Source of the DNA: Alphaproteobacteria bacterium MarineAlpha12_Bin1
GTDB taxonomy: Bacteria; Pseudomonadota; Alphaproteobacteria; UBA6615
Length of the DNA: 64,000 bases
Reading direction: 5' to 3'
Assembly: GCA_002937505.1 (NCBI GenBank)
Contig: PTJY01000003.1
Location: 128,060-192,059 of the forward strand
Both the position numbers and the translations under genes were made by a program. Of this stretch, positions 1 to 64,000 are shown piece by piece. Positions within the stretch are counted from its first letter, which is position 1, and the number at the start of each line of letters is the position of its first letter. The notes below the pieces were generated by a model that was given only the letters and a program-made list of their open reading frames with translations, was not told the origin of the DNA and did no database searches.

Positions 1-224
1 AAAAGCGCAACCTGTTCAAAGGATTTTTTTATAAGTTCATCAGAAACACCATGGTTAATAATATAGTAAAACCCTAAGTTCTCTTGAATATAACGAAGAT
101 CTGATGCTAACTGTTCTGCTTCTCCATCTACACCATCAATATAGCCGTAAAGATCAAGCACCGGTACTTGTTCATTCTCAACCTTTTGGACTATTAAATC
201 GGTAGGATTTGGGTTGTGCGCCAT
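1..224 (-). CDS. 2OG-Fe(II) oxygenase family protein, N-terminal part only (3' end of gene lies outside the window)
   Basis: Reverse-complement translation from ATG at 224..222 reads MAHNPNPTDLIVQKVENEQVPVLDLYGYIDGVDGEAEQLASDLRYIQENLGFYYIINHGVSDELI. This fits the non-haem dioxygenase N-terminal domain (IPVIDL, GFFyvvNHGI pattern). Same strand as and 20 nt upstream of the bicupin gene. Confidence 0.6.
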   Translation of the reverse strand, partial: MAHNPNPTDLIVQKVENEQVPVLDLYGYIDGVDGEAEQLASDLRYIQENLGFYYIINHGVSDELIKKSFEQVAL

Positions 225-244
225 TATAATTTCTGTGTTTTACC

Positions 245-1111
245 TTATTTTAGAATCTCATTTACATAGTCCCATTCAGAATACCAACGCTGTCCTCCTC
301 TACGTGGCGGCTGCGGTACTTGGACTTCCAACCATCTAGCTGGTTTACCCTTCTTTGGAAAGAAACCGTGTTGTGTTCCCACTCCTGTCCATCCATAATC
401 ACCTTCTTTAAGAGTATACTCCTGACCCTCAAACACACAATCAACCTCACCTTCCAACATAAAATATGTTTCTTCAAATGGGTGATCGTGGTGATCACAT
501 ATACCACCATCTCGGAAGTTAATTATAAACATATAAAAATGAATTGATCCTGCTTCATTATCTAACAACATTTTCATAGAAAAACCGTTCAGATATGGAC
601 TAATTTCAGTAGAGGGGGGTTGATTTTTAACGTTATAGTTACCCATGCCACTCAACCGGGGATCATCTAGCGTAAGTTTCGATATTTTTTCAGGCCAAAT
701 GACGGGCCCAGAAAGCCATGTGTCCTGCCATTGACCAGGGTCTTTTGGTTGTGGAGATTCAACCACTACCCAGCGGACATCACTTTTTGAGCTATTACGC
801 CAAGCATGAGGAACTGCAGTAGGAATTAGTGCAAAATCACCCTTACTTAACTCATAAGACTCTTCTCCTCGCATTAGATCTAAATTACCATCTAAAACAA
901 ACAGACCCTTTTCAAATGCATTGGTTATCATTTCCGTGTTCCCTCCCGGAAGCAACGACATAACACCAAAGCCAGTATGAACCGATCCAGCTCGACGATT
1001 AATAAACGGAGAGTAAAGCAGTCCAGAAGAGTTTTTCTCATAAACAGGATGAGGAGACAAATCAGAATCCGAGAAACTGCCAACTTTATGTCTATAATCT
1101 TTATTCATCAT
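245..1111 (-). CDS. bicupin-domain protein (two cupin barrels; C-terminal barrel has an HxHx3Ex6G metal motif)
   Basis: 288-aa ORF. C-terminal barrel contains CDHHDHPFEETYFMLEGE, the generic cupin motif 1. The N-terminal half has a second cupin-like signature (GDFALIPTAVPHAW). Confidence 0.55.
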   Translation of the reverse strand: MMNKDYRHKVGSFSDSDLSPHPVYEKNSSGLLYSPFINRRAGSVHTGFGVMSLLPGGNTEMITNAFEKGLFVLDGNLDLMRGEESYELSKGDFALIPTAVPHAWRNSSKSDVRWVVVESPQPKDPGQWQDTWLSGPVIWPEKISKLTLDDPRLSGMGNYNVKNQPPSTEISPYLNGFSMKMLLDNEAGSIHFYMFIINFRDGGICDHHDHPFEETYFMLEGEVDCVFEGQEYTLKEGDYGWTGVGTQHGFFPKKGKPARWLEVQVPQPPRRGGQRWYSEWDYVNEILK

Positions 1112-1132
1112 TTTTCCATTATTCGATTTTTT

Positions 1133-1516
1133 TTAAACTCGTCGACCAGATGTGTGAGAAGACGTAATTTTGAAAGACCAATTATCAGGGCCAGAAATTA
1201 TAAATGAACTATGTACTTTTCCTGTACTAATTTTCGAAGGTTTTAATCCCATCTTTTTATAAAGATTCCGGGACTCATTTATGTCATCCACCATTAGATC
1301 AAAAGGTGCTATTGTATTCTTTGCCCGTCTTCTGGAGGACGTCTCTAATATCAAGTGGGTTCCTCCACGTAGCTCTAGAACAGCAAATGTTTTTTTCTGA
1401 AAAACTTTTCTAAGGCCTAAAGATTGCATAAACAAACTAGTTGACGGCACATCTTTTGTAATAAGGTTAATATGGCCAATAGCTACCGGGGGACGTTTAT
1501 CTTTTTTATTATTCAT
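1133..1516 (-). CDS. VOC / glyoxalase-bleomycin-resistance-dioxygenase family protein
   Basis: 127-aa ORF. IGHINLITKDVPSTSLFM ... LELRGGTHLIL resembles the paired beta-alpha-beta-beta-beta VOC fold. Sits in an apparent operon with the bicupin and 2OG-oxygenase genes. Confidence 0.55.
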   Translation of the reverse strand: MNNKKDKRPPVAIGHINLITKDVPSTSLFMQSLGLRKVFQKKTFAVLELRGGTHLILETSSRRRAKNTIAPFDLMVDDINESRNLYKKMGLKPSKISTGKVHSSFIISGPDNWSFKITSSHTSGRRV

Positions 1517-1676
1517 TTTTTTCTTTCAAGGGCATTAATTATTTTTAAGCTCTTATAATCATGTACAATCTACAGCTTAAGAATGAATCACTCAAGATTA
1601 TGAGCCTCTTGGGTCTACAATGATAAAGCCGATTAAGGATTATAATTTTGAACGACAAATTTAGGAGAGCATAAAA

Positions 1677-2444
1677 ATGCGTGGGCTAGATAACAAAGTT
1701 GCAGTAGTAACAGGTGGAAGTGGAGCAATAGGAAGATCTATTTGTCGTCGTTTTGCTGAAGAAGGGACACACATTGGTATTTTTGATATAAATGAAGAGA
1801 GCGCCCTAGAAACAGTCCAACTTATAGAGAGCTCTGGAGGTAAAGCGTCAGCATACAAAGTGGATATTACTGACTATGCTGCTGTAAAAAAATCAAAAGA
1901 AATATTTGAAGATGAAGCGGGATCAACAGACATACTGATTAACAACGCTGGTTGGGACCGTTTAGTGAACTTTCTAGATACTAAACCAACATTTTGGGAT
2001 CAAATTATTTCTATTAATTTAGTAGGAGCATTGAATATGCACCATATTTTCCTTCCCAGCATGGTAAGCAATGGTACAGGAAAGATAGTGAATATTGCAT
2101 CTGATGCTGGACGAGTTGGCTCAAGTGGTGAAGCTGTTTACTCTGCATGCAAGGGAGGAATAATAGCCTTTACCAAGACTCTCGCCAGAGAAGTTGCTAA
2201 GACGGGCATCTGCTGCAATGTGGTGGCTCCTGGGCCTATTGATACACCCCTACTAAGATCTATGACACCAGACGGCAATTTGGATGCAGGACTAGGTAAA
2301 GCATTTAAAAGGGCGATACCCATGAGACGCATAGGTGAACCAGATGATATACCAGGCATTGTAGCTTTCCTCTCCAGTAGCGAAGCCGATTATATAACTG
2401 GTCAGGTTATAAGCGTATCTGGAGGACTTACTATGCACGGGTAA
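1677..2444 (+). CDS. SDR-family oxidoreductase, BadH-like (2-hydroxycyclohexanecarboxyl-CoA dehydrogenase-like)
   Basis: SD sequence AGGAGAG upstream. TGGSGAIG Rossmann motif, NNAGWD, IVNIASDAGRVGSSGEAVYSACKGG (catalytic YxxxK) and GQVISVSGGLTMHG. These motifs closely match my recollection of Rhodopseudomonas BadH. Confidence 0.75.
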   Translation: MRGLDNKVAVVTGGSGAIGRSICRRFAEEGTHIGIFDINEESALETVQLIESSGGKASAYKVDITDYAAVKKSKEIFEDEAGSTDILINNAGWDRLVNFLDTKPTFWDQIISINLVGALNMHHIFLPSMVSNGTGKIVNIASDAGRVGSSGEAVYSACKGGIIAFTKTLAREVAKTGICCNVVAPGPIDTPLLRSMTPDGNLDAGLGKAFKRAIPMRRIGEPDDIPGIVAFLSSSEADYITGQVISVSGGLTMHG

Positions 2445-2505
2445 CCATTTCCAATTAAATAAAGAGAAAAAACATAAAACCTATAGTGTATGGGAGAATA
2501 TTCTA

Positions 2506-3300
2506 ATGAATTATGATGATATTATTTATGTAAAAGACTCTGGTATTGCCACCATTACAATCAACAGGCCAAAAGTATATAACGCCTTTCGCGCTCAAAC
2601 CGTGGTTGAGCTGATTGACGCCTTTCAGGACGCAGGATGGGATCGTGAAATAGGTGTGGTCGTGTTAACTGGAAGTGGAGATAAGGCATTCAGTACTGGC
2701 GGCGACCAATCAATCGACAGCAAAGGCAGCGGTGTGTATGGACAACTACGCGGTACTATTGGTATGCCAATAAATGAATTACAAGCCTTGATGAGAGATA
2801 TACCTAAACCAGTTATCGCTAAAGTGAGGGGATACGCAATTGGTGGGGGTAATGTCCTTGCTACAATCTGTGACATGACAATAGCATCAGAAAACGCAAA
2901 ATTCGGCCAAGTTGGACCCAAAATGGGATCCGTGGACCCAGGCTGGGGTACAGCTTATTTAGCTCATATCGTGGGAGAAAAGAAAGCAAGAGAAATTTGG
3001 TACATGTGTCGTCAATACACAGCCCAAGAAGCAGAAGTAATGGGATTAGTTAATAAAGTTGTACCTGACGACTGCCTGGATGACGAAGTAAATAGTTGGT
3101 GTCAAGAGCTAGTTGAACGAAGCCCAACGGCAATTGCAATCGCCAAGCGTTCTTTTAACGCAGATACAGATCATATTAACGGAATAGGTGCTATGGGAAT
3201 GGAATCTCTGCGTCTGTACTATGAAACCGAGGAATCTAAAGAGGGGGGTAATTCCTTCCGAGAAAAACGTAAACCTGAGTTCCGAAAATATGTGAAGTAA
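2506..3300 (+). CDS. crotonase-superfamily enzyme of the MenB/BadI family (1,4-dihydroxy-2-naphthoyl-CoA synthase / 2-ketocyclohexanecarboxyl-CoA hydrolase-like)
   Basis: Near-colinear with E. coli MenB over its whole length: FSTGGDQ, PKPVIAKVRGYAIGGGNVL, FGQVGPKMGSVDPGWG, KKAREIWYMCRQY, EGGNSFREKRKPEF. GGGAGAA SD sequence. 58 nt downstream of the BadH-like SDR. Confidence 0.8.
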   Translation: MNYDDIIYVKDSGIATITINRPKVYNAFRAQTVVELIDAFQDAGWDREIGVVVLTGSGDKAFSTGGDQSIDSKGSGVYGQLRGTIGMPINELQALMRDIPKPVIAKVRGYAIGGGNVLATICDMTIASENAKFGQVGPKMGSVDPGWGTAYLAHIVGEKKAREIWYMCRQYTAQEAEVMGLVNKVVPDDCLDDEVNSWCQELVERSPTAIAIAKRSFNADTDHINGIGAMGMESLRLYYETEESKEGGNSFREKRKPEFRKYVK

Positions 3301-3358
3301 TAACAATTACCTAATCCATATATTACAACACGCTAAAGATGTTTAAAGGAGAAGAAAA

Positions 3359-3670
3359 ATGCCTGCGTATTGGTTAGCTAGAGCTCAAATCAATGACCCT
3401 ATTGAGTATAAAAAGTATACTGACAAACTGCCTCCATTGTTTGAAAAATATAACGCAAAAGTTCTAACAAGAGGTGGAGACTTTAGAGTACTTGAAGGGA
3501 GCTCTCCCCCATTTGAACGTTTCGTGGTAGTAGAGTTTGAATCACTAGACTCAGCAGAAACATTTTTTAACTCTGATGAATACACCAATGCTGCAGCTTT
3601 CCGAAGAGCACCTGGAATAGCTAATAATGAACTGATAATTGTTGAAGGTGGTGATTTTACCCCAGTTTAG
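3359..3670 (+). CDS. DUF1330-domain protein
   Basis: 103-aa ORF with AAGGAGAAG SD sequence. Sequence MPAYWLARAQINDP ... FVVVEFESLDSAETFFNSDEY is typical of DUF1330. Confidence 0.55.
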   Translation: MPAYWLARAQINDPIEYKKYTDKLPPLFEKYNAKVLTRGGDFRVLEGSSPPFERFVVVEFESLDSAETFFNSDEYTNAAAFRRAPGIANNELIIVEGGDFTPV

Positions 3671-3693
3671 ATAATACGTATATTTGTGTTAGC

Positions 3694-3912
3694 TCATTTT
3701 TTTCTAATTACAAAAGTTAACACATTATCTTCTTCAATAGCGCTTTCTAAAGTGTCTCCTGTAGCCGAACAAAAGTGCTTAAAATCCTTCAATGCTCCCG
3801 GATCTGTAGCAATCACTTTTAGGTGCTCTCCAGGATTAACATTTTTTATTGCCCTTTTAGCCTTTAGAACTGGTAGAGGACATTTAAGGCCAGAAGTATC
3901 TAATACTTGCAT
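3694..3912 (-). CDS. tusA: TusA-like sulfur-carrier protein
   Basis: 72-aa ORF with the LDTSGLKCPLPVLKAKRAI CPxP motif characteristic of the TusA/SirA family. Confidence 0.7.
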   Translation of the reverse strand: MQVLDTSGLKCPLPVLKAKRAIKNVNPGEHLKVIATDPGALKDFKHFCSATGDTLESAIEEDNVLTFVIRKK

Positions 3913-4067
3913 GAATTAGTCCGTTTCTAATTTTAACCAAAGGTTGATTGTTTTACCCAAAACTAATCAAGTGTGAATTATAAGTTTACTTGATTATACA
4001 TAAAGTATAAGCCAATAATCGGCTATAGTAATTAAAAAGGGTGCATTAAAAAACAAAGGCCGAAAAA

Positions 4068-4403
4068 ATGTCAAATCAGGTCAAGTTCTTAGAGCCTATA
4101 GAGGTGCTAAAAAAAATTAGAACGGGGTCCGCCTATGTTGTTGATGTAAGGGAACCTCATGAGCATGCCCAATCACACATAAAAAATGTTCCCCTGATGT
4201 CGCTGTCTAAATTTAATCCTAAAGAAATAAAACCAGCAGAAAATCAGTTGCTTATCCTTCACTGTAGAAGCGGACATCGATGTGGCATAGTATCAGATCA
4301 ACTTATTGCGTCTGGCTACAAGGGATTGATTTATCGTATGAGCGGTGGATTACTTGCTTGGGAAAAGGCTGGATTGCCATTGGAAACTAATATAACTAAC
4401 TGA
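4068..4403 (+). CDS. single-domain rhodanese (thiosulfate sulfurtransferase-like)
   Basis: 111-aa ORF. Active-site loop HCRSGHRCG (Cys followed by basic residues) is typical of the catalytic rhodanese domain. Confidence 0.7.
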   Translation: MSNQVKFLEPIEVLKKIRTGSAYVVDVREPHEHAQSHIKNVPLMSLSKFNPKEIKPAENQLLILHCRSGHRCGIVSDQLIASGYKGLIYRMSGGLLAWEKAGLPLETNITN

Positions 4404-4443
4404 GTATTATTACCATTTTCATTCTACCAAAGTCAGCCAATTA

Positions 4444-5370
4444 ATGAATATTTACTTACCGATAGCAGAAATGTCGGTTGACGTTTTTCTCATCTTGGGA
4501 TTGGGAGGAGCGGTTGGATTTTTATCAGGATTATTTGGTGTAGGCGGCGGTTTCTTAATGACACCATTATTAATTTTTATCGGGATACCACCTGCAGTAT
4601 CTGTTGCGACTGAAGCCAATCAAATAGTCGCCGCATCAGTCTCAGGTGCTTTAGCACATATGCGACGACGGAATGTAGACTTTAAAATGGGATTAGTGCT
4701 TACCGCGGGAGGCTTTGTGGGCTCTGGGGTAGGTGTTTTAATATTCACTTTATTGCGGCAAGTGGGTCAGGTGGATCTTCTTATAGCAGCTAGTTACGTG
4801 GTTATGCTGGCGGCAATCGGGTCATTGATGCTTTTTGAAAGTAGTAGAACTATACTCAGACGCCAAGCAGGAACGGCAACTAGAGGAAAACTGCACCAAC
4901 ACATGTGGCTCCACGGGCTTCCTTTCAAAATGAGATTTAGGCGTTCTAGACTTTACATAAGTGCCATTTTACCTCTGGGCATAGGCTTCATAGTTGGTAT
5001 TCTAGCAGCAATAATGGGCGTTGGAGGTGGGTTTATCATGGTTCCTGCTATGATTTATCTGCTTGGAATGCCCACAGCTATTGTGGTTGGAACTTCTCTT
5101 TTTCAAATTATTTTTGTTACTTCTAGTGTTACCTTTCTTCAAGCAACTACTAATCAAACTGTTGATATTGTTTTAGCTCTATTGTTACTTACGGGAGCAG
5201 TAATTGGAGCTCAGTTTGGCACCAAAGTTGGAACTAGATTACGAGGTGAGCAGCTTCGTGGACTTTTAGCAATTTTAGTACTCGTCGTTTGTGGAAAAAT
5301 TGCTTACGATTTAGTATCTACTCCAATTGATTTATTTTCCATTAGCGAAATCACAGGATTTACAAGATGA
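4444..5370 (+). CDS. TauE/SafE (DUF81) family sulfite/anion exporter
   Basis: 308-aa polytopic membrane protein with two internally repeated halves. GGGFLMTPLLIFIGIPP and GGGFIMVPAMIYLLGMP are the hallmark DUF81 repeats. Confidence 0.75.
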   Translation: MNIYLPIAEMSVDVFLILGLGGAVGFLSGLFGVGGGFLMTPLLIFIGIPPAVSVATEANQIVAASVSGALAHMRRRNVDFKMGLVLTAGGFVGSGVGVLIFTLLRQVGQVDLLIAASYVVMLAAIGSLMLFESSRTILRRQAGTATRGKLHQHMWLHGLPFKMRFRRSRLYISAILPLGIGFIVGILAAIMGVGGGFIMVPAMIYLLGMPTAIVVGTSLFQIIFVTSSVTFLQATTNQTVDIVLALLLLTGAVIGAQFGTKVGTRLRGEQLRGLLAILVLVVCGKIAYDLVSTPIDLFSISEITGFTR

Positions 5371-6146
5371 ACAAATTCTGTAGTTCCCTGGTGATTTTAG
5401 TAGTCGCTTTGTGTTTGGTCAAAGAACAAGCAAACAGCGAAGAGATTAAAAATAAGAATAAATTAATTTATTCAGCTTTAGTCGCAGACCTTAGCGAAGA
5501 CCTTATAGCAATAACAACGAGGTTTACGGGAACCGAAGTGTTGTTATTTGGAGCCACTAACGGCATAGGTGACATAATTGTTGTGGTTAGGGCCCCGAAC
5601 AGCGAAGTAACCGTTCGCCAAAAAGGAAGAGTTGGAGGGGTTTGGATAAACAAAGAGGGCATCATATTTAACAACGTTCCTGGTTTTTATCACCTCGCCT
5701 CTTCACGACCTATAGATGAATTACTGCCCCAAGCTGTACTAAAAAAAGAACAAATTGGAGCAGAAAACCTTTCGGTAGTTCCAGTAACAGCGGCCCACGG
5801 CATAGATATTTCATCGTATAAGAAAGCATTAATAAGAAACAAAAAAAGATCTGGTTTATATAATACTCAACCAGGAAAAATCACTTTTCTAAGTAATCGA
5901 CTTTTCAAAACAAGCGTTGACTTTCCATCAAGTGTTCCCATTGGAAAATATTCTGCAGTTGTATACCTAGTAGATAACGGTACAATTATTGATAGAACCA
6001 AAACTCCATTACAAGTGCAAAAAACGGGATTTGAGGCTAAAGTGTTCGAGTTTGCCAATAATCAGCCGTCCTATTACGGTATAGTGGCGGTTGTTATTGC
6101 GTTGTTTGCTGGTTGGCTAGCAAGCGTCATGTTCCGAAATGTATAG
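5367..6146 (+). CDS. TIGR02186-family protein (alphaproteobacterial partner of DUF81 transporters); signal peptide plus C-terminal TM anchor
   Basis: Start codon overlaps the TauE stop (ATGA). N-terminal signal-like MNKFCSSLVILVVALCLV and a C-terminal hydrophobic helix. Assignment rests on the conserved adjacency to DUF81. Confidence 0.45.
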   Translation: MNKFCSSLVILVVALCLVKEQANSEEIKNKNKLIYSALVADLSEDLIAITTRFTGTEVLLFGATNGIGDIIVVVRAPNSEVTVRQKGRVGGVWINKEGIIFNNVPGFYHLASSRPIDELLPQAVLKKEQIGAENLSVVPVTAAHGIDISSYKKALIRNKKRSGLYNTQPGKITFLSNRLFKTSVDFPSSVPIGKYSAVVYLVDNGTIIDRTKTPLQVQKTGFEAKVFEFANNQPSYYGIVAVVIALFAGWLASVMFRNV

Positions 6147-6195
6147 ACTTATTAAGCCTTTTATCCAAATGGATTAACAAAGCAATGAAACAATA

Positions 6196-6687
6196 ATGGT
6201 AGATTTAAATAATAACTTTGATCAGCTGAAAGTCTTTTTAGTTGTCGTAGATAATACTTCTGAAATGCGATTAGCGCTTAGATACGCCAGTTTAAGAGCC
6301 AAAAAAACAGGAGGACGAGTTGGCTTATTACGTGTTGTTAGAAAGGCTGACTTCCAGCACTGGGCTGCAATAGGAAATTTGATGAGGGAAGAAGCTAGAG
6401 AACAGGCTGAACAATTATTACAAGAACATGCAGCAACTGTGTTGGAGCTTACTGATGGAGAAATACCGATTCTCTACATAAAAGAAGGAGATGCTAAATC
6501 TGCTTTACTAAACTTAATAAATGAAGATAGACAAATTTGTCTTCTAATTTTAGCTGCTTCAACAAACAGGCGTGGACCAGGACCCCTTATCACGCATTTA
6601 ACAAAAAAAGTTATCGGACAACTCCGCATTCCAATAACCATAGTCCCTGGAGGTCTAACCAACGAAGAAATTGACAAATTAGTATAA
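6196..6687 (+). CDS. universal stress protein (UspA)-like alpha/beta protein
   Basis: 163-aa ORF with alternating beta-strand and helix pattern (LKVFLVVVD ... ICLLILAAS ... IPITIVPGG). Same strand and cluster as the transporters. Confidence 0.45.
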   Translation: MVDLNNNFDQLKVFLVVVDNTSEMRLALRYASLRAKKTGGRVGLLRVVRKADFQHWAAIGNLMREEAREQAEQLLQEHAATVLELTDGEIPILYIKEGDAKSALLNLINEDRQICLLILAASTNRRGPGPLITHLTKKVIGQLRIPITIVPGGLTNEEIDKLV

Positions 6688-6712
6688 AAAGATAAACAAG
6701 GATTAACCGAAA

Positions 6713-7795
6713 TTGTTCAGATTAAATTCTTTATTGCCCGGTATATTGCTCTCCACTGTAATATATTTATTAGCTGATATTATAAGTGGCTTTATAGGCA
6801 AACAAATCTTTTTTTATGACAGAAGTCCAATATCTACGGTGTTACTAGCAATATTAATTGGCATTACTGTTAACAATTTTATAAAAATAGGAGAGACCTT
6901 TTCAAAGGGAATTAATTTCTCTTTAAAGTTTATTCTACGACTTGGAATTATCCTACTAGGAATTCGTATTAGCATTTCAGACGTTCTTATATATGGGTCA
7001 GTTTCAATACCTTTAATTGTCATTTGTATAATATCGGTTTTGTTGTTTGTACGTTTTAGTATCAAACACCTAAATATTACATCTGAAATGTCCTACTTAA
7101 TAGCTATAGGAACATCCATCTGTGGTGTTAGTGCTATTGTGGCAATGGCACCTGTTATAAATGCTAAGAGGGGAGAAATAGCGTATGCAATAGCAAATAT
7201 AACAATTTTTGGCATGCTTGGAATGTTAATCTATCCTTATTTAGCAAACTTTATATTTGATGGAGGAGAAAACTCTATTGGACTTTTCTTAGGCACAGCA
7301 ATTCATGATACCGCTCAGGTAATAGCATCAGGGCTGATTTATGAGCAGCAGTTTGCCAATACGAAAGTTATAGAAGTGTCAACAATAACAAAACTTGTAA
7401 GGAACACTTTTTTATTACTAATGATCCCTCTTTTTGCTTATTTCTATAATAAGGAAAAAAATAGTAAAGATTACTCGACCAAAGGGATATTTCCACTATT
7501 TGTAGTAGGATTTCTACTAATGGTGATTTTACGTACAACGGGTGATGAGTTAATTACTAACAGAGGACTTTTTATAGACCCCAGTCTATGGGATCAGGCC
7601 GTATCCCAACTTAAAGAGCTTTCTGTTGTATTCCTGAGTATTGCAATGGCGGCGTTAGGGCTATCAATAAACATCAAAGAGTTAAAAGATATGGGGTACA
7701 AACCGTTCGTCGTTGGCTTTTCTGCTGCAGCTATTGTTGGTGTAGTTAGCATTATTACTATTACAATATTCAATAAAATAAATCTTATTCTTTAA
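6713..7795 (+). CDS. YeiH/UPF0324 (putative sulfate exporter, PSE) family membrane protein
   Basis: 360-aa polytopic protein. TTG start with AAGGA 12 nt upstream. N-terminal region and overall hydropathy are typical of YeiH. Confidence 0.6.
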   Translation: MFRLNSLLPGILLSTVIYLLADIISGFIGKQIFFYDRSPISTVLLAILIGITVNNFIKIGETFSKGINFSLKFILRLGIILLGIRISISDVLIYGSVSIPLIVICIISVLLFVRFSIKHLNITSEMSYLIAIGTSICGVSAIVAMAPVINAKRGEIAYAIANITIFGMLGMLIYPYLANFIFDGGENSIGLFLGTAIHDTAQVIASGLIYEQQFANTKVIEVSTITKLVRNTFLLLMIPLFAYFYNKEKNSKDYSTKGIFPLFVVGFLLMVILRTTGDELITNRGLFIDPSLWDQAVSQLKELSVVFLSIAMAALGLSINIKELKDMGYKPFVVGFSAAAIVGVVSIITITIFNKINLIL

Positions 7796-7834
7796 AGCGA
7801 GTTTTCACCGCAAGGATGTTAACCTAATAATTCA

Positions 7835-9334
7835 CTATTCCATAGTAGGCATATTTAAACTGTGACCTTCTCGCACCCCCGACTTAGGCCAGCGAGAGGT
7901 TATGGCTTTTAGCCTCGTGTAAAACCTGACACCTTCCATGCCATGCATATGGGTGTCACCGAACAAAGAGCGTTTCCATCCCCCAAAACTATGATATGCC
8001 ACGGGTACGGGAATTGGAACATTTACCCCTACCATACCTATCTGAACTCTTTCACTGAAATCTCGTGCTGCGTCACCATCCTTTGTAAAAATCGCAGTCC
8101 CATTGCCGTACTCATTACGATTTACTAAATCAATAGCACTTTCATAGTCTTGTGAACGAACCACTGATAAAACAGGTCCAAATATTTCTTGTTTGTAAAT
8201 TTCCATACCTTCGGTAACGTTATCAAAGAGAGATCCCCCCATAAAAAATCCTTCCTCGTAACCTTGAAGATTAAAACTTCTGCCATCAACCACCAAAGAC
8301 GCTCCCTCACTTACTCCCTTTTCTATAAGACTGGTTATACGATCATAAGCCTGCTTTGTAACAACTGGACCCATTTCTATATCCGATGAACTACCGGGAC
8401 CTATTTTAAGCTCTTGTATCTTAGGAACTAACGTTTCCACAAGCGAGTCAGCAGTTTTATCGCCCACTGCAACTGCTACCGAAACAGCCATACATCTTTG
8501 GCCAGCTGAGCCATAGCCGGCACTGATAAGCGCATCAGCCGCCTGATCTATATCAGCATCAGGCATAACAACCATATGATTTTTAGCGCCCCCGAGTGCC
8601 TGGACCCTCTTACCAAATTGGGCGGCCGTTGAGTAAATGTATGAAGCGATAGGCGTTGAACCAACAAAAGAAACTGCATCAATATCCGGATGAACTAATA
8701 TAGCATCTACCGCTTCTTTATCCCCATTCACCAGGTTAACAACACCATCTGGAACCCCAGCTTCTTTAGCAAGTTCAACCAGTTTCATTGGACAAGACGG
8801 GTCGCGTTCTGAAGGTTTTAGGATAAATGTATTTCCACAAGCTATCGATAGTGGAAACATCCAAAGGGGTATCATAGCTGGAAAGTTAAATGGGGTTATA
8901 CCAGCGCATACACCCACTGGTTGACGAATTGAATAGGCGTCCACTCCAGTGCCTACATCCTCAGTAAACTCTCCACGCATTAGATGAGGGATTCCACAAG
9001 AAAATTCAACAACTTCCCTACCTCTCATAATATCGCCAAGAGAATCTTCTATTGTTTTTCCATGTTCGCTGGTAATTAATTCAGCTAGTTCATCCGCATG
9101 CTCCATAAGTAATTCATTGAATCGGAACATAATTCTCGCTCTTCGTATGGCAGGCAATGAGGACCATTCAGGAAATGCTTTTTTTGCCGCCTTAACCGCA
9201 TCATCAACTTCGTAATCACTGGCCAATAAAACTTCAGAAATCTGTTCTCCCAAAGCAGGATTAAAAACAGGCCCCGTTCTATCTGACTTGCCATTTACTA
9301 ATTCTCCATTAATCCAGTGTTTAATGCGCTTCAT
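7835..9334 (-). CDS. mmsA: methylmalonate-semialdehyde dehydrogenase (CoA-acylating)
   Basis: 499-aa aldehyde dehydrogenase. Catalytic GQRCMA, NAD motif GSTPIASYIY, FTKDGDAARDF. Length and termini fit MMSDH. Confidence 0.8.
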   Translation of the reverse strand: MKRIKHWINGELVNGKSDRTGPVFNPALGEQISEVLLASDYEVDDAVKAAKKAFPEWSSLPAIRRARIMFRFNELLMEHADELAELITSEHGKTIEDSLGDIMRGREVVEFSCGIPHLMRGEFTEDVGTGVDAYSIRQPVGVCAGITPFNFPAMIPLWMFPLSIACGNTFILKPSERDPSCPMKLVELAKEAGVPDGVVNLVNGDKEAVDAILVHPDIDAVSFVGSTPIASYIYSTAAQFGKRVQALGGAKNHMVVMPDADIDQAADALISAGYGSAGQRCMAVSVAVAVGDKTADSLVETLVPKIQELKIGPGSSSDIEMGPVVTKQAYDRITSLIEKGVSEGASLVVDGRSFNLQGYEEGFFMGGSLFDNVTEGMEIYKQEIFGPVLSVVRSQDYESAIDLVNRNEYGNGTAIFTKDGDAARDFSERVQIGMVGVNVPIPVPVAYHSFGGWKRSLFGDTHMHGMEGVRFYTRLKAITSRWPKSGVREGHSLNMPTME

Positions 9335-9479
9335 TAATCGATGCCCCCTAAATAATTAAACAATTTGTCCAATGATCTCTTTTTAATAAATAAATACAAA
9401 TATAACCTTTTATGTGATTGCTACACATTACCAAATTGATGAGCTGAATGCCTACATAAGAGAATTTGGGTTAGATCTC

Positions 9480-9983
9480 TCACTTTGAGGCCAAATCGCC
9501 AATTCGTCCTCGAAAAAAGATTAAAGGTTTTCCCTCGTGTACTGTATATCTTTCAACCTCTCCAACTATAATTACGTGATCACCACCATCATGGCGAATA
9601 ACGTTACGGCATTCAAATAATGCCAAACACCCCTCAAAAGATGGAGCCCCCCCCAGCGCTTCTCCGTAATCTATTCCGATAAACTTATCATCACCAGACT
9701 TAGCAAACCTCATACACAAGTCTTCTTGATATTCAGATAAGACGTTGACACAGAAATGGCTAGCTTTTTCCATGGTTGCCAAACTTGGAGAGCTGCGGTC
9801 TAGACTCCAAAGAACTAATGGCGGTTCCAAAGACACTGAACTGAAAGAGTTAGCTGTTACGCCTGCGAGGCTGCCATCTTCTGCCCTTGCAGTAATTATA
9901 GTCACCCCGGTTGCAAAATTGCCCAGTGCTTTACGAAAAGAGAGAGTGTCAAATGTTTTACTCGACATAAATATATTTCCCAA
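9480..9983 (-). CDS. flavin reductase-like (FMN-binding split-barrel) protein
   Basis: 167 aa. FRKALGNFATGVTIITA is the canonical flavin-reductase N-terminal motif. Confidence 0.65.
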   Translation of the reverse strand: MGNIFMSSKTFDTLSFRKALGNFATGVTIITARAEDGSLAGVTANSFSSVSLEPPLVLWSLDRSSPSLATMEKASHFCVNVLSEYQEDLCMRFAKSGDDKFIGIDYGEALGGAPSFEGCLALFECRNVIRHDGGDHVIIVGEVERYTVHEGKPLIFFRGRIGDLASK

Positions 9984-10419
9984 AAATTTTAAATCCCAAT
10001 AACCAGTAACAACTTTATCAAGATACTTCTAAGAATGGTTAACACCAAGCCCATATTAAGCAAATTTTAGCGTCAAATAACAAAATAATCATAGTCCATT
10101 ATTTGACACTAGATTGCACAAAAAACGAATCAGTCATCATTTTTATACAAAAAATATGAAAAATGACGTAATTTTATTACCCAAAAAAATAATAATCATA
10201 TCAAGTTAATTAAATTAACATTGTTCAACTTTATTTCTATCAAGTTTAAGGAATTTTCATAAAACCTTTAATTATCGTAAATTTACATGTCTAGACAATA
10301 TATACCATAGTAATAATTCCTGATTTTACTTTCATTTACAGTAAAAGTACTTTTATAGAGGGTTTTTACAAATATTTATCAAGTAGTTATACTATATTTG
10401 CTCTGGTTAAAAATCTATC

Positions 10420-10452
10420 AATTTGATTCGTGCTTGACAGTTGAATCAAATT
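10420..10452. promoter_or_regulatory. perfect 10-bp inverted repeat AATTTGATTC-N13-GAATCAAATT enclosing a TTGACA hexamer
   Basis: Read directly: 10420-10429 is the exact reverse complement of 10443-10452, and the spacer contains TTGACA (10434-10439). Lies about 75 nt upstream of the 10527 ORF in a ~540-bp AT-rich gap. Confidence 0.3.
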
Positions 10453-10526
10453 CTAAGAAAAATTTATCAAGGCCTATTTTAGGTCTTTTATTAACTTTAA
10501 GTCTATAACCACCTATAGGGGGACTT

Positions 10527-10766
10527 ATGCCAGGAAGTGTAATTGAAACAATCAAAAAGTGGATCGGTCAAATTACTGAGCTCGGTCTACTTTTAATAGC
10601 GCTTGCTATAGTACTTCAAATATTAATCGGAGGTAACCTTGCGTTCTTCGATGATGTTGTTGGTAACCTTACAGCTCTTATCGCCGCGCTTGGTGATAAC
10701 GGCTTAGTTGGCTTAATCGCAATAGGTATTATTATGTGGCTCTTTGCGAAACGAAGCCCAGGTTAA
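10527..10766 (+). CDS. small two-helix membrane protein (79 aa), function unknown
   Basis: Strong SD sequence GGGGGA before the ATG. Amphipathic N-terminus followed by two hydrophobic helices separated by NLAFFDDVVGN. Followed by a perfect terminator. Confidence 0.5.
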   Translation: MPGSVIETIKKWIGQITELGLLLIALAIVLQILIGGNLAFFDDVVGNLTALIAALGDNGLVGLIAIGIIMWLFAKRSPG

Positions 10767-10820
10767 TCTCCATACATTTATTTTTTGCGTATAAAAGTCT
10801 GTTAATTTAAGTTTGTTTGA

Positions 10821-10851
10821 CCGCCTCGATAGAAATATCGAGGCGGTTTTT
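10821..10851 (+). terminator. rho-independent terminator
   Basis: CCGCCTCGATA-gaaa-TATCGAGGCGG perfect 11-bp stem followed by TTTTT. Confidence 0.75.
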
Positions 10852-10924
10852 AATATATTAGTTTTATTGTATCAATAATTTTTTATATTACTGTCTTATA
10901 AATTTCCTTCTCTTTTTTAAATTT

Positions 10925-11737
10925 ATGAAGATAAAAGCCATGCCGAACACTAAAACCTACAAAGGAGTGTCTATTTATTATGAATGTAAAGGATCTGGAA
11001 CTTCCTTAGTATTGATAAGTGGCACGGGACATGATTTGAACTTCTGGTCTGCTCAACTTCCCCACTTCTCTCCAGAATTTCAAACAATAACTTTTGATAA
11101 TCGTGGCGTAGGAAAATCCAGTACGCCAAAAATTGGATATTCTCTAGCAGATATGGCTAGTGATATCATACACCTCTTAGATGAGTTAAAAATCGACAAA
11201 GCCCATATTATGGGCTTTTCCATGGGAGGTCATATTGCCCAAGAACTGGCCATAAATTACCCTGATCGAATTATAAGCCTTGGGATACATCATAGTTGGG
11301 CTCGCGCCGGCGCAAGACTAAAGTCATTTCAAGAGACACGTCTATACCTTGCCCAAAACAATCAACGAGAGGCCCTAACAGAGCTTAGTATGCTTGCTCT
11401 GCACTCATCTGCTTACTATGATGAACATCCATTAGAAATGAGAAATCACAGAGAATTCTTACTTCATAAATCCCCCCTAAATGACGGTTGGGTAGGACAA
11501 CTATCTGCCTGCATTAAGGGTGATACGTTAGATAGAATCAATAAAATTAAAGTTCCCACACTGATCACCTGCTCGGAACTAGACGTCATAGCGCCCCCTC
11601 ACTTATCACTTATGATACATAATCGGATTCAAGAATCAGAACTAAATGTTATGAAAAACACAGGTCACGTAGCGCTCATGGAAGCACCAGAAGAGTTTTC
11701 TTCCATTTGTCTAAATTTTCTTAAAAAACTAGGCTAG
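10925..11737 (+). CDS. alpha/beta-fold hydrolase
   Basis: 270 aa. HGxP-like region ISGTGHD and nucleophile elbow GFSMGG. A C-terminal His is present. Confidence 0.7.
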   Translation: MKIKAMPNTKTYKGVSIYYECKGSGTSLVLISGTGHDLNFWSAQLPHFSPEFQTITFDNRGVGKSSTPKIGYSLADMASDIIHLLDELKIDKAHIMGFSMGGHIAQELAINYPDRIISLGIHHSWARAGARLKSFQETRLYLAQNNQREALTELSMLALHSSAYYDEHPLEMRNHREFLLHKSPLNDGWVGQLSACIKGDTLDRINKIKVPTLITCSELDVIAPPHLSLMIHNRIQESELNVMKNTGHVALMEAPEEFSSICLNFLKKLG

Positions 11738-11851
11738 CCTGAAAACTGATAGTTTTTGGTAAACTGGAGACGTCTTTAATAGCAGTTGATAGAAAATATA
11801 TGTAATGTCTAATATTAAAATAAGCTGATTGATATTTATGTGAGGATTGCT

Positions 11852-13477
11852 ATGCGCGGATTAATAATGGATAAGCCCCTGATGATTTCATCATTAATTG
11901 AACACGCGAATCGTGTTTCTGGTGACAGAGAAATAGTAACAAGGTCTGTAGAGGGGCCAATTCATCGATATACATATGCTGACGCATACGTCCGAGTGCG
12001 CAAACTGGCCAATGCATTATCTGAATTAGGAATGAAACTAGGAGACAGAATTGCAACTTTGGCATGGAACACCAATCGTCACTTTGAGTGCTACTATGCA
12101 GTTTCAGGGATGGGCGGAATAACACATACTCTCAACCCAAGGCTTAGCCCTGAGCAACTTATATATATAATCAACCATGCGGAGGACTCTTATATATTCG
12201 TAGATGTCAACTTACTTCCATTAGTCGAAGCTGTCTCAAGCAAATTGAGATCACTTAAAGGGATAATTGTTTTAACAGACGAAAATAACCTTCCTGAATC
12301 CAAACTAGATAATTTAATTTGCTACGAAAAATTAATAGATGATCATTCTATGGTTTCAGATTGGCCAGAGTTTGACGAAAACACCGCATCGTCGCTTTGT
12401 TACACTTCCGGTACAACTGGTAATCCAAAAGGAGCACTTTATAGCCATAGATCAACAATATTACATGCTTACGCTTCTGCACTTCCTGACGTAATGAATC
12501 TATCGGAAAAAGAAGTAGTTTTGCCAGTGGTCCCAATGTTTCATGTGAATGCATGGGGAATCCCATACGGTGCGACTATGACAGGTGCAAAACTTGTATT
12601 TCCTGGACCAAAACTAGATGGCGCTAGTGTGCATGAACTCCTAGTAGAGGAAGAAGTTACAATGGCTGCTGGTGTACCAACCGTCTGGCTTGGCCTACTT
12701 AACCATTGGAAAGCAAATAAAACTAAAGTGCCCTCATTAAAAAGAACTATCATAGGCGGTACAGCGGTACCCCAATCAATGATTGAAACTTTTCAAGAAA
12801 AATTCAACGTTGACGTACGTCATGCATGGGGCATGACAGAAATGAGTCCTCTAGGGACAATTTCCATACCTAAAGAAAAAATTGTAAAAGAAGGAAAACA
12901 AAAACGTTATAGGTCACAGATAAAACAAGGACGTCCAGTATTCGGCGTCGAGATCAAGATTGTTAATGACCAGAACGAAACATTACCCAATGATGGTAAA
13001 GCATTTGGAGAGCTACTTGTACGAGGACCTTGGATTACGAGCGGCTATTTCAAAAATGATGACTCTGATTCACATAATAATGATGGATGGTTTGCTACAG
13101 GTGATGTTTGTACTATTGACCCCGAAGGCTATATGGAGATTACTGACCGGGCTAAAGACGTGATTAAGTCTGGAGGCGAATGGATAAGCTCAATAGATTT
13201 AGAAAATCAAGCCATGGGCCACCCCGATGTGATGCTGGCCGCAGTGATCGGCGTACCTCATCCCAAATGGGATGAAAGACCAATTTTAATTGTGGTGCCT
13301 ACAGAGGGTAAAACCCCTAATCTAGAATCAATTAATGAGTTTTTATCAGACAAGGTTGCAAAATGGTGGTTGCCAGATGATTTGATTTTAGTTGAGGACC
13401 TACCTCTTGGCCCGACAGGAAAGGTCCTAAAAACTAAACTAAGAAAAGAGTTTGGAAAACACGCGCTTCCAGAATGA
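11852..13477 (+). CDS. AMP-dependent acyl-CoA synthetase of the DmdB/FadD-like alphaproteobacterial family (3-methylmercaptopropionyl-CoA ligase-like)
   Basis: AMP-binding motifs YTSGTTGNPKG and GWFATGD. N-terminus PLMISSLIEHA ... LAWNTNRHFECYYAVSG ... TLNPRLSPEQLIYIIN matches my recollection of Ruegeria DmdB. Start moved to ATG 11852, 5 nt downstream of GAGGA. The ORF track begins at an upstream GTG. Confidence 0.75.
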   Translation: MRGLIMDKPLMISSLIEHANRVSGDREIVTRSVEGPIHRYTYADAYVRVRKLANALSELGMKLGDRIATLAWNTNRHFECYYAVSGMGGITHTLNPRLSPEQLIYIINHAEDSYIFVDVNLLPLVEAVSSKLRSLKGIIVLTDENNLPESKLDNLICYEKLIDDHSMVSDWPEFDENTASSLCYTSGTTGNPKGALYSHRSTILHAYASALPDVMNLSEKEVVLPVVPMFHVNAWGIPYGATMTGAKLVFPGPKLDGASVHELLVEEEVTMAAGVPTVWLGLLNHWKANKTKVPSLKRTIIGGTAVPQSMIETFQEKFNVDVRHAWGMTEMSPLGTISIPKEKIVKEGKQKRYRSQIKQGRPVFGVEIKIVNDQNETLPNDGKAFGELLVRGPWITSGYFKNDDSDSHNNDGWFATGDVCTIDPEGYMEITDRAKDVIKSGGEWISSIDLENQAMGHPDVMLAAVIGVPHPKWDERPILIVVPTEGKTPNLESINEFLSDKVAKWWLPDDLILVEDLPLGPTGKVLKTKLRKEFGKHALPE

Positions 13478-13505
13478 AAAAAGCTTATAACCTGACTATA
13501 ATAAT

Positions 13506-14057
13506 ATGCATTTTTTAAATTTCATCCGGACATTAACTATGAAACAAATGTTTAAGCATCTACTTTTATTGGCTGGATTATTCTATTTTTCGATTTCACC
13601 AAATAATAAAGCTATGGCACAGGAAGATAGCTATATTTCATTCGGATCAGGTTGGTACGATTTAAATGACAACAGGGACGCGGTCGATCTAAGACTAGAG
13701 TACAGATCGAACAAACAGTATCTCGGATTTTTTAAACCATGGATCGGCTTTGAAATAACCTCAGACATAGCAGCTTATGGGGCCTTGGGTCTTCTGTCAG
13801 ATCTACATATAGGACAAAATTTGTTTCTAACCCCAAGTCTTGGAGTTGGTGTTTATTCTGATGGTGATGGCAAAAAACTGGGGAATACGATCCAGTTTCG
13901 CTCTCAGATTGAAATAGGTTATAAGTTCGCAGACCGGTCAAAGCTATCGCTAGCACTAGGACATATTTCAAATGCACATTTATCAGATGAGAATCCTGGC
14001 ACTGAAATAATTACGGTGTATTACTCAGTGCCAGTTCAAAATCTCGATAAATTTTAG
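13506..14057 (+). CDS. PagL-like lipid A 3-O-deacylase / acyloxyacyl hydrolase outer-membrane protein
   Basis: Signal peptide (MKQMFKHLLLLAGLFYFS from the internal Met at 13539). Conserved GHISNAH His-Ser catalytic motif. Predicted beta-barrel with alternating hydrophobic residues. Confidence 0.55.
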   Translation: MHFLNFIRTLTMKQMFKHLLLLAGLFYFSISPNNKAMAQEDSYISFGSGWYDLNDNRDAVDLRLEYRSNKQYLGFFKPWIGFEITSDIAAYGALGLLSDLHIGQNLFLTPSLGVGVYSDGDGKKLGNTIQFRSQIEIGYKFADRSKLSLALGHISNAHLSDENPGTEIITVYYSVPVQNLDKF

Positions 14058-14088
14058 GATTAAGAATCCATCTTCGTGCCTTATTATT

Positions 14089-15249
14089 TTAACGCAGTCG
14101 TTCCAGAATAGAGACATAGTTAGATACAGCTGAACCGCCCATATTAAATACCCCTCCCAAATATGGATTATTTAACTGCATTTCACCTGCCGTACCTGAA
14201 AGCTGCATAGAGGCAATAATATGCATAGAAACGCCTGTAGCACCCAGGGGATGTCCTTTAGACTTTAAACCACCTGAACGATTTATTGGCAATCTGCCAT
14301 CAGGATGAGTCCAACCCTCTTTAATGGCCTGTTCTCCCTCTCCCTTAGGAGTTAACCCCATCGCCTCATATGTTAACAATTCGGCACTAGTAAAGCAGTC
14401 ATGGACTTCAGCAAATCCTAAATCTTCTAAAGAGAGGTTTGCCTCGTCAAATGCTTGCTGCCAAGCTTTTGCAGGGCCCTCAAAATCAATTATATTTCTC
14501 TTGGACATAGGTAAATAGTCCTGCACGTGTTGAGCAGCTCTAAAGTATATGGCTTTTGACATCTTCAATGAAGTATCCAAGTCTGCTAATACTACTGCGG
14601 CAGCACCATCAGAAACCAATGAACAATCAGTGCGCTTAAGAGGACCAGCAACTATAGGATTCTTGTCTGATTCATTTCGACAAAATTCATATCCAAGATC
14701 TTTTTGCATTTGTGCATAAGGGTTGTCACAACCATTCTTATGGTTTTTGGCTGCTATCATCGCTAAAGCATCTGATTTATCTCCATAAGTTTGAAAGTAT
14801 TTATCAGTGATATGACCAAAAATTTCTGCAAAACTCGAAGCACTTTCCTCTCTTAAGTAAGAAGCCTTTGACAAAATCCCTCCCAACACTTCTCCTGTAA
14901 CCTCAGTCATTTTCTCAACACCAACAACTAAAACAATTCGTGATTTTTTAGCAGCTATATTGTTTAAACCTTGATAAAGCGCAGCCGAACCAGTCGCACA
15001 AGCGTTTTCAACGTGAGTGGCTGGCTTAAAACGTAAATGATCAGAAGCCTGAAGCACTAATGAGGCAGGAAATTCTTGTTGAACAAAACCGCCACCAAAG
15101 GTTCCCAAATAAATGGCGTCTATGTCTTTGGGTTCCACTCCTGCGTCTCTTATCGCTCCAGAAGCAACCTCAACAATCATATCCTCAATATCTAACTCAT
15201 CATGTCTTCCGAATTTTAAATGCTCCCAACCTACAATACATGCACTCAT
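14089..15249 (-). CDS. thiolase-family protein (SCP-x / lipid-transfer-protein type 3-ketoacyl-CoA thiolase)
   Basis: 386 aa. Thiolase fold signatures NACATGSAAL and GHPLGATG near the C-terminus. Confidence 0.7.
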   Translation of the reverse strand: MSACIVGWEHLKFGRHDELDIEDMIVEVASGAIRDAGVEPKDIDAIYLGTFGGGFVQQEFPASLVLQASDHLRFKPATHVENACATGSAALYQGLNNIAAKKSRIVLVVGVEKMTEVTGEVLGGILSKASYLREESASSFAEIFGHITDKYFQTYGDKSDALAMIAAKNHKNGCDNPYAQMQKDLGYEFCRNESDKNPIVAGPLKRTDCSLVSDGAAAVVLADLDTSLKMSKAIYFRAAQHVQDYLPMSKRNIIDFEGPAKAWQQAFDEANLSLEDLGFAEVHDCFTSAELLTYEAMGLTPKGEGEQAIKEGWTHPDGRLPINRSGGLKSKGHPLGATGVSMHIIASMQLSGTAGEMQLNNPYLGGVFNMGGSAVSNYVSILERLR

Positions 15250-15319
15250 TTACCCCTCCTTATTTATTCGTAAATCTTTTTTACATAATCAGAACAATCT
15301 AAAAGAGAAATCACATATA

Positions 15320-17092
15320 CTATCTTCTAGACTCGTTTAAAATATCAAAAATATCCCCATCTACATCCTTATTTCCCATCACATGAAAATTGTGCCATAG
15401 AGCGTAGAACAGAAGAAGCCAGGCTGCAAATCCTGTCTTTTTAGTATTTCGATTAAACAACTCCTCAACTTTTTTAGATTGACAAATCTCCAGTACGCCT
15501 TCCTGCGAAGCCACTAAAGGGGCCAGCTCAGAGCCACGAGAAAATATCCAATCTGCAACTGGAACTGAAAAACCACGCTTTCTTGTGAAAGCTTCAGAAA
15601 TTGGCAACCGTTTGTCCAACCATTTCCTTAATAGCCACTTTCCTAAACCCTCTTTTAATTTCAGTCTATCAGGCAAACGAAACGCTACATCGGCAACAGT
15701 AGGATCTAAGAAAGGAGTGCGACCTTCAACACCATGAGCCATTAAACATCTATCTAGTTTGGTCAAAAGATCATTTGGCAACCAATTTGAACAATCTGCT
15801 GCCTGTGCTATCTGGAGTTTTGTCAAAGCACCATTATTCAGCATTTCTTCAGATGCCGATATATTATCTCTCCAGCCAGCTACATCTTGTCTTAAAACAC
15901 CCAAACCATCAAGAATGCCCCTTGAATGCATATTTCTGCCTCCCTTCCACCATGGCCTCATCACGCTTCGGTAACGGCCATAACCAGCAAAGAGCTCATC
16001 ACCGCCTTCGCCAGTGAGAACAACCTTTAAACCACTTGTTCCAGCCGCTTCTCCAAGTAAAAATGTAGGCAAAATGGCATAATCAGCTGCAGGATCATCT
16101 ACTACTGCGGCTATTTCTGGCATTCTTTGCCAAAAATCATCTTCAGTTATAGATACATCAATCACTTCTGCGCCAACTGAAAGTGCCACTTTCATCGCGT
16201 GTTCACGTTCATCAGGGACCGTGCTGTTTTCAAACCCAGCGGTAAATGCCATAACTGGTTGTTCATTTAACTCAGCCATCAACGAAAGAATCACTGAACT
16301 GTCCACTCCACCTGAAAAAAACATACCGTAGGGTACATCAGACCTCTGGTGAAGTTCTACGCTATCACGTAAAGCACCATCTAGTAATTCAAGTGCAGTG
16401 TGTTCGTCCCAATCTTCTGGAGCAACATGTGGAAGAGCCTGTTTCCTTCTTCTGGCTACAATTCTACCATCTCGAACTACTAAAGTCTCACCTGGCAAGA
16501 CTCTTTGTATATGACTATATATTGTATCAGATCCAGTTGAGTACTGAAGTTGCACTAATTCGGCTCTAGCGGTTTCATTTATTGTACTATCTACTAGACC
16601 AGCTGAAATTAGAGCCTGTGGTTCTGACGCAAAACAGAACCCTGATTGAGTTTCAGAATAATAAAGAGGTTTTATACCAAAGGGATCTCTGGTTAATAAA
16701 AGTTGTCCTTCTATAGGATCATAAAGAGCTATGGCATACATACCTCTCAAATAATCAACAAAATTCAAACCATAACGTCTATATAGATGTAATGGCACCT
16801 CACAATCAGAAGAAGTGTTAAAATGCTTTTCAGGAAGATCTTCACGTAATTCAATAAAATTATATATTTCTCCATTCGCAATTACTGCTGCTCCGCCACT
16901 TTCGTAAAGGGGTTGATCACCTGTTACTAGATCTATAATGGCTAAACGTGTTTGTGCCATGCCTAAATTTCGTCCTGAATATCTTCCTTCTCCATCAGGC
17001 CCTCTATGCTTTATCAATGAAACTAGTTGGCTAATGACTAAGTCATCAGGAGTATTTCCATCACGCGTCATTAACCCGACTATGCCGCACAT
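15320..17092 (-). CDS. asnB: asparagine synthase (glutamine-hydrolysing)
   Basis: MCGIVG N-terminal nucleophile, SGGVDSS PP-loop, 590 aa. Confidence 0.85.
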   Translation of the reverse strand: MCGIVGLMTRDGNTPDDLVISQLVSLIKHRGPDGEGRYSGRNLGMAQTRLAIIDLVTGDQPLYESGGAAVIANGEIYNFIELREDLPEKHFNTSSDCEVPLHLYRRYGLNFVDYLRGMYAIALYDPIEGQLLLTRDPFGIKPLYYSETQSGFCFASEPQALISAGLVDSTINETARAELVQLQYSTGSDTIYSHIQRVLPGETLVVRDGRIVARRRKQALPHVAPEDWDEHTALELLDGALRDSVELHQRSDVPYGMFFSGGVDSSVILSLMAELNEQPVMAFTAGFENSTVPDEREHAMKVALSVGAEVIDVSITEDDFWQRMPEIAAVVDDPAADYAILPTFLLGEAAGTSGLKVVLTGEGGDELFAGYGRYRSVMRPWWKGGRNMHSRGILDGLGVLRQDVAGWRDNISASEEMLNNGALTKLQIAQAADCSNWLPNDLLTKLDRCLMAHGVEGRTPFLDPTVADVAFRLPDRLKLKEGLGKWLLRKWLDKRLPISEAFTRKRGFSVPVADWIFSRGSELAPLVASQEGVLEICQSKKVEELFNRNTKKTGFAAWLLLFYALWHNFHVMGNKDVDGDIFDILNESRR

Positions 17093-18120
17093 TCACTTAA
17101 AACCTTCTCAAAAAATTCCAAGTATTTCTCTACCACTACTTTTTCACTGTAGTGCTTTTCATAGTCCTCAAGACCTGCCTCAGAAATATCAATCCTCTTA
17201 TCTGGATTTTCTAGTAGATAATTAACTGACTTAGCAATTTCTTTTGGCTCGTTTATTGGAACCACTAAACCTCTTTCATTATCCCCTAGTAGTTCCTTAG
17301 GTCCCATAGATGCAGTAGCTATGACAGGCTTTTTAGCAGCCCAAGCCTCAATAATTACATTTCCCAACGGCTCATGCCTAGAAGGGCACACAAAAATATC
17401 AGCAGAAGATAGAAACGCATCAGGTTTATCCAACCACCCCAAAAAACGGGTACGCTCACCAATCCCCAATTCTTCAACCAAAGCTTTAAGAGATGATTCC
17501 TCAGGCCCCTCACCTGCAATCCAAAGCCATGCGTCAGGGATATTGGGCATAGATTGAAGCAGAACATCAAACGCTTTATTTTTGTGTAACCTTCCCATCG
17601 CAAAAATAAGTGGGACATTTTCGGGAGTGTCCACAACCGATCTATCAACAGGATCATTGATTGGGGAATTAACAAAATTGGGCAAATGTACAACACGCTC
17701 TGGGTTGAAGCCTTCATTTCTAATATAGTTGACTATATCCGGCGTGTTTCCTATCAAGTAATCACAGCTCTTATAATACTTTAAATTATAGTACCCCCCC
17801 AAACGACCTATATGCGATATTTCTTGTCCAGTAAAAGGAACTTTACTAGCTGCTCTACTCATCCAGCTCAGTATGATATCTGGCCTAAACTTATTAATCT
17901 CTCTTTGAATCTTTATTTTACTATAAACATCTATAAGACCGCCAAAGGAAATTTCTGTTGCCTGAATTCCCTCCGATTGTAGCTCCATGACACGGGATTT
18001 ACTTCTACCAATAATAACTTTTTGATTTATATCTCTAGAATTTAAGGCGACGACCAACCGGACAAAAAATGATTCTGCCCCCCCTACTTTAGATCCTGCT
18101 ATGGCTTGCATTAGACGCAA
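17080..18120 (-). CDS. glycosyltransferase family 1 (GT4)
   Basis: C-terminal EPLGNVIIEAWAAKKPVI motif. 13-nt overlap with the asnB end. Confidence 0.7.
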   Translation of the reverse strand: MRLMQAIAGSKVGGAESFFVRLVVALNSRDINQKVIIGRSKSRVMELQSEGIQATEISFGGLIDVYSKIKIQREINKFRPDIILSWMSRAASKVPFTGQEISHIGRLGGYYNLKYYKSCDYLIGNTPDIVNYIRNEGFNPERVVHLPNFVNSPINDPVDRSVVDTPENVPLIFAMGRLHKNKAFDVLLQSMPNIPDAWLWIAGEGPEESSLKALVEELGIGERTRFLGWLDKPDAFLSSADIFVCPSRHEPLGNVIIEAWAAKKPVIATASMGPKELLGDNERGLVVPINEPKEIAKSVNYLLENPDKRIDISEAGLEDYEKHYSEKVVVEKYLEFFEKVLSECAA

Positions 18121-18237
18121 TATGAAATCACCCTAATTTTGTTTGTGAAAGAAAACAGAATGTATTCTGCTATCGTAATGCACATTATTAACTCTCAAGA
18201 CCCGTCAGATAATATTAGATTTCAAATACAATGTATT

Positions 18238-19215
18238 TTAAATGGTAATTATTTTGTGTTTAAATAACAAATTCTCCACGGCTTCCACAACACTATCAAC
18301 AGTCAATGAATCCATCATATTGTATGAATTATCTGCGCGCTTTACTGGCTTCTTAACTAATTCATGATATGATTTTTCAGTACAAACTGCTTCAGTGTAT
18401 TTACCCCAAGGATGGTAATTTTCTACTCTGCTAGGCCCAAACAAACCTAAAGTAGGAATATTTGCAGCAGCTGCCATATGCATTAAGCCTGAGTCGTTTC
18501 CTATAAATAAAGAACATCTCCTAAGGCAAGCAGAAATAGTATACAAATCCTCTTTTCCTACTAAATTTAAAAGCCTGTCTTGAGCAATACTTTCTAGTAA
18601 TATAGAGGCAGACGTCTCTTCACCTGGTCCTCCTAAAATAGCTATCCTCGCATCCGGGAAAATTGATTTTTCACATGAAACATTAGTGATTCTATTAATC
18701 ACTGAAACGAATCTGTTTACATCCCACATTTTACCCCTCCAATTAGCTGTAGGAGCAACAGCTACAACTGGACCGCCATCAGGTATTAAAGTATTGGCTC
18801 GATTCTCATCTTCAACTGAAGTCCAGAGCACTGGTGAGGGTGGAGAATTTTCTAGCCCTAATGCACGTGAATAAGAAACAACTCTGTGCTCATTTATATC
18901 AAGTGCAGCCTTAGTCACAATTCTGCTTTTTGCCCTTATTACCCATGGAACTATAGAGCGACGAAAGTCTATAACTAAGTCCCAACGTGTCCTATAAACT
19001 TCCAGCCAAACGCCCCACCAGTGGGTTGAAGCGGTCTTCTTAGTAATAGGTATGATTTGATCAAGATTGGGCAGGCTCTTGTAAAGAGGAGCAGATATAG
19101 CTCCGCATGCAACCGTTATCTGAGCCTGAGGGTATGACTTGCTAATATGATCAACTATGCCAGATGAAAGCACAGTATCTCCTATTCTAGTTGGTCCGAT
19201 AATAAGTATTTTCAT
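18238..19215 (-). CDS. GT9 ADP-heptose:LPS heptosyltransferase
   Basis: MKILIIGPTRIGDTVLS N-terminus and 325-aa length are typical of WaaC/WaaF-family GT9 enzymes. Confidence 0.7.
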   Translation of the reverse strand: MKILIIGPTRIGDTVLSSGIVDHISKSYPQAQITVACGAISAPLYKSLPNLDQIIPITKKTASTHWWGVWLEVYRTRWDLVIDFRRSIVPWVIRAKSRIVTKAALDINEHRVVSYSRALGLENSPPSPVLWTSVEDENRANTLIPDGGPVVAVAPTANWRGKMWDVNRFVSVINRITNVSCEKSIFPDARIAILGGPGEETSASILLESIAQDRLLNLVGKEDLYTISACLRRCSLFIGNDSGLMHMAAAANIPTLGLFGPSRVENYHPWGKYTEAVCTEKSYHELVKKPVKRADNSYNMMDSLTVDSVVEAVENLLFKHKIITI

Positions 19216-19358
19216 GATATATACTTATATGCTTCTAACTCTGCTAATACCATTATAATTAAATTAACCAATTAAATTTACTTTGATATTATTAAAGAGG
19301 TTTACTAGCATAAAATTTTATAACCACAAATTTTGATAAAATGGAAGACGCTAATTAG

Positions 19359-20246
19359 ATGACAAAAGCTAAATTTGTAGAGCTTGATCGTGGTCTAGTT
19401 CTAATCACCGGTAAAGATGGAAACGAATTCCTACAAGGGCTAATATCTCAAGACCTGAATAAAATTTCGGACAGTCAATTCGCCTACGGAGCTCTTCTTA
19501 CTCCTCAAGGGAAGTTTCTGCATGACTTTTTTATTATAAAATATAAGGGTCAATTAATCTTGGACTGCGCTAATGGACAACAGAAAGACCTAATCTTATT
19601 GCTAAATCGTTTTAAATTAAGGGCCAATATAGAGCTTAGTGAAATGGATGATCTTTCAGTTTTTTCTGTTTTTGGAGATCAAGCTGCAAGGGCTTTTGAA
19701 CTCGAAGATAAAGCAGGGAAAGCTTTGCTAATAAGTGATGGGGTTGTTTACGTAGACCCAAGATCACCTAGCCTTGGCTGCAGGATGTTAACAACCAAAA
19801 AATCATCAGAAAATACTTTAGAAAAACTACCTATAATTCAGGGAAAATTAGAAGAGTATGATTTGATTAGAATAAAACTTGGTATTCCTGACGCAGAAAA
19901 GGATATTGAGAAAAATAAATCTACCTTACTTGAATGTAACCTTGATAAGTTTAACTGTATCGACTGGGATAAAGGCTGCTATATAGGACAAGAAGTAACT
20001 GCACGAAGTAAATACCGAGGTCTAGTTAAGCGGACGCTTTTAACACTTCACTGCCCAAACAACTATCCAGAAAAGGGCGATACTGTCTTATTAGAAAATA
20101 GAGAAGTAGGAGTTATAAAGTCTTCTTGCGAAGAATTTGCAATTGCACTTATACGACTAGATACGCTGGAAAACGACAATATAAACCATAACCTAACCAG
20201 CGCTGGTAACCCTATATTAATATATCGGCTCCCAATAGAAAATTAA
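19359..20246 (+). CDS. ygfZ: YgfZ/CAF17 folate-binding Fe-S cluster repair / tRNA-modification protein
   Basis: KGCYIGQE signature motif. 295 aa. Confidence 0.7.
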   Translation: MTKAKFVELDRGLVLITGKDGNEFLQGLISQDLNKISDSQFAYGALLTPQGKFLHDFFIIKYKGQLILDCANGQQKDLILLLNRFKLRANIELSEMDDLSVFSVFGDQAARAFELEDKAGKALLISDGVVYVDPRSPSLGCRMLTTKKSSENTLEKLPIIQGKLEEYDLIRIKLGIPDAEKDIEKNKSTLLECNLDKFNCIDWDKGCYIGQEVTARSKYRGLVKRTLLTLHCPNNYPEKGDTVLLENREVGVIKSSCEEFAIALIRLDTLENDNINHNLTSAGNPILIYRLPIEN

Positions 20247-20433
20247 TTAAATTCAAAACTTAGTTGGAATATCACTAACGTTTGCACCAATGATTAAAGT
20301 TGTTATCTGTCATGCGTAATTTGCATGCTATTGTGATTGAATAGTAATAGTTGCTGACCTATATATATAATAATAAATAAGTCAGCTCTAATCATAAAAG
20401 AGGGTTAGAAGCATACAAATAACAGAAAGTATT

Positions 20434-20586
20434 ATGATGAAAAATGAATATCAGCACTTAAGTGAAATTGAGATTATAAAAATGGCTGAGCTGGAACGTA
20501 GCAAAGCTATAAGTAAGTTCATAAAAAGCGTTTTCAGCAAAAAGAAGAATGTTAGGATCCCTTCTAACTCCATCCCAGCAGAGTAA
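20434..20586 (+). CDS. possible 50-aa small protein (MMKNEYQHLSEIEIIKMAELERSKAISKFIKSVFSKKKNVRIPSNSIPAE)
   Basis: Only open frame in a 417-bp gap. Weak SD-like AGAAAG. Ends 27 nt before a strong hairpin. Absent from the ORF track because it is shorter than 60 aa. Confidence 0.2.
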   Translation: MMKNEYQHLSEIEIIKMAELERSKAISKFIKSVFSKKKNVRIPSNSIPAE

Positions 20587-20612
20587 ACCATCTGAAATTT
20601 AGAATTTTTAAA

Positions 20613-20644
20613 ATAGCCATTACTAAATCTGTAGTAATGGCTAT
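20613..20644. terminator. bidirectional hairpin terminator (ATAGCCATTACT-N8-AGTAATGGCTAT)
   Basis: Perfect 12-bp stem, T-rich on both sides. About 20 nt past the ppdK stop on the minus strand. Confidence 0.55.
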
Positions 20645-20663
20645 TTTATAATGAATCATGAAA

Positions 20664-23378
20664 TCATTCAGAAGAACTAGCCTGAGCAGCAGCCAACCTA
20701 GCAATAGGGACCCGGTATGGTGAACAAGAAACATAGTCAAGACCTATTGATTCACAAAAACTCACAGATTTAGGATCTCCACCGTGTTCTCCACATATGC
20801 CTAGCTTTATTTCTGGACGTTTTTCACGTCCTCGCTCACAACCGATCCTAATCAGCTCTCCAACACCATCGATGTCTATAGTTACAAAAGGGTCAACGTT
20901 TAAAATCCCATAATGTTGATAATCTGGAAGAAAGCTCGCAGCATCATCTCTGCTAATTCCAAAGGTGGTTTGTGTTAGATCATTCGTTCCAAAACTAAAG
21001 AATTCTGCTTCTTCTGCTAATTCATCTGCTCTCAGTGCAGCCCGTGGCAGCTCTATCATTGTACCAATAGTGTATTTTATTGTTTGTTTTCTCTTCTTAA
21101 AAACAGCATCAGCTATTGAATCTATCTTTTTCTTGAGTATCTCTAGTTCAACACTTGTAGCAGCCAAAGGAATCATAATTTCGGGAATTACAGAACTTTC
21201 TTTCTTATCCGAAACGATTAGACAGGCTTCAAAAATTGCTTTTGCCTGCATTTCATATATTTCGGGATAGGTAATCCCCAGTCGGCATCCTCTGTGTCCG
21301 AGCATTGGATTTGATTCTTTAAGCTTCGTAGCTATTTCCCTTATCTCCTCGGCCGTCTTTCCCGAAACTTTTGCAACTTCATAAATCTCCTCATCAGAGT
21401 GAGGCAAAAACTCGTGAAGAGGAGGATCCAACAAACGAATTGTTACTGGCAATCCAGACATGATTTCAAAAAGTTTGACGAAGTCTTTTCTCTGATACGG
21501 TAAGATCTGATCCAAAGCCCTGCGACGCCCTGTTTCATCGTCCGACATTATCATTTGGCGAACAGCCACAATTCGTTCCGGATCAAAAAACATGTGTTCT
21601 GTCCGGCACAAACCAATGCCCTCTGCTCCAAATTTACGAGCTATTTCGGCATCAGTTGGAGTTTCTGCATTAGCTCGAACTCTCATGCGACGCAAACTAT
21701 CTGCCCACTCCATCAAAAGATAGAAGCCCCCGGATAAATCTGGCTCAACTGTCGGAATTGAGCCCTCTATTAACTCACCTTCCGCTCCATCTATGGTCAC
21801 CAAATCCCCAGAAACGAAACTTCTTCCTCCAACTGTCATCACTCCTTTATCATAGTCTATCGATACTTCTGTAGCGCCAACGACACAGGGCCTACCCATA
21901 CCTCTTGCAACGACCGCGGCATGACTGGTCATCCCTCCCCTTGTAGTTAGAATGCCACGAGCCGCGTGCATGCCGTGAATGTCTTCAGGGCTCGTCTCTA
22001 TTCTCACCAAAATTACATCCTCACCCTTCTGGGACATGTCTTCAGCCATATCAGCACTAAAAACGATTTTACCAGATGCCGCCCCTGGTGAGGCAGGAAG
22101 GCCTCGGGTTAATACATTCCGAGAGGAACCAGGATCTAAGCGAGGATGCAAAAGCTGTTCTAACTGAGAGGGCTCAACTCTGTGAATAGCCTCTTTCTTG
22201 GAAATAACACCCTCTTCAACCATCTCAACAGCAATTCTAACTGCAGCTGCGGCGGTACGTTTTCCAGAGCGTGTTTGTAATATATACAGCTTTTCTTTTT
22301 GAACTGTGAACTCAATATCCTGCATATCCTTATAATGAAGCTCAAGGATGTTACGTATATCTAGGAGTTTTTTAAAAACTTCTGGCATGGATTCTTCCAT
22401 AGATATGCCTTGTGAGTTAATCTGATTTTTCCCAGAAATAGTTAGGTGTTGAGGAGTTCGAATACCAGCAACTACATCCTCACCCTGTGCATTTGATAAA
22501 TATTCACCGTAGAATATGTTCTCACCAGTGGACGGATCGCGCGTAAACGCCACACCAGTTGCACAATCCTCACCCATATTTCCAAATACCATAGCTTGAA
22601 TATTAACTGCTGTACCCCAGTCGGCTGGTATATCGTGTAATTTACGGTATGTTTTGGCCCTCTGATTCATCCAAGAACCAAACACAGCCTTGATCGCAAG
22701 CCATAATTGCTTTTTTGGGTCCTGAGGAAACGGTTCTCCTAATTCATGTAGAACAATCTCTTTGTATTTTTTGACAACCAAACACATATCGTCAGCAGTG
22801 AGTTCTGTATCTAAAGTAACCCCAGCATCTAATTTAATATTATCTAAAGCCTCTTCAAAAAGATAATGTTCAATTCCAAGTACGACGTCGCCAAACATTT
22901 GTATGAACCTACGATAACTGTCATAAGCAAAACGTACATCAACTGATCTTGTTGCAAGCCCCTCAACGGTCTTATCATTCAAACCTAGATTTAGAACAGT
23001 ATCCATCATCCCAGGCATCGATGCCCGTGATCCAGATCTGACTGAAACTAAAAGCGGATTATTTGAGTCGCCAAATATACACCCAACAGACTTTTCAACC
23101 AAAGAAAGATGCTGGTCAACTAATTCAGAGAGATCATCGGGAAAACTATTGCTATTATCATAGTAGTAGGCACACACATCAGTCGTAATTGTGAATCCTG
23201 GTGGCACCGGTAGCCCGAGGTTACTCATCTCAGCTAGATTAGCCCCTTTTCCTCCCAATAAGTTTCTCATCCCAGAGTGTCCATCAGCCCTGCCGTTGCC
23301 AAAGCCAAACACCCAATCCGATTTCGTACTATTATTTTCTAGTTTTTCAGCCTTCAATTTTTGAGAAGTCAGCGACAT
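20664..23378 (-). CDS. ppdK: pyruvate, phosphate dikinase
   Basis: 904 aa. GGKGANLAEM, phosphohistidine region GGMTSHAAVVARGMG, PEP-utilising C-terminal domain. Confidence 0.9.
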   Translation of the reverse strand: MSLTSQKLKAEKLENNSTKSDWVFGFGNGRADGHSGMRNLLGGKGANLAEMSNLGLPVPPGFTITTDVCAYYYDNSNSFPDDLSELVDQHLSLVEKSVGCIFGDSNNPLLVSVRSGSRASMPGMMDTVLNLGLNDKTVEGLATRSVDVRFAYDSYRRFIQMFGDVVLGIEHYLFEEALDNIKLDAGVTLDTELTADDMCLVVKKYKEIVLHELGEPFPQDPKKQLWLAIKAVFGSWMNQRAKTYRKLHDIPADWGTAVNIQAMVFGNMGEDCATGVAFTRDPSTGENIFYGEYLSNAQGEDVVAGIRTPQHLTISGKNQINSQGISMEESMPEVFKKLLDIRNILELHYKDMQDIEFTVQKEKLYILQTRSGKRTAAAAVRIAVEMVEEGVISKKEAIHRVEPSQLEQLLHPRLDPGSSRNVLTRGLPASPGAASGKIVFSADMAEDMSQKGEDVILVRIETSPEDIHGMHAARGILTTRGGMTSHAAVVARGMGRPCVVGATEVSIDYDKGVMTVGGRSFVSGDLVTIDGAEGELIEGSIPTVEPDLSGGFYLLMEWADSLRRMRVRANAETPTDAEIARKFGAEGIGLCRTEHMFFDPERIVAVRQMIMSDDETGRRRALDQILPYQRKDFVKLFEIMSGLPVTIRLLDPPLHEFLPHSDEEIYEVAKVSGKTAEEIREIATKLKESNPMLGHRGCRLGITYPEIYEMQAKAIFEACLIVSDKKESSVIPEIMIPLAATSVELEILKKKIDSIADAVFKKRKQTIKYTIGTMIELPRAALRADELAEEAEFFSFGTNDLTQTTFGISRDDAASFLPDYQHYGILNVDPFVTIDIDGVGELIRIGCERGREKRPEIKLGICGEHGGDPKSVSFCESIGLDYVSCSPYRVPIARLAAAQASSSE

Positions 23379-25428
23379 TATCCATTACCTGCTGAATTTG
23401 TGTACATAAACATAATCTGTTGTTCCTAATTTCCAAGTCTTCTACATTTACTTTTACATTTTCAAAAAAATTATCTACTGGTTTTCTGAGAAGCGCTAGA
23501 GAAGCCATTGCCTCAACAAACTTCTCTTTTTTTACAAGTTCAGTTACTTTTGATTTAGTAGCTACCATAGCTCTCCACAACTCCGCCTCTAATTTTCCTT
23601 CAGCATCAACTGATAGATTAGGATCGTACGATTCACCACTAAAATCTTTCTTATCCTTTTTTTCCTCCTGTCGCACAATGTTTGCCGCTCGCCGATAAGC
23701 CACCAGTAAGTTGGCTCCATCCTCAGATTTTAAAAACGCTGATAACGCCTTAACTCTTTCTAATAATCTCAATAAATCATCTTCTGCCGATAAAGAAAAT
23801 ATCGCTTCGATGTGACTATGCAGCACACCCTCTTCGCGCAAGTGAACTTTAAGCCTATCTGCCATGAAAACCATTAAGTCATCAGGCACCCCATCGGTTT
23901 TAATTTCATACAAATCGCTGGAAATAGAAAATAAAAATTGTAGGGAAAACCGTAATTTATTCTCCAGCACCAAACGAATAATACCTAGAGCTGCTCTACG
24001 TAGAGCATAAGGATCCTTTGAACCAGTTGGCTTCTCATTTATAGCCCAAAAGCCTACCAAGGTATCAATCTTATCAGCCAACGACACGGTAATGCTTGTT
24101 GTCTCGCTGGGGCACTTATCACCGGGGCCTAATGGTGAATAATGCTCAGCTATTGCTGTAGCCACTTCAGAAGATTCATCATCAGAAAGTGAGTAATATT
24201 TTCCTATAGTGCCCTGCAACTCAGGAAACTCTCCCACCATCCCAGTCACCAAGTCTGCTTTAGCCAACCTTGAAGCTCTCCCAATTATCTCCTCATTGGC
24301 TTCAGGTATTTCTTTCGCAATGTGAATAGATAATTTAGTTATACGATTAACTTTTGATCCTAAACTTCCTAATTTTGCATGAAACACCACCTTATCCAGG
24401 GATGGGACTAAATCATCAAGAGACTTCTTTCTATCCTGGTCCCAGAAATGTTGAGCGTCAGATAATCTGGCCCTAAGCACACGTTGATTTCCTGTTATTA
24501 TATCTTTTCCGCCGTCCTGGACTGATATATTAGATACAAAAGCAAACTTGGAGGCCAATTTTCCATTAGGAAGTTCAAGCGCAAAATATTTTTGATGAGT
24601 TCGCATAGATGCAATTAAGACTTCCATAGGTAAGCCCATAAACTGTTCATCAATATTTCCAATTAACACTTCAGGCCATTCAACTAATCCAGCCACTTCA
24701 TCAATCAAACTATTGTCTTGCTTAACAGAAAGACCAAATTTTTCAGCCTTTTTCTTGAGAGAATCAGCAATAAAGGTTTTTCTATCTTCTCGATTAATAA
24801 GAACGAAACTTTTTTCTAACTGTTTGAGATAATCATCTTCGTTTTTTACTTTAATTATTCCAGGTGCTAGAAATCTATGGCCATATGTATGATCATTAAA
24901 TTCTAGACTCCCGCCTTCTAAATCAAGCTTACCGGCTATGGGCCTCTCATCAAACACTGCCAATATATTTCGAAGTGGACGAACCCAACGAAAACGACTA
25001 TCAGCCCATCTCATTGACCGAGTCCAAGACACCTTGCCTATGGCGACCTCGATAAGATCCGCTAGGATGTTTTTCAGATGTAATCCTCTAATCTCAATTA
25101 CGGCCACATAAAAAGTTCCCTTTTTATCTTCACGTAACTCACACTCATCCAAAGAAACACCATTAGCAACCAGAAAACCATTTATAGCCTTCATAGGAGC
25201 ATCAGCCCTGGGTCCCTTTCGCTCAATTTTTCGATCAGACTGCAAAGTCGGTAGACCATTCACCACTATAGAAATACGTCGAGGAGTGGAAAAGATCCTT
25301 GTGTCTGAATGATTAATTTCTAATTCTTCAAGAGCAGATATTATATTATCAGAGAGCTGATTAGCGACCATTTCCTGAAGGCCAGCAGGCATTTCTTCCG
25401 ATAGCAATTCCAAAAGTAGGTCAGGCAT
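23347..25428 (-). CDS. glyS: glycine--tRNA ligase beta subunit
   Basis: 693 aa. N-terminus [16 protein letters not shown] is typical of GlyS. Overlaps glyQ by 8 nt. Confidence 0.9.
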
Positions 25429-26326
25429 TTTTTCTATTTTTTTTATCTCGAGTCTTTAGCCAAGATTGACAACAAGTTTTAGCAAGTTCACGAACACGCA
25501 ATATATATGATTGTCGTTCGGTAACAGAAATAACGCCTCGCGCATCTAAAATATTGAAAATGTGACTTGCTTTAATACATTGATCATAAGCTGGCAAAGT
25601 TAGCCCAGAATCTATAAGTGAATTACACTCCGTCTCTGCGTCAACGAAATGACGCATTAACAGCTCAGTATTAGCTATATCAAAATTATAAATACTATAC
25701 TCTCTTTCAGAATCAAGAAAAACATCTCCATATTTAACACCACTATTATTGAATCTAAGATCGTATACGTTCTCTACCTCTTGCACATACATGGCCAATC
25801 TCTCTAACCCATAGGTTAATTCAACAGCAACCGGATCACAGTCAAAACCTCCTACTTGTTGGAAATATGTAAACTGACTGACTTCCATTCCATCGCACCA
25901 CACCTCCCAGCCAAGACCCCAGGCCCCCAGAGTCGGACTCTCCCAATCATCTTCAACAAAACGAATATCATGCAAGGCAGAGTCAATTCCTATTGTAGCC
26001 AAGCTTTGCAAATAAAGGTCCTGACAGTCATCAGGAGATGGTTTAAGAACCACCTGAAATTGATAATAGTGTTGTAAACGGTTAGGGTTTTCTCCGTATC
26101 TACCGTCAGTAGGCCGGCGAGACGGTTGTACATATGCTGCCCTCCACTTGTCGGGGCCTAAAACCCTTAATGCCGTAGCCGGATGAAAAGTGCCTGCACC
26201 AACTTCCATATCATATGGCTGTAAAATCAAACAATCTTGTGCAGACCAAAATGTCTGCAAAGATAATATTAGATCCTGGAAACTACTAGCTCCACTCACT
26301 GTCTCTTTTGGCCCTGATGACATCAT
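25421..26326 (-). CDS. glyQ: glycine--tRNA ligase alpha subunit
   Basis: 301 aa. [12 protein letters not shown] ... [28 protein letters not shown] is highly conserved GlyQ sequence. Confidence 0.9.
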
Positions 26327-26467
26327 ATCTTAATGACTATGCCAACCACTTAGCGCCAGCAATCAGTATTAGTAGTCATTATAGAATCAAGCATCTGAAA
26401 TTTCCTTCATAAATAATAATCTAGTTAAGGTTAAACAAAATAAAAACTAGTTAACCTAATTAACAGT

Positions 26468-26674
26468 TTACTCCTTATCGGATTGTTCGTCCTTAACTTT
26501 AACCACATATGAATCTGTTTCAGAATCATAAACAGTATCTACGTGATTCTCGTCACCCGAGTCACTATCAGAATCACTAACTTTAATTTTACGGGTAACG
26601 ATCTTAGCTCCGTAAATAACTACAATCAGTATTATAGCTAATACAGCAATTTTTCCGGGTGAAAATCCAAACAT
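26468..26674 (-). CDS. small membrane protein with N-terminal TM helix and acidic Ser/Asp-rich tail (possibly LapA/DUF1049-like)
   Basis: 68 aa. IAVLAIILIVVIYGAKIV helix followed by SDSDSDSGDE. Same strand, immediately downstream of sppA. Confidence 0.3.
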   Translation of the reverse strand: MFGFSPGKIAVLAIILIVVIYGAKIVTRKIKVSDSDSDSGDENHVDTVYDSETDSYVVKVKDEQSDKE

Positions 26675-26716
26675 ATCAGTGAAGTGACGCCTTTTTTAGA
26701 TTTAGGTTAATACTAA

Positions 26717-27595
26717 TTAAAGTCCGAATCGACTCCAAATCAGTCTTTCTTCTATAGTTTGTATAGCACAGTCTATAATTGTATCGTGAGCATGATGGCC
26801 TTTTAAAGCTACAACAGACCCTATACCAAAACGATCTTTGATCCAGCTTTTTCTGAGCGGAATTTCTTTAAATTTAACATTACTTCCAAAACGTTCTTTC
26901 ATAATAGAATGCAAATCACCTATACCATCTATCAACCCCAATTCTGTGGCTTGGACCCCAGTCCAAAACTCTCCAGAAAATAGAACTTCATCTGATTCTT
27001 TAATCTTATCTGATCTCCTGGAACGAACTAACTCCTTGAAACTGTCATGTATTATTTTCTGAACTGATTTAAGACGATCTATATCTTCCGCTTTTTCAGC
27101 CTGAAAAGGATCCAAAGCCCCTTTATTTTCACCTGCAGAATAAACTCTTCGCTCAATACCGTACTTTTCGATTAAATTATTAAAACCAAAACCACTAAAA
27201 ATAACCCCAATTGATCCTAGAATAGAAGAAGAGTCTGCATAAATCTCATCCGCAGAACAAGCTAGCCAGTAGCCACCAGAAGCAGCGACATCCTCAGCAA
27301 AAGCAATAACCGGAATACCTTTTTCGTCAGCTAACGACCTAACTCGCTTTGCTATAAGTGATGACTGGACCGGAGAACCGCCTGGAGAATTAATAGCCAA
27401 TGCCACAGCACATACGTCTGGCGCATTAAAAGCCCTTTGTAATGGTGTCTCCAAGTTTGATAGGTTTATGTTGGAAGACCTTAAGCTGGCACGCCCGCTA
27501 GCTATTACTCCTTCCATCCTCACAATACTAACTACTTGATACGATTTTCTTAATCGTTTAGGTAAAAGTTTTGTAAAAGGCCTTAATATTCCCAT
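26717..27595 (-). CDS. sppA: signal peptide peptidase SppA (S49 family, short form)
   Basis: Catalytic Ser context AASGGYWLA and downstream Lys region. 292 aa. Confidence 0.8.
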   Translation of the reverse strand: MGILRPFTKLLPKRLRKSYQVVSIVRMEGVIASGRASLRSSNINLSNLETPLQRAFNAPDVCAVALAINSPGGSPVQSSLIAKRVRSLADEKGIPVIAFAEDVAASGGYWLACSADEIYADSSSILGSIGVIFSGFGFNNLIEKYGIERRVYSAGENKGALDPFQAEKAEDIDRLKSVQKIIHDSFKELVRSRRSDKIKESDEVLFSGEFWTGVQATELGLIDGIGDLHSIMKERFGSNVKFKEIPLRKSWIKDRFGIGSVVALKGHHAHDTIIDCAIQTIEERLIWSRFGL

Positions 27596-27628
27596 AGCTT
27601 TGTTCCAAAATAAATTATTATCAACAGC

Positions 27629-28393
27629 TCATACCAATAAAGGCATGCCATTTTCAAGTATATGGCTAACCTCTTTGGTATATGCTCCGTCACTTTCGTG
27701 CAATACTAAACCAGACGACAACCGCAAAGGTGTCGAAACCCCTTTTCTGGCTGATATAATCACTCTCTTAGCCGAACGGCCATGTTTTGGCCAAAGAGGA
27801 AAAACAACAATTTCTCCTGCATGCTTGTCCAGTATAGAAAGTATTTCTTCCAAGCGATCAGCTCTATGAATTAACGTTAGACGACCTTTTGGTTTGAGTG
27901 CAAGTGTCATTGCTTTTATCCATAAAGATAAATCAGCGTCGCCCTCTACATTAGCAAAATCATTTTCCCTTATAGAGAACTCCCTACGATCTGAACGTGA
28001 AACTTGTAGATATGGCGGATTCGAAAAAACATGGTCGAAGCCTTGTTGCAAAATTTGAACAGGAAGATCAGCAACATCAGCATTTACAAAAGTAACGAAA
28101 TTGTCGAGTTTGTTTAAAAGTGTATTTTCTCTGGACAGAAACAACATATCTTGATTGTTTTCAATGCCAATAATTTTACATCCAGAAACTCTTTTTAACA
28201 AACACAATGATGCAGCGCCTGTTCCACTACCCAATTCAAGTAAATGTTCCCCTTCTACTGCTGGTATAGACGCAGCCAAAAGAACTGAATCTATAGACAC
28301 ACGATACCCCTTAGATGGTTGTTTCAAGCAGACCCGCCCGCCTAACAACCAATCCTTTGTAAAATAAATATCGTTTATACCCACTTCCTCCAT
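27629..28393 (-). CDS. N6-adenine methyltransferase, likely tRNA1(Val) m6A37 methyltransferase-like (TrmN6/YfiC family)
   Basis: SAM-binding LELGSGTGAASL and catalytic NPPY tetrapeptide (VFSNPPYL). 254 aa. Confidence 0.6.
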   Translation of the reverse strand: MEEVGINDIYFTKDWLLGGRVCLKQPSKGYRVSIDSVLLAASIPAVEGEHLLELGSGTGAASLCLLKRVSGCKIIGIENNQDMLFLSRENTLLNKLDNFVTFVNADVADLPVQILQQGFDHVFSNPPYLQVSRSDRREFSIRENDFANVEGDADLSLWIKAMTLALKPKGRLTLIHRADRLEEILSILDKHAGEIVVFPLWPKHGRSAKRVIISARKGVSTPLRLSSGLVLHESDGAYTKEVSHILENGMPLLV

Positions 28394-28775
28394 AGGCTTA
28401 ACTTCTCTGCATAAATTACATGTTTAATTCATCAAAAAACTTAATAAATAGAACTAATTTAATTCGCCTGACATGCTAACATTATTTTCAAACTGCCAGA
28501 TAGAAAAATGAGATAAAAAATATTCCCTTATCAATTACTTTCAAACTCTAATTAATTACTTAGCCTGAAATATCAGTATATATTTTTATTTTTTCTCATC
28601 TAGTTCCGTTTCATAATTCTGAGTGCGTCAAAGCAACCCCTTGACCCTTAAACACACAACCTTATGCTGAATTACTAACCAATGTTTATTATTGACCTAA
28701 GTTAAAGTAAGATTGTTTGACGATTGACTCAAATGAGGGGTGCACACATTGACTGTGGTTGCACAATCAACTGGC

Positions 28776-29771
28776 ATGAGACGAGAAGAACAAACCAATT
28801 CTCTCGAAATTTTACGTGATCTATGCGGCAGTGATCTAAAAAAAGTAAACAAACTCATATTAAATAATATGGAGTCAGAGGTAGAGCTGATACCACAGCT
28901 CGCCGGACATCTGATATCAGCTGGTGGAAAAAGATTACGTCCTCTACTAACATTGGCCAGCGCTAAGCTCTGTAACTATGAAGGTGATAAACACATTGGA
29001 TTAGCAGCAGCAGTTGAGTTTATACATACCGCAACTTTGCTGCATGATGATGTTGTTGATAGCTCGGAATCACGGCGCGGACAAGAAACAGCTAATGCGG
29101 TCTGGGGAAATCAAGCAAGTGTATTAGTTGGAGATTTTTTATTTAGTCGTGCGTTCATGCTGATGGTTAAAAGCGACTCATTGAAGGTGCTTGCTATTTT
29201 AGCAAACGCAAGCGCAGTAATTGCTGAGGGCGAAGTCACTCAACTAACTACAGCAAACAACATATCAACAAATGAGGACACTTACCTAAAAGTCATAAGC
29301 TCAAAAACAGCTGCACTATTTTCCGCAGCGTGTCGAATTGGTGCTGTAATTAGTGATAGAACGGAGAATGAAGAAAATGCCTTAGATCAATACGGATTGA
29401 ACCTTGGCATTGCATTCCAACTAATGGACGATTTTCTCGATTATAATGGGATTAATAATCAGCTAGGAAAAGATGTGGGAGACGATTTCCGTGAAGGAAA
29501 AATAACCCTTCCAGTAATACTTGCATTTAAAAGGGGCAACACAAAAGAAAAGGCTTTCTGGCAAAGAACGCTAGAAAATTTAGATCAAAGTAATGGAGAT
29601 CTAGAGCAAGCCATCCACTTGTTAAAAAAATATGATGCGCTGAATGAAACACAAATTCGCGCTAGAAATTACACAGAAACTGCAAGAACTGTTCTGAATC
29701 AATTTCCAAAAGGCCCCTACAAAACTGCGTTGGAGGAGGTAGTTAATTTTTGTGTTGAAAGAACTTATTGA
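28776..29771 (+). CDS. ispB: polyprenyl (octaprenyl-type) diphosphate synthase
   Basis: Two DDxxD motifs (LHDDVVDS, MDDFLDY). Start placed at ATG 28776 (MRREEQ...), which matches IspB N-termini. The ORF track begins at an upstream GTG (28740). Confidence 0.8.
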   Translation: MRREEQTNSLEILRDLCGSDLKKVNKLILNNMESEVELIPQLAGHLISAGGKRLRPLLTLASAKLCNYEGDKHIGLAAAVEFIHTATLLHDDVVDSSESRRGQETANAVWGNQASVLVGDFLFSRAFMLMVKSDSLKVLAILANASAVIAEGEVTQLTTANNISTNEDTYLKVISSKTAALFSAACRIGAVISDRTENEENALDQYGLNLGIAFQLMDDFLDYNGINNQLGKDVGDDFREGKITLPVILAFKRGNTKEKAFWQRTLENLDQSNGDLEQAIHLLKKYDALNETQIRARNYTETARTVLNQFPKGPYKTALEEVVNFCVERTY

Positions 29772-29777
29772 GTGATT

Positions 29778-31259
29778 TCATAAATAAGGAGAACATAGAC
29801 GAGCTATCCCATCCCTTATTTTGATAAAAATACTTCTTTTTCTTAGTTCACTTATATTTAATGGTCTCGCCTTGTTAAGCTCATAGTCAAATATCTTTCC
29901 TAATTCCAGAGCTAAATCTACTCCTTGACACTCCAGGTTAAATTCAAAATTAAGAATTAAGCTACGTGGGTCCCAATTAGACGAACCTACCATTGACCAG
30001 CATTCGTCAACTATCATCATCTTAGAATGATTAAAAGGCTGTTTACCCAACCACACTCTACAGCCAACTGCTATTAACTCATCTACACGTGCCATTGTTG
30101 CCCAAGAAACAAAAGGAAGGTTAGACTTTTCTGGTAAGATAATATCAACATCAACACCACGGATTGCAGCTAAACTTAAGCCAGAAATTAGAGTTTCATC
30201 TGGTAAAAAATATGGAGTCATAATACATAGAGACTTTCGAGCTTCTCCTATTGCAGCAGCTATTATCCATCGGGCTCTTTCGAACGACTCATGGGGGCCT
30301 GAAGGAATTCCCCTAGCAACAACCCCTCCTTGACCATGAAGCACAGGGAACCACTTCTTTCCAGATAAGGACTCCTTAGTGGTAATATACCAATCATCAG
30401 CAAATGCCTCAGAAAGATGGGACACCAGAGGTCCTTCAATTTTAAAATGTGTATCCCTAATGGGAAACTTTACTTTTTGTTTAGTTACATTTGCAGAGCT
30501 TATATTCATGCCACCAGTAAATCCGATCTTACCGTCAACAACTAAAATTTTCTGATGGTTTCTTAAATTGAGATATGGCATTTTCCAAGGCCATAAAGAA
30601 AACATAAAACGTGCACTGGGTATATTAAAGGACCTCAAACCTCTTATGATTGGAGGCCAGGAATAAACCTGCCCAACGCCGTCAATTAATACCCGAACCT
30701 CAACATTACGATCTACCGCACGCCCTAGTGCCTCCAGAAATTTTTGACCTGTACGGTCATATTTAAAAATATAGGTCTCAAACCCTATAGAATGTTCTGC
30801 GTTATCTATTGCCTTTAGCATTTCTGGATAAGCCTTATCTCCATTAATTAAAGGATAAACACTATTACCAAAAGTGAGTTCATTAACTGCCAATACATTG
30901 GTTAGCCTGGTAAGCCCTTTGTGAATCCCACTATTTTTTATAGAAACTTTAGAATCGGAATCTGACACACTCTTTGAATTCTCATTACAGATAGACTGTA
31001 AATTATTTAATTTGTGCGCAGGCGCATCTGGCCTTATTCTAACTGCTCGTCTTTTAATCCGATTTATGCCCAATAAAAGATAGGCGATAGAACCTATAAG
31101 CGGAGAGAGTATTATTAAACCCACCCAAGCAATTGCCGCTCTTTCATTTCGTTTAAACAAAATAACAGTAGCTGATAATACAATAGCTAATATAAAAACA
31201 AATGTAGTAGCTACATAAGGCCAATATTGTTGTATCAATTCGAACACTTTTTCCAACAT
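29778..31259 (-). CDS. cls: cardiolipin synthase (PLD superfamily)
   Basis: Two HKD motifs (HQKILVVDG..., HSKMMIVDE...). Two N-terminal TM helices. Confidence 0.8.
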   Translation of the reverse strand: MLEKVFELIQQYWPYVATTFVFILAIVLSATVILFKRNERAAIAWVGLIILSPLIGSIAYLLLGINRIKRRAVRIRPDAPAHKLNNLQSICNENSKSVSDSDSKVSIKNSGIHKGLTRLTNVLAVNELTFGNSVYPLINGDKAYPEMLKAIDNAEHSIGFETYIFKYDRTGQKFLEALGRAVDRNVEVRVLIDGVGQVYSWPPIIRGLRSFNIPSARFMFSLWPWKMPYLNLRNHQKILVVDGKIGFTGGMNISSANVTKQKVKFPIRDTHFKIEGPLVSHLSEAFADDWYITTKESLSGKKWFPVLHGQGGVVARGIPSGPHESFERARWIIAAAIGEARKSLCIMTPYFLPDETLISGLSLAAIRGVDVDIILPEKSNLPFVSWATMARVDELIAVGCRVWLGKQPFNHSKMMIVDECWSMVGSSNWDPRSLILNFEFNLECQGVDLALELGKIFDYELNKARPLNISELRKRSIFIKIRDGIARLCSPYL

Positions 31260-31411
31260 CCTAAATTTTACAAAAAACTAGGCTAAAATTACCTATCTAA
31301 TAATGGTATTATTAGAAGGCTTGCTCTAATTTGATGTGTGCAGCAGTTCACATCTGCATAAAGCAGTGATTAAATTTTAAATCAAGTATAGTTCTTAAAC
31401 TCATATAAATT

Positions 31412-31852
31412 TTGGAGTCATATGTAGTGAATTCTTTGGCCATTCTTAAAAGAATATTCTATCCGAACACCAACACTGTAAAAAGTGCGTGGAGTGCCGC
31501 TGTTAATAGCTGCTATAGTTCAAGCATATTGGCTCTCAATCGTTTACTGTTTGGGACTGTATGGCTATCTACCCCACAACCTATTGGACCAGGACTTGCA
31601 CAGATAGGAGTAGGATTTTTCTATATTCTTATGGCTTTCTTAGCTTTTCGACGTTCGAGAATAGCCTGCGTAATTATACTACTTTTTTCTGTGATCGAAG
31701 TACTAATTGAAGTTCTATTTGTAATAATAATAAGAAATGAGATTAGACTTTCTTTTTTTATAGTTTTGATTTCTCTGGTATTAGCTTTTGGAGGGTTTAG
31801 AGGGGCTAACGCTATTTTTTCACATTATAAAAATTCTAACTCTAAAACATAA
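31412..31852 (+). CDS. hypothetical membrane protein
   Basis: 146-aa ORF with 3 predicted hydrophobic helices. No recognisable motif. Confidence 0.35.
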   Translation: MESYVVNSLAILKRIFYPNTNTVKSAWSAAVNSCYSSSILALNRLLFGTVWLSTPQPIGPGLAQIGVGFFYILMAFLAFRRSRIACVIILLFSVIEVLIEVLFVIIIRNEIRLSFFIVLISLVLAFGGFRGANAIFSHYKNSNSKT

Positions 31853-31873
31853 TAACCGTTAAAGGAAAAAATA

Positions 31874-32512
31874 ATGACTGCAATGAGAATCTGTTTCGTT
31901 GGTGATAGCATCACCGTGGGAAGTGGAGACAATCACTTTCTAGGTTGGCCTGGCAGACTGTGTCAGCATGAAACAAAAAACGGTCATGATGTAACACTGT
32001 ATAACTTAGGAGTTCGGGGAGATACTTCTGACATGGTTATGAATAGATGGAAAAGAGAATGTGAAGTCCGTTTACCCATTCATGTAAGTGGTCGATTAGT
32101 TATGTCCTTCGGACTAAATGACACCGCAGAAGAGGCAAACAGTGGAATTAGGGTACCCATGAACAAAACCATTGCAAATATAACAACAGTTTTAGACGAA
32201 GCCAAAAACTGGCTTCCAACAATAATGGTCGGACCAGTACCAATAATAGAGGACATGCAACCCTACATTTTCCCTGATGGAACAGCATACCAATATTCAA
32301 ATACACGAATAGCCGAATTAAATGATCACTTAGCCAAAATTTGCTTGTCCATGGACATACAATATTTAAATCTTTTTGAAATACTGATCGACAATGAAGA
32401 TTGGATAGAAAGTCAACGAGAGTGCGATGGAGTTCACGCTACTGACAAAGGGTATGAGACAATCCACAAAATAGTAATGAATTGGGATTCATGGCGATCT
32501 TGGTTTTCCTAA
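31874..32512 (+). CDS. SGNH/GDSL-family hydrolase
   Basis: ICFVGDSITVG block I with catalytic Ser. C-terminal DGVHAT (DxxH) block V. Confidence 0.65.
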   Translation: MTAMRICFVGDSITVGSGDNHFLGWPGRLCQHETKNGHDVTLYNLGVRGDTSDMVMNRWKRECEVRLPIHVSGRLVMSFGLNDTAEEANSGIRVPMNKTIANITTVLDEAKNWLPTIMVGPVPIIEDMQPYIFPDGTAYQYSNTRIAELNDHLAKICLSMDIQYLNLFEILIDNEDWIESQRECDGVHATDKGYETIHKIVMNWDSWRSWFS

Positions 32513-32575
32513 TTCATAAGATAGGGTGGGCCCGATCAACAATAATGACCAGGCCCAACTAAATATTATAAAAAT

Positions 32576-33661
32576 TTACTGAGGTATTTTCCCCTCAACT
32601 CCCTGTACATAGAAGTTCATACCGAGAAGCATTCCGTCCGAAGCAACTTTTCCTGCTGGCACAACAATCTTTCCTGATTGATCTTTGATAGGCCCTGTAA
32701 AAGCATGCACTGATCCGTCAATTATACCTATCCGTGCCTTTTCAGCCATTGCAACCACGTCTTTGGGGATTGCTTTGTTATATGGCGCCATAAGCACCAT
32801 ACCAGATTTAAACCCTCCCCAAGTGTCACCAGATTTCCAGGTCCCATCTAATACGGCCTGGGTTCTCGAAATATAATATGGAGCCCAATTATCAATAATG
32901 GCAGTAAGATGAGCTTTAGGGCCAAATGCAGTCATGTCAGAGGCTTGACCTAACGCCCAAACACCTCTTTTTTCCGCAACTTGAACTGGTGCAGGTGAAT
33001 CCGTATGTTGCATGATGATATCAGCGCCTTGGTCCACAAGGGTTTTAGCAGCATCAGCTTCTTTTCCAGGATCAAACCAAGTTGAAACCCAAACCACCTT
33101 AATTTTCACCTTGGGATTTACCGACCTTGCTGCTATCGATACAGCATTAATTCCTCGAATTACCTCAGGGATAGGAAACGAAGCAACATAGCCAATCACA
33201 TTGGACTTAGTCATTTTCCCAGCTATTAGGCCTGCCACATGACGACCTTCGTAAAAACGACCGGAATAGGTAGAGACATTTTTATCTCTTTTAAAGCCTG
33301 TCGCATGTTCAAAATGCACTTTCGGATGCTTTTTAGCTACTTTTAAAGTAGGATTCATATAGCCAAAAGACGTAGTGAAGATCAGATTATGACCTGTACT
33401 GGCAAGCTGGTTAATAACCCTCTGAGCGTCGGCACCTTCTGGTACCTTCTCGACATAGGTGGTTTTGACTTTTCCACCAAATTTCTTTTCGACAGCAAGT
33501 CTTCCTTCATTATGTTCATATGACCAACCATGATCGCCAATTGGTCCGACATAAACAAAACCAACTTTTAGCGGATCAGCCTGAGAAACTGTTATGGCCG
33601 ATAGAAATAAAAACGAAACTGCTGAAATAGCTAGAGATGTTAGTATACTTGGTAACTTCAT
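32576..33661 (-). CDS. BMP-family (PnrA/Med-like) ABC substrate-binding lipoprotein, purine-nucleoside type
   Basis: Signal peptide. LKVGFVYVGPIGDHGWSYEHNEG is typical of basic membrane protein family substrate-binding proteins. Confidence 0.8.
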   Translation of the reverse strand: MKLPSILTSLAISAVSFLFLSAITVSQADPLKVGFVYVGPIGDHGWSYEHNEGRLAVEKKFGGKVKTTYVEKVPEGADAQRVINQLASTGHNLIFTTSFGYMNPTLKVAKKHPKVHFEHATGFKRDKNVSTYSGRFYEGRHVAGLIAGKMTKSNVIGYVASFPIPEVIRGINAVSIAARSVNPKVKIKVVWVSTWFDPGKEADAAKTLVDQGADIIMQHTDSPAPVQVAEKRGVWALGQASDMTAFGPKAHLTAIIDNWAPYYISRTQAVLDGTWKSGDTWGGFKSGMVLMAPYNKAIPKDVVAMAEKARIGIIDGSVHAFTGPIKDQSGKIVVPAGKVASDGMLLGMNFYVQGVEGKIPQ

Positions 33662-33702
33662 AATACCCCTCCTTTGAATACCTTAGTTTACCAACATTCA
33701 TT

Positions 33703-33747
33703 AAAAAACTGTCCTCAAGGTTCAGGTGAGTTTGCTGAAACCCGAGG
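33703..33747 (-). terminator. intra-operon hairpin plus T-run between permease and substrate-binding-protein genes
   Basis: On the minus strand: CCTCGGGTTTCAGC-aaactca-CCTGAACCTTGAGG then acagTTTTTT. Could act as an attenuator or terminator setting permease-to-binding-protein stoichiometry. Confidence 0.35.
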
Positions 33748-33805
33748 ATAAGCCTTAATATTTACCTCTTGATATTTATCTAATTTTCTTAATTAGCATT
33801 TATGC

Positions 33806-34732
33806 TCATCCGTGGGGGTGAAAGCTCTTACCAAGACAAGCGGGAGCGCTAATCCTGATCCGAAAATCATCTCTAGATATCATAACTAGCACTATAATAG
33901 TTACTAAATATGGCAACATAGATAAAACCTGAGATGGCACATCGACCCCGAAGCCCTGCGCATGTAACTGTATAATAGTGATACCGCCAAATAGATAAGC
34001 TCCAAAAAAAGCCCTCCAAGGCCTCCATGAAGCAAAGACCACTAACGCCAAAGCAATCCAACCTCTACCAGCAGACATATTTTCAACCCAAAGTGGTGTA
34101 TGAGCCAAAGATAAGTACGCCCCCCCTAATCCTGCCATAGCGCCACCAAAAAGTATTGCAAATAAACGTATAAGGGTTACAGAAAATCCAATAGAGTGAG
34201 CAGCATCATGATTTTCACCGACAGCACGTAATGCCAACCCCCAACGCGTACGCATCAAAAACCACGTTACCAGTATGGCCATAAAAACAGACAAATAGAC
34301 CATAAAATCCTGCTCAAACACCAGTGGACCAAGGCCCCGAATATCACTAAAGAAAGGCGTGTTAAGCTTAGGTAAGCTGTTTATTGTCTGACCTACAAAC
34401 TCATGACCAAGCAATGCACTTAAGCCAACGCCAAATATTGTCAATGCTAGGCCAGTCGCAACCTGATTCGAGTATAAATATAAAGTTAGAAATCCAAAAA
34501 TAAACGACAATAATAACCCTGAGAAAGCCCCAGCAATTACTCCAATATAGGGATTTCCTGTCTTAACGGTAACTGCAAAAGCACCAACAGCACCTACAAT
34601 CATCATCCCTTCAACACCGAGATTTAAAACCCCTGATTTTTCAACAACTATCTCTCCTATTGCTGCAAACACCAGTGGGGTAGAAGCTGTTATAATTGTT
34701 AATAATGCTGGAATAACGAACTCAATTATCAT
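33806..34732 (-). CDS. ABC transporter permease (BMP-associated)
   Basis: 308-aa polytopic membrane protein adjacent to the second permease and the ATPase. Confidence 0.75.
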   Translation of the reverse strand: MIIEFVIPALLTIITASTPLVFAAIGEIVVEKSGVLNLGVEGMMIVGAVGAFAVTVKTGNPYIGVIAGAFSGLLLSFIFGFLTLYLYSNQVATGLALTIFGVGLSALLGHEFVGQTINSLPKLNTPFFSDIRGLGPLVFEQDFMVYLSVFMAILVTWFLMRTRWGLALRAVGENHDAAHSIGFSVTLIRLFAILFGGAMAGLGGAYLSLAHTPLWVENMSAGRGWIALALVVFASWRPWRAFFGAYLFGGITIIQLHAQGFGVDVPSQVLSMLPYLVTIIVLVMISRDDFRIRISAPACLGKSFHPHG

Positions 34733-34753
34733 TAGTCAGTATCCGTAAGCCCC

Positions 34754-35809
34754 TCAATTTATCTTTACACGATAACGAATTAAAACATCACTCGCTAAAA
34801 GAAAAAAAAGTAACATACCCTGAAAAACCCCAGTAACAGCACTAGGAAGATTCATTGTTATTTGTGCTGAATCTCCTCCAAGATACGTGAGCGCCATCAA
34901 AATTCCTGAAAATATAACTCCAATAGGATGCAAACGACCCAAAAAAGCAACAATGATTGCGGTAAAACCGTAACCCGGAGAAATAACTGGAACAATCTGT
35001 CCTATAGGGCCCGCAACCTCTATAACTCCAGCTAAACCAGCAGTACCGCCACTTATCATTAACGCAAACCAAATCAATCTCTTTTGTTTGAAACCGGCAA
35101 AACTAGCTGCAGCAGGTGCAAGCCCTACCACTCTTATTTGGAAGCCAACAACGTGTTTAAAAATAAACAACCATGCAAAAATCGCCACTCCCAATGCTAT
35201 TAGAAAACCAATATGTAGCCTCGTACCTTCTATTAATAAGGGCATCAAAGCTGAATCATGAAACAATCTAGATTCAGGAAAATTAAATCCATCTGGATCC
35301 CTCAATGGGCCGTGTATCAGATAACTCAGTATTAAAAGCCCTACATATGTTAGCATCAAACTAGTTAAAATTTCATTTGTATTAAATCGTGTTTTAAGCA
35401 GAGCAGGAATTGCTGCCCAAATCATACCTCCAAAAGTCCCGGCTATAAGCATTGCTGGAATCAAAAATGGGGTTTCAAATTCATAAAAAGCTAATGCGAG
35501 CCCTCCACCAAACAAAGCCCCTATTGTAAGTTGTCCTTCAGCTCCAATGTTCCAAACATTAGCCTGGAAGCCAATTGAGAGCCCTATAGCAATTAATATT
35601 AGGGGAGCAGCTTTCACTAACAATTCTGCAATTCCATCCAAAGTTGAAATGGGTTCAATGAAGAAAGCGTCTAATGCCTGTAGTGGGTCTGTTCCCAACA
35701 GCCTAAACATAACCATTCCAGCCAATAAAGTAAGAAGAACTGCTATTATTGGCGACTGATAAATCATCACCCGCGAAGGCACGGCCCGGGGTTCTAACTT
35801 AAATACCAT
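34754..35809 (-). CDS. ABC transporter permease (BMP-associated)
   Basis: 351-aa polytopic membrane protein. 11-nt overlap with the ATPase gene. Confidence 0.75.
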   Translation of the reverse strand: MVFKLEPRAVPSRVMIYQSPIIAVLLTLLAGMVMFRLLGTDPLQALDAFFIEPISTLDGIAELLVKAAPLILIAIGLSIGFQANVWNIGAEGQLTIGALFGGGLALAFYEFETPFLIPAMLIAGTFGGMIWAAIPALLKTRFNTNEILTSLMLTYVGLLILSYLIHGPLRDPDGFNFPESRLFHDSALMPLLIEGTRLHIGFLIALGVAIFAWLFIFKHVVGFQIRVVGLAPAAASFAGFKQKRLIWFALMISGGTAGLAGVIEVAGPIGQIVPVISPGYGFTAIIVAFLGRLHPIGVIFSGILMALTYLGGDSAQITMNLPSAVTGVFQGMLLFFLLASDVLIRYRVKIN

Positions 35810-37346
35810 TTAATAAATTATCTTCCTGAGAATTAACAATCACGCCACCCATTAACATTCCCACTTCTTCTAAGGTAATATCTTCTAATTGTTTTGGTGA
35901 AGACAACCTCCCCTCGTAGATAACGCAGATAGTGTCTACTATTTCGAAAAGTTCTTCGAGATCCTGTGATATGACTAAAACAGCTGCACCTTGCTCTGCT
36001 AAATTGATTAAAGATTGTCGAATATACGCTGCCGATCCAGCATCAACGCCCCACGTGGGTTGCATTGCTATTACAATATTTGGATTCTGTATTATCTCTC
36101 TACCAAATATAAATTTCTGCAGGTTTCCTCCTGAAAGACTAGAAGCTAAACTTCTAATACCTGATGTCTTAACGTCATAATTAGTAACTATATTTGATGC
36201 ATATTTATCAGTTTTTAGTTTTCTCAAGAACCCGTTATTAGCCAATTTCATTCTTGTAAAGCCAGAGAGAAATGCATTCTCTGATAAACCCATTTGGGGC
36301 ACTGCTCCATGCCCTAATCTTTCCTCCGGAACAAAAACCATTCCTAGCGAACGACGGTCATTGGGTCCAATATTTCCTACATTTTTTCCAGAAATAACAA
36401 TGCTTTCTGCTTTATTACCTAACTCTTCTCCGCTCAAAACATTCATTAGTTCTCTCTGACCATTTCCTGCAACGCCAGCAACACCTAAAATTTCACCCCC
36501 ACGAACCTCTAAAGAAATATTTTTTAGATCAGTGCCATAACTTTGCTTCGCCCTATAACTAAGATCCTTTAATAAAATTTGTGGTTTGCCAAATTGTGAA
36601 TTCTTTTTTCTAGTTGGTTTTTCTAGGCTTCTCCCCATCATTTTTTCGGCCAAACTTCGAGGGGTCTCATTTTTCGGATTACAGGTATCAACTAAATTAC
36701 CCATCCTTAAAATTGTTGCTGTGTGACATAATTCCTTTATCTCTTGGAGCTTATGACTAATGTATAGTATTGATACTCCATCATTTGATAATCGATTTAA
36801 TGTTTTAAATAGACTCTCTACTTCTTGTGGAGTCAAAACAGAAGTGGGTTCATCCATTATCAATAAACTTGGGTTTTGCAAAAGACATCTCACCACCTCA
36901 ATTCTCTGTCTTTCTCCAACTGATAGTGTGTGCACGTATCTCTGCGGCTCTAAGGGCAATCCATAACGGGAGGAGATTTCTATAATTCTTTCTTTAATGC
37001 CTGCTTTTACTACCTTACTAGAGACTCCTAAAACAATATTTTCTTCAACAGTCATGGCATCAAATAATGAAAAGTGCTGAAAAACCATTCCAATACCCAA
37101 TCTTCTGGCTACATTAGGACTTGTGACTTGGGTTTTCTTACCTTCCCATATTAACGTCCCTGAATCTGCTTTCTGAACACCATAAATACATTTCACTAAC
37201 GTACTTTTACCCGCACCATTCTCCCCCAAAAGAGCGTGTATTTCACCCGGCATAACCTTAAGATTAATATTATTATTCGCTTGAACCCGAGGATAACGTT
37301 TAGTAATTCCTATAAGTTCTAATCTAGGGGTTAAATCCATATCCAC
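35799..37346 (-). CDS. ABC transporter ATP-binding protein with two fused nucleotide-binding domains
   Basis: Walker A GENGAGKST plus a second GVAGNGQ motif. LSGG signature sequences. 515 aa. Confidence 0.85.
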   Translation of the reverse strand: MDMDLTPRLELIGITKRYPRVQANNNINLKVMPGEIHALLGENGAGKSTLVKCIYGVQKADSGTLIWEGKKTQVTSPNVARRLGIGMVFQHFSLFDAMTVEENIVLGVSSKVVKAGIKERIIEISSRYGLPLEPQRYVHTLSVGERQRIEVVRCLLQNPSLLIMDEPTSVLTPQEVESLFKTLNRLSNDGVSILYISHKLQEIKELCHTATILRMGNLVDTCNPKNETPRSLAEKMMGRSLEKPTRKKNSQFGKPQILLKDLSYRAKQSYGTDLKNISLEVRGGEILGVAGVAGNGQRELMNVLSGEELGNKAESIVISGKNVGNIGPNDRRSLGMVFVPEERLGHGAVPQMGLSENAFLSGFTRMKLANNGFLRKLKTDKYASNIVTNYDVKTSGIRSLASSLSGGNLQKFIFGREIIQNPNIVIAMQPTWGVDAGSAAYIRQSLINLAEQGAAVLVISQDLEELFEIVDTICVIYEGRLSSPKQLEDITLEEVGMLMGGVIVNSQEDNLLNGI

Positions 37347-37590
37347 ACAAATGCCTTTATCTTATCGAAGACTCAAACTTAATTGATTTAATTATGTTAA
37401 ATTTAGTTTAACATTCATAAGATATGACAAAATTAACCACAACCTACAATGGGATAACAGTTATTACGACAAACTGAATTCTAATTTTTAGCAACCCACT
37501 CAATTAAAGCATTAGTTTTCCGTATAGCTAAATCAAAAACAATAGTTAAATTAATGGATGTGTATAAAACTGATGGACAGAAAAATATTT

Positions 37591-38043
37591 ATGAAGCGAG
37601 CAATAGAAATAGCTGAAAAAAATGTCTCGGATTTGCTTGGAGGACCATTCGGAGCAGTAATTGTAAGAGAAGGAAATATTATTGGCGAGGGAAGTAATAC
37701 AGTTACCAGCACTAATGATCCAACCGCACATGCAGAAATAAACGCCATAAGACAGGCATGCCAAAACACTAGTTCATTTAATCTCTCTAACTCTACGATT
37801 TATACTAATTGTGAACCTTGTTCCATGTGCCTTAGCGCAATCTATTGGGCAAGAATTGAACAAATATTTTTTGCTAATACTAAAACCGATGCTGCAGAAA
37901 TAGGGTTTGATGATGATATAATCTACAAAGAAATAATTCTACCAGCTGAAAAAAGAAGCATACCCGCCCAACAAATCTTTATTGATGAAGCCACTATAGC
38001 GTTTCGTGCTTGGGAGAAGTCATTATCTAAAACCAATTATTGA
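37591..38043 (+). CDS. guaD: guanine deaminase, GuaD type (CDA fold)
   Basis: Near-colinear with Bacillus subtilis GuaD as I recall it: GGPFGAVIV, NDPTAHAEINAIRQAC, CEPCSMCLSAIYWARI, DAAEIGFDDDIIYKEI. The ORF track starts 33 nt upstream at 37558. MKRAIEIAEK is the likelier start. Confidence 0.75.
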   Translation: MKRAIEIAEKNVSDLLGGPFGAVIVREGNIIGEGSNTVTSTNDPTAHAEINAIRQACQNTSSFNLSNSTIYTNCEPCSMCLSAIYWARIEQIFFANTKTDAAEIGFDDDIIYKEIILPAEKRSIPAQQIFIDEATIAFRAWEKSLSKTNY

Positions 38044-38153
38044 GCAAACTCATATTTTATGAAGTTAAATTACTTAAATGATATATTTATTAAGCTTTCC
38101 ACCTATAATGAAAAAAACTAATTTTATTAAGACATCATACAAATAATGTCACA

Positions 38154-38816
38154 ATGCCAAATGGAGTCATAACTATGACACCTTCTACAAGTCAAAAAAT
38201 GAATAGCAATTATATTACCTCCTTGGAAGAATTGAATGAGCTATATGGCGAATCTCCTGAAGGGGCTATTAAAAAAGAAATTGGCTATATTTCCGATCAA
38301 TATAAAAAATTTATAGAATCTTCGCCTTTTGTAATTATAGCTACAAGTGGCTCTGGTGGACTGGACTGCTCTCCCCGTGGTGATCCTCCTGGTTTTGTAA
38401 AAGTAGTTAATAAGAAAACTCTACTAATACCAGACCGAAGAGGAAATAACCGTGTTGATAGTTTAAGTAATATTATTGAAGATCCCCGTATATCACTTCT
38501 GTTTCTAATCCCAGGTATAGGAGAAACCATCAGAATAAATGGGTCTGCTAAAATTTGTGTAGACCCTGATCTTTGCAACACTTTTTCAATGAATGGAAAA
38601 AATCCAAAAAGTATAATTGAGGTTGTAGTTGGCACTATTTACTACCAGTGCCCTAAAGCACTAGTTAGATCAAAATTATGGGACGCTGACAGTCAAATAG
38701 AAAGAAAAAAGCTGCCAACAACTGGTTCAATTCTCGAGGCAATAACCGAAGGAAAAATCGATGGAAATGAATACGATAAAGCATATCCTAACCGACTCAA
38801 AGAGACGATCTACTAA
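38154..38816 (+). CDS. pyridoxamine 5'-phosphate oxidase-family (FMN-binding split-barrel) protein
   Basis: 220 aa. IIATSGSGGLDCSPRG ... LLIPD is PNPOx-like. A GGAG SD sequence favours the internal ATG at 38175 as the start. Confidence 0.5.
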   Translation: MPNGVITMTPSTSQKMNSNYITSLEELNELYGESPEGAIKKEIGYISDQYKKFIESSPFVIIATSGSGGLDCSPRGDPPGFVKVVNKKTLLIPDRRGNNRVDSLSNIIEDPRISLLFLIPGIGETIRINGSAKICVDPDLCNTFSMNGKNPKSIIEVVVGTIYYQCPKALVRSKLWDADSQIERKKLPTTGSILEAITEGKIDGNEYDKAYPNRLKETIY

Positions 38817-38844
38817 AAGATAATTTGTTGAAAAGGAAAATAAG

Positions 38845-39630
38845 GTGAAAGATCTGTTTTCAGTTTTAGGAAAAGTGGCCTTAGTAACTGGAGGCTCAAG
38901 AGGTATAGGGTTGATGATAGCTAGAGGGCTTGTTGAAAACGGGGTAAAAACATACATATCCTCAAGATCAAAAGAAGCCTGTGATGTAGCTGCTTCCGAG
39001 CTTTCGAAGATCGGAGAATGTGTAGCCCTACCCGCCGATTTATCAAAAGTTGAAGGAATTCAGAAGCTATCAGAAGAAATAATTTCCCGTGAAGACAAAC
39101 TTCATATGTTAGTTAATAACGCCGGCTCAGCTTGGGGAGCAAGCTTCGGAGAAGTCCCTGAACTAGGCTGGGATAAGGTTATGGACTTGAACGCTAAGAC
39201 AACTTTCTTTCTAAGCCAAGCTTTGCTAGAACCCCTTAGTGCTTCTGCTACCCATGAAGACCCCGCAAGAATCATAAACATAGGATCTGTTGATGGATTA
39301 AGCATTCCTAAACTAGAGACTTATTCCTATCCTGCTAGCAAAGCCGCTGTGCATCACCTGACACGAGTTCTTGCCCATCATCTGGGGAAAAAAAACATTA
39401 CTGTGAACGCAATTGCTCCAGGGCCGTTTGAAAGTAAAATGATGGACTACACACTAACCAATCATAGAGATGAAATAGAGAGAATTTTACCAAGGGGTCG
39501 TCTAGGAACCCCAGAAGACATTGCGGGCACGGTAATTTATCTTTCGTCCCGAGCCGGAGCATACTTAACTGGAGCACTAATCCCTGTAGATGGCGGCTCA
39601 CTAGTATCTAGTGAAATGTGGCGCCCTTAA
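38845..39630 (+). CDS. SDR-family oxidoreductase
   Basis: VTGGSRGIGL, NNAG, and YPASKAAV catalytic Tyr/Lys. Confidence 0.75.
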   Translation: MKDLFSVLGKVALVTGGSRGIGLMIARGLVENGVKTYISSRSKEACDVAASELSKIGECVALPADLSKVEGIQKLSEEIISREDKLHMLVNNAGSAWGASFGEVPELGWDKVMDLNAKTTFFLSQALLEPLSASATHEDPARIINIGSVDGLSIPKLETYSYPASKAAVHHLTRVLAHHLGKKNITVNAIAPGPFESKMMDYTLTNHRDEIERILPRGRLGTPEDIAGTVIYLSSRAGAYLTGALIPVDGGSLVSSEMWRP

Positions 39631-39692
39631 ATATATATTAATGTGATATTGTATCCAAATAACTGCCCAACAGCTAATAAATCACTTAACAT

Positions 39693-41243
39693 TTATTTAC
39701 TTAGTTTATCTTGGAGAATTTTATTCACCACCTGAGGATTGGCTTGGCCATTAGTTAACTTCATTGCCTGCCCAGTAAACCAACCTAAGACTTTAGTGTT
39801 CCCTTCACGAAACTGCTGAGCTTGTTCCGGGTTATCCAGAATAATCTGATCTATGAGTCTCTCTATTGCTCCTTGATCGTTGATTTGTTTCAGACCTTTA
39901 TCTTCGATTATTTTAGAAGCATCATAACCACTATTGAACATCTCAATAAAAACTTCCTTAGCTATACGCCCTGAAATGCTACCGTCATGTCTAAGTTTGA
40001 GACATTCAGCCAATTGTCTAGCACTGATTGGAGATTCTGATATTGATAAACCTGCAGAATTTAACAAGCCAAATAATTCATTAATGATGAGATTAGCTGC
40101 ATCGGAGGCTACTCTCGACACGGACAAATTCGAGTCCATTTTTAACTCTTCAATAACTGACGTTTCAAAAAATTCAGCCACTTCTTTTTCAGCGACTAAA
40201 ATGGCCGCATTTGCACTGGTGATATTATATTCTGATATAAAGCGTTCTTTTTTTCGGTCTGGAAGCTCAGGAAGTTCATTAGCGAGTGAATCAACAAAGC
40301 TCTGTTCTAAGACCAAGGGCAAAAGATCAGGGTCAGGGAAATAACGATAATCATGTGCTTCTTCCTTTGTACGCATTGAAACTGTTATAGATTTGTCAGA
40401 ATCAAAAAGTCTTGTTTCTTGTTCTATTTGACCCCCATTTTCAATTATCTCTATCTGACGCGTAACTTCATAATCTATAGCCTGCCTCAAAAAACGAATA
40501 GAATTAACGTTTTTAATCTCACACCTTGTTCCAAGTTCCTCGCCCGGAACCCTCACAGATACATTTATATCTGCTCTCAACGAACCCTGAGACATATCAC
40601 CATCACATGTGTTAAGATAACGTAGAATAGTTCTTAACTTAGCTACGTAAATAGCAGCTTCTTCACTTGATCTGAGATCAGGTTTAGACACTATCTCCAT
40701 AAGAGCTACACCCGAACGATTTAAGTCTATATATGACTTAGATGGATGTTGATCATGAATTGATTTGCCTGCATCTTGTTCTAGATGGATTCGTTCAATT
40801 CCAACTTTAAAACTTTCCCCATCAGGTGGATCTATATTAACGAAACCTTCACCCACAACAGGCTGGGAAAATTGACTTATTTGATATCCTTGTGGCAAAT
40901 CAGGATAAAAATAATTTTTTCGGTCAAAAACTGAATAAAGATTAATTGTTGCTCCCAACCCTAGTCCCGTTCTCACAACTTGACGCACGCACTCTGCATT
41001 TACAACTGGCAACATGCCTGGCATAGCTGCATCGACCAAGCTCACCTGACTGTTGGGATCTGCTCCAAAAGCTGTTGAGGCACCTGAAAATAATTTGGCC
41101 TCAGAAACCACTTGAGCATGTATTTCTAAGCCAATAACTACCTCCCAAAAGCCATTTTCTCCTTTGACAAGCTTACTTTGATCCCCAACAACCCGAGTTG
41201 TGACGTGTCCAGTTAGATGATCAGGTGTTTTATTAGTAGTCAT
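39693..41243 (-). CDS. gatB: Asp-tRNA(Asn)/Glu-tRNA(Gln) amidotransferase subunit B
   Basis: 516 aa. [13 protein letters not shown]-terminal block and conserved GatB C-terminal domain. Confidence 0.9.
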
Positions 41244-41274
41244 TTATAATTTCCGGTTAGATTAAGTTTTCCAG

Positions 41275-42765
41275 CTAAGTTTTTGGTCTAAAGCTGAAGT
41301 CTGCAGCTAGCTCAAGTGCATTTGCTACTAATAAAAGTTTTTCTTCAGCAAACTTTGGCCCGATCAAATGTAATCCAAGTGGAAGCCCATCATGACTTAA
41401 ACCAGCTGGAACAGATATAGCAGGAAGGCCTGCCATTGACGCCGGAACTGTAAAGACATCATTCATGTACATTGAAATTGGATCATCCATTTTTTCTCCT
41501 ATAGGAAAAGCCGCTGAAGGCGCAGTAGGAGTCAAAATAACATCACATTCTGACCAAGCATTATCAAAGTCGTTTATTATCTTGGAGCGAACTTTTTGTG
41601 CTTGTATATAATATGCATCGTAATAACCAGCCGATAGAACATAAGTCCCTATCATAATTCGTCTTTTTACTTCCGAACCAAAGCCTTGTGCTCGGGTTTT
41701 TTCGTAAGTATCTGTAATATCTTCGCCCTCAACCCTTAAACCGTATCGCACTCCATCATATCTCGCTAGATTGGAAGAAGCCTCTGCGGGAGCAATTATG
41801 TAGTAAGCTGGTAAAGCGTATTTAGTATGTGGAAGTGAAATATCAATTATGTTTGCCCCGGACTCTTCTAGCCATCTTTTTCCTTGTTGCCAAAGGCTAT
41901 TAATTTCATCGGGCATACCATCCAAGGTATATTCAGCAGGTATTCCTATTCTCAAACCTCCAACCTTTCCTGACAGAGCTTTAGAATAACTAGGCACCTC
42001 AAGGTCTGCACTGGTAGAGTCCTTGGGGTCGTATCCTGCCATAACTTCCAACATCAAGGCTGCATCTTTAACTGATCGAGTTAAGGGGCCTGCCTGGTCA
42101 AGTGAGCTAGCAAAAGCAATGATGCCCCACCGTGAACATCTTCCATACGTTGGTTTAAGGCCAACAATTCCACAAAATGAGCTAGGTTGACGAATAGAGC
42201 CTCCAGTGTCTGTTCCAATAGCTGCAAGAGCAACTCGATCAGCCACAGCGGCAGCTGATCCTCCTGATGAGCCACCCGGAACTAAATCTTTCTCCATATT
42301 ATCACCAGATTCCGCCTTCCATGGATTAATACATGGACCATAGTAACTGGTCACGTTTGCAGACCCCATGGCAAATTCATCCATGTTGGTTTTTCCTAAG
42401 AGAATTGCACCCGATTCCCATAGTTTACGTGTGACGGTAGATTCATAGGTTGGCTTAAAACCATCCAATATTTGGCTGCCTGCAGTAGATAAAACTCCTT
42501 TTGTACAAAATAGATCTTTGACAGCTATAGGAATTCCATCTAGGTGACCAAGTGTTTCTCCCTTCGATCTACGCTTATCGGAGTTTGCAGCCATTTCCAA
42601 TGCCAGTTCTGGCGTTTCATCGACATAAATGTTTAATTGGTCACTTTCAGACATAGCTTCTAGGTAAGCTTGTGTCAGCTCGCTTGCGCTAAATAGCTTC
42701 TTATCCAAAGCCATACTTACATCATCAATAGAGAGTTCTATAAGATTCTCAGTTTTAGTCATCAC
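41275..42765 (-). CDS. gatA: Asp-tRNA(Asn)/Glu-tRNA(Gln) amidotransferase subunit A
   Basis: Amidase signature [12 protein letters not shown]. 496 aa. 4-nt overlap with gatC. Confidence 0.9.
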
Positions 42766-43049
42766 TCGATGACCTTTTTAACAACAAAGAATCCTTCGTT
42801 CGCTTCGGGTGCATTTTCAAGAACTTCATGAACGTAACCGCCATCATCCACCTCATCTACACGCTGATGCGGTTTTATTTCAACAACATTAGTCATAGGA
42901 TCAACATCGCTGGTATCTACTTCAGATAATTGTTCAACCCAATTAACAATTTTAGATAACTCTTCTGAAAGAGGTTCCAAGTCGTCATTGGAAATATGAA
43001 GCCGTGAGAGCCTAGCTATTCTAATTATTGTTTCGTCATCAAAGGCCAT
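42762..43049 (-). CDS. gatC: Asp-tRNA(Asn)/Glu-tRNA(Gln) amidotransferase subunit C
   Basis: 95 aa. [15 protein letters not shown] is typical of GatC. First gene of gatCAB. Confidence 0.85.
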
Positions 43050-43154
43050 AAGTTTCTCATAAGGTTAATACATTACTAACTAGCGCAAGCTATCATTGAG
43101 AATTCTTATCGGCAAGTCATGGACAGTCTCATCAGGTACGCGTAAATATAAAAT

Positions 43155-43631
43155 ATGCCAATTTGTAAACCTAACGAACTGATTAATCTGATTTCCTCAA
43201 GTCAACGACTACTTGGTCTGGACTTGGGAAGCAAAACAATTGGAATTTCCCTTTCTGATTCTCAACATGTTGTTGCATCACCAATAACTACCATAAAAAG
43301 AAGTAAGTTTCGATCAGACGCTAACATTATAATTCAGTTAATATTAGAAAACGATATAGGTGGATTAGTAATTGGGTTGCCTAAAAATATGGATGGCACT
43401 GAAGGACCTCGCTGTCAATCCACAAGGCAATTCGCCAAAAGTTTTCTTGAAATTCACGAGTTACCAATTACGTTTTGGGATGAACGACTGACAACTGCAG
43501 AGGTAGAAAGAATCTTGATTCAAGAAGCAGATATGTCTAGAAAACGACGTGGCAAAATAATAGATAAAATGGCAGCGGGTGTAATTTTACAAAGCTTTTT
43601 AAATTATCATAAAAGCTATTCAATTCTTTAA
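43155..43631 (+). CDS. ruvX: Holliday-junction resolvase-like RNase RuvX (YqgF)
   Basis: LLGLDLGSKTIGISLSD catalytic Asp motif. 158 aa. Divergent from gatC, as is usual in alphaproteobacteria. Confidence 0.8.
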   Translation: MPICKPNELINLISSSQRLLGLDLGSKTIGISLSDSQHVVASPITTIKRSKFRSDANIIIQLILENDIGGLVIGLPKNMDGTEGPRCQSTRQFAKSFLEIHELPITFWDERLTTAEVERILIQEADMSRKRRGKIIDKMAAGVILQSFLNYHKSYSIL

Positions 43632-43768
43632 AGAAAATAATTTAATATTTCTGTGTTTCATCCACTAAAAATAGTTATATTTACCAATGTTAAAATTAAA
43701 TTATAATCTGACACACCATGCGAAAGCTGGGCCTCATATTTTTTTAAACACCCATCTGAAGAAGCGTG

Positions 43769-45883
43769 ATGGCATCCTCTGTTAGATTTAACAAAACTTC
43801 CACAAATGTAGATGGCATTCTGGGCGGCTCAATGTGGGATGTTCCTAATGACGGAACAATAACATGGGCAGTGCAAGATAGTGAGTCGTTTAGCTGGGGA
43901 GACAACCTTACAGAGTTTAATGAAGTAAGTCGCATATTTGCTGAGTATGATGAGGTCATTGACGTTGATTTTTTCTACAATGGTTGGTTCACATCTGATT
44001 CAGAAAAACCAGCAGATATAGTTATTATTTTCGACAATTTGTCTCAAGAAGGTTTTTCGTCTCAAGTAGCTGGTTATGCAAATTTTCCAGGAACCACGGA
44101 ACAAGGAACCGTAAAATTAAACTTAGAATCAGGAATTCAAAATATATTGAGTCCAGGAAAGTCAGGATATCATGTAGTTATTCACGAGATAGGTCATGCT
44201 CTTGGATTGACTCATCCGCATGATGGAGGCCTATGGGATTGGCCAACGTTTTCTGATCTCGGCATTTCGGCGCAAAATAGCTTATACACAACTGTCATGA
44301 GCTATGAACCTCCAGCTTACAGCTGGACTTACGGGTGGGCTACAACTCCAATGATGTGGGATGTATATGCCCTTCAATTACTTTACGGTGCAGAAGATGA
44401 AACCAGATCCGGGAACGAAAAATATTATCTTTTGGACGATAATATGGCTAATGTTATATGGGATTCTGGTGGAAACGATACCTTATCAGCAGAAAATTCC
44501 GTGTTCAAAAACTGGGTTGATTTAAGGCAAGGGTATTGGAGTGTTGGCTCTCCAGACACAGGCGTTCTAGACGTCACAGGAATTGCTTATAGTACCATAA
44601 TTGAAAACGCGATAGGAAGCAGTCAAAACGATACAATAGTAGGAAATAGCGCAGACAATAATATTGTCGGCGGACTAGGCAATGACCTAATTTCTGGAGA
44701 ACAAGGTAACGATTCATTATTTGGTGGTGAAGGAGATGATGTCATTCATGGAACGTATGGCAACGATGTTATTGACGGAGGCGAAGGAAAAGATATCCTA
44801 ACTTACGCTACTTCCTCAGCTAAAAAAAATATTAACCTTACACTAAACTTGGTTACAGATGACATTACAACAGACACTATTTCTAACATAGAGTGGGTTG
44901 TTGGAACTGCTTACGCAGACACTATTATTGGCGATAACCACGATAACACATTACATGGAGGAGCTGGAGACGACCATATCCTTGGCAATCAAGGCAGTGA
45001 TGTAATTAATGGGAATGAGGGAAATAACACAATAAATGGTGGCGACGGAATTGATATACTTAGTTTTTCTAGTGCCTCCAATTCAGTGGTAGTTAACCTG
45101 AAGAGTGGCAAAGCGTTAAACAGTAATTATACGAATGAAATTTCTAATTTTGAATGGGTTGCAGGTAGCAATTATCAAGATCAAATAATTGGCGATGAAA
45201 ATTCAAACCGCCTAGAGGGTGGAGGTGGCAACGACACAATTGATGGTGGAGCAGGAACGGATACAGTTACCTATAGTGGCTCAATCTCAGAGTATAGTGC
45301 TGTTGAATCAGGATACTCGATCATCATAAGCGACGGTACCGATTCTAGGGACGGAACTGACACCCTTACTTCGATTGAAGCCTTTAGCTTTGGAGGGACG
45401 AGTGCAGTCCTAAGTGACTTACTGAATCCTACAGATGTAGATAACGGCGTTTATCGTTTTTTCAATCTTGGAACAGGGACACACTTTTATTCAGCTAGCC
45501 CCGTTGAACGAAACCACATTATCAACACCTACGATCAATTTAACTATGAAGGTGCCTCCTTTAAGTCAGCAGGTACTGCTAGTGAAAATACAGCTGGTGT
45601 ACATCGTTTCTATAATACAGAACTTGGCACCCACTTATTTACGATGTCAGAGGTAGAAAAATTCCATATTATGGGTAACATGCCTGTTTTCAGTTACGAA
45701 GGTATCGAATATCAGGCGTATACATCACAAATAGATGGATCAATTGCCTTATACAGGTTCTTTAACACTGTAACTGGAGCTCATTTCTTTACCCCCTCTG
45801 AGGTTGAGAGAGACAGTGTTATCGAAAACCTACCTGTCTTTAATTATGAAGGTATTGCCTTTTATGTTGATTTAATTGCCTAA
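43769..45883 (+). CDS. serralysin-family (M10B) zinc metalloprotease with RTX Ca-binding nonapeptide repeats and three C-terminal ~50-aa tandem repeats
   Basis: HEIGHALGLTHPHD zinc motif and TVMSY Met-turn. YALQLLYG as in serralysins. GGxGxD runs (GGLGNDLISGEQGNDSLFGGEGDDVIHGTYGNDVIDGGEGKD ...). No N-terminal signal peptide. C-terminus ends ...FYVDLIA. Start taken at ATG 43769. The ORF track begins at GTG 43766. Confidence 0.8.
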   Translation: MASSVRFNKTSTNVDGILGGSMWDVPNDGTITWAVQDSESFSWGDNLTEFNEVSRIFAEYDEVIDVDFFYNGWFTSDSEKPADIVIIFDNLSQEGFSSQVAGYANFPGTTEQGTVKLNLESGIQNILSPGKSGYHVVIHEIGHALGLTHPHDGGLWDWPTFSDLGISAQNSLYTTVMSYEPPAYSWTYGWATTPMMWDVYALQLLYGAEDETRSGNEKYYLLDDNMANVIWDSGGNDTLSAENSVFKNWVDLRQGYWSVGSPDTGVLDVTGIAYSTIIENAIGSSQNDTIVGNSADNNIVGGLGNDLISGEQGNDSLFGGEGDDVIHGTYGNDVIDGGEGKDILTYATSSAKKNINLTLNLVTDDITTDTISNIEWVVGTAYADTIIGDNHDNTLHGGAGDDHILGNQGSDVINGNEGNNTINGGDGIDILSFSSASNSVVVNLKSGKALNSNYTNEISNFEWVAGSNYQDQIIGDENSNRLEGGGGNDTIDGGAGTDTVTYSGSISEYSAVESGYSIIISDGTDSRDGTDTLTSIEAFSFGGTSAVLSDLLNPTDVDNGVYRFFNLGTGTHFYSASPVERNHIINTYDQFNYEGASFKSAGTASENTAGVHRFYNTELGTHLFTMSEVEKFHIMGNMPVFSYEGIEYQAYTSQIDGSIALYRFFNTVTGAHFFTPSEVERDSVIENLPVFNYEGIAFYVDLIA
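45446..45883 (+). repeat. three tandem 150-bp (50-aa) coding repeats, consensus YRFFNxxTGxHFxTxSxxExxxIxxNxPxFxYEGIxF
   Basis: Repeat units begin in frame at 45446, 45596 and 45746: GVYRFFNLGTGTHFYSAS..., GVHRFYNTELGTHLFTMS..., ALYRFFNTVTGAHFFTPS.... Confidence 0.75.
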
Positions 45884-45980
45884 GTGTATATACTGTGACG
45901 TATATTCTTATATTCTATAAAAATATTTTTTTTACATTTTTTACTTTTAATTTCATACGATTACGTATATATAATGGCTC

Positions 45981-47153
45981 ATGTCTTCTCCGCTCCGTAT
46001 AATTCGTGAAAAAATGAAGATTACCCAGTCGGAATTAGCAGAACTGATGGGTACTACGCAAGCTACAGTATCAAGAATGGAAGCTGGGCAGTGGGAACCG
46101 AGCGCCTCACAGATTCAGGCGGTTTTAAAAAAATCTAACGAAGAGAGATTGAATCTTTCATTTGATGATTTCGTTTTTTCTAAAAACGAAGAATTATCTA
46201 CTCGCCAAAATGGGAACGACCAAGAAAGGAATTATTTTAGCCATAGGCACCTGTTAGGAATACAAGAACTTTCTCCGCAAGAAATTACTTTTCTATTAGA
46301 CTTGGCCGACGTTTATGCTGAAAAGAATCGTACCATTGATAGAAAACTATCTCTATTAAAAGGAAAAACTGTAATCAATTTGTTCTTTGAAGAATCGACC
46401 CGAACTCGTACCAGCTTTGAATTAGCAAGCAAGCATTTGGGTGCAGATGTTATCAATATAGCTGTTGCTTCTAGCTCAATAAAAAAAGGAGAGACGGTAA
46501 TTGATACAGCGGTTACTTTAAACGCTATGCATGCGGACGCTCTAGTAGTTCGTCATCCTCATGCTGGAGCTGTGCAATTATTATCTGAAAAGGTTAACTG
46601 CTCAGTCATAAATGGCGGCGATGGGAGTCATGAGCACCCTACCCAAGCTCTATTGGACGCTCTTACAATACGTCGTCGCAAAGGTCACCTACAAGGACTG
46701 CTAGTCGCACTATGCGGGGATGTAGCACACAGTAGGGTTGCACGTTCAAATATTTATTTACTTCAAACAATGGGGGCGCGAGTCCGAGTAATAGCCCCTC
46801 CTACACTTATACCATCTTCCATTGAAAGACTGGGAGTAGAAGTTTTTCACGATATGCGTACCGGACTAGCGGGTTGCGATATAGTCATGATGTTAAGGTT
46901 GCAACGCGAACGCATGAAAGGCTCTTTTGTGCCTTCTGTACACGAATACTTCCATTTCTATGGACTTGATTATGAAAAACTAAGTCACGCAAAGGAAGAC
47001 GCTCTGATAATGCATCCAGGACCAATGAATCGTGGTGTAGAGATTGATTCCGCTGTAGCTGATGATATTGATCGATCAGTGATACACGAGCAGGTAGAAA
47101 TGGGAGTTGCAGTCAGAATGGCTTGCCTAGATGTATTGACCCGAACTATTTGA
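45981..47153 (+). CDS. pyrB: aspartate carbamoyltransferase catalytic subunit carrying an in-frame N-terminal XRE-type helix-turn-helix extension
   Basis: ATCase motifs [13 protein letters not shown] and HPGP. The PyrB core begins near [17 protein letters not shown] (about residue 86). Residues 12-50 ([37 protein letters not shown]) are a classic HTH_XRE domain. No stop codon separates them. Confidence 0.85.
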
Positions 47154-47162
47154 GGTTTTTTA

Positions 47163-48470
47163 ATGGCTTCCAGAGTTGCTTATACAAATACACGAGTAAT
47201 TGATCCCGAATCAAATTCTGATATTCCTGCAAATAACATTGGAGGACTCTTAACTGATGGCCCGTCGATTAGGGCAATCGGTGAAAATATTTTTCAGGAT
47301 GGCGTGCCTGATGGAACTTTGCAAATAGACTGCCGAGGCGCCGTTTTAGCGCCAGGCCTAGTAGATATTCGGGCTGATTTATGCGAACCAGGCGCAGAAC
47401 ATAAAGAAGATTTAGAAAGCGGTAGTCGTGCTGCAGCTGCAGGAGGAGTAACATCTGTAGTGGCCATACCCAATACTCAACCAGTGATCGATGAAGTCTC
47501 AGTTCTAGAGTTTATAGCTCGCCGTGCTAGAGAAGTTAAACTGATAAAAGTATTCGCCCACGCAACAGTAACCAAGGGTGGAAATAGTGATGAGTTAGTC
47601 GAAATGGGACTCTTAAAGGAAGCTGGAGCTATTTCATTCACTGATGGCTTGAGAACAGTAACTAATGCGAAAGTCTTGTTGCGAGCTCTCAAATATGCAC
47701 AAGCATACAATGGAATAATCATGCAGCACCCTGAAGAACAAATGCTATCACAAGGGGGTGTAATGCAGTCTGGAGAACTATCGACAAGGCTTGGACTGCC
47801 TGGCATTCCAGCGGAATCTGAAATAATAATGCTCCAAAGAGACCTTAAATTAGTGGAAATGACTGGAGGTCGTTATCACGCAGCGCATATCTCTACTGCT
47901 CCTTCGGTTCAGGCAATCGCCAACGCAAAATCGATTGGACTGAACGTAACCTGCGATACGTCTCCACCTTACTTCGCCCTAAACGAACTAGCAGTAGGAG
48001 AATATCGCACATTTGCCAAACTCCTCCCTCCTCTTAGAAGCGAGGAGGATCGAAAAGCAATTATAGAAGGCCTCTCCAACGGAATAATTGATTGTATTGC
48101 TTCTGATCATGCCCCACAAGACCAGGACTCGAAACGACTACCCTTCGAACAAGCAGAATTTGGAGCAGTTGGGTTGGAGACTTTGTTACAGTTAACTCTA
48201 GAGCTTTACCACAATAACCATCTTGAATTAATCGATGCATTATCATTAGTGACCAATAAACCAGCGAGTATATTGGGCCTGCCAGTTGGCAAATTAACCG
48301 TCGGTGGCCCAGCCGACTTAATTATATTTGAGCCTGACTCACCCAGAAAAATAGAACCACAGACATTTGTCTCAAAGTCTAAAAATTCTCCTTTTGATGG
48401 TAGATTGGTACAGGGACATCTTTTAAGCACTGTAGTAGATGGACGAACAATTTACTCAGCAGTAACGTAG
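47163..48470 (+). CDS. pyrC: dihydroorotase-like protein, probably non-catalytic PyrC'
   Basis: Class I DHOase-like amidohydrolase (435 aa). The canonical DxHxH metal motif is replaced by GLVDIRADLCEPG. SDHAP is retained. 9 nt after pyrB. Confidence 0.7.
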   Translation: MASRVAYTNTRVIDPESNSDIPANNIGGLLTDGPSIRAIGENIFQDGVPDGTLQIDCRGAVLAPGLVDIRADLCEPGAEHKEDLESGSRAAAAGGVTSVVAIPNTQPVIDEVSVLEFIARRAREVKLIKVFAHATVTKGGNSDELVEMGLLKEAGAISFTDGLRTVTNAKVLLRALKYAQAYNGIIMQHPEEQMLSQGGVMQSGELSTRLGLPGIPAESEIIMLQRDLKLVEMTGGRYHAAHISTAPSVQAIANAKSIGLNVTCDTSPPYFALNELAVGEYRTFAKLLPPLRSEEDRKAIIEGLSNGIIDCIASDHAPQDQDSKRLPFEQAEFGAVGLETLLQLTLELYHNNHLELIDALSLVTNKPASILGLPVGKLTVGGPADLIIFEPDSPRKIEPQTFVSKSKNSPFDGRLVQGHLLSTVVDGRTIYSAVT

Positions 48471-48489
48471 CATAGGACCACAGATAGCC

Positions 48490-49182
48490 ATGGAAGACGG
48501 GGCAACCCCTATTATCTTTTTCCTGGGAGTTATTCAGTCAACTTTGAACTTACCTGACTGGAAAAGCATAATCTATGATTGGCAAATATTTGTCCCTATA
48601 TTTGTCGTTGGTTACATTATTGGCTCAATACCTTTTGGGCTAATTACGACAAAGTTATCTGGGCTAGGAGACATTCGAAAGATAGGCTCAGGTAATATCG
48701 GAGCTACCAATGTTCTACGAACTGGGAAAGTTGGCTTAGCATTATTGACTTTATTGCTAGATACAACAAAAGGATTTTTAGTAGTTTTTATTTCTCAAAA
48801 ATATTGTGGCCCAGACGCAACTTTTTACGTTTCTCTTTTAGTAGTCCTGGGACATATGTTCCCTATATGGTTAAAACTCCGTGGAGGTAAGGGAGTTGCA
48901 ACTTTTTTTGGAGTACTATTCGCACTAAGCCCAACTTCAGCAATAGTAGTTCTAGCCATATGGATAATAGTAGCTCTAGCTTTTCGCTATTCTTCCCTAG
49001 CCGCTCTAATATCAGTTTCCTTTGCCCCACTATTTGGTCACTTTCTATCTGACCCACAAATAGGTTCCATTTTAACCATTCTTGCCATTTTAATATGGAT
49101 AAGACATATCAACAACTTACGAAACTTATTCAAGGGTAATGAAAGAAAAATAAATGTAAATTTAACTACTCATAATAAATGA
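48490..49182 (+). CDS. plsY: glycerol-3-phosphate acyltransferase PlsY
   Basis: GSGNIGATNVLRTGK signature. The ORF carries a ~25-aa N-terminal extension relative to typical PlsY, so the true start may be downstream at TTG 48541. Confidence 0.8.
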   Translation: MEDGATPIIFFLGVIQSTLNLPDWKSIIYDWQIFVPIFVVGYIIGSIPFGLITTKLSGLGDIRKIGSGNIGATNVLRTGKVGLALLTLLLDTTKGFLVVFISQKYCGPDATFYVSLLVVLGHMFPIWLKLRGGKGVATFFGVLFALSPTSAIVVLAIWIIVALAFRYSSLAALISVSFAPLFGHFLSDPQIGSILTILAILIWIRHINNLRNLFKGNERKINVNLTTHNK

Positions 49183-49399
49183 GTATTAACAAAAAACACA
49201 TGCAAATTTTTCATATTAGGAAACACTGTGGTTGACGAATAAACCGATCAATGCCAATTAATCGGAAATAGAAATAAAACAAGGTATACAAATATATACA
49301 ATTTACAAAAAAAAATGAAACAAAACTTTAGAACAATTAATTTTAAGTTTGCTAGATATGTATTTTTGATGTGTCTAAAACTTACGGATAAAGAAGCAC

Positions 49400-51979
49400 A
49401 TGCATGTAGTAGTTGTAGAGTCACCTTCTAAGGCTAAAACTATAAATAAATATCTTGGGGAAGACTATGTGGTGCTTGCTTCATATGGCCATGTTCGAGA
49501 CCTCCCTGCAAAAGATGGCTCGGTTAAACCTGAGGATAATTTCTCTATGGTCTGGCAGGTGGCCGATAATTCAGAAAAACAATTAAAAGAAATAATAAAG
49601 GCCCTTAAAAAAGCTAATACTCTATATTTGGCAACTGACCCCGATCGTGAAGGAGAGGCAATTTCTTGGCATATTGAAGAAATACTCAAAGAAAGAGGTT
49701 TTTTAGATAAAATCGATGTAAAACGAGTTGTATTCAATGAAATAACAGAGACCGCTGTCAAGGAAGCATTTGTTGAGCCTAGAAAGCTGAATTCAGAATT
49801 AGTCGAAGCATACTTAGCTCGCCGCTGTCTTGACTATCTAGTTGGATTTACACTTTCTCCTGTTCTGTGGCGTAAGTTACCCGGCTCAAGATCAGCAGGT
49901 AGAGTACAATCGGTTGCTTTAAGGCTAATTTGCGAACGCGAAGCTGAAATAGAGGTTTTTAACCCAAAAGAATATTGGACAATTAACGCAACTCTAGAAA
50001 ATGTTAATAAACAAGAGTTCACAGCTCAACTTACTCATCTAAATAATGAAAAGGTTCAACGGTATGACCTAGGCAATCAAGAAGCAGCCAGACAAGCTTG
50101 TGTAGCCATAGAAGAAACGCAATTAAAAATACAGAACGTAGAAAAAAAACGTACCAAAAGAAATCCTCAGCCACCCTTTACGACTTCAACACTACAGCAA
50201 GAAGCCTCAAGAAAATTAAAGTTTAGTGCCACCCATACGATGCGAACAGCGCAGCGATTATACGAAGGTATTGATATTCAAGGAGAAACTGTAGGTTTAA
50301 TAACCTATATGAGAACAGACAGCATAACGCTTAGTCAACAGGCTGTAACAGCAACTCGGGAGTTAATAGATATTGACTATGGGGAGGCTTACCTTCCAGA
50401 CAAACCACGTATTTTTCGAACCAAGGCCAAAAATGCGCAGGAAGCACATGAGGCAATAAGGCCAACTGATGTCCTAAAACGACCAAACAGTTTAAAGAAG
50501 TCATTGGGAAAAGACGAGTTTCTTTTGTATGAATTAATATGGCGCAGAACTGTAGCCTCTTCTATGCACGAGGCAGTAATTGATCGTGTTGCAGTTGATA
50601 TTCAGTCTATTGATAAAAGTATCACATTAAGAGCAAATGGATCGACAATTGCCTTTGACGGATTTCTCAAAATATACAGTGAGGATATAGATGATCCTAT
50701 AATTTCAGGACAAGACAACCCATCGGTCGAAGAGGATGTTGATCGACGATTACCAGAACTCAAAAGCGGTGATCCGGTCGTTAAGAAAGAAGTTGTCCCT
50801 AATCAACATTTTACCCAACCTCCACCAAGATTTACAGAAGCTAGTCTTGTCAAGAAACTAGAAGAATTGGGCATAGGAAGACCTTCAACATATGCCTCAA
50901 CGCTTCAAGTCCTCCAGGACCGAAACTATGTGACATTAGAACGGCGCAGGTTTACGCCTGAGGATAGAGGAAGAATAGTAACCAGCTTTCTAACAAAATT
51001 CTTTAATAAATATGTTGAATATGACTTTACAGCTCAGCTTGAAGAGAAACTTGATGAAGTTTCTGATGGAAGCATTGAGTGGAAAAAAGTGTTAAGAGAA
51101 TTCTGGATAGATTTCGAAAAAGCAGTTGAAGAGACAGGAGAGCTAAGATTGCGCTCCGTTATCGACGCTCTTGACGATGAACTTGGAACACATTTCTTTC
51201 CTGCTCGTGAAGATGGATCGGAGCCCCGAAGTTGCCCGGAATGCAAACAAGGGCGATTAGGCTTAAGATTAGGAAAACACGGTCCCTTTATTGGCTGCAC
51301 CGAGTACCCAACCTGCAAATTCACCCGACCTTTATCAATGAGTCAGTCAGAAGAAAATGACTCTACTCCGGATAAAGTCCTGGGCAATGATACAAAAACA
51401 GGAAAGGAAATTAGTCTCCGCAATGGGCGCTATGGCCTTTACGTTCAATTGGGAACAGATCCAGAAGATAAAGGTGAAGACAAACCAAAGCGTACCGCGA
51501 TTCCGAGGGGAATTGATTTTTCCGAGGTTGATCTCCAAATGGCAATTGGATTACTTGATTTACCAAGGGACATAGGGCTTCACCCAGAGGATAATAATAT
51601 GGTTCAAGCTCATTCAGGGCGCTTTGGACCTTACATTAAACATGGAAAGAACACTGCCTCACTGCCAGAGCCTCGTGATGTGCTCAGTATTGGCTTGAAC
51701 CACGCAATAACCCTCTTGGCTGATAAAAGTAAATCCAGAGGTAGAAGTTCCAGAATCTTAAGAGAGCTTGGATTACACCCAAGCGATGAAAAACTAATAA
51801 CCCTACAAGATGGTAGATATGGACCCTATATTAAACACGGAAAGATCAATGCCAGCGTTCCAAAGAGCTATGATTTAGAGAGTCTTACGTTAGATGAAGC
51901 GATCACATTACTTGCCCAAAAGACTATGAAAAAACAATCTAAATCTAGAAAAAAAACCACTAGAAAGAAAAAGGCCTAG
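49400..51979 (+). CDS. topA: DNA topoisomerase I
   Basis: Toprim N-terminus VVVESPSKAKTI. C-terminal Zn ribbon CPECKQG...CTEYPTCKF. Repeated GRYGPYIKHGK modules. 859 aa. Confidence 0.9.
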   Translation: MHVVVVESPSKAKTINKYLGEDYVVLASYGHVRDLPAKDGSVKPEDNFSMVWQVADNSEKQLKEIIKALKKANTLYLATDPDREGEAISWHIEEILKERGFLDKIDVKRVVFNEITETAVKEAFVEPRKLNSELVEAYLARRCLDYLVGFTLSPVLWRKLPGSRSAGRVQSVALRLICEREAEIEVFNPKEYWTINATLENVNKQEFTAQLTHLNNEKVQRYDLGNQEAARQACVAIEETQLKIQNVEKKRTKRNPQPPFTTSTLQQEASRKLKFSATHTMRTAQRLYEGIDIQGETVGLITYMRTDSITLSQQAVTATRELIDIDYGEAYLPDKPRIFRTKAKNAQEAHEAIRPTDVLKRPNSLKKSLGKDEFLLYELIWRRTVASSMHEAVIDRVAVDIQSIDKSITLRANGSTIAFDGFLKIYSEDIDDPIISGQDNPSVEEDVDRRLPELKSGDPVVKKEVVPNQHFTQPPPRFTEASLVKKLEELGIGRPSTYASTLQVLQDRNYVTLERRRFTPEDRGRIVTSFLTKFFNKYVEYDFTAQLEEKLDEVSDGSIEWKKVLREFWIDFEKAVEETGELRLRSVIDALDDELGTHFFPAREDGSEPRSCPECKQGRLGLRLGKHGPFIGCTEYPTCKFTRPLSMSQSEENDSTPDKVLGNDTKTGKEISLRNGRYGLYVQLGTDPEDKGEDKPKRTAIPRGIDFSEVDLQMAIGLLDLPRDIGLHPEDNNMVQAHSGRFGPYIKHGKNTASLPEPRDVLSIGLNHAITLLADKSKSRGRSSRILRELGLHPSDEKLITLQDGRYGPYIKHGKINASVPKSYDLESLTLDEAITLLAQKTMKKQSKSRKKTTRKKKA

Positions 51980-51987
51980 CAAAAAGC

Positions 51988-54183
51988 TTGGTAACGTCCA
52001 AAAAAAGTAGAGCTTTCAGAAGCAAGTTGCCGAGCAAAGAAGAGCTATATTCCTTTATACAAAAACAGAATAATGGAATATTACGACGAGAAATTGCTAA
52101 GGCTTACCAAATAAAGGGAACTCTACGAACTCAGCTCAGAGCTTTAATTAAAGAGCTAAAAAACCAAGGACTAATAGAGAAAACAAGAAGTAGACGTTGG
52201 ATATCAACCGATAATTTTTCAGGCATTAAAGAACTAGAGGTCTATGACCTTGACAGTGATGGTGAACCACTAATTAGACCTGTAGGTTGGGAACATAAAC
52301 TCCAATTGCCTGAGATTTTTTTAAAAATCCAAAACGATAATTTACCCGCCCCCGGTATAGGTGACATACTTCTTTGTCGATTAGAAAAAAATGAACAAGG
52401 CCACCATTCTGCAAAACTAATTCGTCAAATAGATAAAACTCCTGAAAAAATAGTCGGTGTATACCAAAAAACTCTAGATGGCGGAATTGTTATACCTGCT
52501 GATAGACATACCTCAAAAGAGTATAGAGTTAACGAAAGCAGTACGAATGACAAATTTGACGGAGAGCTGGTTGTTGCTAGTTTTTTACATACAAAAAATA
52601 AAATCAGAGAAATAAAAATTATTGAAAGGATCGGCAACGCGTCTGACCCAAGGGCAATTAGTCTAATCGCTATACATAGAGCGAATATTAGAAACGAGTT
52701 TTCAAAAAACATTCTAGAAGATGCTAAAAAACTGTCTTCTCCCACTATTCAAAATCGCACAGATTTGCGTAACGTTCCATTAATAACGATAGATGGAGAA
52801 GACGCACGAGATTTCGACGATGCAGTTTTTGCCGAGCCAGATACTGATAAAAAAAATCCTGGTGGATGGCACTTGATTGTAGCTGTAGCTGACGTAGCCT
52901 GGTTTGTTAGATCGGGGACACCCATTGATCTTGAAGCATACAAGCGCTCTAACTCTGTGTACTTTCCGGACCGAGTTGTCCCAATGCTACCTGAAATAAT
53001 ATCAAATAATTTTTGTTCTCTATTACCTTATGAGGACCGCCCTTGCATCGCAGTTGACTTATGGATTGATAATGATGGAAACCTAAAACAACATCTTTTT
53101 CGTCGTGTCCTAATTAAATCACACGGCCGTTTCACCTACGAGCAGGTTGAAAAAGCATGTGATTCGAATACCCCATTAAATCTAAAAGACACAATTAAAA
53201 ATTTATTTGCAGCTTACAAGACCCTTGAAAAGGCAAGAATAAAAAGGAAGGCATTAGAACTTAATTTGCCCGAGAGCAAGGTGGTTTTTAATTCAAACGG
53301 TCGAGTCAAATCTTTTGAAACAATAAAACGGCTTGAGAGCCATAAAATGATCGAGGAATTCATGATCACTGCCAATGTTGCCGCAGGATTAGAACTCACA
53401 GACTTAAAACAGCCAACTATGTATCGAATTCATGATGAGCCTGACATCGAAAAGACAAGAGAACTTTTATCAACCCTTAAGGAGTTTGGTTATAAGCTTC
53501 CTAACTCTAAGCTATTGGGCACAGCAGACTTTAACTCAATAATAAGTAAATTGTCTGACAAAAAACATAAAAACCTTATTCAAGAATTAATTCTACGCTG
53601 CCAAAGTCGTGCGGAATATAGCCCCGAAAATATAGGTCATTTTGGTCTAAACCTTCCAACTTACGCCCATTTTACTTCACCAATACGTCGCTATGCTGAT
53701 CTTCTTGTTCATAGAGCATTGATTACTGGATTGAATTTTAGCAAAACAAAAAAATCAAATGAAAATCTATCTGAAGAATTCGCTCAAACATTTGTTGAGG
53801 TAGGAAAAAAAATATCAGCTAATGAAAGACAAGCCATTAGCGCTGAAAGAGATGCAAATGACCGCTACTCAGCTTCTTATCTGGAAGATCACATTGGAGA
53901 AACATATAAAGGATCAATCAGAGGGGTATCAAGATCAGGGTTATTTATAACAATTGATAAATCCAAAGCAGATGGATTCGCACCAATTACCAAATTGCCA
54001 GGTAGAGGTTATAAATTTGATTCAATCAAAAAATGTTTAGTTAATCGTCAGAAGGGTTCATCTTATAACCTGGGCGATAGTGTGCTACTCCGGGTCATCG
54101 AAGCCAGCGCATTTAAATCAACGGTTATATTTGAAGTTTTGAATAACAAATCAATGAAAAGCAAAAAAAAACAAAAAAAATGA
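51988..54183 (+). CDS. rnr: ribonuclease R
   Basis: RNB catalytic domain (DGEDARDFDDAV). C-terminal S1 and a Lys-rich tail. TTG start 9 nt after the topA stop. No in-frame ATG lies near. Confidence 0.85.
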   Translation: MVTSKKSRAFRSKLPSKEELYSFIQKQNNGILRREIAKAYQIKGTLRTQLRALIKELKNQGLIEKTRSRRWISTDNFSGIKELEVYDLDSDGEPLIRPVGWEHKLQLPEIFLKIQNDNLPAPGIGDILLCRLEKNEQGHHSAKLIRQIDKTPEKIVGVYQKTLDGGIVIPADRHTSKEYRVNESSTNDKFDGELVVASFLHTKNKIREIKIIERIGNASDPRAISLIAIHRANIRNEFSKNILEDAKKLSSPTIQNRTDLRNVPLITIDGEDARDFDDAVFAEPDTDKKNPGGWHLIVAVADVAWFVRSGTPIDLEAYKRSNSVYFPDRVVPMLPEIISNNFCSLLPYEDRPCIAVDLWIDNDGNLKQHLFRRVLIKSHGRFTYEQVEKACDSNTPLNLKDTIKNLFAAYKTLEKARIKRKALELNLPESKVVFNSNGRVKSFETIKRLESHKMIEEFMITANVAAGLELTDLKQPTMYRIHDEPDIEKTRELLSTLKEFGYKLPNSKLLGTADFNSIISKLSDKKHKNLIQELILRCQSRAEYSPENIGHFGLNLPTYAHFTSPIRRYADLLVHRALITGLNFSKTKKSNENLSEEFAQTFVEVGKKISANERQAISAERDANDRYSASYLEDHIGETYKGSIRGVSRSGLFITIDKSKADGFAPITKLPGRGYKFDSIKKCLVNRQKGSSYNLGDSVLLRVIEASAFKSTVIFEVLNNKSMKSKKKQKK

Positions 54184-54203
54184 ATCATGAAGTGACCTAG
54201 AGC

Positions 54204-54231
54204 TTGACAGAGAAAAATGCATCGCTATGTT
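54204..54231 (+). promoter_or_regulatory. sigma70-like promoter candidate for rpmG (TTGACA-N16-TATGTT)
   Basis: TTGACA at 54204-54209 and TATGTT at 54226-54231, about 45 nt upstream of the rpmG ATG. Confidence 0.35.
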
Positions 54232-54274
54232 CACTAGCAATAATCCATTGGTTTAAAATCTTAGGAAGAAATTA

Positions 54275-54442
54275 ATGGCAAAATCAAATACTGTTTTAGT
54301 CAAATTGGTAAGCTCAGCGGATACAGGATACTACTACGTAGCAAAAAAGAATCCTCGAAAAATGCCGGATAAAATAGAGCTCAAAAAATATGACCCTAAA
54401 GCTCGAAAACATGTTTTATTTAAAGAAGAAAAAATGAAATAA
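54275..54442 (+). CDS. rpmG: 50S ribosomal protein L33
   Basis: 55-aa [67 protein letters not shown] sequence. Absent from the ORF track because it is shorter than 60 aa. Confidence 0.85.
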
Positions 54443-54465
54443 ATTGTAATAGCTAAGTTACACTT

Positions 54466-54490
54466 AAAACCGCCTCTAGGGCGGTTTTTG
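54466..54490 (+). terminator. rho-independent terminator after rpmG
   Basis: AAAACCGCC-tcta-GGGCGG followed by TTTTTGTTTT. Confidence 0.65.
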
Positions 54491-54587
54491 TTTTATACAC
54501 GTATTATTTTTAACATAATTTCTAAGTAACAATTTAGTGATTTAATTGAAACAATTCTCGTTTTGACCTACAAACTACATCTAATTA

Positions 54588-55409
54588 TCAGCAAATTTCT
54601 TTTTCTAATTCTTGAATTTTAATTAAAGTTGCTGTCATTGAAAAATCGCTATAATCAAAAACAAACTTTCGTACAACCCCATTGTCTTGTAGATCCTGAG
54701 TCATCTCAAATTCAGGACTAATTTTGTCTTTGTTTTTTGAAAATAAAGCCAAACGCACCTTCCACCATTTTCTTTCAGTAAGTTTTCCCAAACTGATTCC
54801 GAGTCCCTCTGAAGGTGATCTTGCCTTTCCTAAAATCATCAGAGTCGATTTTTTTGGAGAAATGCTTGGTTGGGACCCATCAAAATAGTAACCAGATTCT
54901 TGCCTAGTCCCCGTTTTTACAGAATCGATAATAGAAAGAGTATGTTCATAAGGAAACATTGTCTTACCTGGAAACTTAATAGTTCTATTTAATGGTAATT
55001 CATAGGTTGCAATCCCGGGCATCCCGCGGGCCGCTCTTTTCGCTATACCTCTAACTTCTTCAATCACCTTTCCTCCCACGATTGACTTGGAAAAAAATTT
55101 ATAAATTTTACCATCTAAACTTTCAAAGGTATTTGTGTTCACCTGAGAGTTAATTTTTTTCCCACTTAGGTCTTTCATAATAAGAACCATCCTCTGTTTC
55201 GAGGACCACCCATGACAACTATGACTCCATTCAGCCACTAATCGCCCTTGTATGTTTAAGAGGGTAGATGAAGGATCACGCTTAGATAGTTTGAGTTCAT
55301 AAAAGCCAATGTGTGGAACATGGCTTTGTTCTGAAGCATTCGCAACAGGGCTAGAATCGCATAAAATAGCGATCCAAAAGATCAAAAAAGTAAGGACATC
55401 AGATATCAT
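54588..55409 (-). CDS. secreted protein, possibly DUF1849/EipB-like cell-envelope integrity protein
   Basis: Signal peptide with VANA-SEQ cleavage-like site. 273 aa. Cys at about residue 65 and at the extreme C-terminus (…KEIC). This recalls the conserved disulfide pair I recall for Brucella EipB. Assignment tentative. Confidence 0.35.
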   Translation of the reverse strand: MISDVLTFLIFWIAILCDSSPVANASEQSHVPHIGFYELKLSKRDPSSTLLNIQGRLVAEWSHSCHGWSSKQRMVLIMKDLSGKKINSQVNTNTFESLDGKIYKFFSKSIVGGKVIEEVRGIAKRAARGMPGIATYELPLNRTIKFPGKTMFPYEHTLSIIDSVKTGTRQESGYYFDGSQPSISPKKSTLMILGKARSPSEGLGISLGKLTERKWWKVRLALFSKNKDKISPEFEMTQDLQDNGVVRKFVFDYSDFSMTATLIKIQELEKEIC

Positions 55410-55472
55410 TTAATCCTTATGCTTCATTAAAAAACCAATATTGATAAATTTATAATAAACCCTGTTACTGTT

Positions 55473-57266
55473 TTACTTTTTTGTTGGTAAAACTGATTTT
55501 ATGTGTAACTCGCGCAAATGCTCTTTAGAAACCTCAGCAGGAGCTTGCATTAATAAGTCTTCAGCGCGCTGATTCATTGGAAATGCTATTACCTCTCTTA
55601 TGTTTGGTTCATTAGCAAGCAACATAACGATACGATCAATGCCAGGCGCAGAGCCTCCATGAGGTGGGGCGCCATATTTTAGTGCATTTAGCATGCCACC
55701 AAATTGAGCTTCTAGTTCCTCTTGACCATAACCAGCTATTTCAAATGCTTTCACCATAATCTCTGGCTTATGATTTCGTATCGCACCAGAACTCAGTTCG
55801 ACGCCATTGCAAACTATGTCGTATTGATAAGCTAAAATATCCAGTGGCTCAGTGCTTTCAAGAGCCTCCAAGCCTCCTTGGGGCATAGAAAACGGATTAT
55901 GGCTAAACTCTAACTCATTAGTCGTCTCATTGCATTCATACATAGGATAGTCAACAATCCAACAGAATGAAAATTCATTAGTATTTAATAGACTTAAATC
56001 TTCTCCAATCCGTGTTCTTGCCAAACCTGCCAATGGAACAACATCCTTAACTTTACCAGCAACAAAAAAAAGTACATCTCCATCTAATAGCTCAAAAGAT
56101 TCTATCAATAATTTAATTTCTTTTTCTGATAGAAACTTTGCTATTGGTCCTTTAGCTTCTTTATCTTCAAAGATAACATAACCAAGTCCTGGCGCACCCT
56201 GTTCACGCGCCCATTCATTTAGGCGATCAAACCAACTACGTGGTTGTTTTGCAGCGCCTGGCGCAGGAATAGCACGCACGACGCCCCCATTTTTAATGGC
56301 CCCAGAAAAAACTTTAAAGTTTGATTCTGAAAAAATTTCGGATACGTCCTTAACAATCAGCGGGTTGCGTAGATCCGGCTTATCAGTTCCATACATAAGC
56401 ATAGAATCTTTATATGAAATGCGGGGGAATGGCGAACTAGTAACAGACCATGGATCATTTTTTTTATAATTAGAGAACTCTTTAAAAACACCAGATAAAA
56501 CTGGCTCTATAGTTGAGAGAACATCCTCTTGTGTGACGAAGCTCATCTCAAAATCAAGCTGGTAAAACTCCCCTGGAGACCTATCCGCTCGTCCATCTTC
56601 ATCCCTAAAACAGGGCGCAATTTGAAAATAGCGGTCAAACCCTGCGACCATTAATAATTGCTTAAACTGTTGCGGAGCTTGCGGTAGTGCATAGAATTTT
56701 CCTGGGTGTAGTCTTGATGGTACTAAATAATCGCGAGCCCCCTCAGGACTGGACGCTGTGAGTATAGGAGTTTGAAACTCAACGAAGTCTGCTTCTATCA
56801 TTCGTCTTCTTATAGACGCAATAACTTGATTTCGGAGTAATATATTCGACTTGACCTTTTCACGGCGCAAATCCAAGTAACGAAAATTCAGACGTATTTC
56901 CTCACCCGTATCTTCTTCTGAGTTTACCTGCAAAGGAAGAGCCGCGGATGATGATTCGATCACAGCTTCTTCGATTTTTACTTCCACTAAACCAGTAGGG
57001 AGAGATTCATTTATTGTATCGCTCGTCCTTTCAACGACCAAACCAGTGACTGTTAAAACAGATTCTAGCCTTGCTCCCTCTATAATTTCAAATAGATCGC
57101 TAGATGTATCAATGACACACTGAGTCAGACCATTCTGGTCACGAAGATCAACAAATAATAAATTACCATGGTCTCGTTTTCGATGAATCCAACCAGATAG
57201 CCGAACATTCTGTCCAGCATTATTCGATCTTAATTCGTTACAGTTATGTGTTCTATATGGATGCAT
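55473..57266 (-). CDS. aspS: aspartate--tRNA ligase
   Basis: 597 aa. Class II motifs FRDE and GGGIDR-like [10 protein letters not shown]-terminal OB fold. Confidence 0.9.
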
Positions 57267-57405
57267 GTAAACCCTCGGTAATTACTATCTTTCTCTCAAT
57301 GGCCATGGAACGGTAGTCCATGTCAACCCGTTGTTTTAACTATTGCTAGACAGTTAAGCAACTGGCCACTTTAAGAGCAGGACGAATCCGTGTTAAAAAG
57401 CTTTA

Positions 57406-58611
57406 ATGACCATTATAAACAATCCAAAAGAACTACAAGAAGCTTGCAACAAACTAGTTGAGGCTCAATATATAACCGTAGATACGGAGTTTATGCGAGA
57501 AAGCACCTTTTGGCCTCAGCTATGCTTAATACAAATTGGTGGTCCAAAATTTGCATTTGCAATAGACCCTCTCGAAAATAACATGAACTTGAATCCTGTA
57601 ATGGAGTTATTTGCTAACAAAAATATCACCAAAGTCATGCATGCAGCACGTCAAGACATGGAAATTTTCTATCACATTAATGGAAAATTACCGGAACCCC
57701 TCTTTGACACGCAAATAGCAGCAATGGTTTGCGGTTTTGGTGATCAGGTTGGCTATGAAGCGCTAATTTCTAGGCTAACTGGTAAAAAAGTCGATAAATC
57801 TTCACGATTCACTAATTGGGCACACAGGCCACTGACCAATGAACAAATTAAATACGCTTTGGCAGACGTCACACACCTAAGAGACGCCTACGAAATACTA
57901 TTGTCTAGGATTAAAAACACAGGTCGCTTAGAATGGATAAAATCTGAAATTGATCAACTATGTAATCCTAAGCTATATCATGTAACACCTAATGAAGCAT
58001 GGAAAAGGCTAAAATATAAGCGGTACGAGCCACGTTATTTATCAGTTTTACAAGCAGCTGCTGCATGGCGAGAAAATGAGGCTATGTCTCGTAACATCCC
58101 CCGCAACAGAGTTTTAAGAGATGAAATCATTTTACAGCTCGCGGCAAAGCCACCAACTGATGTCAGCTCCCTTTCTCTTGTAAGAGGGCTCTCAGAATCC
58201 TTCACAAAAAGCCTTATGGGGGATTCTTTATTAAAAGCAATTTCAGAGGGCATCAAGTTGCCTATTGAACTCGCTCCTAAGGCGCCAATGAAAACTGACT
58301 TACCTTCAGGAATAGGCCCCATATGTGATCTTTTAAAAGTGCTGCTAAAACTTAAATGTGAAGAATACCATGTTGCACAGAAATTAGTGGCAAATAGCTC
58401 TGATATTGAAAGGATTGCCGCAGACGATAATGCAGATGTTCCCGCTTTAAAGGGTTGGAGAAGAAATTTATTCGGAAAAGAAGCGTTAAAATTGAAAAAT
58501 GGAGAGATTGCACTTTCCGCGTCTGGAAAGTCATTGAAAATTTTAAATGTTGATCAAACTAGTAAAAGAAAAAAAACAGCTCCAAATAAAAAACAGATCA
58601 AAAAAGTTTAG
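57406..58611 (+). CDS. rnd: ribonuclease D
   Basis: DEDDy exonuclease motif ITVDTEFMRE, HRDC region. 401 aa. Confidence 0.8.
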   Translation: MTIINNPKELQEACNKLVEAQYITVDTEFMRESTFWPQLCLIQIGGPKFAFAIDPLENNMNLNPVMELFANKNITKVMHAARQDMEIFYHINGKLPEPLFDTQIAAMVCGFGDQVGYEALISRLTGKKVDKSSRFTNWAHRPLTNEQIKYALADVTHLRDAYEILLSRIKNTGRLEWIKSEIDQLCNPKLYHVTPNEAWKRLKYKRYEPRYLSVLQAAAAWRENEAMSRNIPRNRVLRDEIILQLAAKPPTDVSSLSLVRGLSESFTKSLMGDSLLKAISEGIKLPIELAPKAPMKTDLPSGIGPICDLLKVLLKLKCEEYHVAQKLVANSSDIERIAADDNADVPALKGWRRNLFGKEALKLKNGEIALSASGKSLKILNVDQTSKRKKTAPNKKQIKKV

Positions 58612-58661
58612 AAGAAACAATTTCTAAAACAGAAAAATAATCAGATAATTAAACACTGATA

Positions 58662-60170
58662 TTATTTGATTGACAGTTGATGTGATTTATTCATCTGTGC
58701 AGCCAGCTGAGAAAGTCGTTTTCTGACAACATCTGATACGAGAGAAGAAATTGATCTATCAACTTCTAAATGGACCCTTCTATTACTAGCCCTTAAACTA
58801 CTCCCATCAAGCAAATCTAATTGTCCCCCGGATAACGTCTCGGCCAGGCGAAGTGCGTTACCTAGCCTTGTTGACCAATCTATGTGTGTAACATCTAGCA
58901 GCTTATTTACGACACTCAACGAGCTACTTTCCATATTACCTCCGTAACGACGATAAACAGCTAGCGCCAATGTGGCCTTTTCCTCATGAGTTACAGCTAT
59001 CAAAGGTAATCTTAAAATACGAAAAAAAACCTGCTCGGCCCGATAATCAGGATGCTCATGCCAACCAATATCCGCCAAAAGACAAACAGATAACCTTAAT
59101 CTATTCATTTGGGTTCCTTCATCAATAAATAGTGGAGCCACCCAATTGAACAATTTATTGGATCCTGGCATGAACCGGGACTCACGAATTGCAATATCAT
59201 GACATGCAATTATTAAGGGGTCAGAGGCCTTTTCTGACTTCTTTAATCGATCAAATAAAACTCCTTCACGTACGCCTAAAGCAGAAAAAACTACTTCATG
59301 AGGAGAAAGTTCCCTGATTAGGCGGTGCATAATTAAGGCCGCAACTGGCAAAGATTCTGCTCTTTGTGAAGAGATAGACTCATCAAAGGGTAAGCTAGCT
59401 TGGCTTAAACCGCCAATAACTTGACAAAAATCGAGTGCTACATCTGCCTTCATAGAGTAATTATGAACAACACTTAGTGGATAGCCCGATTGAGCGATAT
59501 GAAGTCTAGCTATCGCTCGCCAAGCACCCCCGAAAGCATAGAAAAAACGAAGCCCGCTCATATCAGATAACCAACGTGCTTCTTCAATAATGCTATCAAT
59601 CCTACTCTTTAATGGGACTTTTCTGGAGCCCAAATCGGATAGCAACCTGAGGTGACCAAGGGGAAGACTTACGCCAGATTTAAAAACTCCTTTATCTACT
59701 CTTGCCAGTTCTAAACTTCCACCGCCCAAGTCGCCTGTAATTCCATCTGCGTCAGGCATCCCACAGATAATACCATTCGCCCCCAAGCGAGTTTCTTGCT
59801 GCGCATCTAACTGTTTCACAGATTTTTTAAAAAGTTTTTCTACTTCAAAAATAAACTTTCTACCATCCTGAGCCTCTCGAGTTGCTGCGGTAGCAAAAAT
59901 ATTCAAATCTTTAATGTCCATTGCCTTCGTTAAGGCTGCAAATCGTGGAAGGCATTTAAGGGCTCGTTTAACTCCTTTAGGGTCTAAACGTCCAGTTTTT
60001 TGCAGTCCCCTGCCTATTCCACAAATTACTCTCTCATTAAAGACAGGCATTAAGGCACGTGATCTACTTTGATAGACTACGAGCCTTATAGAATTAGATC
60101 CTATATCTAGAACCCCTACAGGTTTCAGCTTTAAAGATTTAGTGTTTAAAGCCATCAGAATGGCAACCAA
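58662..60170 (-). CDS. ppx: exopolyphosphatase (Ppx/GppA family)
   Basis: LDIGSNSIRLVVY actin-like ATPase fold motif. 6 nt downstream of ppk. Confidence 0.8.
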   Translation of the reverse strand: MVAILMALNTKSLKLKPVGVLDIGSNSIRLVVYQSRSRALMPVFNERVICGIGRGLQKTGRLDPKGVKRALKCLPRFAALTKAMDIKDLNIFATAATREAQDGRKFIFEVEKLFKKSVKQLDAQQETRLGANGIICGMPDADGITGDLGGGSLELARVDKGVFKSGVSLPLGHLRLLSDLGSRKVPLKSRIDSIIEEARWLSDMSGLRFFYAFGGAWRAIARLHIAQSGYPLSVVHNYSMKADVALDFCQVIGGLSQASLPFDESISSQRAESLPVAALIMHRLIRELSPHEVVFSALGVREGVLFDRLKKSEKASDPLIIACHDIAIRESRFMPGSNKLFNWVAPLFIDEGTQMNRLRLSVCLLADIGWHEHPDYRAEQVFFRILRLPLIAVTHEEKATLALAVYRRYGGNMESSSLSVVNKLLDVTHIDWSTRLGNALRLAETLSGGQLDLLDGSSLRASNRRVHLEVDRSISSLVSDVVRKRLSQLAAQMNKSHQLSIK

Positions 60171-60176
60171 ATATAA

Positions 60177-62282
60177 TTATTCGCGGTTTTGCAAAAGCAA
60201 CGTTGGCACACTTCCTGTCTTTTTGAGTGCGCTGCCTCGTCCAGAGAGGCTTGGATTGGTCATAAAATATTTGTGAGCGCTGAATGGTTCAGTCTCTTTC
60301 TTATTTTTGGCTTTAAAATAACTACCGCTTGAATTCAAGTTCCAGCTTTGCGCTACATCTAAGAGATTCGCAACCAAGATTTGATCCAGAATTTGTGCTT
60401 TTACAGTTTTATTATCAATCGGTACTAACACTTCAACACGCCTATCAAGGTTGCGTGGCATCCAATCAGCCGATGAAATAAACACCTTTGATTCAGTCGA
60501 AGGTAATTCTTTACCCGCACCAAACGCTAGTAGTCTTGAATGCTCAAGAAAACGACCTACTATACTCTTAACTTCTATGTTTTCACTGAGGCCCGGTATA
60601 CCAGGCCTTAAACAACATATAGCTCTTACCATAAGCCTAATCTGAACCCCAGCCTGAGATGCTTCATAAAGCAGATCAATTACGTCCCCATCAACGAGAT
60701 TATTTAATTTAGCCCAAATATTACCGGGGAGACCAGCTTTAGCATGAGCAATCTCGTTACTTATGAGTTCTGTAAGCGTATCACGCAGATTAATTGGTGA
60801 AATAGAAATCTTTTTTAAAGATTCAGGCTCTGCATAACCTGTCATAAAATTAAAAATACGTCCCGCATCCTGACAGATGTCAGGATCATTAGTAAAGTAG
60901 CTAAGATCTGTGTAGATACGCGCTGTCTGCGGATGATAATTTCCGGTTCCAAAGTGGGCGTAAGTTCGAAGTTTATTATTCTCTCTACGAATAGCAATGC
61001 TAATTTTCGCATGAGTTTTTAAATCTATAAACCCGTAAACTACTTGTACCCCCGCCCTTTCAAGCTCTCTTGCCCAACGTATGTTGGCTTCCTCATCAAA
61101 GCGAGCTTTTAATTCGACTAATGCCGTCACAGACTTTCCTGCTTCGGCAGCCTCAATAAGAGCGCGAACAATTGGAGAATTCTCCGATGTTCTATAAAGG
61201 GTCTGTTTTATGGCTACTACGTTAGGGTCTCTGGCTGCCTGACTTAAAAACTGAACAACAACATCAAAAGATTCGTAAGGATGGTGAACGACAATGTCCT
61301 TGCTTTGGATAGCCGCAAAACAGTCTCCTCCAAAATCTCGAATTCGTTCAGGAAATCGAATATTGAAAGGCTTATAAAATAAATCTGGTCGATCTAAATT
61401 GGCTAACTCTATTATACGATCAAGGCCTAGGATTCCATCAAGATAAAAAACATCATTACTTTCTGCACCTATATGACTAACAACAAATTTCTTAAGGTCA
61501 TCAGCCATAGAGTTGTCTATAGTCAACCGAATAATGTTACCCCGACGACGTCGCTTAAGAGCCGTTTCAAATACTCGAACTAAGTCTTCAGCCTCTTCAA
61601 GGATTTCTATGTCACTATCTCTAATGACCCTAAACGTCCCTGAACTGAGGGTGCTAAATCCAGGAAAAAGTCGATCCAGAAACATCGTGACCATTTTTTC
61701 TAATAAAATATATTTTCCACTCGAACCTGGTAAAGTCACAAACCTTCTTATTTGTGCTGGAAGGGGCAACAAACCAACCAACTCTCGGTTGTCCGATTCG
61801 CGAACAAGCTGAATAGTCAGTGTCAAACCTAAATTTGGTATAAAAGGAAAAGGGTGTGCTGGATCAACAGCTAGAGGAGTTAAAACAGGAAAAACTTCGG
61901 TCATAAAGTAGTGATCTGCCCACTTATACTCGCCACCGGTAAGCTCATGGGGATTAACTACAGATACTTTATTCACTCTTAAGCGTTCATTAATTAAACG
62001 CCAGGTTTGCTGCTGGTCATTAATCAAATTACTTACTTTTTCATTAATAGCTTTCAGCTGTTGGCTCGGAGTCATTCCCTCTTGACTAAGAAATTTGACG
62101 CCTGCCTCAACCTGACCTTTAAGCCCTGCGACACGAACCATGTAAAACTCATCAAGGTTAGAAGCAGATATGGATAAAAACTTTACTCGCTCTAATAAAG
62201 GATGTTGAGGGTTTTTTGCCTCCCCCAGCACCCTTTCATTGAAAGATAGCCAAGACAACTCACGATTAATAAATCTATTCAT
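60177..62282 (-). CDS. ppk: polyphosphate kinase 1
   Basis: [15 protein letters not shown]-terminal PPK motif and two PLD-like HKD regions. Start trimmed to the Met at 62282 ([12 protein letters not shown]), matching E. coli PPK. The ORF track extends to 62411. Confidence 0.8.
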
Positions 62283-62456
62283 CGATTCATTATCTATTGA
62301 GTTGTCTACGTTTTTATCTAAATCTACTTGGGTACTTGCATTCACCAGAAGTTCTCTCACCAAATTTTTTATTAAAGAAATCAAAGCAGCTTTATTAGAA
62401 ACACAAATCACTCATGATAGTGCATTTTATATATTAGTAACAAGTCATGTAATTTT

Positions 62457-63173
62457 TTATAATCCACTCTCAAGCTTAATTTCTTCTATTTCAGAAAAAA
62501 CCTCGCTTAATAATGGAATAGTTACAGGGCGGCGCATTACAAGAGCTTTTTTATCAACGATCGAAGCCAAATCCTCTGCTGCCTTAAACGAGCGCTCCAT
62601 TCGTGATATTGCAAAATTAATCACATCCCTTTCTACCTTTAGCTGCCTATCAGAGAATAATTTTAATAATACGGCGGCTAGAACCTTATCATCAGGCAAG
62701 GCTATTTCCGTAACTGGTAAAGAGTTAAGTCTTGAGCTTAAATCAGCTAACTTTATTCCCCATCTACCAGGAGGAGTTCGCGCGCAAAAAAGCATGTGTC
62801 CCTTACGTTCATTAATTAGATTATAAACATGTAAAAGAGACCTTTCACGCGTAGAGTTTTCAATAATTAATTCTGCTCTATCAACCAAGACATTCTTGTT
62901 GCTTTCAACTATATCTGGTGGTTCATTAAGATCAAAATCATCTGGAAACAACACCGCAGAACCAGATTTATCACTCCAAACCTTTCCCAAATGAGACTTT
63001 CCGCTAGATTCTGGACCCCAAATCACTAATCCAGACGCTGGCCAATTTGGCCAGCGCTCAAGCCAATTCACTGCATTAATGTTGCATTCAGAAACAAAAA
63101 GATCAGATCTTTGAAATCCTGTTCGATGTCCTAAATTCAGAACAAGTTGATTTAATAGACTATTCCTTGTCAC
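62457..63173 (-). CDS. hda: DnaA-homolog Hda (regulatory inactivator of DnaA)
   Basis: 238 aa. WPNWPASGLVIWGPESSGKSHL Walker A in a short AAA+ module. Typical Hda length. Confidence 0.75.
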   Translation of the reverse strand: MTRNSLLNQLVLNLGHRTGFQRSDLFVSECNINAVNWLERWPNWPASGLVIWGPESSGKSHLGKVWSDKSGSAVLFPDDFDLNEPPDIVESNKNVLVDRAELIIENSTRERSLLHVYNLINERKGHMLFCARTPPGRWGIKLADLSSRLNSLPVTEIALPDDKVLAAVLLKLFSDRQLKVERDVINFAISRMERSFKAAEDLASIVDKKALVMRRPVTIPLLSEVFSEIEEIKLESGL

Positions 63174-64000
63174 GATCTCTAAACCTAAGAGTAGATATCA
63201 CTGACAAATTAGTATTTTTCGAATTAATGCCGGGCTCAATATTTTGATCAGCCTGTGAAAAAGTTTCAATTACTAAGTCTTCTTGTAATAAAGTGTTTGC
63301 CATCTGACTTTTATCGCCATAATGATAAATCTCAATAAAAACAGATTTAATCGAAAACGATCTAATCTCAACTCTAAATATAGATGCAATTTTGCTCAAT
63401 CTGTTTTCGATCACAACCCACTCTTCAAGTGAGTTCAGAGGAACGTTAATTAGAGTGCTTTTAGGTCGATCAAACTCGATAATATTTTTAGTAGTCCAGT
63501 TGTTTTCTATCATCGCAGAAAGTTTTAAAGCAGCGTTTACGAATAAATCTTGTAAGCTTTCTGAATTGGTGGCATCTAAATTAAATATAATTGGTTTTTC
63601 CGTATAACCTCCGATTTGGGTGGTAGATATGTTGATATTTTTACCTGCAACCGTCTCCGAAACAGTGGCAAATGCAATTAGAACCTGCCCTGCTCCATAA
63701 CGATTAGCTATGGAGCTAATACCAGTTGGATCACCATCAGCAGCCTTACTTGCATCAATATCAGTGATATCACTCAAATCTCCTATAGGTAAAATTTGAG
63801 GAACTAGACCATTACTTAAGGGTAAATCCAACCAAGCATTCCTCCAGAAATTACCCTCGTCCCAAAGCAGTAATGAGCCATGTTTTCTTAGTAGAGGAAT
63901 TACCAATATCGGTTTACTTGTTGATTCCGCATATGGCACGCCACTTTCCCTCAACAAACGCCGTATCTCCAGGGGCTTAAACCTAACCGTTAGATTTGCT
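63160..64000 (-). CDS. hypothetical protein, partial (5' end of gene outside the window)
   Basis: The open frame continues to the window edge with no stop upstream of Met 63957. No motif recognised. Overlaps the hda start by 14 nt. Confidence 0.4.
   Translation of the reverse strand, partial: ANLTVRFKPLEIRRLLRESGVPYAESTSKPILVIPLLRKHGSLLLWDEGNFWRNAWLDLPLSNGLVPQILPIGDLSDITDIDASKAADGDPTGISSIANRYGAGQVLIAFATVSETVAGKNINISTTQIGGYTEKPIIFNLDATNSESLQDLFVNAALKLSAMIENNWTTKNIIEFDRPKSTLINVPLNSLEEWVVIENRLSKIASIFRVEIRSFSIKSVFIEIYHYGDKSQMANTLLQEDLVIETFSQADQNIEPGINSKNTNLSVISTLRFRDRDKE

Follow-up and report, generated by a model that had tools for sequence, protein, structure and literature searches.

A sulfur-gene cluster around a conserved TauE-TIGR02186-USP module in a marine alphaproteobacterium, with a proposed role in sulfite disposal

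The analysis of positions 3694-7795 of the window, as we call the whole 64,000-nucleotide stretch of DNA from Alphaproteobacteria bacterium MarineAlpha12_Bin1, leads us to propose that an ancient membrane module of Alphaproteobacteria here forms the centre of a unit for sulfur trafficking and sulfite disposal that is specific to one lineage, a reading to which we assign a probability of about 0.5. The module, TauE-TIGR02186-USP, is a putative three-gene transporter core. In one marine clade it would have been put behind a rhodanese and opposite a divergent tusA, with a system for clearing sulfite from the cytoplasm after it. In the window this system would be YeiH; in sister lineages it would be SoeABC, a quinone-linked sulfite dehydrogenase. 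The cluster most likely handles thiosulfate or sulfite, as an earlier note on this DNA had suggested, since SoeABC occurs in the YeiH slot, relatives carry a two-cysteine repressor of the SqrR type, and sulfur genes have joined the core independently elsewhere; the literature linking YeiH to sulfite resistance points the same way.

The substrate, the direction in which TauE transports it and the transfer of sulfur from rhodanese to TusA are inferred as follows. A sulfane-carrying oxyanion, most simply thiosulfate, would enter the cytoplasm, with TauE-TIGR02186 as the favoured route. The rhodanese cysteine would accept the sulfane sulfur and free sulfite, TusA would pass the persulfide sulfur on to assimilation or cofactor pathways, and the toxic sulfite would be expelled by YeiH.

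Gene layout and catalytic residues

All six genes named in the earlier note are present at the coordinates it gave and belong to the Pfam families it named, but they are not six co-oriented genes, as tusA sits on the opposite strand. The tusA gene (3694-3912, minus strand; PF01206, 78 bits) encodes a TusA/SirA-type sulfur carrier of 72 aa and diverges, across an AT-rich intergenic region of 155 bp (3913-4067), from five genes on the plus strand. These are rhd (4068-4403; PF00581, 46.5 bits), encoding a single-domain rhodanese of 111 aa; tauE (4444-5370; PF01925, 166 bits), encoding a 308-aa permease of the TauE/TSUP (DUF81) family; the TIGR02186/Alph_Pro_TM gene (5367-6146; PF09608, 261 bits; 259 aa); usp (6196-6687; PF00582, 50 bits; 163 aa); and yeiH (6713-7795; PF03601, 241 bits; Cons_hypoth698, UPF0324), which has a TTG start and encodes 360 aa. 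The 5′-most gene of this putative operon is rhd, and the 3′-most is yeiH, which is convergent with mmsA. With successive spacers of 40, -4, 49 and 25 nt and no convincing internal terminator between rhd and yeiH, the arrangement is compatible with one transcription unit.

Three of the proteins retain Pfam membership as divergent family members that miss the NCBIfam cut-offs: TusA against the TusA equivalog (53.9, cut-off 78), the TIGR02186 protein against TIGR02186 (196.9, cut-off 255.25) and YeiH against TIGR00698 (154.6, cut-off 232.6). The position of the last two below their trusted cut-offs counts against our preferred explanation. The window TauE matched no NCBIfam equivalog.

The catalytic residues of both sulfur carriers are intact. 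In an alignment with E. coli TusA (1dcj/3lvj), the CPLP cysteine of the window TusA falls on that of the CPEP motif, and the second cysteine (HFC) is matched too. Both are kept in every locus having the rhodanese/TusA arrangement, and the description of this PF01206 protein as a CPxP sulfur carrier stands. The rhodanese is soluble, without a transmembrane segment, and the closest solved structures are the rhodanese domain of E. coli YgaP and 6mxv, with the cysteine aligned. Its loop HCRSGHRC aligns with the YgaP loop HCQAGKR, the site of the YgaP catalytic cysteine, which confirms the intact loop reported previously and shows that the protein is not a Cys-less homologue. The loop C-R-S-G-H-R-C, including the second cysteine at +6, is common to all relatives with the gene.

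The membrane core and the slot downstream of usp

To place the cluster among its relatives, we surveyed 95 loci anchored on TIGR02186. TauE lies immediately 5′ of TIGR02186 in all 53 dereplicated loci, and USP lies 3′ of it in 55/61. The 4-nt overlap of tauE and TIGR02186 noted earlier is real (ATGA at 5367-5370; ...AGATGAAC...), and an overlapping TIGR02186 start codon is found in 86/89 loci, so that the proposed partnership proves to be an obligate pair. The TIGR02186 protein is bitopic: a signal or anchor helix at the N-terminus is followed by two beta-sandwich domains, and a transmembrane helix lies at the C-terminus. A PDB search with its AlphaFold2 model (pLDDT 85.6) returned only generic Ig-like fold matches with TM-scores ≤0.27, and no mention of the TIGR02186/PF09608 family was found in the literature. 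The protein probably serves the permease TauE as an accessory subunit, translationally coupled to it, with the Ig-like domains predicted to lie in the periplasm. The USP protein represents a distinct subfamily without the ATP-binding motif (G-x2-G-x9-G-[ST] in 0/81 homologues), in place of which the homologues keep GPGPL(I/V)..L.GK.

TauE is 88% identical in two members of the marine clade (L001 and L002), and YeiH is 76% identical in L001. The slot 3′ of usp holds, in this clade, either YeiH or a cytoplasm-facing sulfite dehydrogenase of the SoeABC type, the latter in L002, L012, L017, L020, L029 and L030. L002 shares the window's flanking genes (SDR, crotonase ... MmsA, flavin reductase) and differs in having SoeABC instead of YeiH. 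The SoeA-type molybdoenzyme of these relatives has 962-982 aa and lacks a twin-arginine signal; its partners are an Fe-S subunit of ~250 aa and a DmsC-type anchor of ~315 aa, and members at least 90% identical bear the IMG names SoeA and SoeC. The window YeiH is probably a sulfite efflux transporter. A yeiH knock-out renders Salmonella sulfite-sensitive (PMC12880088), yeiH of B. pertussis matters for sulfur homeostasis (bioRxiv 10.64898/2026.04.22.720190), and Hyphomicrobium yeiH is induced 526-fold by thiosulfate (PMC11582611).

The same proteins could be read as two parallel exporters, as the earlier note had done, with TauE-TIGR02186 and YeiH clearing sulfite or sulfate while the rhodanese splits thiosulfate and TusA carries the sulfane sulfur. 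Pfam and source annotations assign sulfite export to TauE and, putatively, sulfate export to YeiH, both have been proposed for sulfite export in Hyphomicrobium (PMC11582611), and the second, stand-alone TauE that follows SoeABC in L012 would suit sulfate export. However, a compact operon would then carry redundant exporters, and the route by which the substrate enters would lack an explanation. Proposed importers occur in the TSUP family, among them the toluene-sulfonate uptake protein from which its name comes, and the cysteine-synthase-like and ThiF-like neighbours of TauE-TIGR02186 in L067 suit uptake for assimilation better. Import fits the gene contexts of TauE-TIGR02186 at least as well as export, the direction being putative in either case, and we regard a pair of exporters as unlikely. 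We know of no TSUP member with a biochemically established substrate or direction, which also tells against the preferred explanation.

Repressor of the relatives and neighbourhood conservation

In sister lineages, the position between tusA and rhd is occupied by the gene of an ArsR repressor of the SqrR/BigR/HlyU type (L001-L004, L029 and L030), and tusA is followed by mtnA, which is absent here. This two-cysteine repressor is carried by most members of the marine clade; its alignments with HlyU, SqrR (6o8k), YgaV and BigR run over the full length, and both of its cysteines align with the SqrR pair. The window has none, and tblastn found no repressor remnant. The tusA-rhd spacer is of the same 155-bp length in L013 and L014, two assemblies made independently from the species of the window, and it contains a sigma-70-like match, to the consensus only, at 3990-4019. 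In the relatives the unit would be controlled by a persulfide-sensing repressor of the SqrR/BigR type, and because the gene has been lost here, expression of rhd-yeiH in this genome is probably constitutive or otherwise controlled. The missing repressor, which links the relatives to reactive sulfur species, is a point against our explanation.

The repressor also bears on the possibility that the cluster serves as the accessory half of a cst-, BigR- or yrk-type system for sulfide/persulfide detoxification. Persulfide and sulfite would then come from SQR and a persulfide dioxygenase with genes elsewhere, rhodanese and TusA would pass sulfane sulfur along or combine it with sulfite into thiosulfate, and TauE and YeiH would export the oxyanions. 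The cst and yrk clusters, both characterised, also bring together TauE, TusA and rhodanese (PMC9918477), and the relatives' repressor belongs to the persulfide-sensing group. That repressor is matched by YgaV too, the operon partner of YgaP, to which the rhodanese is most similar, and the DmdB-type ligase at a distance of 4 kb may point to a turnover of DMSP and methanethiol that would yield sulfide. Known systems, however, encode SQR and persulfide dioxygenase in the same cluster, whereas neither SQR nor a Lactamase_B/persulfide dioxygenase was found in the 7-10 kb to each side, be it of the window cluster or of its relatives, or at 14-43 kb of the window; we consider this role improbable. 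For our own explanation, no gene for a downstream acceptor of TusA sulfur, persulfide dioxygenase, SQR, Sox or Cys was found within ±10 kb or at 1-43 kb of the window, and this lack is a further observation against sulfur trafficking and sulfite disposal.

Neighbourhood analysis did not extend the six-gene association beyond one clade. Among Alphaproteobacteria at large only TauE-TIGR02186-USP stays together; rhodanese is present in 6/49 loci, proximal TusA in 8/42 and YeiH in 3/41, and these additions are limited to the one marine clade. Most alphaproteobacterial core loci lie between murJ-trpS and an nfu-type gene, without rhodanese, TusA or YeiH. This housekeeping context, devoid of sulfur enzymes, speaks against the preferred explanation, and the role of the core may be general and unrelated to thiosulfate. 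In the 33 well-flanked dereplicated loci, every locus with rhodanese (6/6) also has a proximal TusA together with YeiH or SoeABC, neither of which lies downstream in any of the remaining 27. In the TIGR02186 tree, all loci with the full combination belong to a single clade, so the perfect co-occurrence is not phylogenetically independent, and this confinement too weighs against our reading. In other lineages, sulfur genes have been attached to TauE-TIGR02186 independently: TusA, a DsbD-like membrane protein and the ArsR repressor in L010 and L038, the latter two without TusA in L028, SoeABC in L045, and a PALP (CysK/M-like) protein with ThiF in L067.

The organosulfur neighbours proposed earlier include a ligase at 11840-13477 that scores above the cut-off of the DmdB model (831.8 bits, cut-off 822) and an MmsA that passes TIGR01722, but the other flanking genes resemble genes of the BadH/BadI type and of the catabolism of aromatic or alicyclic acids rather than organosulfur genes. 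A tie between the cluster and mmsA/dmdB amounts to clade-level synteny, as L012 has other flanks. It is similarly improbable that there is no functional unit at all, only a housekeeping TauE-TIGR02186-USP beside unrelated small sulfurtransferases and a transporter kept together by descent: this would agree with the 27 loci lacking the additions, the single clade, the syntenic catabolic flanks and the housekeeping roles of single-domain rhodaneses and TusA (tRNA thiolation, molybdenum cofactor synthesis), but not with a post-usp slot that switches between two different removers of cytoplasmic sulfite, the independent sulfur-gene joins in three more lineages, the retention of the cluster in L012 despite its differing flanks, the tight spacing, or the reactive-sulfur repressor heading the unit in relatives.

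Relation to characterised systems

The earlier note went too far in stating that no such operon type had been characterised. S. aureus cst (tauE-cstR-cstA-cstB-sqr) and Bacillus yrkDEFHIJ likewise combine a TauE-family permease with rhodanese and TusA functions and a persulfide-sensing repressor, which the window's relatives also have at the head of the unit (PMC9918477). In contrast to these, the window lacks persulfide dioxygenase, SQR and DsrE, the relatives' repressor is of the ArsR/SqrR and not the CstR/CsoR type, the window TauE is an alphaproteobacterial subtype with TIGR02186 and USP partners, and YeiH is extra. E. coli ygaVP encodes an ArsR-type regulator and the membrane rhodanese YgaP, whose catalytic domain the window rhodanese most resembles, and the relatives' repressor matches YgaV, SqrR, BigR and HlyU; BigR operons also contain DUF81 permeases. 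The window differs from these in its soluble rhodanese and in having neither a regulator nor a Blh-type dioxygenase.

In sulfur oxidisers, rhd-tusA is known to adjoin soeABC (PMC6335251), and the rhd-tusA-dsrE2 and soeABC-rhd-tusA-dsrE-hdr clusters of Allochromatium and Acidithiobacillus physically couple neighbouring rhodanese and TusA genes to SoeABC sulfite oxidation (PMC6335251; PMC11507549); the window's sister loci contain exactly rhd, tusA and soeABC. Unlike those clusters, the window has YeiH in place of SoeABC and no DsrE/DsrE2, Dsr or sHdr acceptor nearby, and its host is a marine heterotroph-like MAG. The window YeiH shares PF03601 with the YeiE-YeiH sulfite stress system of Salmonella, E. 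coli, Bordetella and Hyphomicrobium, and its putative role in removing cytoplasmic sulfite matches that system (PMC12880088; 10.64898/2026.04.22.720190; PMC11582611), but the window has no divergent LysR (YeiE) gene and its yeiH ends a five-gene unit. The YeeE/YeeD (TsuA/TsuB) and SoxT-TusA import systems follow the same logic of a permease with a TusA-type cytoplasmic acceptor of thiosulfate-derived sulfur (PMC11582611), whereas the window permease is of the TSUP/DUF81 family with a TIGR02186 partner, not of the YeeE family, and would be a hypothetical importer. Together, these comparisons describe a new arrangement of known parts, in which a conserved trio is combined with two sulfur carriers and a sulfite-resistance transporter, and they draw attention to TauE-TIGR02186-USP, a trio that is widely conserved yet uncharacterised.

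Gene content and flanks of the cluster

All six open reading frames listed in the earlier note were confirmed with exact coordinates and family matches, each well above the Pfam gathering score: tusA (3694-3912, minus strand; PF01206, 78 bits), the rhodanese gene rhd (4068-4403, +; PF00581, 46.5 bits), tauE of the TauE/TSUP family (4444-5370, +; PF01925, 166 bits over residues 18-285), the TIGR02186 or Alph_Pro_TM gene (5367-6146, +; PF09608, 261 bits against a cut-off of 24.5), usp (6196-6687, +; PF00582, 50.3 bits), and yeiH or Cons_hypoth698 (6713-7795, +; PF03601, 241 bits). The cluster is not co-oriented throughout, as tusA is divergent and the other five genes form a unit with spacers of 40, -4, 49, and 25 nt. 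TusA scored below the NCBIfam NF001423 equivalog cut-off for the E. coli-type orthologue (53.9 versus 78 bits), the TIGR02186 protein missed the stricter NCBIfam TIGR02186 cut-off (196.9 versus 255.25), and YeiH missed that of TIGR00698 (154.6 versus 232.6) despite its PF03601 match, and is thus a divergent family member. The identical arrangement was found in independent assemblies of the window's species (L013-L015; L numbers denote loci compared with the window) and is therefore no assembly artefact. The DNA comes from a marine alphaproteobacterial MAG with a GC content near 38%. An Rfam search of the window gave no RNA elements, and promoter and terminator scans gave matches at chance level only.

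The CPLP cysteine of the window TusA lines up with that of CPEP in E. coli TusA. In the rhodanese, HCRSGHRC likewise matches HCQAGKR, the loop of E. coli YgaP that holds its catalytic cysteine, placing the catalytic cysteine in a six-residue loop that is kept in relatives. The loop is therefore intact, as had been claimed, and the protein is not the Cys-less homologue that the earlier note named as a possible refutation. A second cysteine lies 6 residues past the catalytic one (C-R-S-G-x-R-C; 4260-4283) in every rhodanese of the window's clade and could allow a di- or trisulfide to form within the molecule. Scores for the GlpE and PspE equivalogs were far under their cut-offs. A homologue search returned only three close relatives, all further matches being generic rhodaneses of at most 44% identity; with so few close relatives, the rhodanese was dropped as an independent anchor for collecting loci.

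The proposed neighbourhood of organosulfur and CoA-thioester catabolism held for MmsA and the DmdB-like ligase, but the remaining flanks resemble BadH/BadI-type genes and suggest a catabolic island for alicyclic or aromatic acids rather than for organosulfur compounds. The ligase (11840-13477, +) just passes the NCBIfam 3-(methylthio)propionyl-CoA ligase (DmdB) equivalog (831.8 versus 822 bits); some 4 kb separate this DMSP-demethylation-type gene from the sulfur cluster, and it is syntenic in L001, L003, and L004. The BadH-like SDR and BadI-like crotonase (1677-3300 and upstream, seen in L013 1-6150), both under their equivalog cut-offs, adjoin cupin, 2OG-oxygenase, and FAD-hydroxylase genes. 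A 79-aa hydrophobic ORF (10527-10766, +), preceded by an intergenic region of 540 bp and about 24% GC (9984-10526), had no Pfam or NCBIfam match and is 77-85% identical in L001 and L002. Housekeeping genes (GlyRS, PPDK, GatAB, a nucleoside-type ABC transporter) occupy 14-43 kb.

The TauE-TIGR02186-USP core and its genomic contexts

To place the cluster among related genomes, 95 loci were collected with TIGR02186 as anchor, dereplicated at 90% identity, and annotated by iterated profile searches seeded with the window and Pfam-annotated neighbours. A genome-contig scan with a single TIGR02186 protein as query returned two close loci only; an alignment query was expected to reach further, and the sample was widened by encoding-contig look-ups and one metagenome scan. 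Among dereplicated loci, TauE lies directly upstream of TIGR02186 in 53 of the 53 with enough flank, and USP directly downstream in 55/61. Co-conservation of all six genes was not borne out, with the rhodanese present in 6/49 loci, proximal TusA in 8/42, and YeiH in 3/41. The majority context is a housekeeping one, murJ-trpS-tauE-TIGR02186-usp-nfu, without sulfur enzymes. Loci of this type repeatedly carry, some 4.5-7 kb downstream from the trio, a TusA-like gene that belongs to another subfamily and has a CP(M/L)TF motif (L008 14643-14834; L031 9150; L060 13144; L092 15034); it was left out of the TusA counts.

The 4-nt overlap noted between tauE and TIGR02186 was verified as an ATGA common to the stop and start codons. 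An in-frame start overlapping the tauE stop by 4 or 1 nt was found in 86/89 loci, which points to conserved translational coupling. The DUF81 domain spans the whole of TauE. An AlphaFold2 model of the TIGR02186 protein from a 46-sequence alignment was confident (pLDDT 85.6) and shows a helix at the N-terminus, a pair of beta-sandwich domains, and a transmembrane helix at the C-terminus. A fold search with it against the PDB matched nothing but generic Ig-like beta-sandwiches, at low TM-scores. Judging by this predicted architecture and by its coupling to tauE, the protein would be an accessory subunit that crosses the membrane once and carries a periplasmic domain. The USP ATP-binding motif G-x2-G-x9-G-[ST] of the UspFG class was found in 0 of 81 homologues, the window protein (6196-6687) among them; in its place the window protein and its 80 homologues conserve GPGPL(I/V)..L.GK, and the trio USP appears to be a distinct subfamily tied to the transporter. 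Full-text literature searches found no mention of TIGR02186, PF09608, or Alph_Pro_TM, and a TSUP/DUF81 search gave nothing on a TIGR02186-paired subtype.

Sulfur genes surround the pair in several places. The window's clade, a single one in the TIGR02186 tree, carries mtnA and tusA on one side and, on the other, (ArsR repressor)-rhd-tauE-TIGR02186-usp with either yeiH or a molybdoenzyme of three subunits behind it. In a separate clade, tusA, a DsbD-like membrane protein, and an ArsR repressor accompany tauE-TIGR02186 without usp. The molybdoenzyme lies directly upstream of tauE-TIGR02186 in L045, as do PALP (CysK/M-like) and ThiF genes in L067 (4935-6739), from one marine lineage, which adds another independent association with sulfur-related genes. 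At least four different contexts link the pair to genes for sulfur carriers, sulfite oxidation, cysteine-synthase-like proteins, or persulfide sensing.

The ArsR-family gene lies between tusA and rhd in L001-L004, L029, and L030, and mtnA follows tusA in the sister lineages. The L002 repressor aligns end to end with HlyU (E = 1e-27), Rhodobacter SqrR (6o8k-o; E = 9e-24), YgaV, and BigR; the SqrR/BigR/HlyU group senses persulfides. Both repressor cysteines (LILCHL, LYKLYCA) align to the SqrR pair (MIMCYL, VYEQFCS) in most relatives (L002, L028, L029, L030, L038), the exceptions being L003, L010, and L001, where the gene seems degraded and the first cysteine is missing. Just upstream of the repressor gene is a conserved promoter-plus-palindrome element, ATTGACCnTTTTTCnnATATnnnAATAyACTAAT (in short, ATTGACC...ATAT...ATACTAAT), a candidate promoter/operator in which a -35/-10 pair overlaps an ATAT...ATAT palindrome (L003 5250-5286; L001 8128-8164; L002 8155-8195; L029 1373-1412). 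Comparison of the window spacer between tusA and rhd (3913-4067) with L003 5166-5700 and L002 8076-8617 shows that the window's lineage has lost the repressor and mtnA, leaving 155 bp.

Alternation of YeiH and SoeABC after usp

Locus L002 retains the window flanks (SDR, crotonase ... MmsA, flavin reductase, small ORF, hydrolase) at 63-88% protein identity and has a molybdoenzyme between usp and mmsA where the window has yeiH. The same type of enzyme fills this position in L002 (11235-15900), L012 (8417-13055), and L029 (4461-9132), and in L045 (1-4589) precedes tauE. In L012, a second, stand-alone TauE immediately follows SoeC. The catalytic subunit, of 962-982 aa, has an N-terminal Fe4S4 cysteine motif and no twin-arginine signal, and is followed by a four-cluster ferredoxin subunit of about 250 aa and a DmsC-type anchor of about 315 aa. 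This SoeABC architecture (Mo-bisPGD, Fe-S, membrane anchor, no Tat signal) was found in L002, L012, L029, L030, and L045, and SoeABC is absent from the window. NCBIfam holds no SoeA model, the best match being PhsA, under its cut-off; members at least 90% identical are named "sulfite dehydrogenase (quinone) subunit SoeA" and "SoeC" in IMG. The identification as SoeABC follows from the architecture, the missing Tat signal, and this naming, and the cytoplasm-facing enzyme fits published descriptions of SoeABC as membrane-bound and oxidising sulfite in the cytoplasm (PMC6335251; PMC11507549).

Recent experiments have likewise connected the YeiH family with sulfite. Mutation of yeiH makes Salmonella highly sensitive to sulfite, which induces the gene via YeiE (PMC12880088), a Bordetella pertussis homologue is cysteine-induced and matters in sulfur homeostasis (bioRxiv 10.64898/2026.04.22.720190), and a Hyphomicrobium homologue, which showed the strongest thiosulfate induction of any gene (526-fold), was proposed together with a TauE as sulfite exporter (PMC11582611). 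That TauE, Hden_0720, has a TIGR01244 sulfurtransferase on one side and an MBL-fold hydrolase on the other and is not of the TIGR02186-paired type; no TIGR02186 gene occurs in the differential-expression tables of that study. Unlike the YeiE-YeiH system, the window yeiH has no divergent sulfite-sensing LysR beside it, its neighbours being usp and convergent mmsA. A single-protein tree, of limited resolution, suggests at least one and probably two replacements at the position after usp. As two unrelated sulfite-removing devices alternate there, the unit would be expected to generate or handle cytoplasmic sulfite, and we consider this the strongest argument for such a role. The alternation also adds independent genomic support to the recent genetic evidence that YeiH handles sulfite, not sulfate.

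Proposed function and competing explanations

We give a probability of roughly 0.5-0.6 to the general reading that these genes form a functionally linked sulfur and sulfite unit. A more specific scheme, tentative at best, uses each part once: thiosulfate or a related sulfane-carrying anion would enter the cytoplasm, plausibly via TauE-TIGR02186; the rhodanese would take the sulfane sulfur and release sulfite; TusA would relay the persulfide; and YeiH in the window, or SoeABC in sister lineages, would dispose of the sulfite. The rival view of the earlier note is that TauE and YeiH are two parallel exporters. Both have been discussed jointly as sulfite exporters (PMC11582611). No sulfite-generating desulfonation enzyme (Xsc, SuyAB, CuyA) was found within 10 kb either side of the cluster.

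Another rival is that the genes are the accessory set of a cst/BigR-type persulfide detoxification system with sqr and pdo encoded elsewhere. The combination of TauE, TusA, and rhodanese is established in the S. aureus cst and Bacillus yrk clusters (PMC9918477), and rhd-tusA beside soeABC is known from sulfur oxidisers (PMC6335251). However, cst/yrk/BigR-type operons carry a dioxygenase and/or SQR, whereas no persulfide dioxygenase (Lactamase_B) or SQR gene was found around the window cluster or its relatives (7-10 kb each side; 14-43 kb in the window), which argues against this explanation. These operons also include a persulfide-sensing repressor, which the window lacks and its relatives have in SqrR-like form. 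The relatives' pairing of rhodanese and repressor resembles E. coli ygaVP, since the best solved relative of the rhodanese is YgaP. In contrast to the rhd-tusA-dsrE2 relay, no DsrE/DsrE2 adjoins rhd and tusA, every ORF in 3359-7795 being assigned to other families. Mere juxtaposition preserved by descent, to which the confinement of all rhodanese-positive loci to one clade lends some support, is weakened by the YeiH/SoeABC alternation, by L012 retaining the cluster with different flanks, and by the independent sulfur-gene associations in other clades.

All parts belong to known families, arranged as a variant of sulfur-trafficking clusters that are already established. What is new is the TIGR02186/USP-partnered TauE subtype in such a cluster, yeiH inside the same operon-like unit, and a cluster without dioxygenase, SQR, DsrE, or regulator. 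More speculatively, and with the odds against it, TauE-TIGR02186-USP could be a dedicated two-component transporter of sulfur oxyanions (thiosulfate or sulfite) across Alphaproteobacteria, in which the permease works with a single-pass subunit of periplasmic Ig-like type and with a USP regulator that does not use ATP. Marine lineages would then have connected this transporter, more than once, with TusA, a rhodanese, and sulfite sinks that can replace each other (SoeABC or YeiH), all controlled by a persulfide-sensing repressor.

The trio is near-universal in Alphaproteobacteria with no published function found, and the comparison offers a first concrete functional lead, that for PF09608/TIGR02186 being its most useful by-product. 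If the transporter proposal is true, PF09608 would gain a function, TauE would be the first permease of the TSUP family to have an obligate accessory subunit, and streamlined marine heterotrophs could have a means of using thiosulfate sulfur that needs no sulfite reduction. The thiosulfate reading, if it holds, would bear on sulfur acquisition or disposal by abundant marine heterotrophs.

Follow-up and report, generated by a model that had tools for sequence, protein, structure and literature searches.

The pyrB gene in the 64,000-nucleotide stretch of DNA analyzed here (the window) appears to open with a helix-turn-helix (HTH) domain of the XRE type. This raises the question of whether aspartate carbamoyltransferase (ATCase) is genuinely fused to a DNA-binding domain at this locus and, if so, on what DNA that domain may act. 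The first-pass annotation had offered two readings, a genuine fusion or a tiny XRE regulator whose stop codon was lost or mis-sequenced. The coding features concerned are listed below, with the evidence for each in parentheses.

45981..47153, + strand: HTH-PyrB fusion gene (single open frame, 390 aa plus stop)
45981..46178, + strand: XRE/Cro-C1-type five-helix DNA-binding domain, residues 1-66 (Pfam HTH_3, AF2, Foldseek, dN/dS)
46179..46235, + strand: flexible linker, residues 67-85 (AF2 pLDDT, orthologue variability)
46236..47150, + strand: aspartate carbamoyltransferase catalytic chain, residues 86-390 (NF002032, TIGR00670, motifs)

As the first-pass annotation had stated, the frame from 45981 to 47153 is uninterrupted, with zero stops from the HTH to the ATCase core, and the interval between the two contains no in-frame ATG. 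The in-frame ATGs (M1, M12, M23 and M33) are all within the HTH, and the in-frame TTG at 46149, which had been named as the only alternative start, encodes Leu57. The start at 45981 also held, but the peptide given with it (MKITQ...) begins at the second ATG, at 46014. Since orthologues have Leu where the window has this second ATG and share a common start M[ST][ST]PL[RK], ATG 45981 is the true start. The linker, earlier put at about 35 aa, is instead about 20 aa long (residues 67-85), residues 42-66 belonging to helices 4 and 5 of the HTH.

The presence of an XRE-type HTH ahead of PyrB was borne out by Pfam, where HTH_3 (PF01381) matches residues 5-50 (E 1e-9 to 1e-10). The whole protein scores 38.6 bits and its N-terminal 86 aa alone score 41.4 bits, above the gathering threshold of 23 bits, and a complete PyrB follows the domain. 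In the AF2 model, the domain (pLDDT 87.6) is a five-helix bundle (helices 4-12, 16-23, 27-34, 42-54 and 61-64) with a helix 2-turn-helix 3 motif, and a conserved G.DLS.DDF motif closes it at its C-terminal end. Foldseek placed the N-domain closest to CylR2, DNA-bound P22 c2 (N-terminal domain), CapH and controller C-proteins at TM values of 0.6-0.7, and the probability was about 1.0 for CylR2, P22 c2 and the C-proteins; the closest structures are dimeric operator-binding repressors. In the model the N-domain forms a whole Cro/CylR2-like unit, including a canonical recognition helix. It shares its five-helix fold and its size of about 66 aa with the small dimeric Cro/C1/XRE repressors (CylR2, the N-terminal domains of P22 c2 and SinR, the C-proteins of R-M systems, and ClgR), which occur free or with a small oligomerisation or sensor domain, whereas the HTH of the window is covalently joined to a large metabolic enzyme. 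The linker is disordered in the same model (pLDDT <50 at residues 67-82), and its length and sequence differ among orthologues, with indels that never break the frame.

Behind the linker, OTCace_N (PF02729) matches residues 89-231 (E 6e-46) and OTCace (PF00185) matches residues 239-385 (E 2e-21). The protein scores 407.4 bits against the NCBIfam PyrB equivalog NF002032 (cut-off 263) and 310.9 bits against TIGR00670 (cut-off 236.95), and its core aligns end to end with the B. subtilis ATCase (2AT2/3R7D). The motifs sought were the equivalents of S-T-R-T-R, R105-H, H134-P-T-Q137, R167, R229/Q231 and P266-L267, and STRTR (139-143), VRH (191-192), HEHPTQ (217-222), HSRVARS (250-256), LRLQRER (305-311) and HPGP (345-348) were invariant in alignments A1 and A3. 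All catalytic and substrate-binding motifs of PyrB are in place, and ATCase activity is predicted. Judged by its sequence, the gene product is a real two-domain protein, made up of a small, autonomous Cro/XRE-type domain, a disordered linker and the catalytic chain of a housekeeping PyrB.

A small XRE gene joined to pyrB by a lost stop, a frameshift, misassembly or a wrong start could give the same appearance, and two database entries speak for such an artefact: fragment P0002, on a 725-bp contig, departs after residue 67, and one gene call (P0008) begins at M12. Comparison with relatives makes this explanation extremely improbable. The window protein is 100% identical to the NCBI/Tara MAG protein ("MarineAlpha12_Bin1"), and alignment of PyrB orthologues from related alphaproteobacteria, a check proposed in the first pass, found the N-terminal extension conserved. 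The same in-frame layout occurs in 10 species-level genomes (39-66% GC), the nine besides the window being MAGs that all read straight through, and the PF01381+PF02729+PF00185 architecture is present in about 36 protein clusters of 390-426 aa. The fused PyrBs are monophyletic in a tree built on the ATCase core. The HTH is 67-84% identical between orthologues while the linker, although its indels keep the frame throughout, is hypervariable; differences in the HTH codons are distributed 391:162:1210 by codon position, dN/dS is 0.05-0.23, and the HTH codons are under purifying selection. Additionally, five loci from four non-fused sister genomes were read, two being identical in sequence, and none has a separate small HTH gene upstream of pyrB. 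The finding that the first pass had named as a refutation therefore did not turn up, which argues against a lost or mis-sequenced stop. Together with the fusion-specific palindromes described below, these observations favor the genuine fusion. The organisms that carry it form a clade of uncultured marine alphaproteobacteria. With the N-terminal 100 aa as the query, a protein search yielded only 5 short fragments, the fused clusters being found with the full-length query, and viral contigs scanned for the HTH gave no match.

Compared with the non-fused loci L019, L021, L024 and L025, the locus is canonical for the group, with the order pyrB-pyrC'-plsY...topA downstream of gatCAB/ruvX. The gene that follows the fusion is given here.

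47163..48470, + strand: pyrC', dihydroorotase-like partner (TIGR00857, 343 bits), 9 nt downstream and with its own GAGG Shine-Dalgarno

It is probably co-transcribed with the fusion gene, and its product is probably non-catalytic: in an alignment with the DHOase-ATCase complex 3D6N, PyrC' reads DIRAD against the metal-binding DIHVH of the Aquifex DHOase. A tie between this loss of HxH and the fusion was considered and rejected, since non-fused relatives carry the same substitution. No further de novo pyrimidine gene was found amongst the window ORFs of at least 180 aa.

Three further features lie upstream of the fusion gene.

45889..45904, no strand: distal operator-like palindrome TATACTGTGACGTATA (TATAC-N6-GTATA), exact match, centre -84.5 from the ATG
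45954..45969, no strand: proximal operator-like palindrome CATACGATTACGTATA, centre -19.5 from the ATG, conserved in relatives
45970..45975, + strand: TATAAT hexamer, candidate -10 for a leaderless or near-leaderless transcript (TATATA equivalent in relatives)

The 16-bp palindrome TATAC-N6-GTATA is present in exactly two copies per fused locus. The proximal copy holds the same position in 10/10 fused loci and is the best-conserved block of the upstream region; in GC-rich relatives it reads TATACGAAAACGTATA and is followed by a third half-site, TATACG. Each of the 9 other fused loci has a distal copy at the corresponding position, with its half-sites kept and its spacer variable. With at most one mismatch allowed, the nine related fused loci, 89 kb altogether, yielded 18 matches where 2.3 were expected, and every one of the 18 precedes the fusion ATG, with centres at -19.5 and at -85.5, -84.5 or -74.5; the two sites of the window sit at the same offsets. 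The sole spacing variant (locus L007) has an 11-bp deletion, which corresponds to one helical turn. Within the 64-kb window and 6-12 kb per related locus, the sites occur at the pyrB promoter only, and the loci of the four non-fused sister genomes, which have the same synteny, gave zero matches even at 2 mismatches. The palindrome pair is conserved, fusion-specific and phase-preserving. A repeat search with a minimum length of 12 missed these operators because their arms are only 5-9 bp long.

The TATAAT hexamer noticed in the first pass is indeed located at 45970-45975, and a -10-like TATAAT/TATATA lies 5-7 nt before the ATG in all loci. No conserved Shine-Dalgarno was found between this element and the ATG across the loci, whereas pyrC' has one, and a leaderless (or near-leaderless) transcript from the candidate -10 is plausible. 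A sigma-70-like match, TTGATT-16-TATACT, is present at 45867-45894, its -10 being the left half of the distal palindrome. Since no promoter recurred consistently from locus to locus in a scan for the sigma-70 consensus, the description of the proximal site as overlapping the promoter rests on its nearness to the ATG.

The palindromes might act as RNA: as a hairpin in the 5' UTR, through attenuation or as a translational operator. Leader RNAs are the classical control of pyrimidine operons, with a pyrimidine-sensitive leader in pyrBI and leader-level control in PyrR-controlled operons, and the proximal palindrome can pair with itself into a short hairpin, of 5 pairs in the window. Yet the 5' region folds no better than shuffled sequence (z = -0.41; 68/200 shuffles as good), no Rfam family came near threshold, and a terminator-like U-tract is absent. 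The arms are conserved as sequence and not via compensatory change, and the freedom of the distal spacer between retained half-sites points the same way, which together make a role as RNA highly improbable.

We consider it probable that the fused PyrB is a trigger enzyme that autoregulates via the two palindromes in its own promoter; the combination of an HTH on PyrB with two such conserved sites suggests that the enzyme represses its own gene. The HTH domains of the oligomeric enzyme would pair up on the two palindromes, of which the proximal one, ending 12 nt ahead of the start codon, abuts or overlaps the only -10-like element and the distal one lies about six helical turns further upstream. 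With the sites so placed, their occupancy would repress transcription of pyrB-pyrC', probably cooperatively. Cro/C1/XRE repressors likewise bind short promoter-overlapping palindromes, often as two cooperative sites, and binding to the palindrome pair of the window is predicted. We infer the binding itself, the repression that follows from it and its modulation by enzyme ligands or assembly state.

The symmetry of the partners speaks against autoregulation by the fused PyrB, as ATCase catalytic chains are trimeric and the operators two-fold symmetric, which leaves the pairing geometry of the HTH domains unexplained; another regulator could bind the palindromes. The HTH, though real, might then have other DNA targets, or it might be a protein-protein, assembly or regulatory appendage. 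In Pseudomonas-type PyrB the response to effectors has been linked to the N-terminal region, and class A ATCases have a nucleotide-sensitive N-terminus, an analogue for an appendage role. We hold such a separation of HTH and palindromes to be unlikely, given that the palindromes accompany all ten fused loci and none of the sister genomes, that the domain is modelled as a complete repressor-like unit, and that two other ATCase lineages with different HTH-like N-domains each have a palindrome just upstream, that of the Cro-like lineage being unrelated in sequence.

The fusion might instead be a precursor, from which linker cleavage or an internal start would free a small repressor and an ordinary PyrB, so that the enzyme itself would not bind DNA. 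A linker predicted to be disordered would be accessible to proteases, and a 67-aa domain matches the size of autonomous repressors such as CylR2. We give this explanation very little credence, because the hypervariable linker has no conserved cleavage motif and neither a conserved in-frame start codon nor a Shine-Dalgarno, and because the fusion is kept across the whole clade and not re-split.

BirA, NadR and PutA are trigger enzymes with a fused DNA-binding domain, and NadR combines an XRE-type HTH with NMN adenylyltransferase/ribosylnicotinamide kinase. For archaeal RbkR, tandem sites and autoregulation were predicted by comparative genomics (PMC5397151). The window protein, going by sequence and predicted structure, resembles BirA, NadR, PutA and RbkR in having an N-terminal DNA-binding domain and a pathway enzyme in one polypeptide, and in the palindromic sites at its own operon promoter, which in the window are candidate operators. 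It differs from them in that its enzyme is ATCase, the first committed pyrimidine step, for which we found no such regulator described, and in its core, which is trimeric (dodecameric together with PyrC') and not a ligand-induced dimer. Hexameric ArgR/AhrC, which is trimer-based, carries its DNA-binding domains on flexible linkers and binds paired palindromic boxes when metabolite-loaded, offers a plausible model of the geometry by which a D3-symmetric ATCase-PyrC' particle could touch two operators, although ArgR is without catalytic activity, has a winged-helix domain and has no sequence relationship to the window protein.

ATCase is the textbook example of an enzyme under allosteric, post-translational control. 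How Alphaproteobacteria regulate pyrimidine biosynthesis is poorly understood, and we know of no dedicated pyrB transcription factor in them. Autoregulation by the fused PyrB, if true, would add an enzyme-borne, direct transcriptional feedback loop to the control of ATCase and would make the protein the first trigger enzyme known from the de novo synthesis of nucleotides. The operator would also be a defined cis-element for MAG annotation and for synthetic-biology sensors of pyrimidine status. The first-pass remark of not having seen an HTH-ATCase fusion described agrees with the searchable literature, in which we found no such account, the NF008853/PRK11891 family being of a different architecture; searches there for PRK11891, 'carph-isopro' and the B. 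cepacia ATCase gave nothing relevant.

This curated NCBI family, NF008853/PRK11891, already holds an HTH-like-ATCase architecture, unremarked and annotated only as an enzyme. In its proteins (430 aa; Burkholderia, Caballeronia, Variovorax and Comamonas), the ATCase-type core is preceded by about 90 additional N-terminal residues that carry a weak HTH_3 signature. The window protein is not a member: with 172.8 bits it falls below the cut-off of 560, whereas a true member from B. cenocepacia reaches 898.7. The ATCase subfamilies differ as well: the Burkholderia core also matches PRK08192 strongly (458 bits, below the 512 cut-off), whereas the window has a canonical PyrB at a pyrB-pyrC' locus. 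Close upstream of the start of NF008853 genes in Burkholderia, Caballeronia and Variovorax lies TATACGC-N3-GCGTATA, at about -40 in Burkholderia and with one or two mismatches outside that genus. This conserved palindrome is AT-rich with TATACG-type half-sites like those of the window, but with a half-site spacing one base pair longer. Since BLASTP did not align the window N-domain with its Burkholderia counterpart, no homology is claimed for the two despite their similar half-sites.

Another alphaproteobacterial lineage has a Cro/YdaS-like HTH-PyrB with a phage-Cro-like N-domain (P0126, locus L022), preceded at -60 by the palindrome AAATTGCG-N5-CGCAATTT, which differs from TATAC-N6-GTATA. That the arrangement apparently recurs across several lineages suggests a selective advantage. 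It is conceivable, although we lean slightly against it, that ATCase became a transcription factor gated by metabolites on at least two or three independent occasions (XRE-type in marine Alphaproteobacteria, phage-Cro-type in the second alphaproteobacterial lineage, and NF008853 in Burkholderiales), with each holoenzyme binding the palindromes of its own promoter. One D3-symmetric PyrB-PyrC' particle would then bridge two phased operators, and substrate or nucleotide occupancy would set transcription. Burkholderia cenocepacia, Burkholderia multivorans and Variovorax paradoxus, which have NF008853 proteins, can be cultured, so that the idea is open to experiment there.

P0126 was also the single representative of the whole fused clade amongst the best 150 matches listed in a search of 50% representatives, although its HTH is a different one. 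With its N-domain as the query, only two prophage Cro-like proteins were matched. P0126 scores 38.9 bits against NF046037 'carph-isopro' (cut-off 38), a family absent for the window N-domain from the best 25 of 31 families, the weakest of those listed scoring 12.8 bits. The only feature common to the N-domains of P0126 and the window is the C-terminal G.DLS.DDF motif.

The gene in the canonical pyrB position of the window was found to be one uninterrupted reading frame in which an XRE-type helix-turn-helix (HTH) domain precedes aspartate carbamoyltransferase (ATCase). The frame and its Pfam domains are:

45981..47153, + strand: single HTH-PyrB fusion ORF, 390 aa
residues 5-50: HTH_3, 38.6 bits (41.4 bits when the first 86 aa are scored by themselves; cut-off 23)
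residues 89-231: OTCace_N
residues 239-385: OTCace

By family, the N-domain belongs to XRE/Cro-C1 and the C-domain to PyrB, with 407 bits on the NCBIfam equivalog NF002032 (cut-off 263); the fusion protein lies outside the families NF008853 (172.8 bits vs 560) and NF046037. The first-pass annotation, made from sequence alone, correctly placed a TATAAT at 45970-45975 and an in-frame TTG at 46149 (the codon of Leu57), and it was also right that neither a stop codon nor an ATG separates the two halves. Two of its details needed correction. The peptide that it quoted (MKITQ...) begins not at ATG 45981 but at the second ATG (46014), where orthologues read Leu, the start common to them being M[ST][ST]PL[RK]; and the linker comprises about 20 residues instead of about 35.

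The proposal that the fusion is genuine and conserved in related alphaproteobacteria was borne out by orthologue alignment, further genomes, selection and phylogeny. The protein is 100% identical to that of a Tara Oceans MAG, and HTH_3 together with both carbamoyltransferase domains recurs in approximately 36 other protein clusters, 390-403 aa in length. Among species-representative genomes, a scan identified nine more MAGs (loci L001-L009/L010, Alphaproteobacteria/Rhodospirillaceae; GC of 39% to 66%) with the HTH continuous into PyrB. In the alignment, the HTH (residues 1-66) shows 67-84% identity, while residues 67-85 vary in length and sequence with the frame kept throughout. HTH codon differences at positions 1:2:3 numbered 391:162:1210, and dN/dS was 0.05-0.23 in the comparisons with unsaturated dS. 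When ATCase cores were placed on a neighbour-joining tree, the 36 fused sequences grouped together as one clade nested among ordinary PyrBs (312-346 aa), a pattern that points to a single fusion event.

The first-pass annotation had named orthologous loci with a separate small HTH gene before pyrB as evidence against a fusion. No such gene was found at the five non-fused sister loci (L019, L020, L021, L024 and L025), which represent four genomes, as L019 and L020 do not differ in protein or upstream sequence. To their contig ends, the sisters share the synteny gatCAB, ruvX, ..., pyrB, pyrC' (a dihydroorotase-like gene), then plsY, dprA and topA. Separately, a 725-bp metagenome contig (P0002) carries the same HTH at 99% identity and diverges totally after residue 67, at the domain/linker boundary; chimeric assembly, insertion or strain variation could each account for this.

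AlphaFold2 confidently predicted a five-helix N-domain (helices 4-12, 16-23, 27-34, 42-54 and 61-64; pLDDT 87.6 alone) and, for the fusion, disordered residues 67-82 followed by a normal ATCase fold. The nearest solved structures, with TM scores of 0.6-0.7, were CylR2, the P22 c2 N-terminal domain on DNA, CapH, restriction-modification controller proteins, ClgR and SinR, all small dimeric operator-binding repressors whose fold the N-domain resembles. Altogether, these data show a translated two-domain protein under selection, with a Cro/XRE fold on a flexible tether.

The carbamoyl-phosphate and aspartate motifs of the enzyme half (STRTR, R-H, HPTQ, HSRV, RLQ.ER and HPGP) are all invariant, and the PyrB core can be aligned with B. 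subtilis ATCase over its full length. Directly 3' of the fusion gene lies its probable partner:

47163-48470: pyrC', dihydroorotase-like, 9 nt downstream of the fusion gene, with a GAGG Shine-Dalgarno sequence

In an alignment with the Aquifex DHOase, taken from its complex with ATCase (3D6N), the product reads DIRAD in place of the metal-binding DIHVH (H61/H63), with the later His and Asp ligands kept. PyrC' is therefore probably the non-catalytic scaffold of a class-A-type holoenzyme. A tie between this HxH-type loss and the fusion was ruled out, since non-fused relatives have the same substitution.

Side-by-side comparison of the fused-locus upstream regions revealed an operator-like pair of sites, a new finding of this analysis. 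Each is a 16-bp palindrome, TATAC-N6-GTATA, with the core TATACG-N4-CGTATA. A scan of the window located them at:

45889-45904: distal palindrome, TATACTGTGACGTATA
45954-45969: proximal palindrome, CATACGATTACGTATA

With at most one mismatch, each of the ten fused loci has exactly two sites before the fusion ATG; their centres lie at -19.5 and at either -85.5 or -84.5 (the distal site is nearer in L007). The nine related loci hold 18 sites in 89 kb vs 2.3 expected from shuffles, the expectation in 61-66% GC loci being 0-0.12 sites per locus. The one further match in the 64-kb window, with one mismatch inside pyrC', is at chance level, and the loci of the four non-fused sister genomes gave no match even at two mismatches. 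The proximal site hardly varies, and a third half-site follows it in GC-rich genomes (CGTATA|TATACG); the distal site keeps its half-sites with a variable spacer. The two centres are 65-66 bp apart, and an 11-bp deletion in L007 shortens this distance to 55 bp, by exactly one helical turn, as cooperative binding on one DNA face would predict. The palindrome pair at the gene's own promoter is thus fusion-specific, fixed in position and phase-preserving.

A TATAAT/TATATA element directly adjoins the proximal site, whose end lies 12 nt upstream of the ATG. Between this site and the ATG no Shine-Dalgarno sequence is conserved in the fused loci, which makes it plausible that the transcript is leaderless or nearly so. 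A sigma-70 consensus scan located no promoter consistently across loci; in the window it proposed TTGATT-16-TATACT, the -10 of which is the distal site's left half. The upstream alignment of L002-L009 also contains more conserved AT-rich boxes in an otherwise GC-rich intergenic region, namely AATATTC before and TTATCCCCA just after the distal site, with the palindrome AAAAG-N2-CTTTT(AAC) preceding the proximal site; the window and L001 either lack these boxes or have different versions.

We consider it likely that the HTH domains of the oligomer pair on the two candidate palindromes and repress pyrB-pyrC', in which case an occupied proximal site would occlude the promoter. The alternative that the palindromes act through an RNA leader failed: leader folding was no better than that of shuffles (z = -0.41), and no Rfam family came near threshold. 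HTH-PyrB would, functionally, be a trigger enzyme. More speculatively, one D3-symmetric (PyrB3)2(PyrC'2)3 particle might bridge both operators. ArgR, a trimer-based oligomer that reads paired palindromes, offers a geometric precedent for such a particle. Equally speculative is the idea that substrates or nucleotide effectors might alter the enzyme's DNA affinity, by analogy with BirA, NadR, PutA and RbkR (PMC5397151). Literature searches found no paper on an HTH-ATCase, and the proteins present in databases are named as enzymes only.

Another PyrB fusion, P0126 (391 aa; locus L022, 1-1263), contains a canonical PyrB, and pyrC', plsY and dprA come after its gene. In place of HTH_3 it has a YdaS/Cro-like N-domain (NF046037 "carph-isopro", 38.9 bits, cut-off 38), most closely related to free-standing proteins of 77-103 aa. 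One of these, of 77 aa and 64% identical to the N-domain, is encoded in a phage-like gene cluster; another relative adjoins, divergently, an S24-peptidase repressor gene, the usual position of Cro. These free-standing relatives share a C-terminal G.DLS.DDF motif with the window's HTH domain. In the 87 nt available upstream, L022 has a perfect palindrome, AAATTGCG-N5-CGCAATTT, at -60, unlike that of the marine clade. As P0126 is known from one low-coverage contig, we treat it as suggestive of a separate HTH-PyrB fusion with its own palindrome.

A tblastn search additionally matched Burkholderia cenocepacia, with the alignment starting at query residue 5. The matched 431-aa protein scores 898.7 bits on NF008853 and its first ~35 residues show an HTH_3 signature below threshold (E 0.004-0.03); homologues in B. 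multivorans, Caballeronia and Variovorax are 73-97% identical. An HTH-like N-terminus was previously unremarked in NF008853, a betaproteobacterial 430-aa "aspartate carbamoyltransferase" (PRK11891). Close upstream of the gene start in Burkholderia, Caballeronia and Variovorax, in DNA of 59-68% GC, lies the conserved AT-rich palindrome TATACGC-N3-GCGTATA:

L023 3937-3957, also L031, L028, L029 and L030: palindrome upstream of NF008853 genes

It stands at about -40 in Burkholderia and has one or two mismatches outside that genus; the Comamonas gene has two direct copies of the right half. The half-site resembles that of the marine clade, although BLASTP gave no pairwise similarity between the N-domains of the window protein and Burkholderia. 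We regard the half-site likeness as unexplained and not as proof of common descent. The set of representative proteins also included other long candidate "ATCases" (P0209, P0245, P0198 and P0216), with candidate fusions of ATCase to a PyrR-like phosphoribosyltransferase, to RuvX and to a ClpX zinc finger. Since ruvX lies one or two genes upstream of pyrB in the window and related loci, RuvX+ATCase may stem from a run-through in gene calling.

No other de novo pyrimidine gene was present among annotated window ORFs of at least 180 aa. Other features of the neighbourhood are:

32576-37346, - strand: PnrA/Bmp-type nucleoside ABC transporter operon (binding protein, two permeases, ATPase)
43766-45883: putative secreted metalloprotease gene upstream of pyrB, 705 aa

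The transporter operon contains no TATAC-N6-GTATA site. The two non-fused relatives with sequence that extends far enough (L019/L020 and L021) have dprA between plsY and topA, and in L025 and L022 it follows plsY; it is missing from the window (49183-49399), where plsY (48490-49182) is followed directly by topA (49400-51979). The 705-aa protein has an M10-like HEIGHxxGxxH motif, RTX calcium-binding repeats and a C-terminal DUF5648 repeat domain. Its gene sits between ruvX and pyrB in the window and in no other relative except apparently L001, whose upstream sequence matches the 3' end of the gene.
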